Source: Ramazzottius varieornatus
Lineage: Eukaryota > Animalia > Tardigrada
NCBI GenBank assembly: GCA_001949185.1
Contig: BDGG01000002.1
Coordinates: 310,001-374,000, forward strand
Reading direction: 5' to 3'
DNA: 64,000 nucleotides
Shown piece by piece: positions 1 to 64,000 of this stretch. Every line of letters starts with the position of its first letter. Position 1 is the first letter of the stretch. The notes beneath the pieces were generated by a model. The model saw nothing but the letters and a program-made list of their open reading frames with translations, was not told the origin of the DNA and searched no databases. The position numbers and the translations under genes are program-made.

Positions 1-331
1 CGCAGCTGTTGGACCGTTTTATAGGTTAAGGGGATTTATGACGTTTGTCCCTCCCATTTGTGGAAAAACAGATAAATTTCTCGGTATTTGATGGTCCTAC
101 GAAATGTATAAACCACTGAGGCGCGAGTGCCATAAAGTTTGCCCGCCCGCTATAATCCATATTTCCGCAAAAAATGGAATCATAAATGGTGCCAAACCGG
201 CCCAACATCTAAATTAACCGTTCGATCGACCCCGGACTTCGATAGCAGACGTAGTCTTAATATAGAAGTATAGCACAGGGAGCATGCAAACACTGGCTTC
301 TTCCCGCTGAATACGCCAGAGACAGAGCCGA

Positions 332-2004
332 TCAGATGGAGCGGAAAGAACCATTGTGGGGCACGAAGACGTCGAGGGAAGTGGCTGAGGGCAAGAGCCT
401 GACCATAGCACTGGGAGAGCGGGAGGGCGATGGCTGGAGCGAAGGTGCGTACAGCGTCATCTTGCCCTTTGTCTTCTGGCTGAAGTTGCTCAAGGTGATG
501 GTCCTTCGGGCAGTTGCAGCCCCGTTGACTACGGAGGCTCCACTGCTGCCGTCCAAGCAGCTAAACTTCAGCCGAAGCTGTACGGGTGTCCCCGGCGGTT
601 GCACAACGTTGCCTTTTCGACAGCAGGACGCTTGCAGCTTCTGCACACTAAGGTTGAACAAGGCATAAATTAGCGGGTTGACACAACTGGAGAACCAGGC
701 CGCACACTGGGCTAGACTGCCCACAGCGCGAGGAATCTGGTCCTTCATACGATAGTCCGTCCAGACGTTGAGCAGATTGACCGTGAAGTACGGTGTCCAG
801 CAGATCAAGTGAGCCAGGAGGATACAGACGGTCAGTTGGATCGTTTTGGTCTTGGCTTGGCTTAACATGGTCTTTCTGCTCTTGAGGTGGTTGGAGTTTG
901 GGCTGGACGCATTGTTTTGGCGGATAATCATCAGCGGAGCAGCGGCATCTCGAGGGTTGGGAGAGGAGGTGCGCCAGACGGCGCGAGCAATCTTGTAGCC
1001 ACAGAGCGTCATGAAGCACAAGGGAGCCACGAAGACGCAGATAGCCAGCCAGGTCACGTTCAGCTTCCTCTGCCAAGACGCTGTGTACCCGTGACTGCGA
1101 CACGCCATGTGCGACTTCCCTTCACCATCCACACCCACTTCCACCTATACAAACGATCCAAGAACCTTACTTCCCCTCATCATGTATTGCGTGATTGATC
1201 ATTGAGGCCAATTCACTTCGATTAGGCTTAGGCGAAATTGGCGCTCGTGACCTTTGAACTGATCGATGATATACCTGTAGGAAAATAAAGAGCTGCGGAA
1301 TGGCCACAAGGGCGGCCAGGAGGAAAGAGACCAGGATCATCTTGCGGCTTCGTTGGACCGAACGCGAGAAGACTAATGGCTTGCAGATGGCTTCATAGCG
1401 GTCAAAACTCATGGAAACCAGGATGAAGGAAGTGCCGACAAACAGAAGACATTGGATGTACGTCGAAAGCTTGCAAACGATATTGCCGTAGGCACCTTGC
1501 CCAATCCACTCCCAAAAGATTTCCGTCGACATACTCAGAACCGCAATCATGATATCACCTGCAATACAAGAAGTCATATAATCAACATTTATGCAAAACT
1601 GGTATGACAATTTATTTAGTGCGTTACTTGCTAGGCCACGGCGAAATTTCGCCGTGACCGGATGGTTTTTCATTGATTACGGATTCGTGAAAGACAGGTT
1701 TCGATGAGACGACTTGGAAATCAGAAACCAAGTTTAAGCCGATTACTGGAAAACTAATCAAAGAGAAAGCTTTTTTTCCAGAGGGATCGATCAGCTTACC
1801 GAGAGCCAGAGAAACGACAAAGATGGAGACAGGACGGCGGCATCCTCCGGAACGCCATATCATCAGCAGGACCATAGTGTTACCGATTAGCGCCACCACC
1901 ATAAAAGTCGACATCAAGACGAGGAACTCCGAAGACTGATGGACATCCAGCACTTTTCCGGAGACCGCTTCCGAAGCGTTTACGGCCGGGCTAGGCTCCA
2001 TCAT
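332..2004 (-). CDS. Class A neuropeptide GPCR, vasopressin/oxytocin/CCAP/GnRH receptor superfamily (3 exons: 2004-1800, 1558-1275, 1144-332)
   Basis: GN in TM1, LALGD across intron 1, CK...SFDRYEAICKPL, IPQLFIF, KTKTIQLT...ICWTPYF, SSCVNPLIY; GT-AG sites join the three ORF fragments in frame. Confidence 0.9.
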
Positions 2005-2671
2005 GGTCAATTACCTCGCGCGCAATCTACCTTCTAAGATCGTTGAAAAGTGTAAGACGCAAGACCTCTATGGAAGGTTTCTGGCCCTCGAATGAACGAT
2101 CAGGTTACCCACAGTGGGCTTAAGAGGGAAATAAGCAAAAGGTTTCCTGTTGTTTGAACGAGAGTGGGACAACTGAGCTGCGAGCGCTTCACGACTTCGA
2201 AGAAGTGGCGCCTGGTGGACGTCAAGGCGCCTCCACGTGTGCACCAGAATAGATGTCATTTCTGTGAGCCACAGGGATTAACAGGAAAATACCGGTAACA
2301 ACGATGAGGCGGGAAAGAGTACATCGGATGCTTGAGACGGTGGCTCAGTAATTGCTGCCGGAGATGCCGTTAATTAATTCCCGCAAGATGACCCGCCCCG
2401 CATCGGCGCACTAATGGATTCAAGGGAAGAGACCAAAGGCAACAGTCTTATTAACACCTGCAGCACCACGTGTTTTATGTCAAAATTGAACCATGGGATA
2501 CGAAACGATCCCAGAGTTTCTGACTGGTTTATAAACGAGCGCCACCGCCCCTTGATTAATAGCAACGTCCACATTCTAACCGGCGCATGACACCATGCGT
2601 ATTAATCCATTTAATCCACCACTTCATCGGGGAAACACAGGACTGAAGAACAAACAACCTCCCCAAGTTTA

Positions 2672-2983
2672 CTAATACGACGTGAAGCCATTCTTCTGGC
2701 ACTCGAAACAAGTTACGGTTTCAATGGACTTGTGGTGCAATTCACAGACAGGGATATTACAGAACGAACACACTGCCCTCGTTTTCTTGTCCGTTGAACG
2801 TGGGCATAGCTGGCATCTTCTCTGCACTTTCGATCCGGTCGGTGTGTGCTGCAAGACGCCTTGGGCAGGAGGATCCACGTTTAGCCCAACAACTGTACTG
2901 ACTTTCAGCGCCTTGTTGATGACGGATTTTGTTGCGAGAGGAAGGTTAACGACATAACGTCGCCGTTCCGGATGGCTCTTCAT
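2672..2983 (-). mobile_element. piggyBac transposase relic (C-terminal cysteine-rich domain)
   Basis: RRCQLCPRSTDKKTRAVCSFCNIPVCELH matches the piggyBac C-terminal Cys-rich domain pattern; no intact DDD core seen; only weak remnants upstream (~3700-4100). Confidence 0.65.
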
Positions 2984-4289
2984 GAGTTATTTGTTCAAAT
3001 CTTCGAAAATGACAAGCCGAAATTCACGGAATAAATATATGAACATCAGTCGACGAAACCTGATGGTATGTGCGGTGGTAGTCAGCAAAGTGGCAGGGGA
3101 ACGCCCTTCGGCGGCACTTCAAATTTTCGGCCACTTTGAATTTTTCTGTTGAGTATAGAAGAAATTCCCACCGAATCTGACAATGGCATACGAGACAGGA
3201 GGTACCTCTCAACGTTTGCCTTTTTTTTGAAAGTAATCCATGAAGCGACAAAAATCATATAAATTCATAAAGCCGTGGAGGCCCAATCTAACCGCTGAAA
3301 CTTCAAGTTGCTAGATTCGTTTGCCACAGCTGGGAACTGGCTATCCATCTTTATCTGATAGAGGAAGATTTTTCCCAGGCAAAGCAAAAAATAGCAAGCT
3401 GATGAACTGAATACGGAGCTCGCAACAGCGCAGTGACGGTGCTTTTGGGATCGTTTTGATCCCATGGTGCTGCAGGTATTAAGACAACCTGAGCGGTTGT
3501 TACAGGAAATAAAAATTTGCTGCCGACTATTCTTCAAACTCCCGAGCGAGGTAAGAGGAGAGGTGCTGAAGCAGAAAAAAGTGAATAGCTGCCTTTGACA
3601 CGGTTCGCCCGATTCCTGTGGCGCATGCCATGCACAAAGATAACAGGCTCAGATGAGGGTGTGGTGCGGACATGTATGGAGAATGTCAACGACGACGGCA
3701 CTGTGATAATCTTTTGACAATGCGATCAGCATGGGCGTTTTGTGGAGAATCTTCTTTTATCGACGATCAAACAAGCAGTAAATTTGAAAGCAGTTATCTC
3801 CTCTTTCTTCACAGCGTTGTCAAACCTTCGTACAATGTAAGTACCACTAAACCATTACCGTTTGACTTGTGTTGGTACTTGGTAGAAAGAGATGACGCGT
3901 ACGCCGTACAGGGGATGTAGCTAATGAACGCGATATTGTTCACGGTCGACGACAAAATAACGACCTCGCTCTTTAATGCGTTTGACGGGAACTTGAATTA
4001 TCAAGATGTTTGCTTACAGCGGACGTCATGGCACATACTACTGCGTATCTCCTTTCACAATTTCCGTGAATGGGTTCGTCGCGTAGAACTCTCGCATGCG
4101 GCTTGCGTCCCTATCCAAGTCGCACAATAATATGTTGTTGCGAAAATGCTGTTCAACAGTATCATCCACACTCCGGATCTGCTTGTGTCCATACATAAAG
4201 AATCCTCGTGCATACATAAAGTATCCATGTCTTAGATCACCTTGTAACTAACCTGTGGAACCATTTCTAGCACGTTATCTTTGGTGGGT

Positions 4290-7100
4290 CTACAGTGTGA
4301 CACCGTGACGCAGTTGCAGTTCGAGGGGGTTGAAACCCGCGTCATTTTCAGGAGCCTTTCGCGGGTTGGTTCCCAGGAAAGGGGGCCAGCTCGACAACAA
4401 CATCCTGATCAGAAGATGTGGCAGACCGTTGGGCGCTTGGCCATAACAAGAGAATGGAAAGGCTCCCAATACGCAGGCATCATTTCCTCTCTGTATGTCT
4501 ACGCTAAAACGCTGTCTAAGAAATTTCTGACGATCTTCTTTCACCCGTGTCGACTGCAACTTTCTTCCCGACTTCTCCTAGCAAACTCGCCTCTGAAGGA
4601 CCGAAACTTCCGTAGGTCTCGACCCCAACTGGACAGAAAAGTACCGACCTTCCAGGTTCCGAAATACTTTGTTCGCTTGAGATCTTCGGCTTTGTTGACT
4701 GCATAACCCGCGTTCTCCGCCGACCCACCAACATGACTGTCTCACAGCGTGTCCACACAGGTAACGTCCCAGACTAATGCCTTATCTTCCTCCCAAGGAA
4801 CGAGCGTCATTCCATCAGGCCGCTTTCGTGTGTCGTCTCTCAACACAACGTTAGGCTCGAGTACTGCATGGGACTGATAAGTAACTAGAGCACGGCGCAG
4901 CGATTCGTTCAGGGCCGAGTGTTGGCTGTGCCGACCAGCACTGTACCTACAGCTTAGTCCGTGTCTCCCGTAGACGTCAACCGTTGCTGAACATCTACAG
5001 GTGTGCGGCTCAAAGATAGGCGCGCCGGTTCACAGATGCGAAGGGCCTCCAGCGGGAGTTCAGTTCCCGACACCTCCATCCATGATGTCAACTCAGCCGC
5101 GCACAGTTCATCCAGTCGAAGTCAGCAACCATGGAGGTGCCCATTTGCTTCGCAGAAGAAATAGAGATCAAGCAGGCTGAGAGGGCATTCTTGTGCTCGG
5201 CGATGGCCGAGTCCACCTTTTGCGACCGGAAGGCTTGCTTGTTTCCAGACCGGATCCGTCATCTTGGCGTTTGTACTCCCTGCGGCGCTGCTGCGAAGAA
5301 CACCATCAAAGTTACGGAGTAGATCTGGAAATTTTCACACAGACTACATCGCAAAACATATAACAACTTTGGCAGAAACATACAATTCTTCGACAAAAAT
5401 AGCGCCTGATGGGCAGCTAGTTTTCCTAGTCTTGATGCCATCAGCTTGGCGAGTCTTCTCCTGTAAGACTGGTCCACGCTGCTGAGGGGGCTGAGGGGGG
5501 GGGGGTGGTGACGATCGGGAAAATGGCCTTGGCGTGCGATTTGGTTGTCAGCTGTTCTTTCTTGCTACCGCCAAAGATGAAGATCACACACTTGTCTAAG
5601 TTCAGTTCCAGACCAAGACCCGCACACTGATCGGCTACTCGCTGGAAGACTTCAATTACCCTGTCGACATCCCCTCCAATTGTGGCATCATCGAGATACC
5701 AGCAGTTGAAGTCGGACTTCAAGGACTTGGACAGGTCTTTTGTCACCAGGCAGAAGAACAGAGATCCCAAAGGGTCTCCCTGCTGAACTCCACGAGCTGA
5801 CTGAAGAACCTGGTTACCGTAAATGAGGTTGGAGGGTCGGCTGTACATCTGGGAGGCGAAGTGAAAGTATTGCAGCTTACCTTCTCCACTTCCGCTAATA
5901 ACCTGCCACGATAAACAGTATTAAAAGCATCTCTGAAGTCAAGCTTCAGCAAAACTTGACATTCCGCGCCGTTTCTTGACAAGAAGGTGCGAGCTGCGTG
6001 GACTGCTGCTCTGCACCGCCTTTAGTTCCTTAGTCGACTTGCTCTGGTCAAAGCTGTGCGCTCATTTCCGTCATGACGCGTTTACTGACAACTTTACCAG
6101 CTAGGCGGTGTAGGGTGCAGCCAACCGCGATAGGACGTACACCACCATCCTTGGCCAAGGCAGTTAGGGATGCACCGTACAGGAATGAACACATCCCGGC
6201 TGGCACTTTCCCATTCAGCATATGAGTAGCTAAAGAGGCCAGGGCTTCCAGTAGTTCCGTAGACATGCCGTCATTCAGACCGGCAGTCATGTCTTTCAGG
6301 TGTTGCGGTCTCAGTCCGTCAGCTCCACCAGCAGATCCATGCGGACAACTGAAAAAGGTACTGCGGGTTTCCCGGGCAGTTACCGGAGGGACGGCTGGAA
6401 CGTCGTCATCCATTGGTTCGTCAATGACTCGCTGGTCAACCGTGTGTTTCTTCCGGAGGGCCTTCAGCGTCTCGGTAGTTCTTGGGGCTATCGAATCTTC
6501 CGAGGCGAGAGTCCGCACCGCGCCAATAATGTCTTCCTCGTTAAGTTTGGCTTCCACTCTTTTCCGAAGAACGGTGTCGCTGTCAGGTGGCTTATTCCGG
6601 CTGGCTTTCTACACGGGAATGTTTTCACATGCTTGTGGGCGACTGATGTTGGCTTCAACGAGAGACGTAAGAGACTGTTTTTCTCGCGAAGACTCGTCCG
6701 GTTGGGCAACGGCTGTGGAAGGAAAACAGGAACTTACGCCAGGACTCTTCGTCGTTCTTCTGATAAGAGTCCCTGAGCAGTTTCAGGCTGGCAGCCGCTG
6801 CCGTTGGTCTGGTGCCTTTGGGGATCCGGCGAAGCGCTGAGGATCGGAAACATCGGAGGAGCTCGTCTTCCTGGCTTTCCCGGGACACTTCGGCCGGAAG
6901 TTGTGCGGCTTGCTGTCTGGAAAGCTTGATGACACGGTCTTGACTGGACTGGCTGTCTCTGTGCTTGTTCAGCCCAGCTTGGGCCTTTGTTTTCTTGTCG
7001 CATAGGTCTCACTCTAAGGTCGCTTGGCTGGCCATATGGCTGAAACGGAAACCAACCACGGCAAAGACAATACTGTGGCTCGCAGAGGTGAGAGTCCACT
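4290..7100 (-). mobile_element. Decayed CRE-clade non-LTR retrotransposon (C2H2 finger, RT, Zn knuckle, restriction-like endonuclease), frameshifted
   Basis: GSAGGADGLRPQHLK, GGVRPIAVG, LKLDFRDAFN, GVQQGDPLG, WYLDD; TCRC...HGLSC; [10 protein letters not shown]...[10 protein letters not shown]; QRFSVDIQRGN; fragments lie in different frames. Confidence 0.9.
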
Positions 7101-7972
7101 TACGGGTATAAAACTCCCTGCAGGGTAGCCTGATGCACACAGAGCACCCCTGAGTTATCCACCGAAAACACGGCAGGTAACTGCTCTGGTGCCACCGCTG
7201 TTCAGGCGGAAATAGAGTAGGGACGGCCGAACTCTTGATTGACTGGTCGACGTCGGGAACAGCTGATTGGAGCAAACCACCTGCAAGACTGCACAACGGC
7301 AGCTTACGACCACAGCACCATAGGGTACAGAACGTACCTGGTAGACTTATGTGGCCCTCAGCACACGTAAGAAGGAGTGTGGAGTCGGATGAGCGTCGCA
7401 GAATCTGGAAGAACGTTCGGGTGGCGTCATCGCGGCTGAATTTGTCATTTTGTTCGCGCCGATGTCAGTTCAAGCCGCGGCTGCTCTAGGGTGGGGACCA
7501 TTATTCCATCCATTACGAAATCCCGCGATGAACTCCCGGGTGTACCTACACCCGTGTTAAGTCTATCCCGCGATCGACAAGTCCCGCGTGGGACTTGTCC
7601 GAGACACCGTCTTCTCAGATCCCCACCTCTGCAACAAGACACCCTCTGTATCCAGCCACATCTTCGGCTGAAAAAACGCTCGTTTGTCGTAATACGAAGA
7701 GTGCTTGAACGGCCTCCATTCTTTGGTTGATTGTCTGTTATTATTGATAGCACTCACAAGCAGGCTGAAGCAGCTGATCATTCTGGTTGTCCATTCCCAT
7801 ATGGTTTCGGCGGGTTGCTCTGTTCTCGGATATCTCTTCTCCTGTTCCTGCTACAGTGGGCTGTTGTCCTCAGGCGAGTAGGAGGTACACGCAAAGAAGG
7901 TGAGCATACAAAACATTGCTTGCGAAGAGGATTGCCTTGTCAACTGTTTCGCCTCTCAGCCAGGCTTGAGGG

Positions 7973-9165
7973 ATGGGTGAGAGTCCACGAGAAATGTGCG
8001 TCTTCGCCGCCAAGCTGTCGGAGCAAGCGGAACGTTACGACGAGATGGCCGCCGCAGTGAAGGACATGGTTCGAGCAGCTGGAGCAGCGGACCTATCACC
8101 GGAAGAACGCAGCTTGTTATCCGTGGCCTACAAGAACGTCACCGGAAGTCGGCGAGCCGCCTGGCGTATCCTCTCCACGCTGGAAGCCAGAGCTACGCAA
8201 CCCCAACACCGCCAACATAACGGCCATAGTGGAAAAGACGAGGATGTCGACATGAAACTGGCTCAAGCTTCGAAGGTAATCCGCTCACGTCTCTTTGTTT
8301 CAATTTCTTCGGACGCATCTTTCGCTCTTTAGCTGCGGCAGGAAGTGGAAAAGGAACTGAGGACTCTTTGTGACGACATCGTGAGTCTTCTGGATAAGAC
8401 GCTCATCCCACAAGCAACGCTGGGAGAAAGCAAAGTCTTCTATTACAAAATGTACTGTTTCTAGCCGGAAGTGACATTGTCAACTTTCTGACCGTTCAGT
8501 TTGGATGTTGCTTATAGTGTAGCCTGATTTCAGGAAAGGAGATTACTTTCGTTACTTGGCTGAGCTGACTTCGGCGGACAAGAAAGACATATCCGAGACT
8601 GCCCAGACGGCCAAGAAGGGGGTGGCCGAGAGCGCGCAAGTGGCCTACCGAACGGCCATGGACATTGCCAACAGCGAGCTGGCTCCCACACACCCCATAC
8701 GGTAAGAGATGCTTCTTGGATATCGAGCACAGTTAACCCCCAGCTTTTGTCAAAGTTCTGTGCTTTTCAGCCTGGGTTTGGCCCTCAACTTTAGCGTCTT
8801 CTACTACGAAATCATGCAGAGCCCTGATCGCGCTATCCGCTTGTCGAAGGTAAAGCTATCTCACAGTCAGGAACGTGCACGTGTCCTGTGACTGCTGTCA
8901 GGGCCGCGCTGGGCACGGGCTTGATTGCGATCTCGTAGAGAAAGGGCAATTCGAGCCTAGTTCACAAGTTTGCAGGTCTCTTCCTGACTTTTTGTCCTCT
9001 GATTCGCAGAGTGCCTTCGACGACGCGATCGCCGAGCTGGACAATCTGACGGAGGAGTCGTACAAAGACTCGACGATGATTTTGCAGTTGCTGCGAGACA
9101 ACTTGACGCTATGGTCGGCAGATGGAGTGGCTGAGGACAAGGACGCTAACGACATGGATAACTGA
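7973..9165 (+). CDS. 14-3-3 family protein, divergent paralog (5 exons)
   Basis: [82 protein letters not shown]. Confidence 0.95.
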
Positions 9166-9700
9166 AATGGCCACGCACTGGCCAATTTTGCACTTCCTTA
9201 CCAGGGTACTATTGTTGGTTTTATGTGGTTATTTGAAAATTCCTGTCCATTGTTGATACATTATCGTTGATGAGGTTTTCCAATCTTGTGATATACACTG
9301 TTGCTCCTCCAGCTGACCGATATCTCCGATTTGATACGACGGGTCGTCACGATTAACCTTGCCAATAACTTTTGCCTTGTCAACACCGCACCGTGATCCG
9401 AGAAGGAGAACTTTTCTATCATAATGTTACAGACTGATACTCCAACTTATATTTTCTATCTTTTAATTTTTCGTTATTCTAAACGTTTCGCGAACTTGAC
9501 AAAGTAACAAGTTCAAGGTTTCTCTTGTCTCAAAAAATCTGGCAACGCTTTTAGCTTGCGCAAATGGATGGTGGTCCTTGCACGCATTTGTTCATGAAAG
9601 TAACCAACACACCCACTGTATTTCGACGAATTGCTCCTGCTGGTCACCAGTGGGAATGATACGGAAGCTTGGCCAACAAACTCGACAAGACTGTTTTGCC

Positions 9701-9747
9701 AAGTGGCACACGTTGTTAGTGTCATGGACTTGAAGCGTGCGCCACTT
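9701..9747. repeat. Palindromic element AAGTGGCACA-N27-TGCGCCACTT
   Basis: Arms 9701-9710 and 9738-9747; intergenic. Confidence 0.8.
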
Positions 9748-10249
9748 TGAAATGCAATCCAGTCAACTTTGACTCTTTTCCCAAGTGACGCATGTTCTCG
9801 GTGTTCCTGGTGTGAGCGTGCGCGAATTGGAAAAATCATCTTGCCCAGTTTGTCTGCTACTTATACTGACGCTGCAATTTGATGCCAGCAGGCGTCATTG
9901 TTGGGAGTTCAGAGAGGTGCTTGACATGGATCGCTGGGTGTCATCCGCTGATCATATTCCATCAAACATCAGACCAACGCTGTCAGACCCCATTAGAGTT
10001 TCCTGTACGGGAAACCCAATAAGACAAGGAAGGACGGGCCGGACCGTTGGTCGCTCCACAATCGCGCAGCGCTGGTGTTGATAATGAGCAGCGTTCATCC
10101 ATTATCTGTCGAACGAGTTATGTATCGACCTGACACTGCGTGGGAATTATGAGCAACTTAGCGGCGACCTTGTGTAGGTGTCTCTCGCCATCACCGCACG
10201 CTGTTGAGCTCATTTGAGTCTGGATACCTTTCCCTGTGCCTTGACAAAG

Positions 10250-11639
10250 ATGATGCGGGGTTTCTGGGCGCTCTTGCTGGGTGTGGTAGTCTGGTGGACG
10301 TTGGCCGAGGGTTTCGCGGGATCGGTGACCAACCTGAACGCCACACAGAGGACTAGTGGGAATATCCAGATGCACCCGCTCCATGCCCAGATGAAGGAGC
10401 AGCGCCACCGAACCAGCGAACCCAAAGGTTCGTCAAGTATTCTGGATAACAAAGTAGAAACATGTAAATGAACCTTGCCGCTCCCATTGTATCTTATACC
10501 AATGTTTACCCAGTTGGAGCAGATGAATTAACCGGTGGTCTGTCTTTCTTTCTTGCAGCCGTCCAGCGAGCCGACAACAGAGAGCCGGATGTCTGTGAGA
10601 CGTTCAGTTTTACGGTCAAGGGCGGATCGATGACGCGCGATGAAAGTTGTGGGAATAATTCGGCACAGATTGAGGAAGTCAACGAGGCTATTAACAAGCT
10701 GAAAGCCCAATCACAAGTTGATCGGGAGATGCGCCACAGGTACGCCAAGCGTCGGCAAATTCGTTATACCGAGGAAAGCTTGTAGAAAACCGGCACTGTA
10801 GCGCTTCATTCTCAGCTCAAGCTGAGATCGTGCCATTTTATTTCGTCCAAAACTAAAATCAAATTCCAGAAAGATTTCAAAAGCTTTCATTTTGTTTCAA
10901 GTGGTGAAGGCCGTGAAGGATCAGAAAGACCAACAAGTTCGGTTATCCAACTAAAAAGTACAATCGTTTCAAGTGGCATTTTAGGATAAAGAAACATAAG
11001 ATCAGTGGTTGTGTTGTTCATCTGTATAGGTTGGAACTTCAAGTGCTTCATGAGACGGGAGAGAACCAAAAACTGAAGAGCGAACTTTTGGGCAACCGGG
11101 CGGAAATGGAGAAGCTGAAGAACCAAATCCTGCAGCTGGAAGTACTGATATGGCGGGAGAAGTTTATGTACGAAAACCAGACGGGACTGATCATTCGGGA
11201 GCTGCAGTCCAAGGTCGACAACATGTCGCAGCACGTCAACGACCAACTGGACATCCTGCAGGAATACGTCAATGGCAGGATACCGGTGCGTGGTCCCGAT
11301 GGCTCCATCCGTAAGTCATTTACTCTTCGTCCTTGACGGTAGAAATATCGATAACGGTGGTCGGCGTTGGTTGCAGAGTGTCATTTCGAGAAGACGCCCA
11401 ATGCCGGTATTCTCCATTACAACGACAAGCAGCTGCGCGTCAACAATGTCATGGAGTGCCTCAAAGCATGCTTGACAGAAACCATGTTTAACTGTCGCTC
11501 CGTAGATTATCTACGGACCGGTACCAACCACCAGAATACCGGTGAATGTCTCCTCAGTAAAGATAATCATTTTACAGTGCCGGAGGAGAATTTTAATTCC
11601 TATGTTGGCTGGGACTATTATATTAAAATTTGCAAATAG
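10250..11639 (+). CDS. Secreted protein: signal peptide, coiled coil, C-terminal PAN/apple domain
   Basis: MMRGFWALLLGVVVWWTLAEG signal; heptad-like segment LHETGENQKLKSEL...LQSKVDNMSQ; last exon CHF...ECLKACLTETMFNCRSVDY...CLLS...WDYYIKIC. Confidence 0.8.
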
Positions 11640-11895
11640 ACCTCACAGTATTTCTCATCCGCTCCAGCCAAATAAAGGCCCGCAGCCGGCTAACGTCACA
11701 CATGTAAAACGATTACTAAGAATTGCCACCAGTCTAGAAAGCTGAGGGAGGGTTGAAAGGTGCGTAAGAGACAACGCGAGAAGCAACGTCTTCTCTCAAG
11801 TCGGCATCCATCCAGGGAACCCACCTGTGCCAAGACAAGTTCATTTGTTACGGCAATATCTGTTTTCTTTGGCACCGAGTGAGGGCTGCTCGAAC

Positions 11896-14800
11896 CTACC
11901 GCTGGTTCCACCTGTCGGGATGAGACCGGGGGTCGAAGAATCTACTCTCGGAGGGGATCATACTTTGAGCATGGGTAACGTTGATCATATGCTCTAGATG
12001 CTGGACGAAGGCCGCCCCCTCTTTGGCCAGGTTTCGGGCTTCGCAGGGGTCAGGGATTAGTTCAAAGAGGCAAGCCGCCACATTGGGATTACACTTCTCA
12101 CCGACCTCCGTCCCCGGTGGATACTTTTGACAGTTAGCCGATGCGGGAGTGACCAGTTTCACTTGATCCTGCGCACTGGTGCCTTCGGTCCGAGTCCTGT
12201 CAAACGGTCTGAAGTTATTGACAGCTTGGACTTTCAGGACAGGACCAAACAGCATTCAGTCACTGATCGACACAGTACAGGTGCGGGTACGATGGGTAAT
12301 TATTGGGCCAGTAAAAATTATGGGACAGGCCTTTTCACTACGGCGCGTACGAAAGCACATATGTACACGACCGATTCACATTGATGTATTAATAATTTTC
12401 GCCACTTTTCTGCGGTTGAATTTCTATTTGGCCATCCTTTCCGCCCGTCCCATAATTTGTACTGTCCCTTCGTGCGTGTACCGGTAACGTACCATCCCAA
12501 GAACTTTTTGGTCCACGTGGGTCCTTTGATAAATTTCCACATGTTCAGGACATTGCCTTGCCTGTCCAGCTGGTTGGAAATGAAAGCTCGTCTGCCGTTG
12601 GGTGTCAGTTCAACGACCAGATCGTTGCGTGGAGCTCCTTTGCCCTGCGGTATACCCTCGTTGATGGCTTTCCCCTGGCTTACACTGCCTTCCCTGTAGG
12701 GATCTGGACTTTGGGAGACCCAGCTGCCGCATGCCGCTTCGTACAGGGTGGGCAGCCAGTCAATCAAGTGGAACAAGTCATTGTAGACTCGGCCAGATCT
12801 CTTGATCAAGGGCGACCAGATGAAGGAGGGTGTTCGAACACCCCCTTCGAAATCGTGGGACTTGGAGTGACGCATGGGCCAATTGGAGCCATGGATGACT
12901 CCGCGTTGTAAGCCGGGATCGATGTCGTAATGCGAGGCGTCAGCGGCACCATTGTCCGACATGAAGGCGATGATGGTGTTGTCCAGAATACCCTTGTTGC
13001 GCAAAGCATCGACAATGTGCTTGACCTGCTCGTCCAGAGCCTGAATTTGAGCTGCGAAAAGGCCAAGCTTTAACAGCGGGTGGGCAGGAGGCTAGGGAGG
13101 TGACCTGCTTACCCAGCTGCTTGCGCCGTTCGGTAAATTTAGCGCTGAGTTTCTGGATGGGAGGTCGCTGGAGGTACTGCGGCATGGTGAGCTGGCTCTC
13201 GTTGCCCAGCGGTCCATCTTGACTGGCTCGGGGGGTGGGAGTGGCATAGTACAGAAAGAGGGGCTTGTTGGGGTCGGCGTTGTAAATCTTCTGCTCGGCC
13301 TTCTCAAGAAGCAGCTCCGGAAGGTAATCATTATTGACCACTTCCACCGGTACAAACTTGTCGTTCTCATACGAATCCCTTCCGCAGAATTTGACGGGAT
13401 CCCACTACATAGAGAACACGTCAGATGTCTTAATTTTCACCTTCCAAAGGTGCAGCTCAACATGTCTGAGGAAATCTTGGAAGGTCAACTCACTTACCCA
13501 TGCCACCGTATAATTAGCCAGTTGATATTGCCCGCGCCGTAACCCATCCAGTAATCGAAGCCCCGATGTGCTGAAAAAATGGACATGTCATCATTCTCAT
13601 CAAGGGCAGCACGTCTCTACTTGACGCTGCAACAGCTCACTGGGAAGAAAGGCCTCGGAATGTTGCCCCAGATGCCACTGCAAACAGATACATCAATGGT
13701 CAGTCCACCACAGCCAGCGCATAATGACACTGTTGGCTTGAGCAGTACCTTGCCAATAGCCACCGTCTGGTAGCCCAGCTCTTTGAAATACTGAGGCATG
13801 ATCTTGAACTTGAGTGGTAATCCCCAAGGCTCTCCTTCACTGATGGGTATAAACATACCTGTGAAAAGTTCGACCTTTGAGAATACGTGAGAGCAGCGGC
13901 ATATTGGCCTGCATATGGTCAGAGATTCGAAGAGACATGTTATGACGCGCTGTATACCGACCGGTTTGGTGAGGGTATTTTGAAGCCATCAACGCCGCTC
14001 TTGACGGCCCGCAAGTCGGCAGGGAGTAATGTCGGTTGAGGATGACGCCTTCCCAGGCAAGCTAAAGCAGAGGTCATCAGGTCCGATGGGGCTGATAGGA
14101 TGAGTGGAGGGCGTCAAGGGCGCCACCTCACTTCTATACCTGATCAATATTTGGTGTGGGCGTCTGAAAGTTTCCCTCTGTGAAGCCAACATCAGCGCGA
14201 CCCTGTTAACAAAAGAAATACTGTATGACCGGTCTCACTGTCGTGGTCGCAATCAGTCTTGTTCCGATATGACTTTTTCAGATTCAATTGCAATTACGAT
14301 TAATCGGAATCCCTCGCGTAGCAGCAAATTTCAAATTGCAGGTACCTCGTCCTGGCTGGATCATCAATTACGATTAATTCGAAGTCAAGTTTCGACAACA
14401 ATTGAAATTATTCGAATTATTGCGATGGTGTTTCGTAATTTGAGTTTCCATAAAAAAGCTTCTGTTCGGTACCACGCGTCGGATGGGTAAGCGTTTACAT
14501 TGACCCTCTGGTATTTCGCTGAGAATACGTCGCTCCCAAGCTATCCAGTACGGATGGCTCATCAGGGCTATCGTCAATACGGACTGTTATGCTCCATGAA
14601 GGAGCCACGGTGCGTCGCATAGGCGTAAACTTAACCACACTGTCGCACCGTTAGTCACTCAATCAAGCACTGGCGGTGCTTCACAAGGCGAGAAAGTGAT
14701 ACATCCACGTGCATTTTGCGCGCTTCTTTGGTGTCAGTTATTATTAGGATTACCAACATGTTGGATTTCAATTGTACATTAAAATATCTTTTCGTTCTTG

Positions 14801-15121
14801 TGATTCCGATTCAATTCCGATTAATATCGAATTGACCAACCCAGAATTTGTAATTTGAATTGTTATATCGGAGTTCCAAAACCGTCAAATTCGGCCATTT
14901 TCAATTACGAGTTACAATAATCGGAACAACACTGGTCGCAATGGGAAGGGAGCTGAGGTGAAAGGAGTCAGACTTACCAGATCGTCCGCCAGAATAATGA
15001 CAATATTGGGTCTCTTGTTTTGTTGCGGTGGTGGACTTGGTATGAAGCATTCGGAGACTATAATTACAGTCAAAAAGAAGGCAAAAGACCGAAGAACAGC
15101 AACGATCCACCGGTAAGTCAT
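11896..15121 (-). CDS. Arylsulfatase, ARSB/ARSI/ARSJ-like (multi-exon)
   Basis: Signal peptide, RPNIVIILADDL, TPNIDQLAWEG, CGPSRAALM (CxPxR formylglycine motif), GKWHLG, PLFLYYA, NTIIAFMSDNG, GSNWPMR...FEGGVRTP, HLIDWLPTL, DPCE. Confidence 0.92.
12305..12468. mobile_element. Putative ~164-bp MITE in an arylsulfatase intron
   Basis: GGGCCAGTAAAAATTATGGGACAGGC (12305-12330) vs reverse complement of 12443-12468 GGGACAGTACAAATTATGGGACGGGC, 23/26 identical; no clear TSD. Confidence 0.6.
14254..14934. mobile_element. Non-autonomous hAT-type element (681 bp) in arylsulfatase intron 1
   Basis: TIRs CAGTCTTGTTCCGAT / CAGTGTTGTTCCGAT; perfect 8-bp TSD GTCGCAAT at 14246-14253 and 14935-14942; subterminal AATTACGA/ATTCCGATT repeats. 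Confidence 0.85.
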
Positions 15122-16063
15122 GATGGACGATTTAGTACTACAAGGACGTTCTCACTGAGGAATACCCTTTACCTATAATTGTACCACTGCAGTAACCTGC
15201 TAATCATGCCAAGTAGGACAACTTTGCCCCTTTTGCATGTGACGAGATGGCCAAGCCCTAATCGTCATTGGCGAGTACTCCACGTTGTTAGACAAGATTC
15301 TCGCCATGTAACATCTGCCCAGACGACTTTTGGTGTAATAAGTGGTTGACAGGATCAGATTTTTAAAAATAGTTGCCGAGGTTAAACGTTGGATAGAGAA
15401 GCTGTTTCGCATGCGGAGTTTGACCTCCGTTGAATGTACGGTGTACGTCACAGTGTAAGCCAGATTACGCATCGGACCCTGTAGGTCTGAAGTTTGCTGA
15501 AACTTCAAGTGTAACATGAAAAGCTAAAACAAAAAATTATACCGCCGGGGAAAAATAACTAAAGAGCCCTTCCCTCTGTTTCCCTGTTAAGCACGAGTTG
15601 CCAGTTTCGAAGAGGGTAGACGTAATAGGGCATAAAAATGTCGCTGGAGCGCTGGTTGCTTAAAGCTCAGATGCCACAGATAACCAACGGCCAGCTTGAC
15701 TCGGGCGATACAATCTCTAGCGCATTTTCATGAAGGAAAATGCAGGAAGCCATTGCGCAGCGGTTTGAGTACGCTAGCCATCTTTCGGCCATCAAATCGC
15801 GATAGAGCTGTTTTTCCTGGCAATGAACGTAACTTCTTGTGGAATAAAAGCAAGTCCCGTGGCTTGTTTACCGCACAGCCCACAACAGGCAACGGACAAT
15901 CTGTGGTCGCTGTGTCATGATGTTTGCCTGCTTCTCTACGTGGAACCACAAGCTGCTCTTTATTAACGTCGGAACGATTTGGAAATTCCAAAGGCCTACA
16001 TTGTTGCGAGTTGACAAGTCTAGTTGAGATGAGTCTCTTTCTGGACAGGGGATCTGATCAAGG

Positions 16064-18649
16064 ATGAGACCTGATAAAGTCAAGGTTGGATCGGTGCTGA
16101 TCGTTGGGTGGTTGATGGTCGGCTTGGGAGAATGTCAGAACGGGATATCACGACGGACGCCGCCTGCTGCCGAAGGAGAGCCCGCTGGTGGGTAAACCCA
16201 CCTCCTTTCATATTTTCCTCTGCATAATTGATGTTTACAGCCTGTCTGATGAGTCTTCTCATTCCACAAGAGATTTTAGACTTGCCTGTTGCAGTCTGTG
16301 CTGATAAGATGCGGCGCTGTAAGCAGTGGGCGCGAGATGGCGACTGTATCATCAACCCCACTTACATGGAGACAAACTGCAAAAAGTCCTGTCATCTTTG
16401 CGACCCGAAAAGTAGGTACTTTCATCTTCAAACCAAGACCAATTTGGTGTTTTTGAAATGAATGAAATGGATGTATTTCACGCTAATAGTTGCTGGAACG
16501 ACTTACACGAAAGAAAAGATGTTGAAGGAGCGTCTGTTGAATAACTACGATGCCAAAGTCCGCCCTTCGGTCAATACTTCGGCCGTACTGGACCTTCAAC
16601 TCTCCTTCACAGTATTGCACCTTATCGATGTGGTCAGTTCTTCAGTCCAAAGCCTGTGCTGACCTTCCATGCCTACTTGACATATGCGGTCATAACGGCG
16701 TTGCTTGTATTTGCAGAACGAAGAGTCGCAGATGTTTACCGTCCAAGGATACATAAGAATGGTGAGTCGAACAATATTAATTCCCTCTGAAGTTGACTGC
16801 TAATCCGGTCGGAATCTGGCAGAAATGGAACGACGTCCGACTCGGGTGGACACCTTCGGATTTTAACGAGATTATGGCCGTCTCCTTCTCTTCGTCACAA
16901 ATTTGGTACCCGGAAGTCAACGTTGCCAACACGTAAGCTAAAGCCAAGACGTAAGCTGATCAAGAGGCTTTTGACGTGCCGACACATTATGGTCCTTTAC
17001 GGTTAAATTCAGACTGTTTTGCCCCATGGTAGCGCTCAAGCCGACCAAACCTATATTCTGCACGATAACCCTACGCCCATGATGGTGCGGAATAACGGTG
17101 ATGTCATCTGGACTCCCCGGGTGGAAGTCACCACTTTGTGTAACTTTGACGCCAAGTACTTCCCGGTTGACACCCACCATTGCTCCATCATCTTCAGTCC
17201 CTGGTACTTCTTTCACAACCGACGCACAACAACTGATAATTCACCAGCTCGCGGTCTTTGGCCTTATACAGGATGTGCACCTTTATTTGCAGGATGCAGT
17301 CGGGCGCAGTGGTCAATCTGACTTTATGGCACCTGGACGATGTAGGCCCGCAAGGCTCCCTGCAAGATGATGTCTTTCAGCCCAACCTTAAATGGAGGGT
17401 CAAGTCGTCACTTGGGGCGGACAGTGATTTCTACCATCCATGTTGCGCCGAACCGTGGCCCGTCGTTCAAGTCGATCTGAGTAAGTCCGCTTAAGGCTTG
17501 AATCTTTAAACTAATGTAGGAGGTGAATCGAAGGTGGTTGAGTTACTGTTGCCGGCTGCAGTGACGAGGTTGAAGAGTTAGCCACCCTCTATAAGGAGCA
17601 GGACTCCAAAAGGCCTTCCGAACTATGAGATGCGGCTATGTCAGCAAAACTTTCACCTCGTAAATTAGGAAAAAATGGGAGGCCGGCAAACGGAGCATGG
17701 ACGAGGCTTGTCCAAAGTGGCGCATGTCTTCCTTCTTATTGGACAGTGCAGTGCGCCACATAAAATAGCAGTCAACAGGCTTTCCTCAGCGGCCTCCAAA
17801 CTTTGACGTCAAGAGATGATTTCTTCTTTTAATTTTGTGTTGCAGCCATTGAGCGCAATGTTCCAGTCATCACCATCCTGATGGTTGCGTCCGTCATATT
17901 CGTTGTGGTAAAGCTGCTGCTGTGCTTCGTTCTTCCCATCCGTTCCATCATGCGCTTCGTCTTGTCGGCCAGCGATTGCGCTGTTTCGCTACTGCTTCTG
18001 CTGCACCTGTCCAACATCGTCCCTCAGTCCAGTACTTCCGGCCCAATCATCGGTAAGCAACGATCTGAAGATCAACTTGATTCTTTTGTACGTAATGGTC
18101 AATTCGACCCGCATTCCTTTGACAGTGAACGTCACAGCGGCTCTTCTCATCGAAAGCTTGGCGGTCCTTCTATACTGCGGCTTGCTGTACCATCTCTCCT
18201 CTTCACGCTTTCCACTGCTCGACCAAGCTCTGACCCTCCCAACCTTTTTTCAAAACCTGCTGAACACCCTTACCAAGTCCCGCACAAGATGTACGAGGAA
18301 CGCTCCCCGCCAAAGAGATTGGGGTGTTTCCGACGATTCTCGCGGAGACTTGGTCGACATGATGTTCGGCTCGGACCAAGCGCACCTCATCGACTACGAA
18401 GTGGAGCCGGAAGGAGCGCATTCCTCACAAAACGGCGACACTCCTGCAAACCACAATAGCGAGGCTGCTACTCTGACAAACGGAGGCATCCATACGGCAG
18501 AAGTACAGCCGAAAACGAGCGATGATGACCAGTTAAGGAGTGCTGCCAATAGTTCAAACTTTGCCTTGGTAATTTTACTGAACCGGCTCGGTTTAGCCGT
18601 CTTCACCCTAGCGTTCGCCGTTGAACTCTTGATTGTGATGGTCATCTAG
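16064..18649 (+). CDS. Divergent nicotinic acetylcholine receptor-type subunit with an N-terminal ShKT domain
   Basis: Signal exon 16064-16187; ShK exon CADKMRRCKQWARDGDCIINPTYMETNCKKSCHLC; LLNNYDAKVRP; WNDVRLGW; IWYPEV; Cys-loop CNFDAKYFPVDTHHC; loop C HPCC; four hydrophobic segments. Confidence 0.85.
17715..17761. repeat. Palindromic element AAGTGGCGCA-N27-TGCGCCACAT
   Basis: In nAChR intron; ATTGG at spacer positions 14-18. Confidence 0.8.
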
Positions 18650-19476
18650 ATTTCAAATTTTACCCGGTTCCGTTGAATTTTATTACATTGAAAAATTCAT
18701 CCATTATGACATTTTTATTCGATTCTAACGTCGGCCAGAACTTCCAAGGATCTGTACTGCGCGTCAGTTGTGTCGGATTGTTCGATAGACAGGCGTTGCA
18801 AGTACCATTTGTTTGACTGGCTTTTGTAGCTGGCCGTTGTTGGAATCGAAGAGGAGTTTCACATTAATTGCAACAAGGCTTTGACATTTTTTGCTCCAGC
18901 TCAACATTTTGCCTATATTTAATGGGGATGGCTTTGTGCCCAAATGTATAGTTGACTGTGAATGAAGTTTTAGCTGTCACTTTGCATGATCAGAAATTCA
19001 ATGTTCGCCGCATTGTAGACCGTTAATCCCTTATTTGTCACTTCGCCACTTCGGTCCTAGAGTTCAGGGGGACGATGTTGTCTCCGGAGGGGCAACGTTG
19101 AAGCTGAACCTTGAGGAATGGGTAGAAGTTAATCCAAAGACGGTGCTGTCAATTATACTATAATCCGGCCAGACTGGTCCTTTCTTCCGGACAACAATTA
19201 ACAGCAATCAGCAAAACGAACTCTGTGAAGCACTCTCCAGTCATTCATCACACCCATATTAACCCGGCCTGCCACTCGACGTTGCTGCAACGATGCCGCA
19301 CCCGGCACCAGGAGGTGTGACGCACAAATCCTGCGCTGCTACACCTCGAGCGTGTGCCTTCATCTCTCGAAAGAAAACGTACTATTCGCATTCTGGCTGG
19401 TGTGTAGTCAACCCCTCCAAACTACCCGCAAAGGCTTATTTCTACTGAATCGACGACTTAACAAGGTTGTTCTTGT

Positions 19477-19606
19477 AAGTGGCGCTTTTTATCATTGTTA
19501 CCACCCGTGAACATGCGCCACTTGCGAGAAAATGATAAACTGGACAATATTGTTTTCCCAAAGGGCGCACTTTCTCACATTTATTGGCCGAAAGTATGCG
19601 CCACTT
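19477..19606. repeat. Doublet of the palindromic element (period 83 bp)
   Basis: Arms start at 19477/19514 and 19560/19597; both spacers 27 bp. Confidence 0.85.
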
Positions 19607-22600
19607 GGAAAAGCGATCTTGACTAGCTTGTTTGTAGAGTTCGAATTCTCCATTGTGTTCGAAGACTCCCTTAAAACAACCGGCACCCGCCTGAAGTACC
19701 GCCTGACATCGCTGCGGTGCGTGACTGTTGGGCATGAAAGATATACTGCGGTACGGATAGCTTTTGTAGCCCAGTACGCCCATGTGTGGGAGGGAAGCGA
19801 GAAAAGTTTTGACGGAAAGCAAACTTCCTTCATTATGCTGTGTGAGGCCTGGTGATGAAGTTCGTGTTCGTGCCGAGTAACCTTGATTACGTTCGCTGAT
19901 CCCGACTGGTGCCAGACGTTACCGCTGGCGTCAACTGGCCATCGAACGGGTCGATGCCTAGCCCACACACTGCTTTGACTTTGACTGTATGTCCACTGTT
20001 TTGGCTTGACTGGCAGAAACCACCGATCGAAGCAGACGGCATTTGCGCTGAAAACTCAACAGTGAACTTTTTGCAGGTTAACTTCGTAATTTGTTTAGGG
20101 TGGCTGACTGCCGCCATATTTGAATATCGTGTGCGGAAGGACGCCAGCTAGGCTATTGCGCCGTCAATCTTTCCGCAAGGGAGCACAAAAAACCAATATG
20201 TGTATACAAGGCAATCATCACCCATTTTCTAATCAATAATGTCGCAATATTTCTTCTTCATAGGACTACTGTACATAAAAATTACTCGTCCGAGCCATCA
20301 GGCAACATTGAATATTAAGGTCAAATACCTCCTTCAGCAAGGACGACTTTGCGCTATGAAAACTTATTGCTTTTTGTAACCACCAGCAAATAGAAAGACC
20401 TGGTTGTTCTGAGATCCTTTCAGGCTCGCTGTTTCGACGTTGATGCTGTTGTCGACATATATCGACTTCCTGGTTAATTGGAATATTCGGTGGGGAAAGC
20501 CCGGCTTGGGGACAATAAGGGTTTTAGAGGCGGCTTTTGTGCCGATCCGCCCATGTGACATTTACATGCTGTTCCAGCCAAGAACGGAAGCACTTTACAA
20601 GCACGCAAAAAACAGACTATTTCCTCAGATGTTTCTGTCATATCCGGAACATGCCTTTAGCTAATGCATCAGCTCAAGCCATTCAGCCACATCGTTCCGG
20701 GCCGGTTTGCTAAGAAGTTTCCTGTTAGCTAAATTTATCTTTTATTACTGGGCCTGTAGAAAGACCCTTGTCCATTTCCGAAAGATGACATTCGTAAAAT
20801 CATATCTTATCCAGACGGCGTCAACCTGAGAATCGTCAGGCGTCAACAGTGTCGAAATGAACCGTTGGGTTACAAGTTTTCCTCCAAAGCTGTGCTTTCC
20901 TGATATCAGGGCAGCTTCGTGGTGGATAGTGTACTCGACAGTCTTCAGACTTCAATGCTGAGCTTCTTGGTCTACGTGGTGAGATATCGATGCGGAACAG
21001 TGTGAGGGAGCAGGAGCGTCGGGCAAGATATCCCCACGACGTCATCGGCGGAAGGCGCAAGTTGAATACAAGACGGCAGGGTTCCAGCAAGAACCATCAT
21101 GGCAGCGCGTCTTCAGGAGCTAGGTATATATATATACGTACAGGCTGATAGCAAACAAAAAAGGACAGGCTGCATTCATGGCCAAAAGATTGACTGGCTA
21201 CATTGCACTCCTATAGCCCAAGATTTGTGTAAGTTTGCCGGTAACATGAATCAATGTCAGGACTAGACGTCGCTTCTCCATTGCATATACAATTTGTTTT
21301 ATATCCTGCCTACACTTTACAAGACCCAGCCTCGGCCCAACTCAGCTCAGCCGGGTCCGCTGTACAATCAAGGGCGACACAATAGGGCGGCAAAGTCGTA
21401 GCAAGAGGAAGTTATCCCGCTGGCTCCTCTGCACACTGGCTCCGAGCTTCGACAGTGGTCTGCGTCTGCTCTGCCGAGCACAAGCAAAAGGTCGGTAATG
21501 AAGAAAAGGCAGTAAGGCAGCAAGAGCTAACGATATCAATGCCCGCTATTACTTCCACCATCCATATAAGAGCCAAGCCGCCTGCCCACTATCTCCCCCT
21601 CTCCCCTGTGACGAACCCGACAGGGCAGGCTTCTCTCTTCTTCATCAGGCACAACCTTCCTGCTGCAACAGACGGCCAGTACTGCACGGCCTTCCTTGTA
21701 CAATGCCATCCGCCACGGAAGGCCGAATCCTCTTGCAAGCCTTCTTCCTCTTTTCAGCAGCAACAATAACATATATATATTGTATCCAGCTTTCTCCATT
21801 TTCCACTCGGCAACAAATTGTCCTCGTCTTTGACGTTAAGCGCTTCAATGAACTTTGCTCGTTGAAAGCTCAGCAGGAAGAATCTGCTGACTTCTTTCCG
21901 GCATGCGAATATCATCCACTCCCCTCAACATCGCGGCACTTTGCTGAATACTTTTTCCCCAGCGAAGCCTGCGCTATGAATTATCGTCCTTCTTCACGCA
22001 AGGGGGACTCTGTCGATCTTTGTAATCTCTAGCTAATGAAGCTGCCCGCGTCAGTGGTCCTCAGCTGTGTCGACCTTGTTTGCCGATCCGCCGACGTTTT
22101 GGACTATTTCAATGTCAAAAGCTCCACACCCATGCGCCAATGTGGACCTTGCCTGTTGCCCAAGACATCTTTTGACACTTTGCCCTGTAGCGGAGACTTT
22201 TAGGCGTCATTTTCCGCCATGCGCCGTATGTACCGTATCTGGCTGCAAGTGACCTACCTGTGCGCCATATTACTGCCTATCCGGTGAGGCTGACTTTTAT
22301 GATGCTTCAAAATATTTTTCCAGTAAAAATCATAGGAAAACCTGTACAATAGAAGCAGTGTTACAGTATCATGTCAAGGCCATTATGTTGGAGGAGCCTT
22401 GTGAAGTGTTGTGATTAGCTGATTGTTGGCACTTGGGCGATGGCCGGAAGCAGGGTCTTGTTCCGACACGCTGATTAGCGAGTCGGAAACCCGTGATTAC
22501 GCGGCTCCTTGTGTCGGCACGCGCCGGCTGTAGTTTAGGCTGCCAGCAGGTTTGTCGGAGGATGGCTGGTGTAATACAGTGAGAAATGGGAGTTGACAGG

Positions 22601-24442
22601 CTTGAACAGTGCTGGTAACACGCAGAGTGAGCCATGTGAGACGGCACTTTGTGCTTGTGCTGGCCAAATTGAGAAAATGGGCCCTCAGTAAAACCCATCT
22701 CATTACAAATCGCTAGAGCGGAAACGATAGGCTGAATCTCCAACTGGTATTTGCCTCAACATGAAAGACAGTATCGAATTTGGCTGCTTTGTCCTCTGAA
22801 TGGAAAATAGTACAGTGTTTCTATTTATTATTATGTACAAACAAACTTACTGCAGATACAAGTTCAGGCATGTATGTGCGATGACGTTTGAAGGTGTCGG
22901 TGTGACCTTTCATATGCTAGGTTTGACCGTTTGCGCCGACTAGCGAAAGATGCTTCTTGATCATGAAGGGGTCTCTCAGTACCACTTGGGAAGGAGAACA
23001 ACGCAAAGGCATCAAGGCGATCTTTGCCTCACACACTTGTTTCGCCTTTTGCATATTTAATCATTCATCCTAGGGTATGTGCAAATTCTGCAAAAATTAT
23101 TGCATTGAGCGCAACGTAATTACATGAGAGAAAAACATCGTCAAATTTTAATAATCGTTCCCATCGAATCAACGTCATTCTTCCAGCCAAACCCACATTT
23201 TTTGCCCTACACGTCACACCTAAGGTTTATGGATTCGGGCGGCTATTCCCCTTAGGAGTGAATGATGGATAAGGTGACCCTCAAAAATATCTTGTTGATG
23301 TGTCCAATAATTACCGAGCACAACGCTTTTCTCTATAGTTCATCGAGTTTCAACCTTCGGGACGGTGGGGGAACCATGGAGCTTATAATAAAGTCTTCTC
23401 AGTAAAATCAAAGACTTACGCTATGGCCGAAGCTGCTCTTGGTGGGCGCTTGCTTGTTGAGCTATAATTTGTATCATCTTGGATCGAGTAAACAAGACTC
23501 CAGGGAACAAGGAGCTTTTTGTAAGACTACGTACGCCAGAGTGAACTCCATTGAAGAAGGAGCTACAGTACGCTGTTTTACGTAAATGAGCCCCAGATTA
23601 AGACAGGATCGCGACATATCCACACTGATACTTCCTTCCGTTAAAAGGTCCAAGGCGGAAGCTGGGACGAGACTCGTCTCGGGCTACGGTTCAAGTGTAA
23701 CTGTAGGGCTAACAACTGTATGTCCTACTTGATATTCCGAGCAGCGTAAACTGTCCCTTTAATTGCATTTTGTGTTTCGTAAGTTGTCTCTCTCTCCAGT
23801 TCGCAATAAAAATTTACTTCATGGAACACTTGAGACGACTACATCGGCCTGCACTGTGGTTGTAGATGGAGGTCGAAGCGACCCAATGTGTGCACAACAA
23901 ACACTGTAGATCACAGCCTGATGCTAACGAGAAATTAATGGCCAACGGCCTTTGTGTCAACTTCTTTCAGTACGTGTCACACCTCATTAGATCTTGCAAT
24001 TAAACAAAGCACTCAGTGATGTCGTTTGCCTTGAACAGCGAGGAACCAGGACAAATGCCAGGGTCTTGCAGACGGTGCATGGTGGTCGATAAGGTGGTCG
24101 CGCTAAAGACTCACCTGCAACTGACTGGCGCACTTTGTTGACCATTGCTCAACTTTCAATCAGCACTGTAGCAAAACGTCAATTGGCAAAGTAATGAAAC
24201 CTTACCCCACTTACGACATTCAACGTTTCCCTGCATATTCATCACGTGAACGACCCACATACTCTTGAACATAGCCCAATCAAACTATTAATAGAAGGCC
24301 GTAAAGCCTCTGTAACGAAGAATAAACACCGTTGGGACTATGATCAAAACAGTAATTAGTCTTATTTCTTACAATTGTGATTATTAATAGAAGAAATTAT
24401 TTTCCTTGTATCTCTTCATCCGCAGTTTATTTGATTTTGCAG

Positions 24443-27064
24443 GTGTCGAGAGTTCCCGCATTACCTGTTCCAGTCATTGATGAAAGGATACAATAAAGAC
24501 GAGTGGCCATCATATCAGGAAGGTAAAAGGCAATTAGTGGTACTTCACTGACAAGTTTATTGGTACTCCCTTGGATGATATTTCAGCTGACCGTTTCGTC
24601 GTTTGAATCGTTTACGACTAGAATAAAGGAAATGAGCAGCGCTCACTCGGTGCGCAACTAAGTTACGTTTCGTTTTGTTGGGGAAACAGGCATCGGAATA
24701 CCGACACGGGTGTACGTGGAAGTTTACATTGTCTCCATCAGTTCGGTGGATGCCGGCAGCATGGTAAGATTAGGTAAACAGTGAGCGTGATGATTATGCG
24801 AGGAAGACGATGGTTGGCACTGGCGTCATCAATTCCCTGGTGTCAGTGGCTTCGCTTACTTATGGCCTTCTTTCCTCGTTGGGGCGAGATAGGATTTTGT
24901 CGTCGATTTCTACTTGACACAACACTGGCGCGACCCTCGAATGCGCTTCTCGGAAAATATCTCCAAAATACTGGAGCTCCATCAGCTTCGGCAAATAAAG
25001 AAGCTGTGGCTACCCGACCCTTACATCATCAACTCCAAGTCAGGTATCGCCCCGCACTCCCCTCGGACAAGGCAGGCTGCCCACTTGACAGTTACTCTCA
25101 GCTTTCACTGACTTGACATTGGGCAAACATGCGCTGATTTCTCCTTTGTTTCCCTTTCCCCACAGCCTATTTCCATGAAGTGACCTTACCCAATCGCTTC
25201 GCCAGAATAACGCCGGAGGGCAACGTCACATACAACTCTCGGTAATGTGAAGCCATTTCACAACCTCAGACAAGTTCGTGATCTGAACCAGAACACGCAT
25301 GGAAAGTCTGAAAATTGTCCAATACAATTTTTGAAAATGTGGAATTTTTTGAATATAATATTTACTGGGTATAAAGTTGGTAAAATATACGTTGAAAGGT
25401 TTTGTGATCAGATGACACAACTAACGATTCTTTCTTCCTGTCTCTATTTATAGCCTCACAGCCAAATTGAGCTGCAATATGCAACTGCGGTTATACCCTA
25501 TGGACACACAAGAATGTGAAATTTACTTTGAGTCCTGTACGTGAGAAAGTCTTGCAGCCGGGCCGCTTGACGGCCTAAGCTGTCCAACATGCAAAGAAGC
25601 CCTTTCAGCCCGCTACAGCTCACCTCTGACCTTGCCGCTAATGGCTTCCTTTGTGTAGACGGATACTCGACGGAAATTTTGTACTTTCACTGGCACTGGG
25701 AAAGCGACAAGGCCTTCTCCATCACAGAAAACCTCGAGCTGCCGCAGTTCTTCATGTCGGCGCCAACGACCTTGGAATGTGTCGACAAATACTCGATGGG
25801 CAAGAAAGTCGCCCAAGATATCCTCGAAATACAGTAACATCATTATTTCCCTTTAGGTTTATTTTCCTGCCTCAAAGTTAAGCTAAAGTTCCAGCGCGAA
25901 CTGAGTTACCATCTGATCCAGACATATCTGCCGACCTTCCTCATCGTATCGATTTCATGGGTAAGCGTCTTTCTTTACTCTTGCCTAACGGCCAGCGTAA
26001 CACACACGCCTCCTGGCGTCACTTCCCTAATTAACAATCGACGCTAACGCAAACACTATAGTCCTTCCATCTCCAAACCATAATTCGCTCTTTTTTTCTC
26101 CTGCCTTGGCTCGTGAAGGTCAGCTTTTGGCTCAGTGTCGACGCCGTCCCTGCCAGGTAAGTTGGCCCATCAGCGTTAACTACGGTTGACCTTTGGATGC
26201 GCCCATTCAGCTTAACGGAGTTACCTGACCTTGATTAGGGTTTCACTGGGCATCACCACCCTCCTAACAATGACCACTTTGATTAGCGGCGCCAAACAAG
26301 GACTTCCGGCTGTCTCCTATATCAAGGTAAATATAGCGCTCTAGTGTGCCAAAGCCCATCAAAGTATTCTCCGGAAGGTACAGTACAGTCTTCTGTGTGG
26401 CTGAACAGGCTCTGGATGTCTGGATGGGTACCTGCACCTTCTTCGTCTTCTCGACACTACTGGAGTACGTTGTGGTGTCCAAAGTATCACGGAGAAAGAT
26501 ACCGATGGTGGTGCAGGCGCACCGTAACGTCGCCAGCCATCTTGCTCGAAGCCATACCTCCATTTCCCCTGGCGCCACCTTGAAATACGACAATGGCTAT
26601 CTAGCCAATGGTCCCAGCTCGGGGGAAAGAAATCACTTGCGATCTCGCAGATTGGTAAGGAACGTCCTTCACTGTCCCGTAGCTGAGAGCAACGTTTAAC
26701 AATATCAAGAGTTTAATTAACCCTGTCATTTACTGTACACTGTAAGCACCTCAATATGTTAATATATATCTACCCCTTTGAGTTTCTAGAAAGTCGAAAA
26801 CCTGTGGTCCATCTAGGGTATGCAGTTGTTTTCCCTTGTCTTTTGCAGAGTGATGGTTACGAGTACGATTCGGAGACTCCGCCGGAAGCGGCATTCCTAG
26901 CCTTGCCGGGTTCGGCCCGACCGATCGCCTCGACGGCTGCTCAACAAGCTAAACGCATTGATGTGATAGCGCGAGTTCTCTTCCCTTCATTGTTTGGAGC
27001 CTTTAACTTTGTCTATTGGATATATTACTTACTACAATCTTGGGATCAAGCAGGCGGCGAGTAA
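24443..27064 (+). CDS. Anion-selective Cys-loop channel subunit, copy A (GlyR/HisCl/pHCl-like; 5' end unresolved)
   Basis: [106 protein letters not shown]; candidate signal exon near 23420-23520. Confidence 0.93.
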
Positions 27065-27347
27065 TGCACTGATGAATGTCGACAGACAAACACTTGACTA
27101 GTACTGACAGATAATGGTTTTTCCAAATCGGTTACGTCAGTCAGCGCGTTGGCAATCGCAAAAGATTCCCTGTCTTTGACCAAAGCCTAATGTACTATAT
27201 GGCATGTACAGTGCTCCAAAGCTCCAAGACGCTGGTATTTATGTATATAAACAGTAAAGCGCCTCTGACAGTCCAGCTTAACAAACCTAGAACCTTAAGC
27301 CCGTCGCAGTCAATCCCCGTTCGTGTCCACGCCCAAGCATGCTCCCC

Positions 27348-29146
27348 CTATGTCAGGAAGGAGTCCATATCTTCTGTTAGATACTCATGACCAGATTTAG
27401 ATGCTTCTTCAGCAGGAATCTCCTTGCTTGAAAAGCCAGGTCCGTCCTTGGCGCAGCTGAACTCGTACACAGCACTGAAAAAGGGCAAGATGGAGAAATG
27501 AGTTATCGGCAGTAGTGTGATCATATTGCGGAAACGATTGCCAGACCTGCTGTGATTCTTGACGACAGTAGCTTGGACATATTTCAGCAGCTGGTACAGG
27601 AAGCCCAAGCAGACGTTAGGTTCCCAGGGCATCATGCCTCCAGCCCGACATTTGTCCTGCTTGAGAATTTAGGCCAGTAAAGCCGTCGAAGCACTAGGTT
27701 TGCACATTTTTTGCTGACCTGGACAAGGCTCGGGATATTTGAGACTTGGTACGTGCGCACTTTGCTGACAAGGCCGCCACTGTGAAATCCCACTCGAAGT
27801 GTCCCCGTGTCTGCCAAGACGTTACTGACCCACCATCGAAACATTCGTTCTCTAAATAAGCAAAAAACAAGGTGGGGTGCTCTAGCGGCTCTTCGTGCAT
27901 ACTATATATCGCAAGCAAAGCTTACAGATAAAACTTATCCGGACGATGTAGAAACTCGTTAGGCACTATGGCCATGTCGACATATTTCTGGGGGAAAGCC
28001 TTCTGGCACAGCGGATCATAGCCATCCACACCAGCCTCCAACAGCAGACTCAAGTCGCGCAACTTGGTCAGGACAACACTTCGGTAACGTGAAGCTCCAA
28101 CTTCCTCTCCCTCCGCATCCACCTTGTTGCTGTCGTCACCACTCCCAACTTGTACAATCAAAACAGCATCGTTACGTTACGGAGAACGATGTTATTCCAG
28201 AAGCAAACCAAAGCGTAAGCAGCAGACTTCTTACCGTCCTGTTGTGTCATATAAACTTCAAAGCGACGACCCCTTCAGAATAAAGACAAACTCCGGTAAA
28301 TCGAGTGTCAGTCGGAGCAAAAGCCGAAAACTATTGGTCGGCAAAGGGAACCGTCCCTGCAGGTCTAGGTTTATGCGGATGCCATCGACGAGCTTTTGGG
28401 ATAGTACTTACCAGAAAGCACTGTGGTCGTTGGACTGCCCTCGCCATGCATGTGGAGGCGTTCTTTGGCATATTCCATCCAGGCCGGATCGAGTGATATG
28501 ACTGATGACAATTTTGTTGTTGGCCCTGGCCGCCGCAAACATCCACCCATTGTCTGAGCGAGAGTCGCGTTGATAAATAATTTTCATCAGATGTCCAATG
28601 GTCGAGTTCGTCGAAACAAAGTCCACTGGCCCACTGTAAAGATTATGTAAAGCTAGCCATTGTGACCTATGTGGCAATTAAAAGAGCGCACTTGGCTAGT
28701 TCTCGCACTCTCGGATCTTCGGCATTGTCTCTCGTCCATTTCAGCAGCGCGGCAACACCGCGAAGAAATTTGACGCGCTCCTTGGTTGTCTTGCGGCTGA
28801 AACCGTCGTCCAGGTCCCATGGACCATTAGGCACCGGCGTATCGCCATCGGCCGAGCATTTCATGGTCACTGCTCGCAGATAACTTCGGTCGTTGCGGAG
28901 GGTCAACAGCGATTCGTCGCTCATATCGCCGTGAAGAGAGTAGAAGCCTACTTCGCGAACCTTGAGGTCACCCCCAGCAATGTCAAAGACTCGGCCAAAC
29001 CTGGACGCTGGATGCAGGGCAAACTCGACGTCCTCTTGAGACGGATTCGCCTGCGGGTCATCGCGAGGTAAGCCTTCTCCAACTCTGCGGACTGCTGACC
29101 CGCGGGAACCGCTGGAATAGAATGACCGACTCCCATATCCGTCCAT
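27348..29146 (-). CDS. DXO/Dom3Z/Rai1-family protein, predicted catalytically impaired (6-7 exons; start may lie upstream, to 29539)
   Basis: EVGFYSL..RNDRSYLR..WDLDDG..LLKW; DFVS..GWMFAAAR; GRRFEVYM; YRSVVLTKL..LLLEAGVD; YVDMAI; FYLERMFRWWVSNVL..VGFH; WEPNVCLGFL: colinear with DXO motifs. Confidence 0.8.
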
Positions 29147-32100
29147 TGTTGTTGCAAGATGACGCAAACCTGATGGCCTACTGCAGCGTCCGCCACTCAG
29201 TAGAGTAGTACCGAATGTCTCCTTTCCTTGGATGGTAGACAAGAAGTCTTCCACTTTCACCTTTCGACTACTTGACAAGTCACCACTTGCACCTGACCGA
29301 AGTGACGGAGGTGCAGATTTTCCGCTGACGGTTAGGTCTCGAAGGTTACTTTCCGCTGACAACTCGGTAAGGGATAACCGGCAAGCCAAAGAAAACTGCA
29401 AAGGCTGGGAGGCTGGCCAACTCGTGATTACGTTCTTCTCATTGGCATACTTTTGGCGGTCCGAAGCAGGGGAATTATTACTGTCGAAGAAATGTCGGCA
29501 GTCAGTGACGAACATGTGAGCAACAGTTGTACTCTTCATTCGTCTTCAGCATCGAAGGGAACATTTCGTGACCTTCAACTGCTCAAAAAAGAAACCGCGC
29601 GTAAAAGGATACGTAGACGCAGCTAGCACCGGTAGACTGGCGCTCTCTGCATCTCTTAGTTTTCGCTACAAAGTGACCGTCCCAGTAACGAAGCGCCGCT
29701 GGAACAAGGACGATAGTACAGCAATCGTGGTAACGGTTAACAGGTCTGGAAGGCGATGACTGTGGATAGGAAAGAGCGATGTAACAGTCCCAGATTATAG
29801 CTGGAAACTATCATACGACCGTCGGTCTGTGAGCGGACCTGACCACAAGAGGGGAGACGACGACAACTGGAGGTATTCAGCAAAGGGGCACAGCATAATG
29901 ATACCTGCATGCAAACTTGCCTTCGAAGGTTCGAAGTAAACTCAAGGGCTCAGTACTTAGCCGGTGCCAGTTCGCACGGTTATGGTGGCAGCCAGTTAGC
30001 TCCGTACATGTTCGCCAACCTTACATCCGTACACTGGCAACTTCATGCTGCAACACACCGGCCAGCAAACTAACTGATAACCCTATGACCGTGACCCGAA
30101 ATCATTGACACTGCTCTCTACAATAGTGGTACTGGTGCTCTTCGCTTACATCGGCCATGTGGTAAATCAAGGCCCCTGGTCTGTGCAGACTCGCCATTCC
30201 GCGTACGAGAATGCGTTCAAAGTGTATCTGACCAAATTATTCAAGACAACCTTTTGAAGTTTTTGCACGTACCCTAAAGAAAAAACTTGAACTGGACATG
30301 TTGCCACATTAAACAGACGTTAGGGAACACGAAATTAAAGTCAGAATGGGATTTTGACTAGCCTTGGCGTGGATCAGAAGCTACGAAGAATTCCGACTAC
30401 TGGTCAGGTAGTCACAAGGTACAGGCTAAGAGTGTCGAAAATCTATGTGGTGCATAAATCGCCACGCGCAAGGGTCAAATACACCGCGCGCAGCTAAATT
30501 CATTCAAGCAATCAAACGGCAACAGTCTCCAGACAGCATGCGTCGAAAGGAGTCGCCGGTGCACGTGTCCAGCTAAGGCGCGTTGCTGACACTAAAACTT
30601 GGCCCTTGAGACCCCTGGGAAATTTGATTTATGATTTCAGATGTTTCAGCCAATCTCCCTGACTTCATTACCCCAGCAAAGTGCAGCAGAATAATCATGG
30701 TTTGAAGTTTGATCTTCTAGAAAACTTGGTGTTATAAAAGGCCGATCTCGAGCGAAAACACTTTGGACGCATTCTCGCATGCAGATACCCATGTGCTGCC
30801 CCATTTCCCTGACAGAATGGCTTTGTGTTATCGTACTCATCGTAGTAAGAGATCTTGCGCACCACCGGTAGACGTCGGCACTGTCTAGTTTTGTTTTATT
30901 CTGTATTTCGTGAATTTCCCTGACGGGTGCGCTTCTGTAAATTTGTCGCACTGCGTATTAAAGTGGTGCATTTTAGCTGTCTACAGACTTTAGAAAGATT
31001 TTCGCGCAGAGTAATTTTGTAACTTACGTACATACTACTCGGTGAATGATCAAGTGACAAAGTCAAGCGCGCAGGAAAGAAGGAGCTGCTGTTACAAAAG
31101 AGATGTCAAGCGAAACTGATAGCTTCCGCATTGAGTTCTTTCAAAGATATAACGATATATGTGTCTTCGTCGTCTTCCGGATTTCCATCAACGAAAGACC
31201 CCTTCTCCCATCGTTTGGCAATATGGAGGCACTTTCAATCAGCCGTCCCTCATTCACACAGCGCACCATTGGGCGGAAGTATGGTGATGCGATATGAGAT
31301 GGCAAGCTTTGATTACATTGGCCATTCTTTCTGTTTGCTGATTATTCCAAGTCTGGATATATTGGCTGGGCTGTAACTCAATGTCATTCAGTTTCAATGT
31401 CAGTCCACTTGAATGGAAATGGTTTATGGAAAAGGCCTCTTGGTTGCCATATGCCTTTTGCGTCAAGTCCCATTTAGCACAACATCGCCACGACGGGATA
31501 GTGGCAAAAGCAGCGCTAGCACACTATCCATGTTAATTAATGACTTCCAGGCCATTTGCGCGGGAAACTGTTGCGGAAGACGTTTACCAATGGAGAAAAA
31601 GGCAGAGTATTGGCTAGAAAGAGTAGTACTAGTTGTGATGTCACTGCTCTCTTCTCCGTGGCGCGTAGTATTGAACAGGAGGCAGAAGCCTCCAATGGAT
31701 TTTCCGCTCGTTGTAGGCGCACTAGGCATGGAGAGCGTGAAGCAAGGCCTCGCTGGCGTGCGGGAAGACGACGCCTAAGCTCCTCAAGTAATCAGAAAAG
31801 CGCAACTGTACATTTCTTGCAAATTGTGTCTATTGGTAATCGATGGGCGGAAGCCACACACTCCGTCATCACATCAGCATCAGCTTTGGTTCCTTGCCTA
31901 GCCCTGCTACAGACAAGCAATGTAACGGAAGGGGACTGTGGCTGTAAGAACATACATCAACATCGATTAATCGTTTCTTACCATCAGCAGCATGTAGTGC
32001 TGATCCTCTCCATGGCCAGGATGCCAACAAGTGTCATCAGGGCCATTAAGCCATTAGCAGTACAAGACAAACCATTTAACCAGCTCCTTAATTACCCCAA

Positions 32101-35100
32101 TAATATAACTCTTCAGCCCACATCTTCCTTGGATTCTCCGCTCCTGCTCCTGGTCAGCTCGTGTAAACCATGTCAAACCCCCGCTTTCGCTCTCCCTTTC
32201 AGGCTTCACTGCAAGCTTTCTGGCTTCGTTACAGTAAAGGTATATTTCAATGTCATCCTCCACGCCGTCTTTCTTCCGCAAAAAACTCTCCGGAAAACAT
32301 TTTATCCTCCAATATATCCACCCCGACTTTCATGAGTAATATTAATACATTCCCCACAATGCACAATTGCAAACTCTGTGCTTTGTTATTCTAAGTCACG
32401 AGGACCTTCAGAGGCTTTTTTTCATGCTTACGTTGGAGTTATAGTTCCACAAAGAACGAAGTCTGTGGGGGGAGTATTTCCACAAGGAGCCTTGGCCATT
32501 TTGCTTCAAGTTTCGGCAAAAGATCAACAATATGGCTGATGGATGAATGGCATTGAATAGTCATAGCTCATTTCCATATACAGTGAACAGGGCATGCAGC
32601 AAAGGGTTCTTTGGGATTGTCGATATCGCTGCGCAGGCCTGAGCTTGGCGTTGGGGGGATGACCCTATGGATTGGGCTGCAGACTTTGAAGCCGTTGCTA
32701 ACACATGACAACGCTGGGTCGAGCTCTCCTCTCCTTCCAGCTTGGAGAAAGTCAGCGACGTCCATGCATACAGTGCAGCTCCTTCCTGATCCACGGCTCG
32801 ATGACGTACACTTCCTTGCCAGGCAGTCTTCCTTTCCTCTTGCGGCACTACAGTCTTGCCCCATCAGTGTTGGCTTTTCCTTGTTAGTACGCCGCCCCTA
32901 AAGCGTATTACCCTGCTCGAACAAATGGATGAACCTAATCTTTCTCCTGGCCAGATTTCTGCCTTTGATCGTACATTGTTCCAGCACACTGCTCCTTCCC
33001 TTCCATATTTTCCACGCTGCATATTTTCTTCCCATCTATCCATCCATTCATCACGTCATAAACTGTGCTGAAATGATGTGTAAATCTTGGCTTTCTCCCA
33101 ATTTTATGCCTGTCCTTGTCTGAACTGTCACTCGCGCTTTGACGCCAGTTGTTCGCAGGGTCTTTTGATAAGGAACATAGTCCTTGCGTGACGGACGGAC
33201 GGACGAACCGAGAAGGACGTTTAACGGACCAGCAAAGCTCCTTCCATCTCAGTGCCGTTGGAGGGATAATAGGCTGTCTAATTCGCCAAAAATCAAAAGT
33301 GTGCGAGGAAGGCAGCTAGCCGGCTTCGCCTCAATGCACCAGCAGCGGCGCTCTATCTTATTGCTCCATTCCGCCTCCATTTCAGCCCGCGCCTTCTTCC
33401 TGTCCATCAATGCGCCACTACAGTGGGGATAGACTTTCAGCGACTTTAGCTTCAATATCGGCTATTATGCTTGGGCCTTCCTTTTTACCATTTTGTCCTC
33501 ACTGTGGATCTGTGGAGCCACACGCCATCAATAGCTCGTTAATCTTTGGCATGACAGAGGTCGTGTTGGCAGCTGTTGCAGCACTGACTAGAATTCCTTC
33601 TCCATCTTCGGACGTGATACCCACCGTCGCGATCAACCTTGTCAGCGGTGGCAATTAAAGCGCGGCTTACGACGCTGTTGCCGACCTTGTAAACTCAGCG
33701 CTTCCCTTTCTCCACTGTGATCTACTCGCTCAAGACCGCCTTCCCCTCTCCCCGCCATGCTCCTCAAGAATCTCAGTATCATGCCGGTCTTTGTCAAATT
33801 CTGGACCTGGCTCTTCACCCTACACATTCTTCTCTCTGTCGGCAGGTATGTTATTCGTTCATACAATAGGGATGAACTGTAGAAAACTGTTACTGAAGCT
33901 GTTTGACGACCGAGGTTCGATGAAGAATGCGGCTGGAAAGTCCAGCAGAAAGACACGTTAAAATTTTCTACGATTTTTCCAGAAATCTTGTTGTCACGTG
34001 CGACATTGGGCAGAGGTCATTGCATGTGTATAAACTCGAAAGTTGTGTAAATCTCAAAATGGGTCCTTGAGACGGAGAAAGTCCAACGTAGGGGTAGTAC
34101 GAGCAAGGCAAATCAGGGCGAGCAGAGGCAACTTCCGATCGGAAATGTCGCAAGTGGACTCCAGCGACGACGGCGGTTTGCTTCGTCGTTAGTATCCAAC
34201 CGAATAAATTATCCTGCGCCACATTTGGCAACATCCTGCCCCTACACTGCCATCAGTGTGCCTTTTTGCACATGCTAATTAAAATAATGGTGAGTCGCCC
34301 ACTCTCGCCATCTACCCCGGTTTCAAATAAGTCCAGAACCTAACCAATGTTTTGGCGGAAACGAAATTATTTCAGTCATGACGACCTAAATGGCTGACAA
34401 GAAAACGATCTTTGAGTAGCGCAATCGCATATAGAGAATTACAAATGTGGGACAGCCCGGATAGGAAATGGCAGTTGCAGTCTCGGGGGATACAGCTTCC
34501 CGCTCCGTTTTTAACGATCTGCCCAACTTCAACTTGGAGGTTTTGTTTGGCCTTATGGCCATTACTGTTTGTTGGTGGTATTACGACCATCGACCGCAAC
34601 ATTGAAATGAGCTCTTCGATTTTGTTCCGCATTAATCTGGACCTCTCACCCACTCGCTCCCGGGCCTTTTTCTCGAACATCGCACTGGAAGGAAGTCTTC
34701 TTTCAAACAATCCAAAGCACAGTACTGGCTGACAGGGCATTCGTGCAAGTGGTGGTCAAGTCTGAGTGGTTTGGAGTGATGGATCGCCGGCCGGGTTTCG
34801 CGTGGAAGAGCATCGTCTAGGTAAACAGGCGGAAGGATGAGTGATGAGGCACAAAAGGGAGCATCCTCGAGGCAAACAAGGACCGCCAGCCTCAAGAGCT
34901 TTGCACAGCTGATGACCCAACGCTCGTTCCTCAGGTCCGCTCGCCCAGAAACACACAGCAAACCAAGAGGCCATTTTTTACAAATAATTTCATTTATCAA
35001 AATAAATTCCGTGGTCTGATCTCTGTCAAGTTTTCAATTAGGGAAACCTCGAGCACTCGCCTGGAGCACAAGCGACTTCGTCTACGTGTAGAAAATGCCG

Positions 35101-35264
35101 TCAAAAAATAGCCGAAACTTAGAGATCGCATAATATTTTCTATTTAATTTGCTAAACTAGAGTACTGTACATATAGTAACAATAAGGTATTACTGGAGAT
35201 GTAAACTGATTCTTTTGGTGGTGATTCGTTGCGTAGTATAACCTTGCGCGTGTTGTGATTGCAG

Positions 35265-37939
35265 TTGTCGGGAGTTCCCGCATTATCTATTCCAATCGTT
35301 GATGAAAGGGTACAATAAGGAAGAGTGGCCTTCATATCAAGAAGGTACTTGGGCCTTCCACAGAGAATCAACCTCAGTCATCTATAATGCATTATTTCTT
35401 AATGGTCCGCGCTATTGATCTTAATCCATGTAGGCCCTGGAAAACCCACGCGCGTGTACATCGAGATATTCATCGTCTCCATCAGCTCAATCAACGCTGA
35501 AAGCATGGTAAGCCCCATCTGGAAATTTGCCCGGTGCCGCTAAAACAGGAAAAAAAATACAATGGAACCTTTTTTTGCTGTCAGGATTATGTTGTCGATT
35601 TCCTTCTGACTCAGGTGAGCACAGTTTACGATCGAAACTCTTCCTCGAAAAATGGGGTGGAAATATCTTGTTGATGGAATTTGCAGCATTGGCGGGATCC
35701 GAGGTTACAGTTTTCGGAGAACGTGTCGAAAGTCTTAGAACTGCATCAACTGCGGCAAATCAAAAAGTTGTGGCTGCCCGATCCATACATAATCAATGCC
35801 AAATCAGGTGAAACGTGTGTGCTACAGTACTCTGTGCATGGCCCAGGGCAACGTATGAACTGGGAACCTGCCGCTTGCCGCCCAATCGAAGATGTTGACT
35901 TTACCTCCTTTTTTCTTCCCTTATCCTTATTAGCTTACTTCCACGAAATTACTTTGCCCAACCGATTTGCTCGCGTAACCACCAACGGCAACGTCACGTA
36001 CAACGCACGGTAAGTAAGACAATCCATTCTGCATAAATGGGACGTCGGTAAGCGACTTGAATATGATCCTTTTCTCAAGTGGCGCTGGCTTCCGGCCACT
36101 ATCAGTGCAAGTCTGCGCCACGTGGCAAAAAAGCCCAACTCGACAAGATTGCTTTACCCAGGTGGCGCCCACTTTCAGCCAGAAACATTGTACATGTGCG
36201 CCACTTGGGACAGAACAATCCGGTTTCATTAATTTGTCGACGTCCAAAAAGCCGGATATGAGAGCGAGGTACAAGTCTCGTAGCACCAAACTGGCCATCT
36301 TTGCTGGTTTGTGCTTCGTATAAAATTCTAGGGGGACTTTTCCACTGGGGACGTTTTCAGGTTGACGGCGAAGCTGAGTTGTCAAATGCAGCTGCGGCTG
36401 TATCCGATGGACACCCAAGAGTGCGAAATCTATTTGGAGTCATGTGAGTACAATTAAGTCCTGCGATACGGTTACTGCCCGCCAAGAACCATCTCCCTCC
36501 TTGGCTACTGTCACTGACGTTGCCGCCCAATATTCCCTTACAAATTGCTTCTTTGTCCCTTGCCCCTTCATGCAGATGGATACTCGACCGAGATTCTGTA
36601 CTTCCACTGGCATTGGGACGATGCAACGGCCTTTGACTTGGCGGAAAACCTCGAGTTGCCCAATTTTCTCATTGCCAACCGTACCAAGCTGGAGTGCGTC
36701 GATACGTACTCGATGGGTTAGTCGCCATCCAGCTTCTCCCTCCCTCTCTCTCTTTCTCTCTCCCCTAATTTAATTGTCCCACTACGTCTTTATCTTTTTT
36801 GCCGCAATCGATATTTCGCAGTTGGGAATCTTGACCTTATCCGATTTGTTTTTCTGCCACAGGATTATTCTCTTGCCTGAAAGTCAAGCTAAAGCTGGGT
36901 CGTCGTGTCAGCTATCATCTTACCCAAACTTATCTTCCAACTTTCCTCATCGTTTCCATTTCCTGGGTAAACACAACAGTCCAAGGCATCATGTTTCCCT
37001 TCCCACAAGGAGCAATGCTGAGGTTTTGCCGTTTCAGGTGACATTTTGGCTAAGTGTGGAAGCCGTACCTGCTCGGTAAGTTCTGCTGGAAACCCGCAGC
37101 CACTCTGTCAGAATCCCATCGCATCACATTGTAAAGCAAGACTATTGTAACTTGGCATTAATGGCCTGTGGATGGGTTCCTGCAGAGTCTCCCTGGGAAT
37201 CACCACGCTGCTGACAATGACGACACTGATTAGTGGGGCCAAGCAGGGCCTTCCCGCCGTCTCCTACATCAAAGCTCTCGATGTCTGGATGGGTCAGTAT
37301 ATACTGATAGATAGGCATGACGCCCCAGCGGAAGTTCTTGGTCGAGGGGTGGGCTTTAGTCCTGAGACTGTGTTATGAGAGGCATGAATTTTGATGAATA
37401 TACAGGTACCTGTACCTTCTTTGTCTTCTCAACGCTGCTGGAATACGTCATTGTATCCAAAGTGTCGCGGAGGAAGATGCCGACCTTCGTGGCCTCGAAG
37501 AATGCCAGCGGTAATAATCACGTCCCCCGCAGTCGCACACTGAGCTCGGGGACGGGCAAGTATGATCACAGCCAGTATGTGGCCACACCTAATCATCGGC
37601 CTTTGACGGCGACGGGCAAGTCACCCAGCCAGAACCATTTCCGACCGCACAAATTGGTAATGCCTCACGCAATGGGGAACGGCCAAAGCCAAGGTCATCA
37701 GGTTATGTTGTTTTTAGGCCATACCGCCGCAGAACGGAAGCTTTGAATTCGATCTGGAGTCGCCCCATCAAGAGACGTACACACCGGGACCCAACCGGAC
37801 AATGCTAAGCGCTGCTCAACAAGCCAAGAGAATCGACGTCATTGCACGCGTACTATTCCCCTCACTTTTTGGAGCCTTTAATTTCGTCTATTGGACCTAT
37901 TACCTCCTGCAGTCATGGGATCAAGAAGTCCACACTTGA
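35265..37939 (+). CDS. Anion-selective Cys-loop channel subunit, copy B (paralog of copy A; 5' end unresolved)
   Basis: [77 protein letters not shown]; candidate signal exon near 31413-31532. Confidence 0.93.
36077..36206. repeat. Doublet of the palindromic element (period 83 bp)
   Basis: Arms start at 36077/36114 and 36160/36197; 27-bp spacers; inside a copy B intron. Confidence 0.85.
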
Positions 37940-38590
37940 CACCCTGTACATATTATACAGATAGACTACTCGCATGCGCAATACAATACTACGCCTTTGA
38001 CAAAAAGCTTCGCTGCACTGGACAGAAAAGCTTGTGACACTTTGTCAGACAGTTATTAGTTTTAAGTTGCGGTGAAAAAAAGTAGTAGTAGCAGTACTAA
38101 CCAAGTAAGTAGGTGCTGAGACCATGCGGAAATGATGAGAGGCGTATATGGTAGTAACTGATGTCAGTGCGCGGCTTAGCAGGTGACAGCACCCGTCTGC
38201 ATTCCCATCATGTTAGCCTCGGCAAATTCCGTGGCCTCTCGACTGCGGAAGCGCCGCTGCCAGCGAGGAGTACTAGCGGCTGATTGGTTGTAAGTTGGTC
38301 GAAATGACGACAGAATGCTTGGTTAATTGATCAGATTATGATGGAGGAAGAAGAAAAAGTGACACAGTGTACTCCATCGGACAAGGCTCAGAGGCATCTG
38401 TTTGGCGACCTGGCCAACTAACCGTGGTGAACAGGACGGTCATGGCTGCATGCATGGGCATAACTATATGCAGGAAGTTTGGATCGTAATACATCCTGTT
38501 TGAAGATTGAGCTGCCTTTTTCAGTCTAACAGTATAGTATTGTACGCCTACCGCTAGTCTTGCAGTCTGGCTTTTGCTTGCTTCCGATGA

Positions 38591-39973
38591 ATGTACCTGC
38601 CAGCGTTCGGACTTTCAATATGGATGATCGCTGCTTTCGGGATTGTAAGCAGCCTGCTTGGTCGGTGTCGGGCCTATTGGTCGCCTACCAAATTGTTCAA
38701 CTCCTTGATGGAAGGATATGACCGAGAAGAATGGCCCACCTTCAACGGTAAGTGCAGCTGGCGTCTTCCTTGCAGTGGGTTCGATCCATGCCATACAAAG
38801 TCTACTTTGCCCATGCACGCGCAGTCAGCGGCCTTCCCACCTTGGTCAAAGTGCAAGTGGACATTCTGGCCATTGCAACGCCAACGCTGTGCAACACGGT
38901 ACGTAGCCCTGGCAGTCTTGGAGCTGTAGATAGATAGTCCAAGTCCGATCACCCGGTTGGAGTATTTGTAGGACTACACCATCCGCTTTTTGCTGGTGCA
39001 GCAATGGCTGGATCCGCGCCTGGCCTATACAGTGGACAACGGCACGCGGCCTTTGGAGCTGCACCGCCTGGACAATATCGAACGAATGTGGCTACCTGAC
39101 ACCTACATGGTCAACGCCAAACTAGGTACGGCATCACAAAAAGATACGACTAGCAAAAGCCTCATAGTTTTGCAGACATTTTAGCTGGCTTGCAAAAGAA
39201 AATGATCGAGGTTTAGTCTATTAATGGCACCAACTGTCCTGGACAAACTATGGTCTAATCCAAATCCTTAACAGCATTCTGGTACGATGTCACCGTGCCT
39301 CAACGCTACGTCCAGATCAGGCCCGATGGTCTGGTCACTTACGCCGCTCGGTACGTACCCAAGCTCAAGGCCTTGCCAACTCTGGCTGTCGAGCGTGGCT
39401 GGTGCTGTAGATACAGTCCGTTTGTAGGGTGACGGCCAACTTGATCTGCCGATCAGTGCTCTTTCCACTTCCGTCGCCCGAAACCCTGTGCGAAGTCCAT
39501 CTGGCCAGTTGTAAGTCTCTCTTCTAGTACAAGGTCCAGCATACAGCACAAGCCTTCCTTTCTTGACGTTGCTTGTTGTCTAGTCGGCTACACAGCGGAC
39601 AAGGTTCAGCTACAGTGGCACTGGGAAGCCTGGCCAGTGGCCATTGTCGGCGACCTAGAACTACCCGACTACGTCGCATCTGCACCCAAACTGGTGGAAT
39701 GCCTCATGCCCCTTCCCATCGGTGAGCCGTACTGTAGCACCTCTTCTTTTTCATACATCGATGGCCGCTTTTCATACCCATCATTTCTCGGCAGGTCCCT
39801 TCTCGTGTCTCCGCACAAAGATCAAGTTCCGACAAATACCGCTGCCCGATGGCCTGACAAGCTCCTTTGGGACGGGTTTGACATGTGACCAGTTGGCGGC
39901 AGCCGCGGCGGCTGCCGCATCTGCCAGTTTCATCCCCAAAGACCAGACACCTTCTGCCGTCTGGAAAAAGTGA
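38591..39973 (+). CDS. Secreted Cys-loop extracellular-domain-only protein (AChBP-like architecture, paralog of copies A/B), 7 exons, 286 aa
   Basis: Exons 38591-38747, 38825-38898, 38972-39125, 39275-39350, 39428-39510, 39584-39721, 39795-39973 splice in frame (861 nt); signal peptide, LMEGYDREEWP, QQWLDPRL, WLPDTY, C-x13-C, WHWE, FSCLRTKIKFRQ, then a short tail and stop with no M1-M4. Confidence 0.85.
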
Positions 39974-40488
39974 TATCGCCACCTTTCACTTTACGCACTG
40001 TATCTACAATTCTGCCTTTAAAATTAATAGTTTACCAAGTCGCCATCGCAATGATGTAATTGAAACAAACACTGACTTTTTCCTACCAACTGTCCATGCC
40101 AGTTTCTGATATGGTTCAGTCCACCGGGGGTTCACAACTGCGTTCCGCAGACTGATCGTCTGACTTTGGTGTCGCTTTTGCAGTCCTTGTATAATGCATC
40201 TTACGGTGGTCACGTGATACTTGTTACCATTGATTAGTGTTAGGAGTCATGTGACCACCAGTAGGGTAGCATACGGCGCACTGTATGGATATTTCCGCTA
40301 AGACATCGGTGAGTGAAATGGCCTGTACTGTCGTCAGAGGCCACAGGCTTTTTCGGACAATGACACTGAGAAGGTACCGGATAACGTTAACAAGGACAGA
40401 GGAGCCTACAGAAATACTAATGACCATAGGAGTGAGTTAAAGTGGATGAACAGGACGGATGAGAATCGTCCACCAAGAGAAGCACCGC

Positions 40489-43400
40489 TTAGTGGACGAC
40501 GATAACGGTCTCGGTCGTCGAGTTGAGGCCTGCACCCAGGTCGTTGAGTCGCGGTAACAAGGCGTGGGTGGTGTCGTCCTCCAGCACTTCTTGTATCCTC
40601 ATGGCTCGGCTGGCCCGCCGCTTCAGCCGTTGCTCCTCGTCCATCTTGGCCAGGAAGTCGCGCGACATGTGCTGGACGATACCGCAGCCGATAACGTCAC
40701 CCAATATATTCACCGTCGTACGAATGCGATCCCTACGGAAGGAATTAATGTCTAACTGCCAACGCTAGGAGGGAAGACAAATCATCTTAGGAACAGTGCG
40801 GCGACTTACAAGAACCAGTCGATGGCAAGAATCATCGTCACGAATTTGGCATCCAAACCAACGGCATCGAGGACCATGACCATCGTCACCAACCCTGCTT
40901 GCGGTACCTACAAGCAGAGTAAGGTATACTGCTTCCATTCTATCAGAAAAAAACAATGGGCTTCTATCTGTACCCCAGCAGCTCCAATGGCGGCAGCCGT
41001 GGCAGTAACACTGAAAAGAAAGCATGTGCATTACAACAGCGCCACCTGCATGGATGAAGTCAGGTGCTTTGACTTGGTTAAGTGACTTGACCGATCAAAG
41101 CAGTGGGAGCTCGCTAAACCAAACGCGACGAGCCCGCATTTTTGAGTGGCGCACGCTTGCAGTCAATGACACTGGTAGCGCGCGCCACTTGGGGTAACCA
41201 TGAACAAAACAAGATTGTTTTTCCAAGTGGCGCGCCCCACCTGCCAATCACACCGAAAAGGTGCGTCACTTGGAAAATTAATCTCGTCGGGCTTGTTTGG
41301 CGGACTCCCATGTAACGAACGTCGCGGATGCAGACCTACTAGTAAAATTGTTACGAACGGCCTGAGCATACCTGACGGCGATGATTTTGCCAAAGTCCAT
41401 GGGGACATTCTGCGTTTGAGCGATGAAGAGACACGCAACGGCCTCGTAAAGTGCCGTTCCTGCAAGAGAGTGGACCAGGTGGTGGTAATGGAAGATGGAG
41501 TACCTCTGTTGCCCGTAATGAGGCCCGGCTACTCACCATCCATATTAATGGTCGATCCTGCAATAAAACCCCTGGCGTTACCTCATGACCAGCCACAACT
41601 CGCAACTTGATCAAGGGAAGATTAGCGTACCGATGGGAAGCACAAAGCGACTTATCCTGCAACAAGAGAATCCACTTTCAGCTCGTCAAACTACCACTAT
41701 GAAACGGAAAACGGCCTAATTACCCAGGCGCGGACCAACTAACCTGGGATCAACACCGTAGTCCTCCACGCACTGCATCGTCAAGGGAAGGGTGGCCGAG
41801 GAAGAGCTGGTGGCGAACCCAGTGGCAAAGGCTTGCAAACAAGCTCCAATTATCTTGAATGGGTTCTTCCGCGTGAAAGCCACGTAAATGAGCGGAAGGA
41901 CGATGAAGGCATGGATAAGTAGCCCAGTCTGCAACATACATACGAACAACTCTAACCATAAGCTGCTATTGTTTCTCAGTTGAAGCGGTAAAACTTATAA
42001 TAGCCCATCGGTCGCTGGGTCATAAGACGTACCAATACAGTCATGAAATACATTCCCAGCTGTTCCAGCATTGCTTTGAAGTCTTGCACTTTCAACACCT
42101 GACCCGCAACTAAGAAAGTGATACCAAGGGGAGCCAGCCTGAGGAAGAGACGTGACACCGGTGAAACAGAGGCCACATTTCTACAGCTGCCATCAAACAA
42201 CTTCTCCTCTTACCACATGATGGTGCCGACAATACTCATGGTAATCTCGTTCAGGGACTCGAAGAACAGCTTCATGGCTTTGCCCTTCTCGCCGAGCCGA
42301 CTAATCGTGATACCTGAAAAGCAACTGGCTTTCTCGAAGTACGACAAAATATGCATGTATATGGACCAGTCCAAAGTTGGGTAGGCCCAGGCTCACCAAA
42401 AATAATACTGAAGACAACCAGGCCCATAATGTTGATGCCGTCAATAGTCTTGCCGGTAATGATGAATTTACTGTAATCGGGTAACTCAGAGCGGTTGGCC
42501 GCTTCCGCCTGCATGAAGGAAACGTTGACACCTTCGGGGACTTTCAGCACCGTCTTGTACTGCTGGAAGGTCGCTCCAACTAAGTTTGGCGGAAACATGT
42601 TTCTGTGAGAGAACGCAGCAAGGTTAGACCGATGCACTGAAAAGCTGACAGCGAGGAGAGAAATCACCGTATCAGGTCCAGGAAGGTATCGGGTGTGGTT
42701 ATGGGCTCGTGAGAGGAAGCCGAAGCAGGCACAACAATCTGCGTGCCATTCGCGTAATACTGTTTCACGTCACCAGGCCTTATGACGCTGACCAGGATGA
42801 TACCCAGGATGACGGCCATGAAGGTCGTCGTGAAGTAATAGACGACGGCTCGAAGGCCGATCTTGCCGCTGGTCGCCGATTCAAGGGCGGCCAGACCGGC
42901 CACCAGCGATGAGACGATTAACGGTAGAATGACAATCTTCAACATATTCAGAAAGATGTCTCCCACAAATGAGACATACATAACTTTGCGCGGATCCTCG
43001 TGGAAACCATGTGCTCGAAGGCCAAATCCCAAAGCTACAAAGAAAGCAGGCCAGATGAACCAAAGGCGCTCAACCAAGCGCATTCTACGTTGTACTCTGA
43101 AACTCGCGAATTTCAACGTGTTGCTCTGGCAGAAAGCGCGCCACTTGTCCGAGTCGGCTGTTCTTTAGAGAAGTGGCGCGACGTCAAACTCATTTTACTA
43201 CAGACGTGCGCCACCCCATCTGCGGCATTTATTTATTCTCACGGTGATCTTTCTTGAATTTTTGATTGAGTGTGATGTGTTGGTCGACACGCTATCTTGA
43301 CACGTAGAGCAATACGAAGAAATGGGAGAGCTGCAATCAATTTGTCAACACTCAGCGTCTGTTACAGCCACCCCAGATGATGTTGAATTATTCTCTGCTG

Positions 43401-45710
43401 GTTGCGATATTGCCAACAAATTTCGGCTGTGTGTCCAGAAATAACCCATGCATCCCTGCGTGTTTCAAAAAACAGTGGGTAATCCCAGCGTGACATTTTT
43501 TGCGGCTCGATATGCGGCAATGTTTAAGGCATCAAATAAACCATGACTATCTGGGACGGAATGTCTCCCTGTCAGTCTTAGTTCCCGAAATGGACGCTCG
43601 TATGTTTCCTTATTTTTTCAATATGACACTTTGCGTACATAATTAGGCCAACATGGCCCGATCCATTTTAGCGATAGTGTCGAACGACAGGATCTCTTGC
43701 TCGTTTGGGCAAAAGTCATAATGGCGGGCAAAACGACTTTGTAATCGATAGGGCCTTCCTCGGGAAAATTAAATGTGTATAAGCTCTCTGCAGCGACATT
43801 CTTCCAGCACATCAACCTCCACGATGGTTTGCCGACGGAAGCACCCGACCATCAAACCTCAACTGACGGCGCTAAATCCCTGCAGAATGTACACAAATCT
43901 TTATGGGCGGTGATTGTATGTCAAGGGAGATTAGCCAGTATTAAACGCGACACATGAATGACTTCTTATAATGTCTTTTTCAATATCAAAAGCCACCACA
44001 TTTGGGTCGCGCATGCCTCTGTCAACGTTCGGCTCGGTCTGAGCCAGAGTCAACATCGAGTAAGGCACTAAACAGCCGGAAAAACCTTCTGGTATTTTCT
44101 CAGGACCAAACATTGTCCATCAAGAGTTTGACTTCCCCACACGTTTTCATAGCGGTCTGTTCACCTCGGACGGACATGACAGATGATACTTGTCAAGAGC
44201 GTGCCCCGTACAATACGCGCCGATGTTTGTCGCGGGAAAACCTCTCTTAGGCTGGACAAAGGCAAGCCGTAAAACTTGTAGATAAACGCCGGGCTTCGAC
44301 GGAAGGAAACAATCTCAGCGAACAGCGTGACGTCCGGGCTATTCATTCCATGGAACGGTTGGTATGACAAAGATTTCCGTTCCGCAGTTGGTTGATCACC
44401 GAGAGCTACTTGATACCACTCGACAGAAAATCCAGGCACCAAAACCATATCAGCAGGAAATATTGGGTCTACGGATATGCTGCGCGCTAAATCCTACAGT
44501 ACAGTACAGCCGAGATTTCGTGCTTGCGGACATATATAAGGAATTCGTCGGTTTCACGGTATTTTTCTGCTAGTCAGCAACAACTCGCGCGTGGTTCTAG
44601 ACAGGGGACCTTTAATAGTAACGTAAAGGTATAGTTGGTGGAAAATCAACGTTTCATTTGACAAGAGAAAGATTTGTGAAGAAGGGTATAGGTAAACATC
44701 GTGGAACCTTGCAGTCATTGTATCTTTCACTGCAAGGACTTTTTGGTTTACTTAGCAATCACAACGACAACACAAGCCGCCACTGTGGTCAGCTACTCTC
44801 GATAAGCCACTTGAGGGCTCCTATAAACCTCGTTTAGCCCTATTAGCTGCTCTCGCGACAGTTCTTCGCTAGATAAGCAGTTTGGTGTGTGGTAGCCGGC
44901 TAAACAGGCAGACATTGGTCCACGCCAGCACCTTCTCTCGGCATTTTTCCGCCGCAACTTGGTTATATTAAAACTAACTATTAGAACGTCGGCGCCTTTC
45001 TCTAAAGCACTGTTCGAACTCTCAGCGGCAAAAGTGATATGCACTGAAACAAAAGAGCAAACTAATCGTAATTTTGGCTGTTCTTACTTGCGCATAGGCC
45101 GCGATTTTCGAGGTTCTCACTGAACCTCGGAGTAATGGCGAACTTGTTCAACAACAGCTGCAGCTGAAGGTTCGCCGAAGCGTAAATAACCAGCTTTCCA
45201 CTAGTCCTCCTTAACTTGTCACTTCATTTTGTGCTAATTGACTCGTTAAAGCGGACCAGCAACTCAAAACTGCATCACATCAGTTCAATTAAAAACCTAT
45301 GCCCATCAGTTATGCGTGCCGACTGTCAAAACAAGAAGCCGCGTCAAGCCTTGAACAATCCTTCACATGCAATTACGCCTTTCTTGTTTTCGGGCAGTCG
45401 ACCTGCCGTAATCTTTAACAATACTCGGCGAACTTTCACAAAATTTGAGGAAGATGCGCTTACCGGTTCCGGCGAAGATGGCGACGATGAGGAGTAATAC
45501 TTTGAGGTTGGCTCGTAGAGCTCCGAACCAGCAGTCTTTGGTGCAGCCATTCTGCAGTCTCTTGGGTAGGCTTCTGATATACTGGGCAGGCGACTGGCGA
45601 ATGCGCGGATCATGAGGTTCCACATCCTTGGAATGCAACTCCAGTACTTCCCCCACCGGTTCGTCGGTGTCAAAGTGCGTGGCTTTATTGTTCAGATGAG
45701 CCATGGTCAA
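40489..45710 (-). CDS. Excitatory amino acid transporter (SLC1/EAAT family)
   Basis: [97 protein letters not shown] (TM8 Arg typical of acidic-substrate transporters). Confidence 0.95.
41144..41271. repeat. Doublet of the palindromic element (period 81 bp)
   Basis: Arms start at 41144/41181 and 41225/41262; 27-bp spacers with TCAAT/CCAAT at positions 10-14; EAAT intron. Confidence 0.85.
43137..43216. repeat. Palindromic element (one pair plus an extra arm)
   Basis: CGCGCCACTT at 43137; AAGTGGCGCG 43171 -N26- TGCGCCACCC 43207; EAAT intron 1. Confidence 0.7.
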
Positions 45711-47809
45711 GCTTGCCTACCTGCTGCAGCTTCCACAATGATTCCACCGAGGTTTTTCTCACCGCGATTCTCAATAAAAGATACCCAACACAAGTGCAAA
45801 GCGTGACATTTGTAACAACAAAAGTAAGACACCCGACGCGGCGCAAACTACCGACAACACGCTGTGCCTGAATAAAAAAGCGCTGTGTAAACGGCTCAAC
45901 TATATTTTTTCTACGCGTGGTCGCTTCGAGTGACATTTTCTCCTCTGAAGTTGTGCGCCAAAATACCCTAAGTCTCGAGCTTGGTTCGTACTGTACGAGC
46001 TGATTTGAGTGCAGCAGATATGTCAAACCGCGTGCCAGTACTCGTTGCTTGTCTGGAACCAAGTGTTGAAGCCTTACCCAAAGCAAAAGATGATTTGATG
46101 AGAGATACCGCTGAGTGCATGCAATAACGTTGCACTTTGTACGGCGACCTGATCTCTTCTTGTTTAACCACCAGCTATCATCGCCAATATAAAACGAGAC
46201 AGTTTTCAGAGCCTGGGTGCGACCTGCGTTCCACGTTCGGTCTCATCAGCCGACTGGTTTCATTCAGCAGAGCATGACTATACTCACAATGTCGACCAGC
46301 CAATAAAACACGTTGAGAATCGCTACTCAGCACCTTCTCCGTTCTACTCCGCTGCATCAGAAAAGAAAATTCCCCACATCTTATATGGAAATATTGGGTT
46401 CCCGATTCATTCTGACGATACCATAGTTTTGCACAGCTGGACTCGCATCGATGATCAGCTATAACTTGAACAGTTATGCAAACACTTTACACTACACACA
46501 CGATGAGAAATTATGCGACAGGCTTTTTCGCTACGGCGGTACGGAAGCACGTACGTACTCTTTTTCGACGCTTCTCTACGGTTGATTTTCCATTTTGCCG
46601 TCCTTCTCGCCTGTTCGATAATTTCATCGTACGTGTACAGTACTGTCTCTACCACAATGGTGACAACCTCGGTATTTTCCCCGTAAAACTTCTTGATCAG
46701 CAGGGAAAATCAGCTTGTCTGTTATAGACGTGATTTCCTCCAGTGATTTTCCCCGAAAAATGTACCGGCTGGAAAATAGGAACCTCTATTTGGGCTGTAA
46801 CGAAGACTTTCGTACTTTGGCACTCTAAAGCAAGACCCGGGACTAGCGCACGGGAGAAGCCAACACGTTGCGCGCAGATCGGCAAACTAAGTGCTACAGC
46901 CTAAAGCCAGTACTGCAAACAACGCGTCAGTCGAATTATTTAATGAAGTGCTGAATGGAATGGCCAACCACCGGCGGTAACGCATTCCTCAAATTTGTTC
47001 CGCACAGCGTGGGTCCGACACGTTAAGAATTTAAATCTCCAATGCAAAATTGCGAATTTGCCTCACAAATTACCCAGCCAGCTGGACTTCTTGGCAGTTG
47101 CACACTGTCGGTAAAGAACGCCAGCGAACCATGCTTCGGTACAGTGGAAGAAATTTCTCTTGGACAACCTAAAATCACCGCCTGTGGAAAAGTTCGCCCC
47201 TAGGCCACGCGGTACTGACTCGACACACACTCGAAATAAACTCTAATAACGGACGGAAACATTACTTTCGGAACGAAGTGTTTGGATTTACTGCATGAAA
47301 GCAGCAAACTGAGCGAACTTTCCACAGATTTGACAATAATGATTAATGAATCAGCGTCCGCAGCAACGTCATCGTGGATGAGTTGGTCAAACCAGTGGGC
47401 TGGCTAAAGTACACAAGTCCAAGTACTAGTACTGCCAACACCGAGTACGTCGCCAGCCCTTTTGAGTAAGCCAGTGACGCGTGACGATCAGCTGTTCCAG
47501 TGACGTGACAACAAAACACTTGGCAAACAAGCACATCGCAGCATTCTCCACAAGAAAAACGACCGCGGTTTCCTCCGATTATCACGTCGATCACCACTGA
47601 CTCCAACATTTCTTATTAAATACAGACCACACTTGCGTGTTTCCGGCCGACCCTGCAAGTTACGGTTCAGCACAGGACGGCTATTTCGAGCTGAGCATCC
47701 ACACCGGACTATCTGTGTTATCCACTCTTTCTGACGTCAAGGCGGCCTCTTCCGGACGGAATCTTATTCCGCTTCATCAAGCGCGAAACGGAGAGATCAT
47801 TTAGCCGAT

Positions 47810-48199
47810 ATGAGCCTGTACGTCAATAGCCTCCTCGTTATCCTCGCAGCATGTGCCTGGACGGAAAGTCAGGCCAGCCAGGACGCGGCGCCCGGATTCC
47901 GCTGTCAGTTCCACGTGGAAGCCAACACGGGCGAAACTTGCGAGAGAATTGCCACTGAACGCGGTGTCAGTATCTCCGAGATTAAGAAATGGAATACGGA
48001 CTGCTCAAGCATCAGACTAGGTGATCCTGTTTGTGTTCTGGCTGTAGATATGCCGACGAGTGGCAGGGAGTCGGGAAGGGGAGGCTTGACACCAGCGCGT
48101 TCGGGCAGTGACGATTCCACCGGAAGTGGCATGTCACGGGGAAGTGGAGATCGTCATGATCACAAAGAAACCATCGTCCGCGACGCCCGACCAACTTAA
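47810..48199 (+). CDS. Small secreted LysM-domain protein
   Basis: Signal MSLYVNSLLVILAACAWTESQA; C...GETCERIATERGVSISEIKKWNTDCSSIRLGDPVCV LysM pattern; Gly/Ser-rich tail; single ORF. Confidence 0.8.
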   Translation: MSLYVNSLLVILAACAWTESQASQDAAPGFRCQFHVEANTGETCERIATERGVSISEIKKWNTDCSSIRLGDPVCVLAVDMPTSGRESGRGGLTPARSGSDDSTGSGMSRGSGDRHDHKETIVRDARPT

Positions 48200-49147
48200 C
48201 TTCTTTTCAGCTCACCACCTTGCCTTTCTCTTCCCGTAATACTCGGCAAAAAAGTACCTGTACGAACATTTTGGCATACCTGAAAGGGTTTCCTTTCCGT
48301 GGTCACAAGCCGACAAGCTGTACGATCGGTGCTTCTTTCCCTAATCGATGCGTTTCCTTTCCGCGAAGGTTCTTTCCTGTCCACAAATTCTTTCTTGTCC
48401 ACAAACGAAATATAAAACTGACGATGAATACTCATGATGTTCTTCCGTTCATAAAATGGTTCGGAAGTCGGCTCTTGTGTTCCGAAGAGACACGACTAAC
48501 CCGGTGCGAAGCGGTAAATGCGGCTGTGGCGAGCATGCGAAGCGGATCCGTCTGTATACGTCATGCACGTGTTTTAAGTTCGTACGGCCCCACCGATTCT
48601 TGTCTCTTTCCCACAAACTCACGTGCGGTTGGTTTTGCATGACCGAATACCACACCTTCTACGTCAGAACGGGACCATGTCGATGCATAGCGTCCCATGA
48701 GTGGTTTCTGCTATGGCTGTCCCTACAGATTATGGCCGTTATGCGCATCTTTCCTTGCAGTAAATGAGCCAGCCGAACTGGAGAGAGGTGCGTTGCGTCA
48801 TAGATTCCGATGTTGTGCTTTTCATCATCAGCTTTCTGTTGGCCTCCCTTGACTTCGTTCGTTTCTGCTCTTTCTCGTCGGATGTTGTTTCGCTCTGCCC
48901 TCCCTGAATCTTCTTCCTACAAATCTAGACATCTCCGTGGAATCCTCTCATCCACGAAGACGTGCGTGCTTGCATCCCGCTTCGCGGTAAGTCAGCCACT
49001 TCTTAGTTGCGGTCCGACGGAGTGACTCTATCATGGCTCAGTTGCAGTGCGCACACGAGTGATACGATCATTTCCGTGTTTGTTTGCGCAGGTATCGCTG
49101 CCCGGACTTCAAGGCATCCATCGCTGAACGTCGGACCAGAGAAGAGC

Positions 49148-51216
49148 ATGGCTTCAGGTGCAGAATCGGACACAGAAGATCTCCTGCCCGGAGCTCCGTT
49201 CAGACCAAGGGCTGGCAAGAAGAGAGAGTCAACGATGGACTGCCTGAACCGAATCATTCCCCCGAAGCAAGCAAGTACCAAGCACACAGACACTCGATCC
49301 TTGAAGGTGTATGGTAAGCAGCTCAAGGAGAACCCTACTGCTTTACAGTCCTTTGGGATGGTTCGTAAGGGTGAGGAAATCAAACGAGTGGAAGCTGTTG
49401 CTCCAGACGTTCCTTCCGCTCTGATTTCTCCCCCGAAATTCTTGAACTGGTTCCAGCGGGAAGCTTTGAAAGTAAGTGATGAATATTTTCTTTGGTCACT
49501 CTTACGTCTCGTCTCCATGGAGGGACTTCTGGTTGGATTTGAGTATTATATTGTTGATTTCCAGAGAGAGAAAGAGAAGGCTTTGAAGGAGCCATCCACT
49601 TCGCCTCTTCAACGTCCGCTGTCGACAACCTTCATGGACCAAGACGATCGGGACATCCACGGGAACGGTGGAGGACGAGTTGGTAGTCCCGCAGTGGAAG
49701 ACGAGGAGGTGGTCGATGCGGATGTGATCGAGCAATTGAGTCAGCTGGCGGTGGATCCTCGCGCAAGTCCTGATTTCACGTCCTCTGACACCTTTCAACA
49801 GTTACTTTCTTCTGCTGGTCAGATGTCAAGTGTTGGAGTCTCTTTCCAGACTGCTATCACCGATTCAGTGAAAAACGAGGTTGAAATTTCACACGTGCCA
49901 ACAATGCCGTAATTTTACGAATGTTCTATTCGGGTTTTCCTTCCTTCCAGACGCCTTTTTCTTCACTGAAATTCATGCTGGCCATGCGCCAGAAAGTGAC
50001 GATCTTTTTCCACAACTTATCTCCGGACGTCCAAGCTGCAAATATCGAGGTAGGCACTGGTTATCTTCCCGTTCTTTGCCTCCACCATGATTTTTCTTCA
50101 TGGGAATCCGTCACAGTTTCGAAGTTTAGCTTTGTGCGCCACTTGATCGGGGCGGCTAACAGTCTGTAATTTTTCGCCCATGGACGTTTGATAGACGTGG
50201 GTTATCAGTCGTGACTCATGAGTTATTTCCCTGATGGAATGCTTGTATCGTTTGTAGGCGTTGGTTGAGAAGTTTGGCACATACTTCAACTGCCAAATTC
50301 TGATGGATGTGGACGAGAAGGGCAAAGAGGTGCCGACCGGATACGCCGTCATTGACGTGCTCAGCATGGAAGCAGCGGAACGAATCATCCGCCAAGTCCA
50401 CCTTCGCCATCAACTCTTCGGTAACGGGTTTCATCTACTTTTCCCTAGCTGCTGAAAAATTTTGATTCGAAAGGCCTGATTCCTCAAATAGTATCCTTCC
50501 TGGAAACCTGAAGAATTACCAGAAATATCAGTAGAACATGAAAAGGTAAAATGGGACTCTACGAGATCGTTGTCGCAAGTGGCGCACGCTGTCAGCCAAT
50601 ACCAGTCAACACGTGCGCCACTTGGGAATTCGAGATTGTTTGCTGAGCTCGTAAACGCACTAAAATCGGACTCAAGATCAAATTCTGTAGTGTTTTCTTG
50701 GATTGTAAATTTCACCAGCCTGGATATGACTTTCATCTGTCCCTGTGTGATTTGGCAGGTCGTCCTGTCAGCGTCGGAATGGAACGCAACAGCGTGACGG
50801 AAGGACGCTCGGCGCCGCCGCTTGACGAGACGATCAGTCCAGCTTGTGTCGCCGTCACGTTCCCCGCACATGAACAGCGAGCTGCGGTCAAGTCCCAAGC
50901 TTGTTCACAGCACTCTCCTCCTCGGCGACCGGAATTGATGACTGCGGCTGCTCCACAAACTTACGCAGAAGCTCCTGGCCGAGTCCTGAAGTCTTCCGAG
51001 GCCGCCAACCGTCCAGCTGCAGCAGTCGTACCGGAAGTAAAGGCAGCGCGCCAAAAGATCCCCTTGGCCTCTGGAGCAGGTGAGGTTCGTAAATGTTACG
51101 ACGACCGGAATAGAATAAAGATGACACATGACGATATGGACCGAGATCTGGACATTTATCGAAATAGGGTCGGTGAAGAACGACGACCGTTTACTCCTCG
51201 CGTCTCTCAATATTAA
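49148..51216 (+). CDS. RRM-domain RNA-binding protein (multi-exon)
   Basis: RNP2-like IFFHNLSPDV, ALVEKFG, RNP1-like TGYAVIDV, EAAERII...LFGRPVSV; low-complexity flanks. Confidence 0.7.
50577..50623. repeat. Palindromic element AAGTGGCGCA-N27-TGCGCCACTT
   Basis: Perfect arms; CCAAT at spacer positions 10-14; RRM gene intron. Confidence 0.85.
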
Positions 51217-53131
51217 CGTATATATTCCGATAGTTAGAAACTTGACTTCTCCATTTATATAGCTTCTTCAGAAGACTTCCGCGAACTTAGCTATGTATTT
51301 TAGGGCTTTTGTTTCTTGATTAGAGGACTTTCATAGTGTCAAAGTCTTTTATAGATTCTTTTGTTTTTTACATCGTGAGCTTCCTCTTTGATGGCATTTC
51401 CTTGTTGAGCAGAGACCAAAGTATCTTTTGTTGAACTTTCATCGATCTTGTTTTGGACGTTCGGTAGTGCAAGTCGTGTTTCAATGGCAAACTTACAGTA
51501 TGATAAATTTTGGACGCTTGTTCTTAATCATGTACCAGTCTTTTTGCTTGTTATTGAACGGTTCAGACAACCTTCGATAAGTGCAGATTCGAACGCGAAG
51601 ACAAAAGGCAGCTGGTGTGTTGGTATGCTCTTACGAACAAACTGCGGCGCATCGTTCTGGATCTTCCACTTGTTCGGCCTCCAAGAAGCCAGATGAGCCA
51701 TGGTGAACATGAAATTTGCCACCGGAGATATTCCACCTTGGGCAAAAGTCAGCTCGATTGTGCTTTGCTCCAGTTTGAAATTACGTTTAAAAAACCGGGG
51801 AGATCTTCTTTTATATTCGTTTGTTTTGTGGATATATTCCCGCTGCTCTGTCCTATACAATCTCCATTGTCAGATTTAGCTGGAAAATCTGTTGAATAAT
51901 TCGCTGGGGAAAAAATGGAGGCTGCGTGGATAATTATTTTTGTGGTCTGCGTGGCGCTTGTGGAGTCTTCGATGACGAACAGCACCTGTAAGAACTTCCA
52001 GCACTGTTTCTGCTGATAGCTTCCGCTATTTTTCACGATGTGGGATTCTCTTGCAGACACTGCCCATCGCGGCGATTATTGCATGGCCAACATCAATTGT
52101 CGCGATACCGGACTGGTTCGTTTTCATTTTGTTCATCAACATTGACACTTATGCCTTGGCACTTGAAAACATTCGATCTTCCCTGTTTTCAGACATGTAC
52201 AGGAGCCAAATGCGTCTGTTATATGGATATAGCAGAAAGTGTTGCCAGATACTGGGTACGCTCAATTGAAAATTTGCTGCATTCCCACTGGGCTTGTTTG
52301 GGCAAGAGTCGTCGCCCGCTTGAATAAATATTCGGTACCAAATCTGTAGGCTTGTAATGTGGATCAAGACTGCCCGATAATGAATGAGATGGGTAGCGAG
52401 AAACGCATGGAGATGGTTGGCGCAGACGAGAAGGATACAGAGACCGTCGACGCTCCTCTGGGGGCGCCACTGAAGGAACTCCAGTGTATTGCCTCCACCG
52501 AATGCCCCTTGGTCGAAGGATTTACCGGATACTGCAATGTCGATCGCGGTAATTTCAATAACGGCAAGATCGATCGACGATGAAGATATCTGGCTGGTTT
52601 TCTCCAGCTTGCGGACACCCAAAATCTGTGATAAGGAATGTGCTGTAATACCGAAAGCTGCGATGACCGCAGGCCCAGTAAATAAATAAAATGACAGTGA
52701 TAAACGAGGAAATTTCACAGCGCGAAGTCGGTATGTTTCAATCGCAAGAAATGTTATTCTGACTTTTGCTCATCTGTGTACATGTCTACTGTGTGACATT
52801 TCCTCAGAGGAAAGGTTTTGATTGTGCCTGATGGTTCTGATGTCCCGGCCGGCGCCAACGTTGACTTGTTGTGGAGAATCAATTTCCCAGAACAGGTTCC
52901 GAACATCCATCTAGCTGCAGGCGCTGCTGCAGCGTATCACGAGATATAGAAGGTGCTCGAGGAGGCACAAAGGGTAGTGTGACAAGCATTCATGAAACTT
53001 ACAATAGCTTTCAGGTAGATTGATGCAATCCTTGAGACAACGCTTTCCTAACTCCGCAACCACTCCGCAAATCTATAAGATAAGAAAAGCAGAGATTCAT
53101 TCGCTTATTGCATCCGACATTAACTGGAAAA

Positions 53132-54304
53132 ATGATCTTACTGAAGGGACTATGTATGGCGCTTGTGGTGCATGCAGTATTGGGTCTACCTTTGAAAAAT
53201 CCTCGTCCGTTGTTTGACGATCCAGACCAAGATGCTGGAACGCCAGGGGACATGCAGTCCGGTGCTGCATCCTCGATAAAACCAAAGCCTTATCTAGACG
53301 CGAACCATGGACCTCCACTCCAGAAGCCGGACGACAAGAAGCCGCCACCTCCAGCCACCGAAGACGAACAGGCTCAAGGGCCAGATCGTCCACCGCCCAA
53401 AGGTAAGGATGACCAGAAGGCGAATTCACCACCACCTCCAAAGGGAAAAGAAGACAAAGGCAAAGAGCCACCGCCTACACCACCTCTTGAAGATGCCCCG
53501 GAGGAAGATCATGAAGGTCCGCCACCGCCGCCACTACCCGGCCACAATCGACCTCCACCACCGCCTCCTCCACCTCATGGAAAGGATGAAACTCCGCCAC
53601 CAAAGCCCGAAGACACAGACCGTGATCTTGAGGAGAACGACGAGTCACCACCGCCACCCGCGCCACATGGACCCAAGGGAGCGCCACCGAAAGGAAAGGA
53701 TGACAAAAAGAAACCTCCGCCCCCACCAAAGCGTGATGACAAAACTACAGAAAAGAGCGAGGCTCCGCCACCACCGCCACCACCTGGGCACGGTCACCCA
53801 CCCGCGCCGCCACCCCCACTCGGCCACCCGCATCCGCCGCCGCCGCCGAAAGACGATGACAGCAATGCGCCACCTCCTCCACCACCGCCACCAAAGGCCA
53901 AGGATAAGCAGAAGAAACCGCCACCCCCCAAACCTCACGACGATAAGCCTGAAGGAGATGCCACACCGTTACGGAAGCCCGATATTGACGACGATAGAGA
54001 TGCACCACCTCCTCCTCCGCCTCACGGTAAAGGTAAAAAGCACCCGCCTCCTCCGCCGCCGCCACCGCAACCTCATAACGATGATGCCCATGGAGGGGAT
54101 GCACCACCACCGCCCCCATCGCATGACGAGCATGGTGATCAACACCATGACGCACCACCTCCTCCAGCATCGAATGGAAAAGACGAAGCCGGACCGCCAC
54201 CACCGATTGAAAAAGGGAAGGACGACAAAGGCAGAGCGCCGAAGGGAAGGAAGCCTCCATCACCGCAGCCGGAAGACCCGGACAGCGGAGCGCCACCAGT
54301 TTGA
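53132..54304 (+). CDS. Secreted Pro/His/Lys/Asp-rich repetitive protein (390 aa, intronless)
   Basis: Signal MILLKGLCMALVVHAVLG; many PPPPP runs with HGK/KGKDD/DD linkers; no globular domain recognised. Confidence 0.8.
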   Translation: MILLKGLCMALVVHAVLGLPLKNPRPLFDDPDQDAGTPGDMQSGAASSIKPKPYLDANHGPPLQKPDDKKPPPPATEDEQAQGPDRPPPKGKDDQKANSPPPPKGKEDKGKEPPPTPPLEDAPEEDHEGPPPPPLPGHNRPPPPPPPPHGKDETPPPKPEDTDRDLEENDESPPPPAPHGPKGAPPKGKDDKKKPPPPPKRDDKTTEKSEAPPPPPPPGHGHPPAPPPPLGHPHPPPPPKDDDSNAPPPPPPPPKAKDKQKKPPPPKPHDDKPEGDATPLRKPDIDDDRDAPPPPPPHGKGKKHPPPPPPPPQPHNDDAHGGDAPPPPPSHDEHGDQHHDAPPPPASNGKDEAGPPPPIEKGKDDKGRAPKGRKPPSPQPEDPDSGAPPV

Positions 54305-54583
54305 AAAATTATACCGTGCAAACCTTGACTGAAACAAACCTGGGTTGTTGTAGTTGTTAGGGACAGCGAAAGTTACTGAACTTCGTTGATAGCTTTGCAA
54401 CTGTCATTCTTTGTTTATTCGCTTCGAATCAAAACTTCGCTAAAGTCGCAAAGAAGTCTTACAGTACACAACCAGTTCACTTGTAGTAAGGTAAAGTAAT
54501 GTATTGGTCACTACAGAAAAACACTGCGTTGCACGAAAATTCGTGAAAGATCAGGAGCACATCAGTCTCTTGGTTTTTAAAGT

Positions 54584-57500
54584 CTAAACAGTTTCCGGCC
54601 ACTCCATCAGGTTTCCTGCAAGGTACAGACAATTAGGTTAGAAGGTTCGGAGTACCTTCGACCATAAAGCGGTGACCGAACTTACCCATATATAAATTCC
54701 AATAAAGTAAATTAAATATTAAGAAAACACCTGCAATCAGAGAAGCGGTTGTAGTTAGCTGTAAAAGAATGCGAACTGGAGTTGGTAGCTGGACATACAG
54801 GGAAAAAGTATCCGAGAAAAGAAGTCAATCTTCTTTGCGCGCTTCGAGGGTATGTGAACACGGCCACCAAAGCAACTCCGTTGTTTTGGTTGAGCAGTTC
54901 TGGGCTTGAGGTCATCGCTGTGCCCATTGGGATGAAGGTCCTTCCGTGACCCACCGAACATGCCACCAATATGGTTGACCATCGTATGTCTGCGATTGGG
55001 CACACCACCGGCCTCCAGATCGGTGTCGGTCAGGTGGGGATTGCTGAGGAGCGTCTGGTGGTGATCATGGACGGCGCAGTGTCGCAATGAACCTTTGGTC
55101 CCTCGACCTGCGCGATTGCGACTGAGGTTACGCATGCGTAAGGTGTTGTTGGGGTCGTCGTCCAAGGCTGTCTCGTCAATCTCCACATGCATGTCGCCCT
55201 CGTAGTTGGGGTACTCCATCTCGTCCACACCGATGCCCATGTCGTTGCAGTCTGGGCAGTTGGTCTGGAAGGAGGCGCCACCTGCCTGTCGCGTCCCCGG
55301 CGTTCTCGATCGTTGTGATAGCAAGGGCTTCTGCAAGTAGAAAAAGCTATCTTCTGTCTACCGTCATCTTTTTGGACTCGAGGCTTACCATGGCATAAGC
55401 GGAAAGGTTGCGATCCGAGTCGAGAAGCTCGGTTTCCGCTGCATCGGCTAAGCGATTTCCGGTGCTGCTTGTGCGGTAGACAGGTGATCGTTGGGTTCTG
55501 CGTGCGCCGGAGGTTTGGTGCGTGCGATGATGGCCATACTGATCCAGTGACGTTTGGCTCATCTTTTTACTCCCCAGAGTTGCCGTCCCTTCATGAAGAT
55601 GGAGGTGATTGGGTATGGAGGAGTGAAGATGACATGAGCAATGGAGATGGCTGGAGCCATTGCCGTTGCCGTTGCCATTGTGCTGCATGCCATCCTTCTC
55701 CTTCTTGTCCGCTTCGGCTTTCTTGTTGGCCGCTTCCTGCTTACGCTGCCAGGCTTTCTCCTTTTGTGACCAGTAATTTCTGCAACATCCATTAGGGGGT
55801 CCATCACATCAAAACACAGCACTTTGTGCACTGTCCCAATCCTCGACTTACACAAAGGCAAATTCAAGTAATGCACCAAAGATGAATGTGATGCAAGTTC
55901 CTGTCCACACATCAATGGCTGCAAATGGATAGAGTCAATTTCACAGTCGGCCAGAAGTTTGACGGCAAGTCGACTGACCTTTGGTATAAGACACTGGCGG
56001 AAGCTGAGCATTGATACCAGACTGGGTGGTGGCCATTGTGAGCAAGGTGGTAACACCCAGGGAGACTCGCGCGGGCGTGGCTTCTGGATCCAGCCAGAAC
56101 GACACCCAGGACACGAATATCAGCATGCACTACAATTTACACAAACAATATCCTTGATTACATTGCACTGTGGGGGTGGTGACTCCGAAGTGCATCCGAG
56201 AGGAATTGGTGATCGAGAAGGCACGAGAATGGGCGTACCGTAGGGATGTACACTTGGACCAAGTAATAGGAAAACTCTCGTTGTAGGAAGAGCACAACTT
56301 TAAGGCAACTGAAAGAACCTACAAGCAAAAACAGGATGCTTTTTTTAGAACAAACGTAGATAAAAACTGTCAGATTAGAACTTGACACAGAGGCCTGAAG
56401 AATTGTACTGAGATATGAAGATTAGTGACCGGAATTCCCAAGGTGGACAAGGTAGTACCGGTAAGGTTTTCGCCAACAAGTGTTACCTGTGGCAGTAATG
56501 GAAGTACAGTATCCTGTCTTGATCCCTTCCAGCCGAAATCGCGGCATGGAGATATTTGCAAGCTGGACCGGCGAAGAGATTGCCTTCCAGAAGAACTCAA
56601 TGTCGTCTGTCGTGTATCCGTCTGGGAATTTAGATTTAATCATCAACGAGATGATCCTGGTGACTTCTGGCAAGTGCTATTGTTGGCATAATTGAGTGAA
56701 GAACCTTACAGCTAGCCATGCGAATTTCACAGATCTGCCGGTCCATGGGGAAGAAGCGGAGGTCCATGGGGCAGGACAGCGTCAGTGACAATCTGCATGT
56801 AATAAAGAGTGCAGACGTTAACACTTGACTACGTTGGGCGTCAGCCAGAAAAGAGATAGGCAAAGAAACGGACCGAATGCTCATCATAATGTCCCCGTTG
56901 GGATGGATGCGCAGGAAAACATCTACAGCGGGCAAAGAAGAAGAAGAAGAAGAAAGAGTTTCATTAAAAGCGCCGCGAGAGTGCAACAGTGAACTCGTTA
57001 TACACTTGAGTGACCTTCAAGTTTCAAACGAAACGATTTGAGGAACCGGAGGCGGACAGACGAAAGACGCAAAATCGCTTTTTTTCACTGGCGTAGTTTT
57101 CGGTTGTCAAAGCTGGTAACGTGCGCCATTTGGAAACCCATCCTGTCCACTGTCTTCCCAAGTGGCGCACATTCTCAGTTTTATTGGCCGGAAGCGTGTG
57201 CCACTTGGAACAAACAAATGTTTCACGTTTCGTTTGCCGGCTTTCCAAAAATCATTTTGTTGTTTGTATAGGAAAAGGCAGTTTCTTCTTACTGGGCACG
57301 AGGATATTGTGCAAATGGGCGGAACGTTCATTTTGGAAGAAGAGATCTGGCTTCCAGACTTTCTCCGGGTTAGGGAGGACCAGGTACTTGTGGTAGCCCC
57401 CGTCGTCGTAGGCTAAGCGGTCGTCGTTCCATTCTTCGCGGAACGTCAGTTGGGTCGAGTATTCCTGGTTAAGGGTAAAACAAACAGAAGAGGATTAGCA

Positions 57501-60262
57501 TATGAGGACAGAATGGGCAAAAGTATTGGTTGTGTTATTGACATAACGTGAGGTCGTATGATTGCCTACAGTAAGTGAAGAGCCCATATCGAACTCATCC
57601 CTTTTTTACATGCAGGAGCAGTTCGCGGAAAAAAAGTATCAAGTGTCCTCCACTTGTCCGCGCTACTTACCATATTCAGATCGTCCACTTTGGAGATACT
57701 TCGAACAAGCAAGTTTACTTTGATAATGGCTGCTCCAGCTACAAAAAAAACCGTCCATATTAGACACGAAGGCGTTCCTCCGTCAAAGTTCCGCAAAAAT
57801 TCGTCTCTGTTGACTTTTCGTGACCATGGTGGAATCTTTTTTTATTCGAAAATAATCTCTTCCGTTTCTCTGTGGGAGTCTATGCTGGTGAAACTGGCAA
57901 AGCGCTAAAGAACCCAAGTGGAAAGCTTAGTGGAAAGACAGCGTTGGAGAAACGTGGCTGTAACCTCTCATGACATAAGCGATTAATTTTGATGCCGGGC
58001 TGATTTGTTTATTTGGTGTATAAGCAAGTGATGTCCCGGAGGACTTTACCCTCAAAGACGCTTCATGCAATCACAGTCCATCCAGGCTTCGGCCGCCACC
58101 CACAATGAGGATGCTCGTTCGATGAAGCCGTGCTCACATTGGCGGACAGAAGGGCACATTTCGTCATCCGGACAATTGTGGCAAATGAAGTACCATGTCT
58201 TCCTCTATCATTATTGTCCACACACAGTTCCCCATCTAGATCAAACTTAATGCCCGTCCTCTATCGATCCCCACTCCGAGTTGGCCATCTAGGAACTAAA
58301 GCGGCCAGACTTCCAACAGTGGAATATGCAACCTCCTGGCAAAGTTTCTCTTTGACTATTCACTTTGCCTCTTAAACATCATTAAAGAAGCTTCCAATGT
58401 GTACACATCTTTATGGGTGAATATGGAACTGGCTGACGTCAGGCGTCTTTCAGCTGATATGCTTGGGGTAATTGTTTCCCCTATTGACCGAGCGCTTTAT
58501 ATTCATCAAGTCCCATCGATTATTTCATATTATCAAATGCGAAAAATCTTTCGACTCTTTTCTCTCCGAAAGTGTTTGCCTTTTACTGCTGCGAACAGAA
58601 TGCCATAGAAGCATTTCAAGTAGCGAATTTCCCATCAATCAAAAGTCAAGTAGAAAGTATGTAGATTTATGATACTTTCAGCAAGTGTAAATTACGAAAT
58701 ACCATTAGCATTACGCTCCATCCAACGATGAGCTGGAGAGTTCTTCATTGCTGGAATGGTTTCATGCATGGTCAACTTTCCCTGATATGACGGTATATCA
58801 TGACATTGTCGAGGAAGGGAGGGATGATGTAAAGTAATAAAGAGATACATGACGGAAGATGGTGGCGAAATATTGTGACATGCATGTGCCAGCCCAACAA
58901 TGAAAAGTGGGTTCCCCGCACTATCACTGGCGATGACGTAGGTTTGAACTGGAGTAATGGGCGCTCGTGACCAGGAAGATGCTTCTTTGTTTGATGTGGC
59001 TACACAAAAAAAGGGATGTGTGCATGCAGGGCATGCTCCGGCCTCTCCATGTCAAGCAGCGGAAGCAACTTGTCCACCTCGCAAAACGCGGAAAATAGCG
59101 CGCTGATGAGCCCACCGAAGCCAGTGCAAGGCTTCAACGTTGCCATCCTCGCAAATATTGTCACTAACATCCGTCATCGCTTCAGTGCCAACTTCGCCTC
59201 TTCCCTTGCATCCCGACGGCGTTTTCGTCTTGACAGATAAATTACCATACATGATGCTTCTTCGGTTTTTTCCTGTCAGCCTTCCCAGCTTATTTTCATG
59301 TATTGGGGGATGCTTTCTCATTCCTCCTACCTACGTACTGCAGTCAGATAAGCGGTTTCTAGCGCGGAAAAGGACACCCCGTAGGAGAAAGTAAGATTTG
59401 CTTCCCAAGTGGCGCATGTGCAGACCAAAAACGCTGACAACGTGCGCCACTTGGGAAAACCAGTTTCCACAAGGTTGTCTTTGTAAATGGCGCACTGTCC
59501 CAGCCAAATACATTAAAACTTGCGCCAGTTGGGCAACAATTGGGTGACATCATTGAGATTTTGACGACGCTTCATTTCAAGAACCAGTGGCCTTGCAAGG
59601 CTCGGGATTACTTCCTGACGTAACCGTATGACAGGCCGACAGAACCTTGGGCCTGTTTAGTGCAAGAAGATTACGGATTTGAGCGGATCAGTCATGTGTT
59701 ATTGGTGGTTCAAGTTTCGGTTTGCTGAAAGCATGGCGGGAAACTTGCCTGTGCCATTGACGTTAGTCTTGGGACGGAGTTTGTTATCATATCCATGTTC
59801 CAGTAGCATATCCAATATTTCCTTCTCCGAGAATATCTGTCCGCCGTGTCGGCCATCACTACGAGCACAAACAGGTTATCACGTTGCAGTAGCAGCATTG
59901 GCGCATAGCTCTACAGTAGCCTAACGTGATTTCCGCTTCTAATTTTGGCCGATTGTTCGTCAGCAAACATTCTACAACCTGACTTGGTTAAGCTCCTTCC
60001 GCCCACTCTATCCAGATACCGGCGTCTTTGATGACGTTGGAGAGAGGGAGAGACAGAGAGAAAATGAGGTTTATTCTTACCGCCCGCGAATTTTGGTCTG
60101 TGCCGCCACATTTGAGCAAGGGTTCAGTCTGAGAAGGAGCTCGAGCAGCAAGAGGTATTGCAGCAGCCGCAATACTTGTTTCCACCTAGTCGAAGAGTAT
60201 CTCCTGGCCAAAGTCGTCTCGTTCCTCTGTGCAAAGTGTGATGCGGCGACATCGTCCTGCAT
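54584..60262 (-). CDS. GluCl: Glutamate-gated chloride channel subunit (multi-exon)
   Basis: [39 protein letters not shown] (both glutamate-binding Arg), [76 protein letters not shown]. Confidence 0.92.
57086..57206. repeat. Doublet of the palindromic element
   Basis: Arms 57086 (degenerate)/57122 and 57160/57197; second spacer resembles that of the 19560 copy; GluCl intron. Confidence 0.8.
59402..59530. repeat. Doublet of the palindromic element (period 78 bp)
   Basis: TTCCCAAGTGGCGCA-N26-TGCGCCACTTGGGAA (15-bp perfect arms), then 59485/59521; GluCl intron. Confidence 0.85.
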
Positions 60263-63200
60263 CGTTTCTTTCAGCCCACGCTGGGGCTGATCACTGTGTG
60301 CGAGGCAGCCACATCGGCCCTGAGGAGCTGCTGCTGGAGCTGAAGCTGAAGCTGGCCGACCAACCGACCGTGTTACCCATCACAACACTTCACAAGGCGA
60401 CCAACCATGACCAAATACCCCGCTCGATCTTTCCCATCCACCCTGCAACACCACAGACAAGGTTAGACCCATGCACAAAACGTCCGATACAACATCCCCC
60501 CAGCTACACTATATCCCGCTTTGTTTGTGACGAAATTATGCCTTCTATATCATAGCATGCTACTAAGCCCCACCCTTTCTCAGGGCGGTTTTTCCTACGG
60601 AAAACTAAAGATACGGAGAAAAAGGTCAGGAAATTTTCAAGGACTATTGCTCGGAACGATCTTCCGGGTCGATCGCTGCGGCTCATCTGCTATCAGTACT
60701 TTGTTGCATCTCCACGACGCTGCTTAAATAGGATTACAAGTCGATTTGCTTTTAAGGCGCTGCAGGCTAAATCGGAGCACCCTTCCATGCTCCTTTGGTG
60801 CCTAGTCCGGTGAATCGGTCTAGAGCCCCGAAAACCCCGGCCAGAATTTCCGGAAGCATTTATGCCACGCAGGCACGACTTACCTGCAATCTGATTCTTG
60901 ATGGGACAAGAATATCCGGACAAGATATCTCGGGATTGATCAGCGATGGGAAAACGCCACAAAGAACCCAGCAAATTATGAGCATTGACTTCACCTTGCT
61001 TGCTATAGCCTGGTTTGCCGTTCAGGCCGATGAAAGAGCAATAGTCGGGCAGAGAGGGAAAAGGCCGTTACTGTTGGTCACGACTGCGGTGTTGCCGGGA
61101 AAAAGAGCCAGCTGGGTCCACAGCAGCAGCTGTCGCCCAAGCAGAATGTGCACTGGCAGACGTGCTACTTCAGACACGACCGTAGCAGTCTGCTCAGTAT
61201 GACCCACACTGGAAGTTTGAAGGCGCACTAAAGTTCATCTCTCCAGTTCCGTGGCGCACTTTTCCCCCACTCGGTCTGCGCATGCATATAAAGTGCAAAA
61301 TCAACGAGCTGCGCTAGCACTGCCACCCCCCAAAAAGATCGTCAAAGGAAGAAGGAACAAGATGGGTCGCAGGACGGGTTTTCCAGGAGACAGGCAGTCT
61401 TTTGGCCCAGTGCAAAAATCGATGGCATTTCTTTCCTCATGATCACTTCACTACTTAACAACACTGCCATGTAGTATGGTGTAAAAGCTGGCGGCCGGCC
61501 TTCCATCCATCCATCTTTCCTTCAGCCATTTTCTTCTGGCGCCACAAACTATCTTGTCTGTGTACTTTGGAGGAGTACGCGCCGCGCGTGTGGATGCAGT
61601 GTTAACTGTCCATATTACGTCGGAAAGATCGCGGCAAATGACTTGCTAGCTGTAGCCCTCGATCTTCCATGTTTGCCCTGGCCGTTTGCTTGGCCAAACA
61701 TTGTTCCAGTTAGCAGCCTCCATCGTCTTGCCCGCATCTCTGCCTCCTTTGCCCAAGGACCAGTCAAATTGCGGGAAAAGCGTCTAAGGTTCCTCGCGGC
61801 ACAACACGTCTCATCACTAGTCGCCCATCAGGAAAAGCACTAAACAAATACTCTCTACAAAGTTTGTGCGCAGGCGCAACGTCTCCTATACGTACAAAGT
61901 CTCACAATACACATCTCTAGCGCCACATTTTACAGAGACTTCCCCGCGCTATCAAATTGTAAAAATCTGGCCTGCTTTAGGATGACGACGTACTCTTCAG
62001 TCTATGCTGTAGGCTAGCTCCTTCGAAATGCGCGGGCTGTCGCACATCTCGATTTCTGGCCACTTTTCCACCGGGCAACCTACCGCCTTTTTGAAACACA
62101 GCCTAGCTGTTGGACAGATGGTCCGACATTCCTGCTTTTTAACCGTGCAACATCGTGGACCTATTAGCTTATGCCTGGGGGTCCTAGGCTTTTATTTGGT
62201 AGTGAGGGGGCAGAGGCAAGAGTGAGAGGTCATCATGGATGGAACGGCGCAGAGCTGGCAACCTGAAGAGCGACAAATGGCAATTGCATTTGATGAATGG
62301 TAGTGGCACTTTACTCGGCCATTTCCCTCTTGATATTCCACACGATGCAGCTCCCGTTACTTCGTTGCCCTATACCAAATACACAAACGCTGGTCCCCCA
62401 CTAACCATATATCCCCTCATTAAACTCCAGATAGGACAATCTGGCCCTACTAACTATATCCGACGACTTGTCCACCATTGCACATTCCAGCTTAATGACG
62501 CCAAGCCGAAAAAAGCTCCGACGGCGCAACCCCCGCTAATTTCAACAACATCCGATATGCCTGTCAGCTGAGCTCCGGAATGCATAACTGCCAGCGGCCC
62601 TGCCCGTAACCTGAGCTCTAGCCGCCTTCACCCATAAGCAACGCTTAATAATGCAGCGTGCCCATAAGCTCCTTTAATAACTCTATCCTGGATCTGTCAC
62701 AATCTGCCAACACACTCCTCATCTTCAACTACTCACACCAAGCTCTGACCAAAAAGCCCTTCACTGTCAGATCCCGCCAATGGTATCCGTCCCTAGTCAG
62801 GTAAAGTCAACTCATGTCGTCTGCCCGGGTGGACTCGCGCATCAGCGGAAAAATCAATGCAAGTCAGCAAAGCCTTTTGCCCATAAAAAAAATCCTATCC
62901 ACAGTTAAAGTGTCTCGACGAGACGGTAGGGGTGTTTAGGAGGATAATGCCCCCGTGCGACATGTCTGACACGTCCATCAATCTCTGGTGGATACAAGCA
63001 GCGCACTTTGATGTCATGATTGAGGGGGTTTGCATTGCCAAAGGTCGCGGCTCATGTGACTAAAGTGCCCTGCTGAAAGTGCGGCCTATGCATTATTGAT
63101 ACATGGGAGAAGAGGCTGTGACGTCAGTGACAGTGATTTATGTGGGGAAACTGTGGTGGTGAGCCCTTTTGGAATATTCAGGGCGGAGTGGCTGGTGAGG

Positions 63201-64000
63201 AAAGCAGGAGCCACGTAGGAATACGGTAACCATGAAGATCAATGCGCCACTTGTCAAGAAGTGCAAAAGGCTTTCGCTTGCTCCACTCAAGAAAAGTGCA
63301 TGGCCTGCCATTATTAATGGTGCCCATTGCCACTTTTTTTGTCCAGTCCATTTCCTTCTTCCACCCAGGCACCCTCTGTACCTACAGCGAGACGGTGGGA
63401 GGAACGTGTACCCAAAGACAGAGCCCAGAAAGGTTGCACTTTCCTTCTTCGGCTTTCTTTTCCAACTACAGTATATGCATGGACACTACCACTTCTTCAT
63501 GTGCCATCGACATTTGTCTGTGATGCAGAGTACTCTAGCGCGAAGATGCTTTGTAAAGAAAGCTTATGGGGAGGGGGAGGCGTAGTTTTGCTTAGAGAAT
63601 TACATAAGATTATCAATGCATATTTATACTTGTAGTGAAGTGGATGGCAGGGCTTAAGCAGTTTGCAGTTTTAGTTTGCAGTAGTCGAGTATGCACGGTT
63701 TTGGTAGGGTTGGTTGGTCGAAGGATATTTCTTGAGTACGGATGATTGGTGGCGACAGGCAGGAAACCTAGCAAGTAATGCCCCAAGTGCTATAATCGCC
63801 TGATTGCGTGACGTGACATCTACCGTTTGCCCTACAACGACGGCACCAAAGTCAGCTTCTGACAACCAGCCAAACCACAAGAAGGTCTTACAGTGTCAGA
63901 CGCCCCGCTCCTCCTTTCCAGCCGGCAGTTTGCTATATCGAAAGCCGTTGTTCGTTGATACAAAGTTTACTGTAAAGTCCGCTGCTGTCCCAAGATTGGA

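What the first reader, a model, noticed from the sequence alone, without database searches (positions are those of the whole stretch)
38591..39973. Secreted ligand-binding protein derived from an anion-channel Cys-loop family (independent AChBP analogue) next to its parent receptors
Seen: a third paralog of copies A/B has a signal peptide and a complete extracellular domain. Seven exons splice in frame at GT-AG sites shared with copy A. The protein diverges exactly at pre-M1 (FSCLRTKIKFRQ) into a ~46-aa tail and stops, and no M1-M4 exons lie in the ~500 bp before the convergent EAAT stop. The membrane-facing surfaces are the ones remodelled: Cys-loop YPMD becomes LPSP (CRSVLFPLPSPETLC) and loop 2 SSVDAGSM becomes ATPTLCNT, while core motifs (WxDPRL, WLPD, WHWE, loop C Cys pair) persist. 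Known: molluscan/annelid AChBP is a soluble nicotinic-type domain with a remodelled Cys-loop that buffers transmitter. Inference: a separately evolved soluble buffer, decoy or modulator for the ligand of copies A/B, i.e. a receptor plus soluble-binder locus; I do not know of a natural one from the anion-channel branch.
Basis: partly seen in the sequence, partly recalled or inferred. Interest (0 to 1): 0.88.

Follow-up and report, generated by a model that had tools for sequence, protein, structure and literature searches.

The report
Channel-less receptor domain gene in tardigrade
A tardigrade gene encodes only the outer, ligand-binding half of a GABA/glycine-type receptor; it is transcribed, correctly spliced and strongly conserved, so it is a working stand-alone protein, probably secreted, whose ligand and role are unknown.

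Summary
Window 38591-39973 (+) carries a 7-exon, 286-aa gene. RNA contigs from four studies confirm all six GT-AG introns and run unspliced through the stop codon. The protein is identical to GenBank GAU91214.1 (RvY_03516, Ramazzottius varieornatus, "hypothetical protein"). It has a hydrophobic N-terminus, a complete Cys-loop extracellular domain and a 45-aa tail, but no M1-M4.

The best sequence and fold matches are GABA-A beta extracellular domains. No transmembrane exon lies on the + strand in the remaining 24 kb of the window.

An orthologous contig from a related species keeps the same exons, stop and neighbouring gene:
- Exons 2-7 have no indels.
- dN/dS is 0.06.
- The tail shows 9 synonymous and 0 non-synonymous changes.

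Decay, an assembly break and splicing on to transmembrane exons are therefore rejected.

- The protein is about 40% identical to copies A and B.
- It sits on a very long branch as sister to the whole A/B clade.
- It differs from A/B at several canonical pocket positions, so it is not shown to buffer their ligand.
- Secretion and pentamer formation were not tested.

I class it as a new variant of a known kind: an AChBP-like architecture from the anion-channel branch.

The parts
38390..38590 (+). 5' leader of the transcript, with five upstream ATGs (38442, 38450, 38454, 38468, 38587)
   Evidence: RNA contigs begin at 38390-38437 in four runs. Contigs cannot fix the true start.
38591..38747 (+). 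Exon 1: start codon, hydrophobic N-terminal segment (residues 3-23, presumed signal peptide), RCR motif and helix alpha-1
   Evidence: The Kyte-Doolittle 19-residue maximum is 1.99. The RCR-to-alpha-1 part aligns to A, B and Hypsibius B directly after their leaders.
38825..38898 (+). Exon 2: beta-1 and loop 2 (loop 2 = 38875-38898, replaced relative to A/B)
38972..39125 (+). Exon 3: beta-2 to beta-4 with the WxDPRL and WLPD motifs and the N100 sequon
   Evidence: Pfam PF02931, 29.9 bits against a cut-off of 26. PDB sequence matches to GABA-A delta/beta and GlyR. Sequons.
39275..39350 (+). Exon 4: beta-5/beta-6 region
39428..39510 (+). Exon 5: Cys-loop (C161-C175 = 39447-39491), with the invariant Pro kept and the family's Asp and Gln replaced
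39584..39721 (+). Exon 6: loop B, WHWE motif, loop F, first loop C cysteine (39700-39702)
39795..39835 (+). Exon 7, first part: second loop C cysteine and beta-10 up to FRQ (residue 241), the last residues homologous to receptors
39836..39973 (+). Exon 7, second part: 45-aa tail with an Ala-rich stretch, one Cys and a basic end, then the TGA stop (39971-39973)
   Evidence: Between species the tail shows 9 synonymous and 0 non-synonymous changes, and the stop is conserved. Kyte-Doolittle maximum 1.28. pLDDT 38-64 with a helix at 258-271. There is no other copy in the genome.
39974..40133 (+). 3' untranslated region (minimum extent)
   Evidence: The X13 contig ends at 40133. In three runs the contig runs on into the 3' end of the convergent gene.
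24447..27049 (+). Copy A: full-length paralogue (extracellular exons 24447-25975, then M1-M4)
   Evidence: It is 40% identical to the target in the extracellular domain.
35261..38083 (+). Copy B: full-length paralogue. Its transcript ends about 300 bp before the target's begins.
   Evidence: RNA joints and contig ends.
40492..40731 (-). Last coding exon of the convergent sodium:dicarboxylate-symporter (EAAT-type) gene, which bounds the locus
Evidence: It is conserved in the relative, with dN/dS 0.2.

Best explanation

**Shown**
- It is transcribed from its own start.
- It is spliced into one 7-exon mRNA whose stop lies directly after beta-10 plus a 45-aa tail.
- The reading frame, tail included, is held by strong purifying selection in two Ramazzottius lineages.
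- The domain fold, both disulfide pairs and two N-glycosylation sequons are kept.
- The residues that normally couple the domain to the membrane pore are replaced.

**Inferred**
- The hydrophobic N-terminus is a cleaved signal peptide, as in its full-length relatives. The product would therefore enter the secretory pathway and leave the cell as a soluble protein.
- Like AChBP, it would work by binding something at its subunit interfaces rather than by gating ions.
- Its pocket differs from copies A and B at several contact positions. Its ligand is therefore more likely different from theirs than the same.
For: - **Gene model and splicing.**: six joints, four studies, and a contig continuous through the stop.
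- **Public record.** The model is identical to the 286-aa protein GAU91214.1 / A0A1D1UND8.
- **Orthologous contig L001, 88% nucleotide identity, same gene order.**
  - Exons 2-7 are 93-97% identical with 0 indels. Introns are 82-87% identical with indels. The 3'UTR is 84% identical.
  - dN/dS is 0.06, with dS 0.225 and 34 synonymous against 7 non-synonymous changes. The tail has 9 against 0.
  - The binomial P values are 1e-14 for the whole and 4e-6 for the tail.
  - The neighbouring transporter exon, as a control, has dN/dS 0.2.
- **Family.** Pfam PF02931. PDB sequence hit to GABA-A beta2, E=8e-29 over residues 37-238. AlphaFold2 pLDDT is above 88 over most of the domain. Foldseek rmsd to GABA-A beta extracellular domains is 1.7-1.8 A over about 210 columns.
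- **No transmembrane part.**. Tail hydropathy of 1.28 is below the usual 1.6 threshold, and the C-terminus is hydrophilic, so no GPI-type signal.
- **Secretory features.** Sequons at N52 and N100, and an RCR motif right after the hydrophobic segment, as in the leaders of full-length relatives.
- **Coupling residues lost.**
- **Language-model lead only.** The nearest Atlas clusters are extracellular-domain-only families, one of them molluscan and AChBP-sized.
Against: - No signal-peptide or topology predictor was run. The N-terminal flank has no positive charge, and the hydrophobic run is long (about 21 residues).
- The leader carries five upstream ATGs, one overlapping the start, so translation may be inefficient.
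- Oligomerisation is untested: the one complex job gave no verdict.
- No ligand is known even for copies A and B.
- Only one other lineage with the gene was found, and its exon 1 is not on the contig.
- There is no protein-level evidence.
Confidence: 0.55

Rival explanations
1. It is an intracellular assembly partner. The channel-less subunit would co-assemble in the endoplasmic reticulum with full-length subunits (A, B or others). It would lower or alter the surface receptors, a dominant-negative or chaperone-like modulator, rather than act as a secreted binder.
For: - It is encoded beside two full-length relatives of the same tardigrade subfamily.
- Core framework residues of the domain are kept.
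- The conserved tail with a free cysteine could mediate retention or pairing.
- Truncated subunits of other Cys-loop receptors are known to act this way (my own knowledge, not checked here).
Against: - It is only 39-40% identical to A and B after a very long branch, so the interfaces may no longer match.
- No ER-retention motif is evident at the C-terminus (sequence read directly).
- In the runs laid, its contigs are deeper than those of copy B. The tool warns that such depths must not be used to rank genes.
Confidence: 0.2
2. It is a membrane-tethered extracellular domain. The long N-terminal hydrophobic segment would stay uncleaved as an anchor, or the Ala-rich tail would associate with the membrane, so the domain would act at the cell surface and not in solution.
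For: - The hydrophobic run spans residues 3-23, and the model gives a helix at 7-23.
- The model also gives an Ala-rich helix at 258-271.
Against: - The positive charges lie after, not before, the N-terminal segment. An uncleaved anchor would then tend to put the domain in the cytosol, which conflicts with its disulfides and sequons (inference from the positive-inside rule).
- The tail's hydropathy maximum is 1.28, with only about 14 apolar residues.
- Homologous receptors carry a cleaved leader at the same place.
Confidence: 0.12
3. It is a transcribed partial duplicate with no protein function (an expressed pseudogene).
For: - It lacks the channel half.
- Its leader is rich in upstream ATGs.
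- No orthologue was found outside Ramazzottius.
- Hypsibius carries a clearly partial copy (TM half only) at the same locus, so partial duplications do occur there.
Against: - dN/dS is 0.06, with no indel in 699 aligned coding bases, while introns and the UTR carry many. The tail has 9 synonymous and 0 non-synonymous changes.
- All splice sites and the stop are conserved.
Confidence: 0.03
4. The gene model is incomplete: the transmembrane exons lie elsewhere, or an assembly break hides them.
For: None was found. Four further splice joints in the laid region were not displayed.
Against: - Contigs from four studies read through the stop into the 3'UTR.
- An independent contig of a related species has the same stop, UTR and convergent neighbour.
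- There is no TM-like sequence on the + strand for 24 kb.
Confidence: 0.02

Closest known systems
Acetylcholine-binding protein (AChBP) of molluscs and an annelid, with a putative spider AChBP (PMC4569296 and its references 46 and 47)
   Same: - A stand-alone gene for a Cys-loop receptor extracellular domain with an N-terminal leader and no M1-M4.
- The Cys-loop is altered where it would touch the membrane domain.
- Similar length (AChBPs are about 210-250 aa; this protein is 286 aa with its tail).
- Language-model features place the protein nearest to extracellular-domain-only clusters (a lead only).
   Different: - It comes from the GABA-A/glycine/GluCl branch, not the nicotinic branch.
- It has no vicinal Cys pair in loop C. 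Instead it has the glycine/GluCl-type second disulfide.
- It carries a conserved 45-aa C-terminal tail.
- Secretion, pentamer formation and ligand binding are unproven.
Tardigrade 'glycine receptor alpha-like' subunits: window copies A and B, Hypsibius exemplaris P0034 and P0035, Paramacrobiotus metropolitanus XP_055332699.1
   Same: - Same tardigrade-specific clade (support 99/99).
- Same six intron positions and phases as copy A.
- Same disulfides, the shared WHW motif after loop B, and a sequon in the same loop.
   Different: - 39-40% identity, against 81% between A and B.
- No M1-M4.
- The Cys-loop Asp and Gln and the pre-M1 Arg are replaced.
- Pocket positions in loops B, C and D are changed.
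GABA-A receptor beta subunit extracellular domain (e.g. 6D6T, 4COF)
   Same: It is the best solved match by sequence (E=8e-29) and by fold (rmsd 1.7-1.8 A, about 30% identity).
   Different: - It is not a channel subunit.
- The loop B Glu and the loop C Phe/Thr/Tyr equivalents are replaced by Ala, Leu, Ile and Phe (alignment).

Membership tests
Cys-loop / pentameric ligand-gated channel extracellular domain (Pfam PF02931) | Profile match above the curated cut-off | tested here: met
   Exon 3 alone scores 29.9 bits against a cut-off of 26. The database record carries PF02931.
Cys-loop / pentameric ligand-gated channel extracellular domain (Pfam PF02931) | Cys-x13-Cys loop with the invariant proline, and the beta-sandwich fold | tested here: met
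   C161-x13-C175 with P169. AlphaFold2 model and Foldseek hits, rmsd 1.7-1.8 A.
Complete pentameric ligand-gated ion channel subunit | Four transmembrane helices M1-M4 (Pfam PF02932) after beta-10 | tested here: not met
   The stop comes 45 codons after beta-10 in the mRNA. There is no PF02932 or TM-like match downstream, and the tail hydropathy is 1.28.
Complete pentameric ligand-gated ion channel subunit | Conserved coupling residues (Cys-loop Asp, pre-M1 Arg) | tested here: not met
   Asp>Pro at 171 and Gln>Thr at 173, both invariant in 75 relatives. The pre-M1 Arg position holds Gln.
Anion-channel branch (GABA-A / glycine / GluCl type) | Closest relatives by sequence, fold and tree are anion-channel subunits | tested here: met
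Anion-channel branch (GABA-A / glycine / GluCl type) | Second disulfide within loop C (glycine/GluCl type) | tested here: met
   C221 and C232, with the same 12-residue spacing as in copy A and the glycine-receptor-like rows.
AChBP family | Leader plus extracellular domain only, encoded by its own gene | tested here: met
   The leader is inferred from hydropathy and position.
AChBP family | Descent from nicotinic-type subunits, with a vicinal Cys pair in loop C | tested here: not met
   The tree and best hits place it in the anion branch. It has no adjacent cysteines.
AChBP family | Secreted soluble homopentamer that binds transmitter | not testable with these tools
   The one complex job returned no verdict. 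No secretion or ligand data exist.

The most novel reading that the evidence does not exclude
Ramazzottius makes a secreted, soluble, oligomeric ligand-binding protein that evolved independently of AChBP from the GABA/glycine-type branch of Cys-loop receptors. That would make it a natural soluble surrogate for the extracellular domain of an inhibitory receptor. It would have its own ligand specificity, and its conserved Ala-rich tail would take the place of the membrane domain.
Probability: 0.35. Interest if true: 0.8.

Novelty: new variant of a known kind. Interest (0 to 1): 0.62.

Why it matters
Soluble extracellular-domain proteins have been very useful. AChBP gave the first atomic view of the nicotinic binding site and is still engineered to imitate other receptors, including glycine receptors (PMC6830221).

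All natural examples I could find cited come from the nicotinic side: molluscs, one annelid and a putative spider protein (PMC4569296). A naturally soluble domain from the GABA/glycine side would matter in two ways:
- It would be a second, independent origin of this architecture.
- It could serve as a structural and pharmacological surrogate for inhibitory receptors.

It would also be a clean case of a receptor fragment that diverged fast and then came under tight constraint.

There are limits. The gene is already in GenBank as a hypothetical protein. It is known from only two Ramazzottius lineages. The Atlas also lists other extracellular-domain-only clusters in arthropods, whose branch I could not determine. 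A claim that this is the first of its kind is therefore not established.

Tried and rejected
- **Complex prediction.** Two copies of residues 27-241 scored 0.02, and the tool gave no verdict. This is neither support nor evidence against self-association.
- **First whole-protein word search.** It returned only the protein itself and one 157-aa fragment. I suspect the poly-Ala words swamped the candidate list.
- **Repeat search on residues 30-241.** It found 185 candidates, and only the protein itself passed. No close annotated relative of 157-500 aa is therefore detectable by shared words.
- **Tail against M1 DNA.** Local DNA alignment of the tail and downstream DNA against exon 7/M1 of A and B gave only chance-level matches. 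The origin of the tail (breakpoint, frameshift or new sequence) is undetermined.
- **My first two automatic exon-chaining scripts.** They failed because tblastn reads through the short in-frame introns. I replaced them with ungapped HSP chaining plus inspection of the splice sites.
- **Enrichment in membrane-facing loops.** The excess of replaced conserved residues there is not significant (p=0.25).
- **Hypsibius syntenic region.** It has no target-like domain, only a TM-half copy of B.
- **Literature searches.** I found no paper on this gene and none describing a natural soluble domain from the anion branch. The library is incomplete, so this is weak evidence of absence.
After that I used coordinates only.

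Full report
**What is in the sequence**

The window is part of contig 2 of a 55.8-Mb, 200-contig genome. A database hit later identified the genome as Ramazzottius varieornatus.

Pfam scans of the genome place five Cys-loop receptor genes in the window:
- one near 16.8 kb (+);
- copy A at about 24.4-27.0 kb (+);
- copy B at about 35.3-38.1 kb (+);
- the target at 38.6-40.0 kb (+);
- one on the minus strand at 54.7-57.5 kb.

All except the target have matches to the transmembrane family PF02932. The gene near 16.8 kb was not examined for this.

The target's seven exons join in frame into 286 codons plus TGA, with six GT-AG introns of 73-149 bases. Their coordinates are 38591-38747, 38825-38898, 38972-39125, 39275-39350, 39428-39510, 39584-39721 and 39795-39973.

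**Transcription and splicing**

Contigs of four runs from four different studies were laid on 35100-41000. The runs' libraries are not on record as RNA, but the contigs are spliced.
- All four runs show the six predicted joints at exactly the predicted positions.
- The contigs begin at 38390-38437.
- The last exon is continuous from 39794 through the stop codon.
- In run X13 that contig ends at 40133, and a separate contig of the convergent gene begins at 40213.
- In the other three runs the two convergent 3' ends are merged into one contig.
- No displayed joint leaves exon 6 or 7 for another exon. Four weaker joints in the laid region were not displayed.
- Copy B has its own contigs, which end at 38083, so the target is not a read-through of B.
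- Two contigs retain intron 1 or intron 2, which is common for unprocessed RNA.
- The target's contigs are deeper than those of copy B. The tool warns that such depths cannot rank genes, and the runs were chosen because they hold the target, so I draw nothing firm from this.

**How the spliced model was searched**

I never handed a self-joined sequence to a search, fold or complex tool.

The exon 3 search returned a public 286-aa protein, P0002. It is letter for letter the seven-exon model. Its identifiers are GAU91214.1, RvY_03516 and UniProt A0A1D1UND8, and it is named 'hypothetical protein'. All whole-protein searches, the fold and the complex job used that database record.

Joined coding sequences of the target, its relative and the extracellular parts of copies A and B were built only inside scripts, from coordinates. 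They were used for local alignment, the tree and the dN/dS calculation.

**Conservation**

The same exon 3 search found an 80-aa open frame from a Logan assembly (run SRR28173874). Its 3774-base contig, L001, aligns to window 38784-42500 at 88% identity. It therefore comes from a related lineage and holds exons 2-7, the 3'UTR and the convergent gene in the same order.

| Region | Identity | Indels |
|---|---|---|
| Exons 2-7 | 93-97% | none |
| Five internal introns | 82-87% | 1-18 gapped columns each |
| 3'UTR and intergenic stretch | 84% | 30 gapped columns |

All splice sites and the stop codon are kept.

Nei-Gojobori counts over 233 codons give 34 synonymous and 7 non-synonymous differences. 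That is dS 0.225, dN 0.0135 and dN/dS 0.06. The 45-codon tail has 9 synonymous and no non-synonymous differences.

Under neutrality these counts have binomial probabilities of about 1e-14 for the whole and 4e-6 for the tail. The last exon of the neighbouring transporter gene, used as a control, gives dN/dS 0.2.

The frame, novel tail included, is therefore read as protein and is under strong constraint. The same contig also rules out an assembly artefact at the 3' end.

**Family and history**

- Exon 3 matches Pfam Neur_chan_LBD above its cut-off.
- The best solved sequences are GABA-A beta subunits (E=8e-29 over residues 37-238), followed by delta, glycine-receptor and GluCl chains.
- An AlphaFold2 model built on a 76-row alignment has mean pLDDT 82. 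Most blocks of the domain are above 88, and the tail is at 38-64 with a predicted helix at 258-271.
- Foldseek superposes the model on GABA-A beta extracellular domains at 1.7-1.8 A over about 210 columns.

A maximum-likelihood tree was built on 209 columns of the extracellular domain.
- The target and its relative form a pair on a stem of 1.79 substitutions per site.
- That pair is sister, at moderate support (82/75), to a clade holding a Paramacrobiotus subunit, copy A with one Hypsibius subunit, and copy B with another.
- All of these lie inside a well-supported tardigrade clade (99/99).
- The target is 40% identical to A and 39% identical to B, whereas A and B are 81% identical to each other.

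The A/B duplication therefore predates the Ramazzottius-Hypsibius split, and the target is not a recent copy of either. It either branched earlier or evolved very fast after losing its channel. Long-branch effects prevent a choice between the two.

The six intron positions and phases are those of copy A. Copy B has one extra intron, confirmed by RNA, and A's sixth intron uses a GC donor.

In Hypsibius exemplaris the syntenic region holds an ShK-containing receptor gene, the A and B orthologues and then a transmembrane-half copy of B. No target-like domain is there. No second copy of the target or of its tail exists in the R. varieornatus genome. Word-based searches found no other annotated relative.

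**What has changed in the protein**

Forty-one positions of the domain are conserved in at least 80% of 75 relatives. The target keeps 26 of them, including both Cys-loop cysteines, the invariant proline, and residues of the WxDxRL and WxPD motifs.

Among the 15 replaced positions:
- Three are conserved in at least 99.5% of the 75 relatives: Asn>Gln at 138, and the Cys-loop Asp>Pro at 171 and Gln>Thr at 173.
- The pre-M1 arginine position holds glutamine.
- Loop 2 is rewritten.

These are the elements that contact the membrane domain in channels, so coupling has been abandoned.

The excess of changes in those loops over the rest of the domain is not significant, however (Fisher p=0.25). Pocket positions changed as well. 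Relative to A/B:
- loop D has Tyr>Leu and Thr>Val;
- loop B has Glu>Ala and Tyr>Phe;
- loop C has Tyr>Leu within a proline-rich loop.

A and B themselves lack the loop D arginine that binds the carboxylate of glycine, GABA or glutamate, so even their agonist is unclear.

**Topology**

- Residues 3-23 are the only strongly hydrophobic stretch (Kyte-Doolittle maximum 1.99).
- They are followed by an RCR motif that aligns with the same motif directly after the leaders of full-length relatives.
- Two N-glycosylation sequons (N52, N100) and seven cysteines are present.
- The tail's hydropathy maximum is 1.28, with only about 14 apolar residues. The C-terminus is basic and hydrophilic, so neither a membrane helix nor a GPI signal is predicted.
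- I had no signal-peptide predictor.
- The N-terminal flank lacks positive charge, and the leader RNA has five upstream ATGs, one overlapping the start. Cleavage, secretion and translation efficiency therefore remain inferences.

**Reading**

The core claim is well supported: this is a real, constrained gene for an extracellular domain without a channel. I put it near 0.9.

Beyond that core:
- The most likely mode of action is that of a secreted binding protein (0.55 for the whole statement).
- The main rival is an intracellular or surface partner of full-length subunits.

The complex prediction gave no verdict and is not evidence either way.

**Comparison and novelty**

The architecture is that of AChBP, which has been reported from molluscs, one annelid and putatively a spider, all on the nicotinic side (PMC4569296). 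The target fails the AChBP membership features of nicotinic descent and a vicinal loop C cysteine pair. It is an analogue, not a member.

I found no paper on this gene and none on a natural soluble domain from the anion branch. The library is partial, though. The Atlas also lists extracellular-domain-only clusters in arthropods, whose branch is unknown to me.

The gene model itself is already public. I therefore class the finding as a new variant of a known kind, of moderate to high interest.

Noticed in passing
L003:17302-18306 (Hypsibius exemplaris MTYJ01000026.1): Directly after the Hypsibius orthologue of copy B lies a second set of beta-10/M1-M4 exons. It is nearly identical to B's own, starts exactly at the exon that corresponds to the target's exon 7, and is annotated as a separate 237-aa gene. 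It could be a partial tandem duplicate or an alternative 3' exon set.
   Followed up: partly
window 25800-25856: Intron 6 of copy A appears to use a GC-AG splice pair: the exon ends at 25799 and is followed by GCAAGA. The only nearby GT would break the frame. No RNA was laid on copy A to confirm this.
   Followed up: partly
window 35615-35686: Copy B has an extra 72-base intron that splits the exon which is single in copy A, in the target and, as far as tblastn shows, in Hypsibius. It is confirmed by an RNA joint in run X2, so it is probably a recent intron gain.
   Followed up: partly
window 35261: A copy B contig continues upstream of an acceptor at 35261 with 255 letters that lie outside the laid stretch. 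B's leader peptide is therefore on a separate upstream exon, whereas the target has start codon, leader and helix alpha-1 in one exon. Stop codons lie just upstream of the RCR codons in both A and B.
   Followed up: no
window 38442-38590: The target's 5' leader holds four short upstream reading frames (11-17 codons). A fifth starts at 38587, four bases before the main ATG, out of frame and 44 codons long. This may mean translational control.
   Followed up: no
window 39974-40491: The target and the convergent transporter gene have 3' ends so close that three of four transcriptome assemblies merge them into one contig. In the fourth run the gap is only 40134-40212. No canonical AATAAA-type signal was found after the target's stop.
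   Followed up: partly
window 38718-38853 and 38870-39000: Separate contigs retain intron 1 (run X1) and intron 2 (run X13) of the target. This could be unspliced precursor or minor retained-intron forms.
   Followed up: no
window 24447-27049 and 35261-38083: The R. varieornatus proteins for copies A and B did not appear among the relatives of the Paramacrobiotus homologue in the protein database, although the Hypsibius ones did. Their public gene models may be missing, fused or mis-predicted.
   Followed up: no
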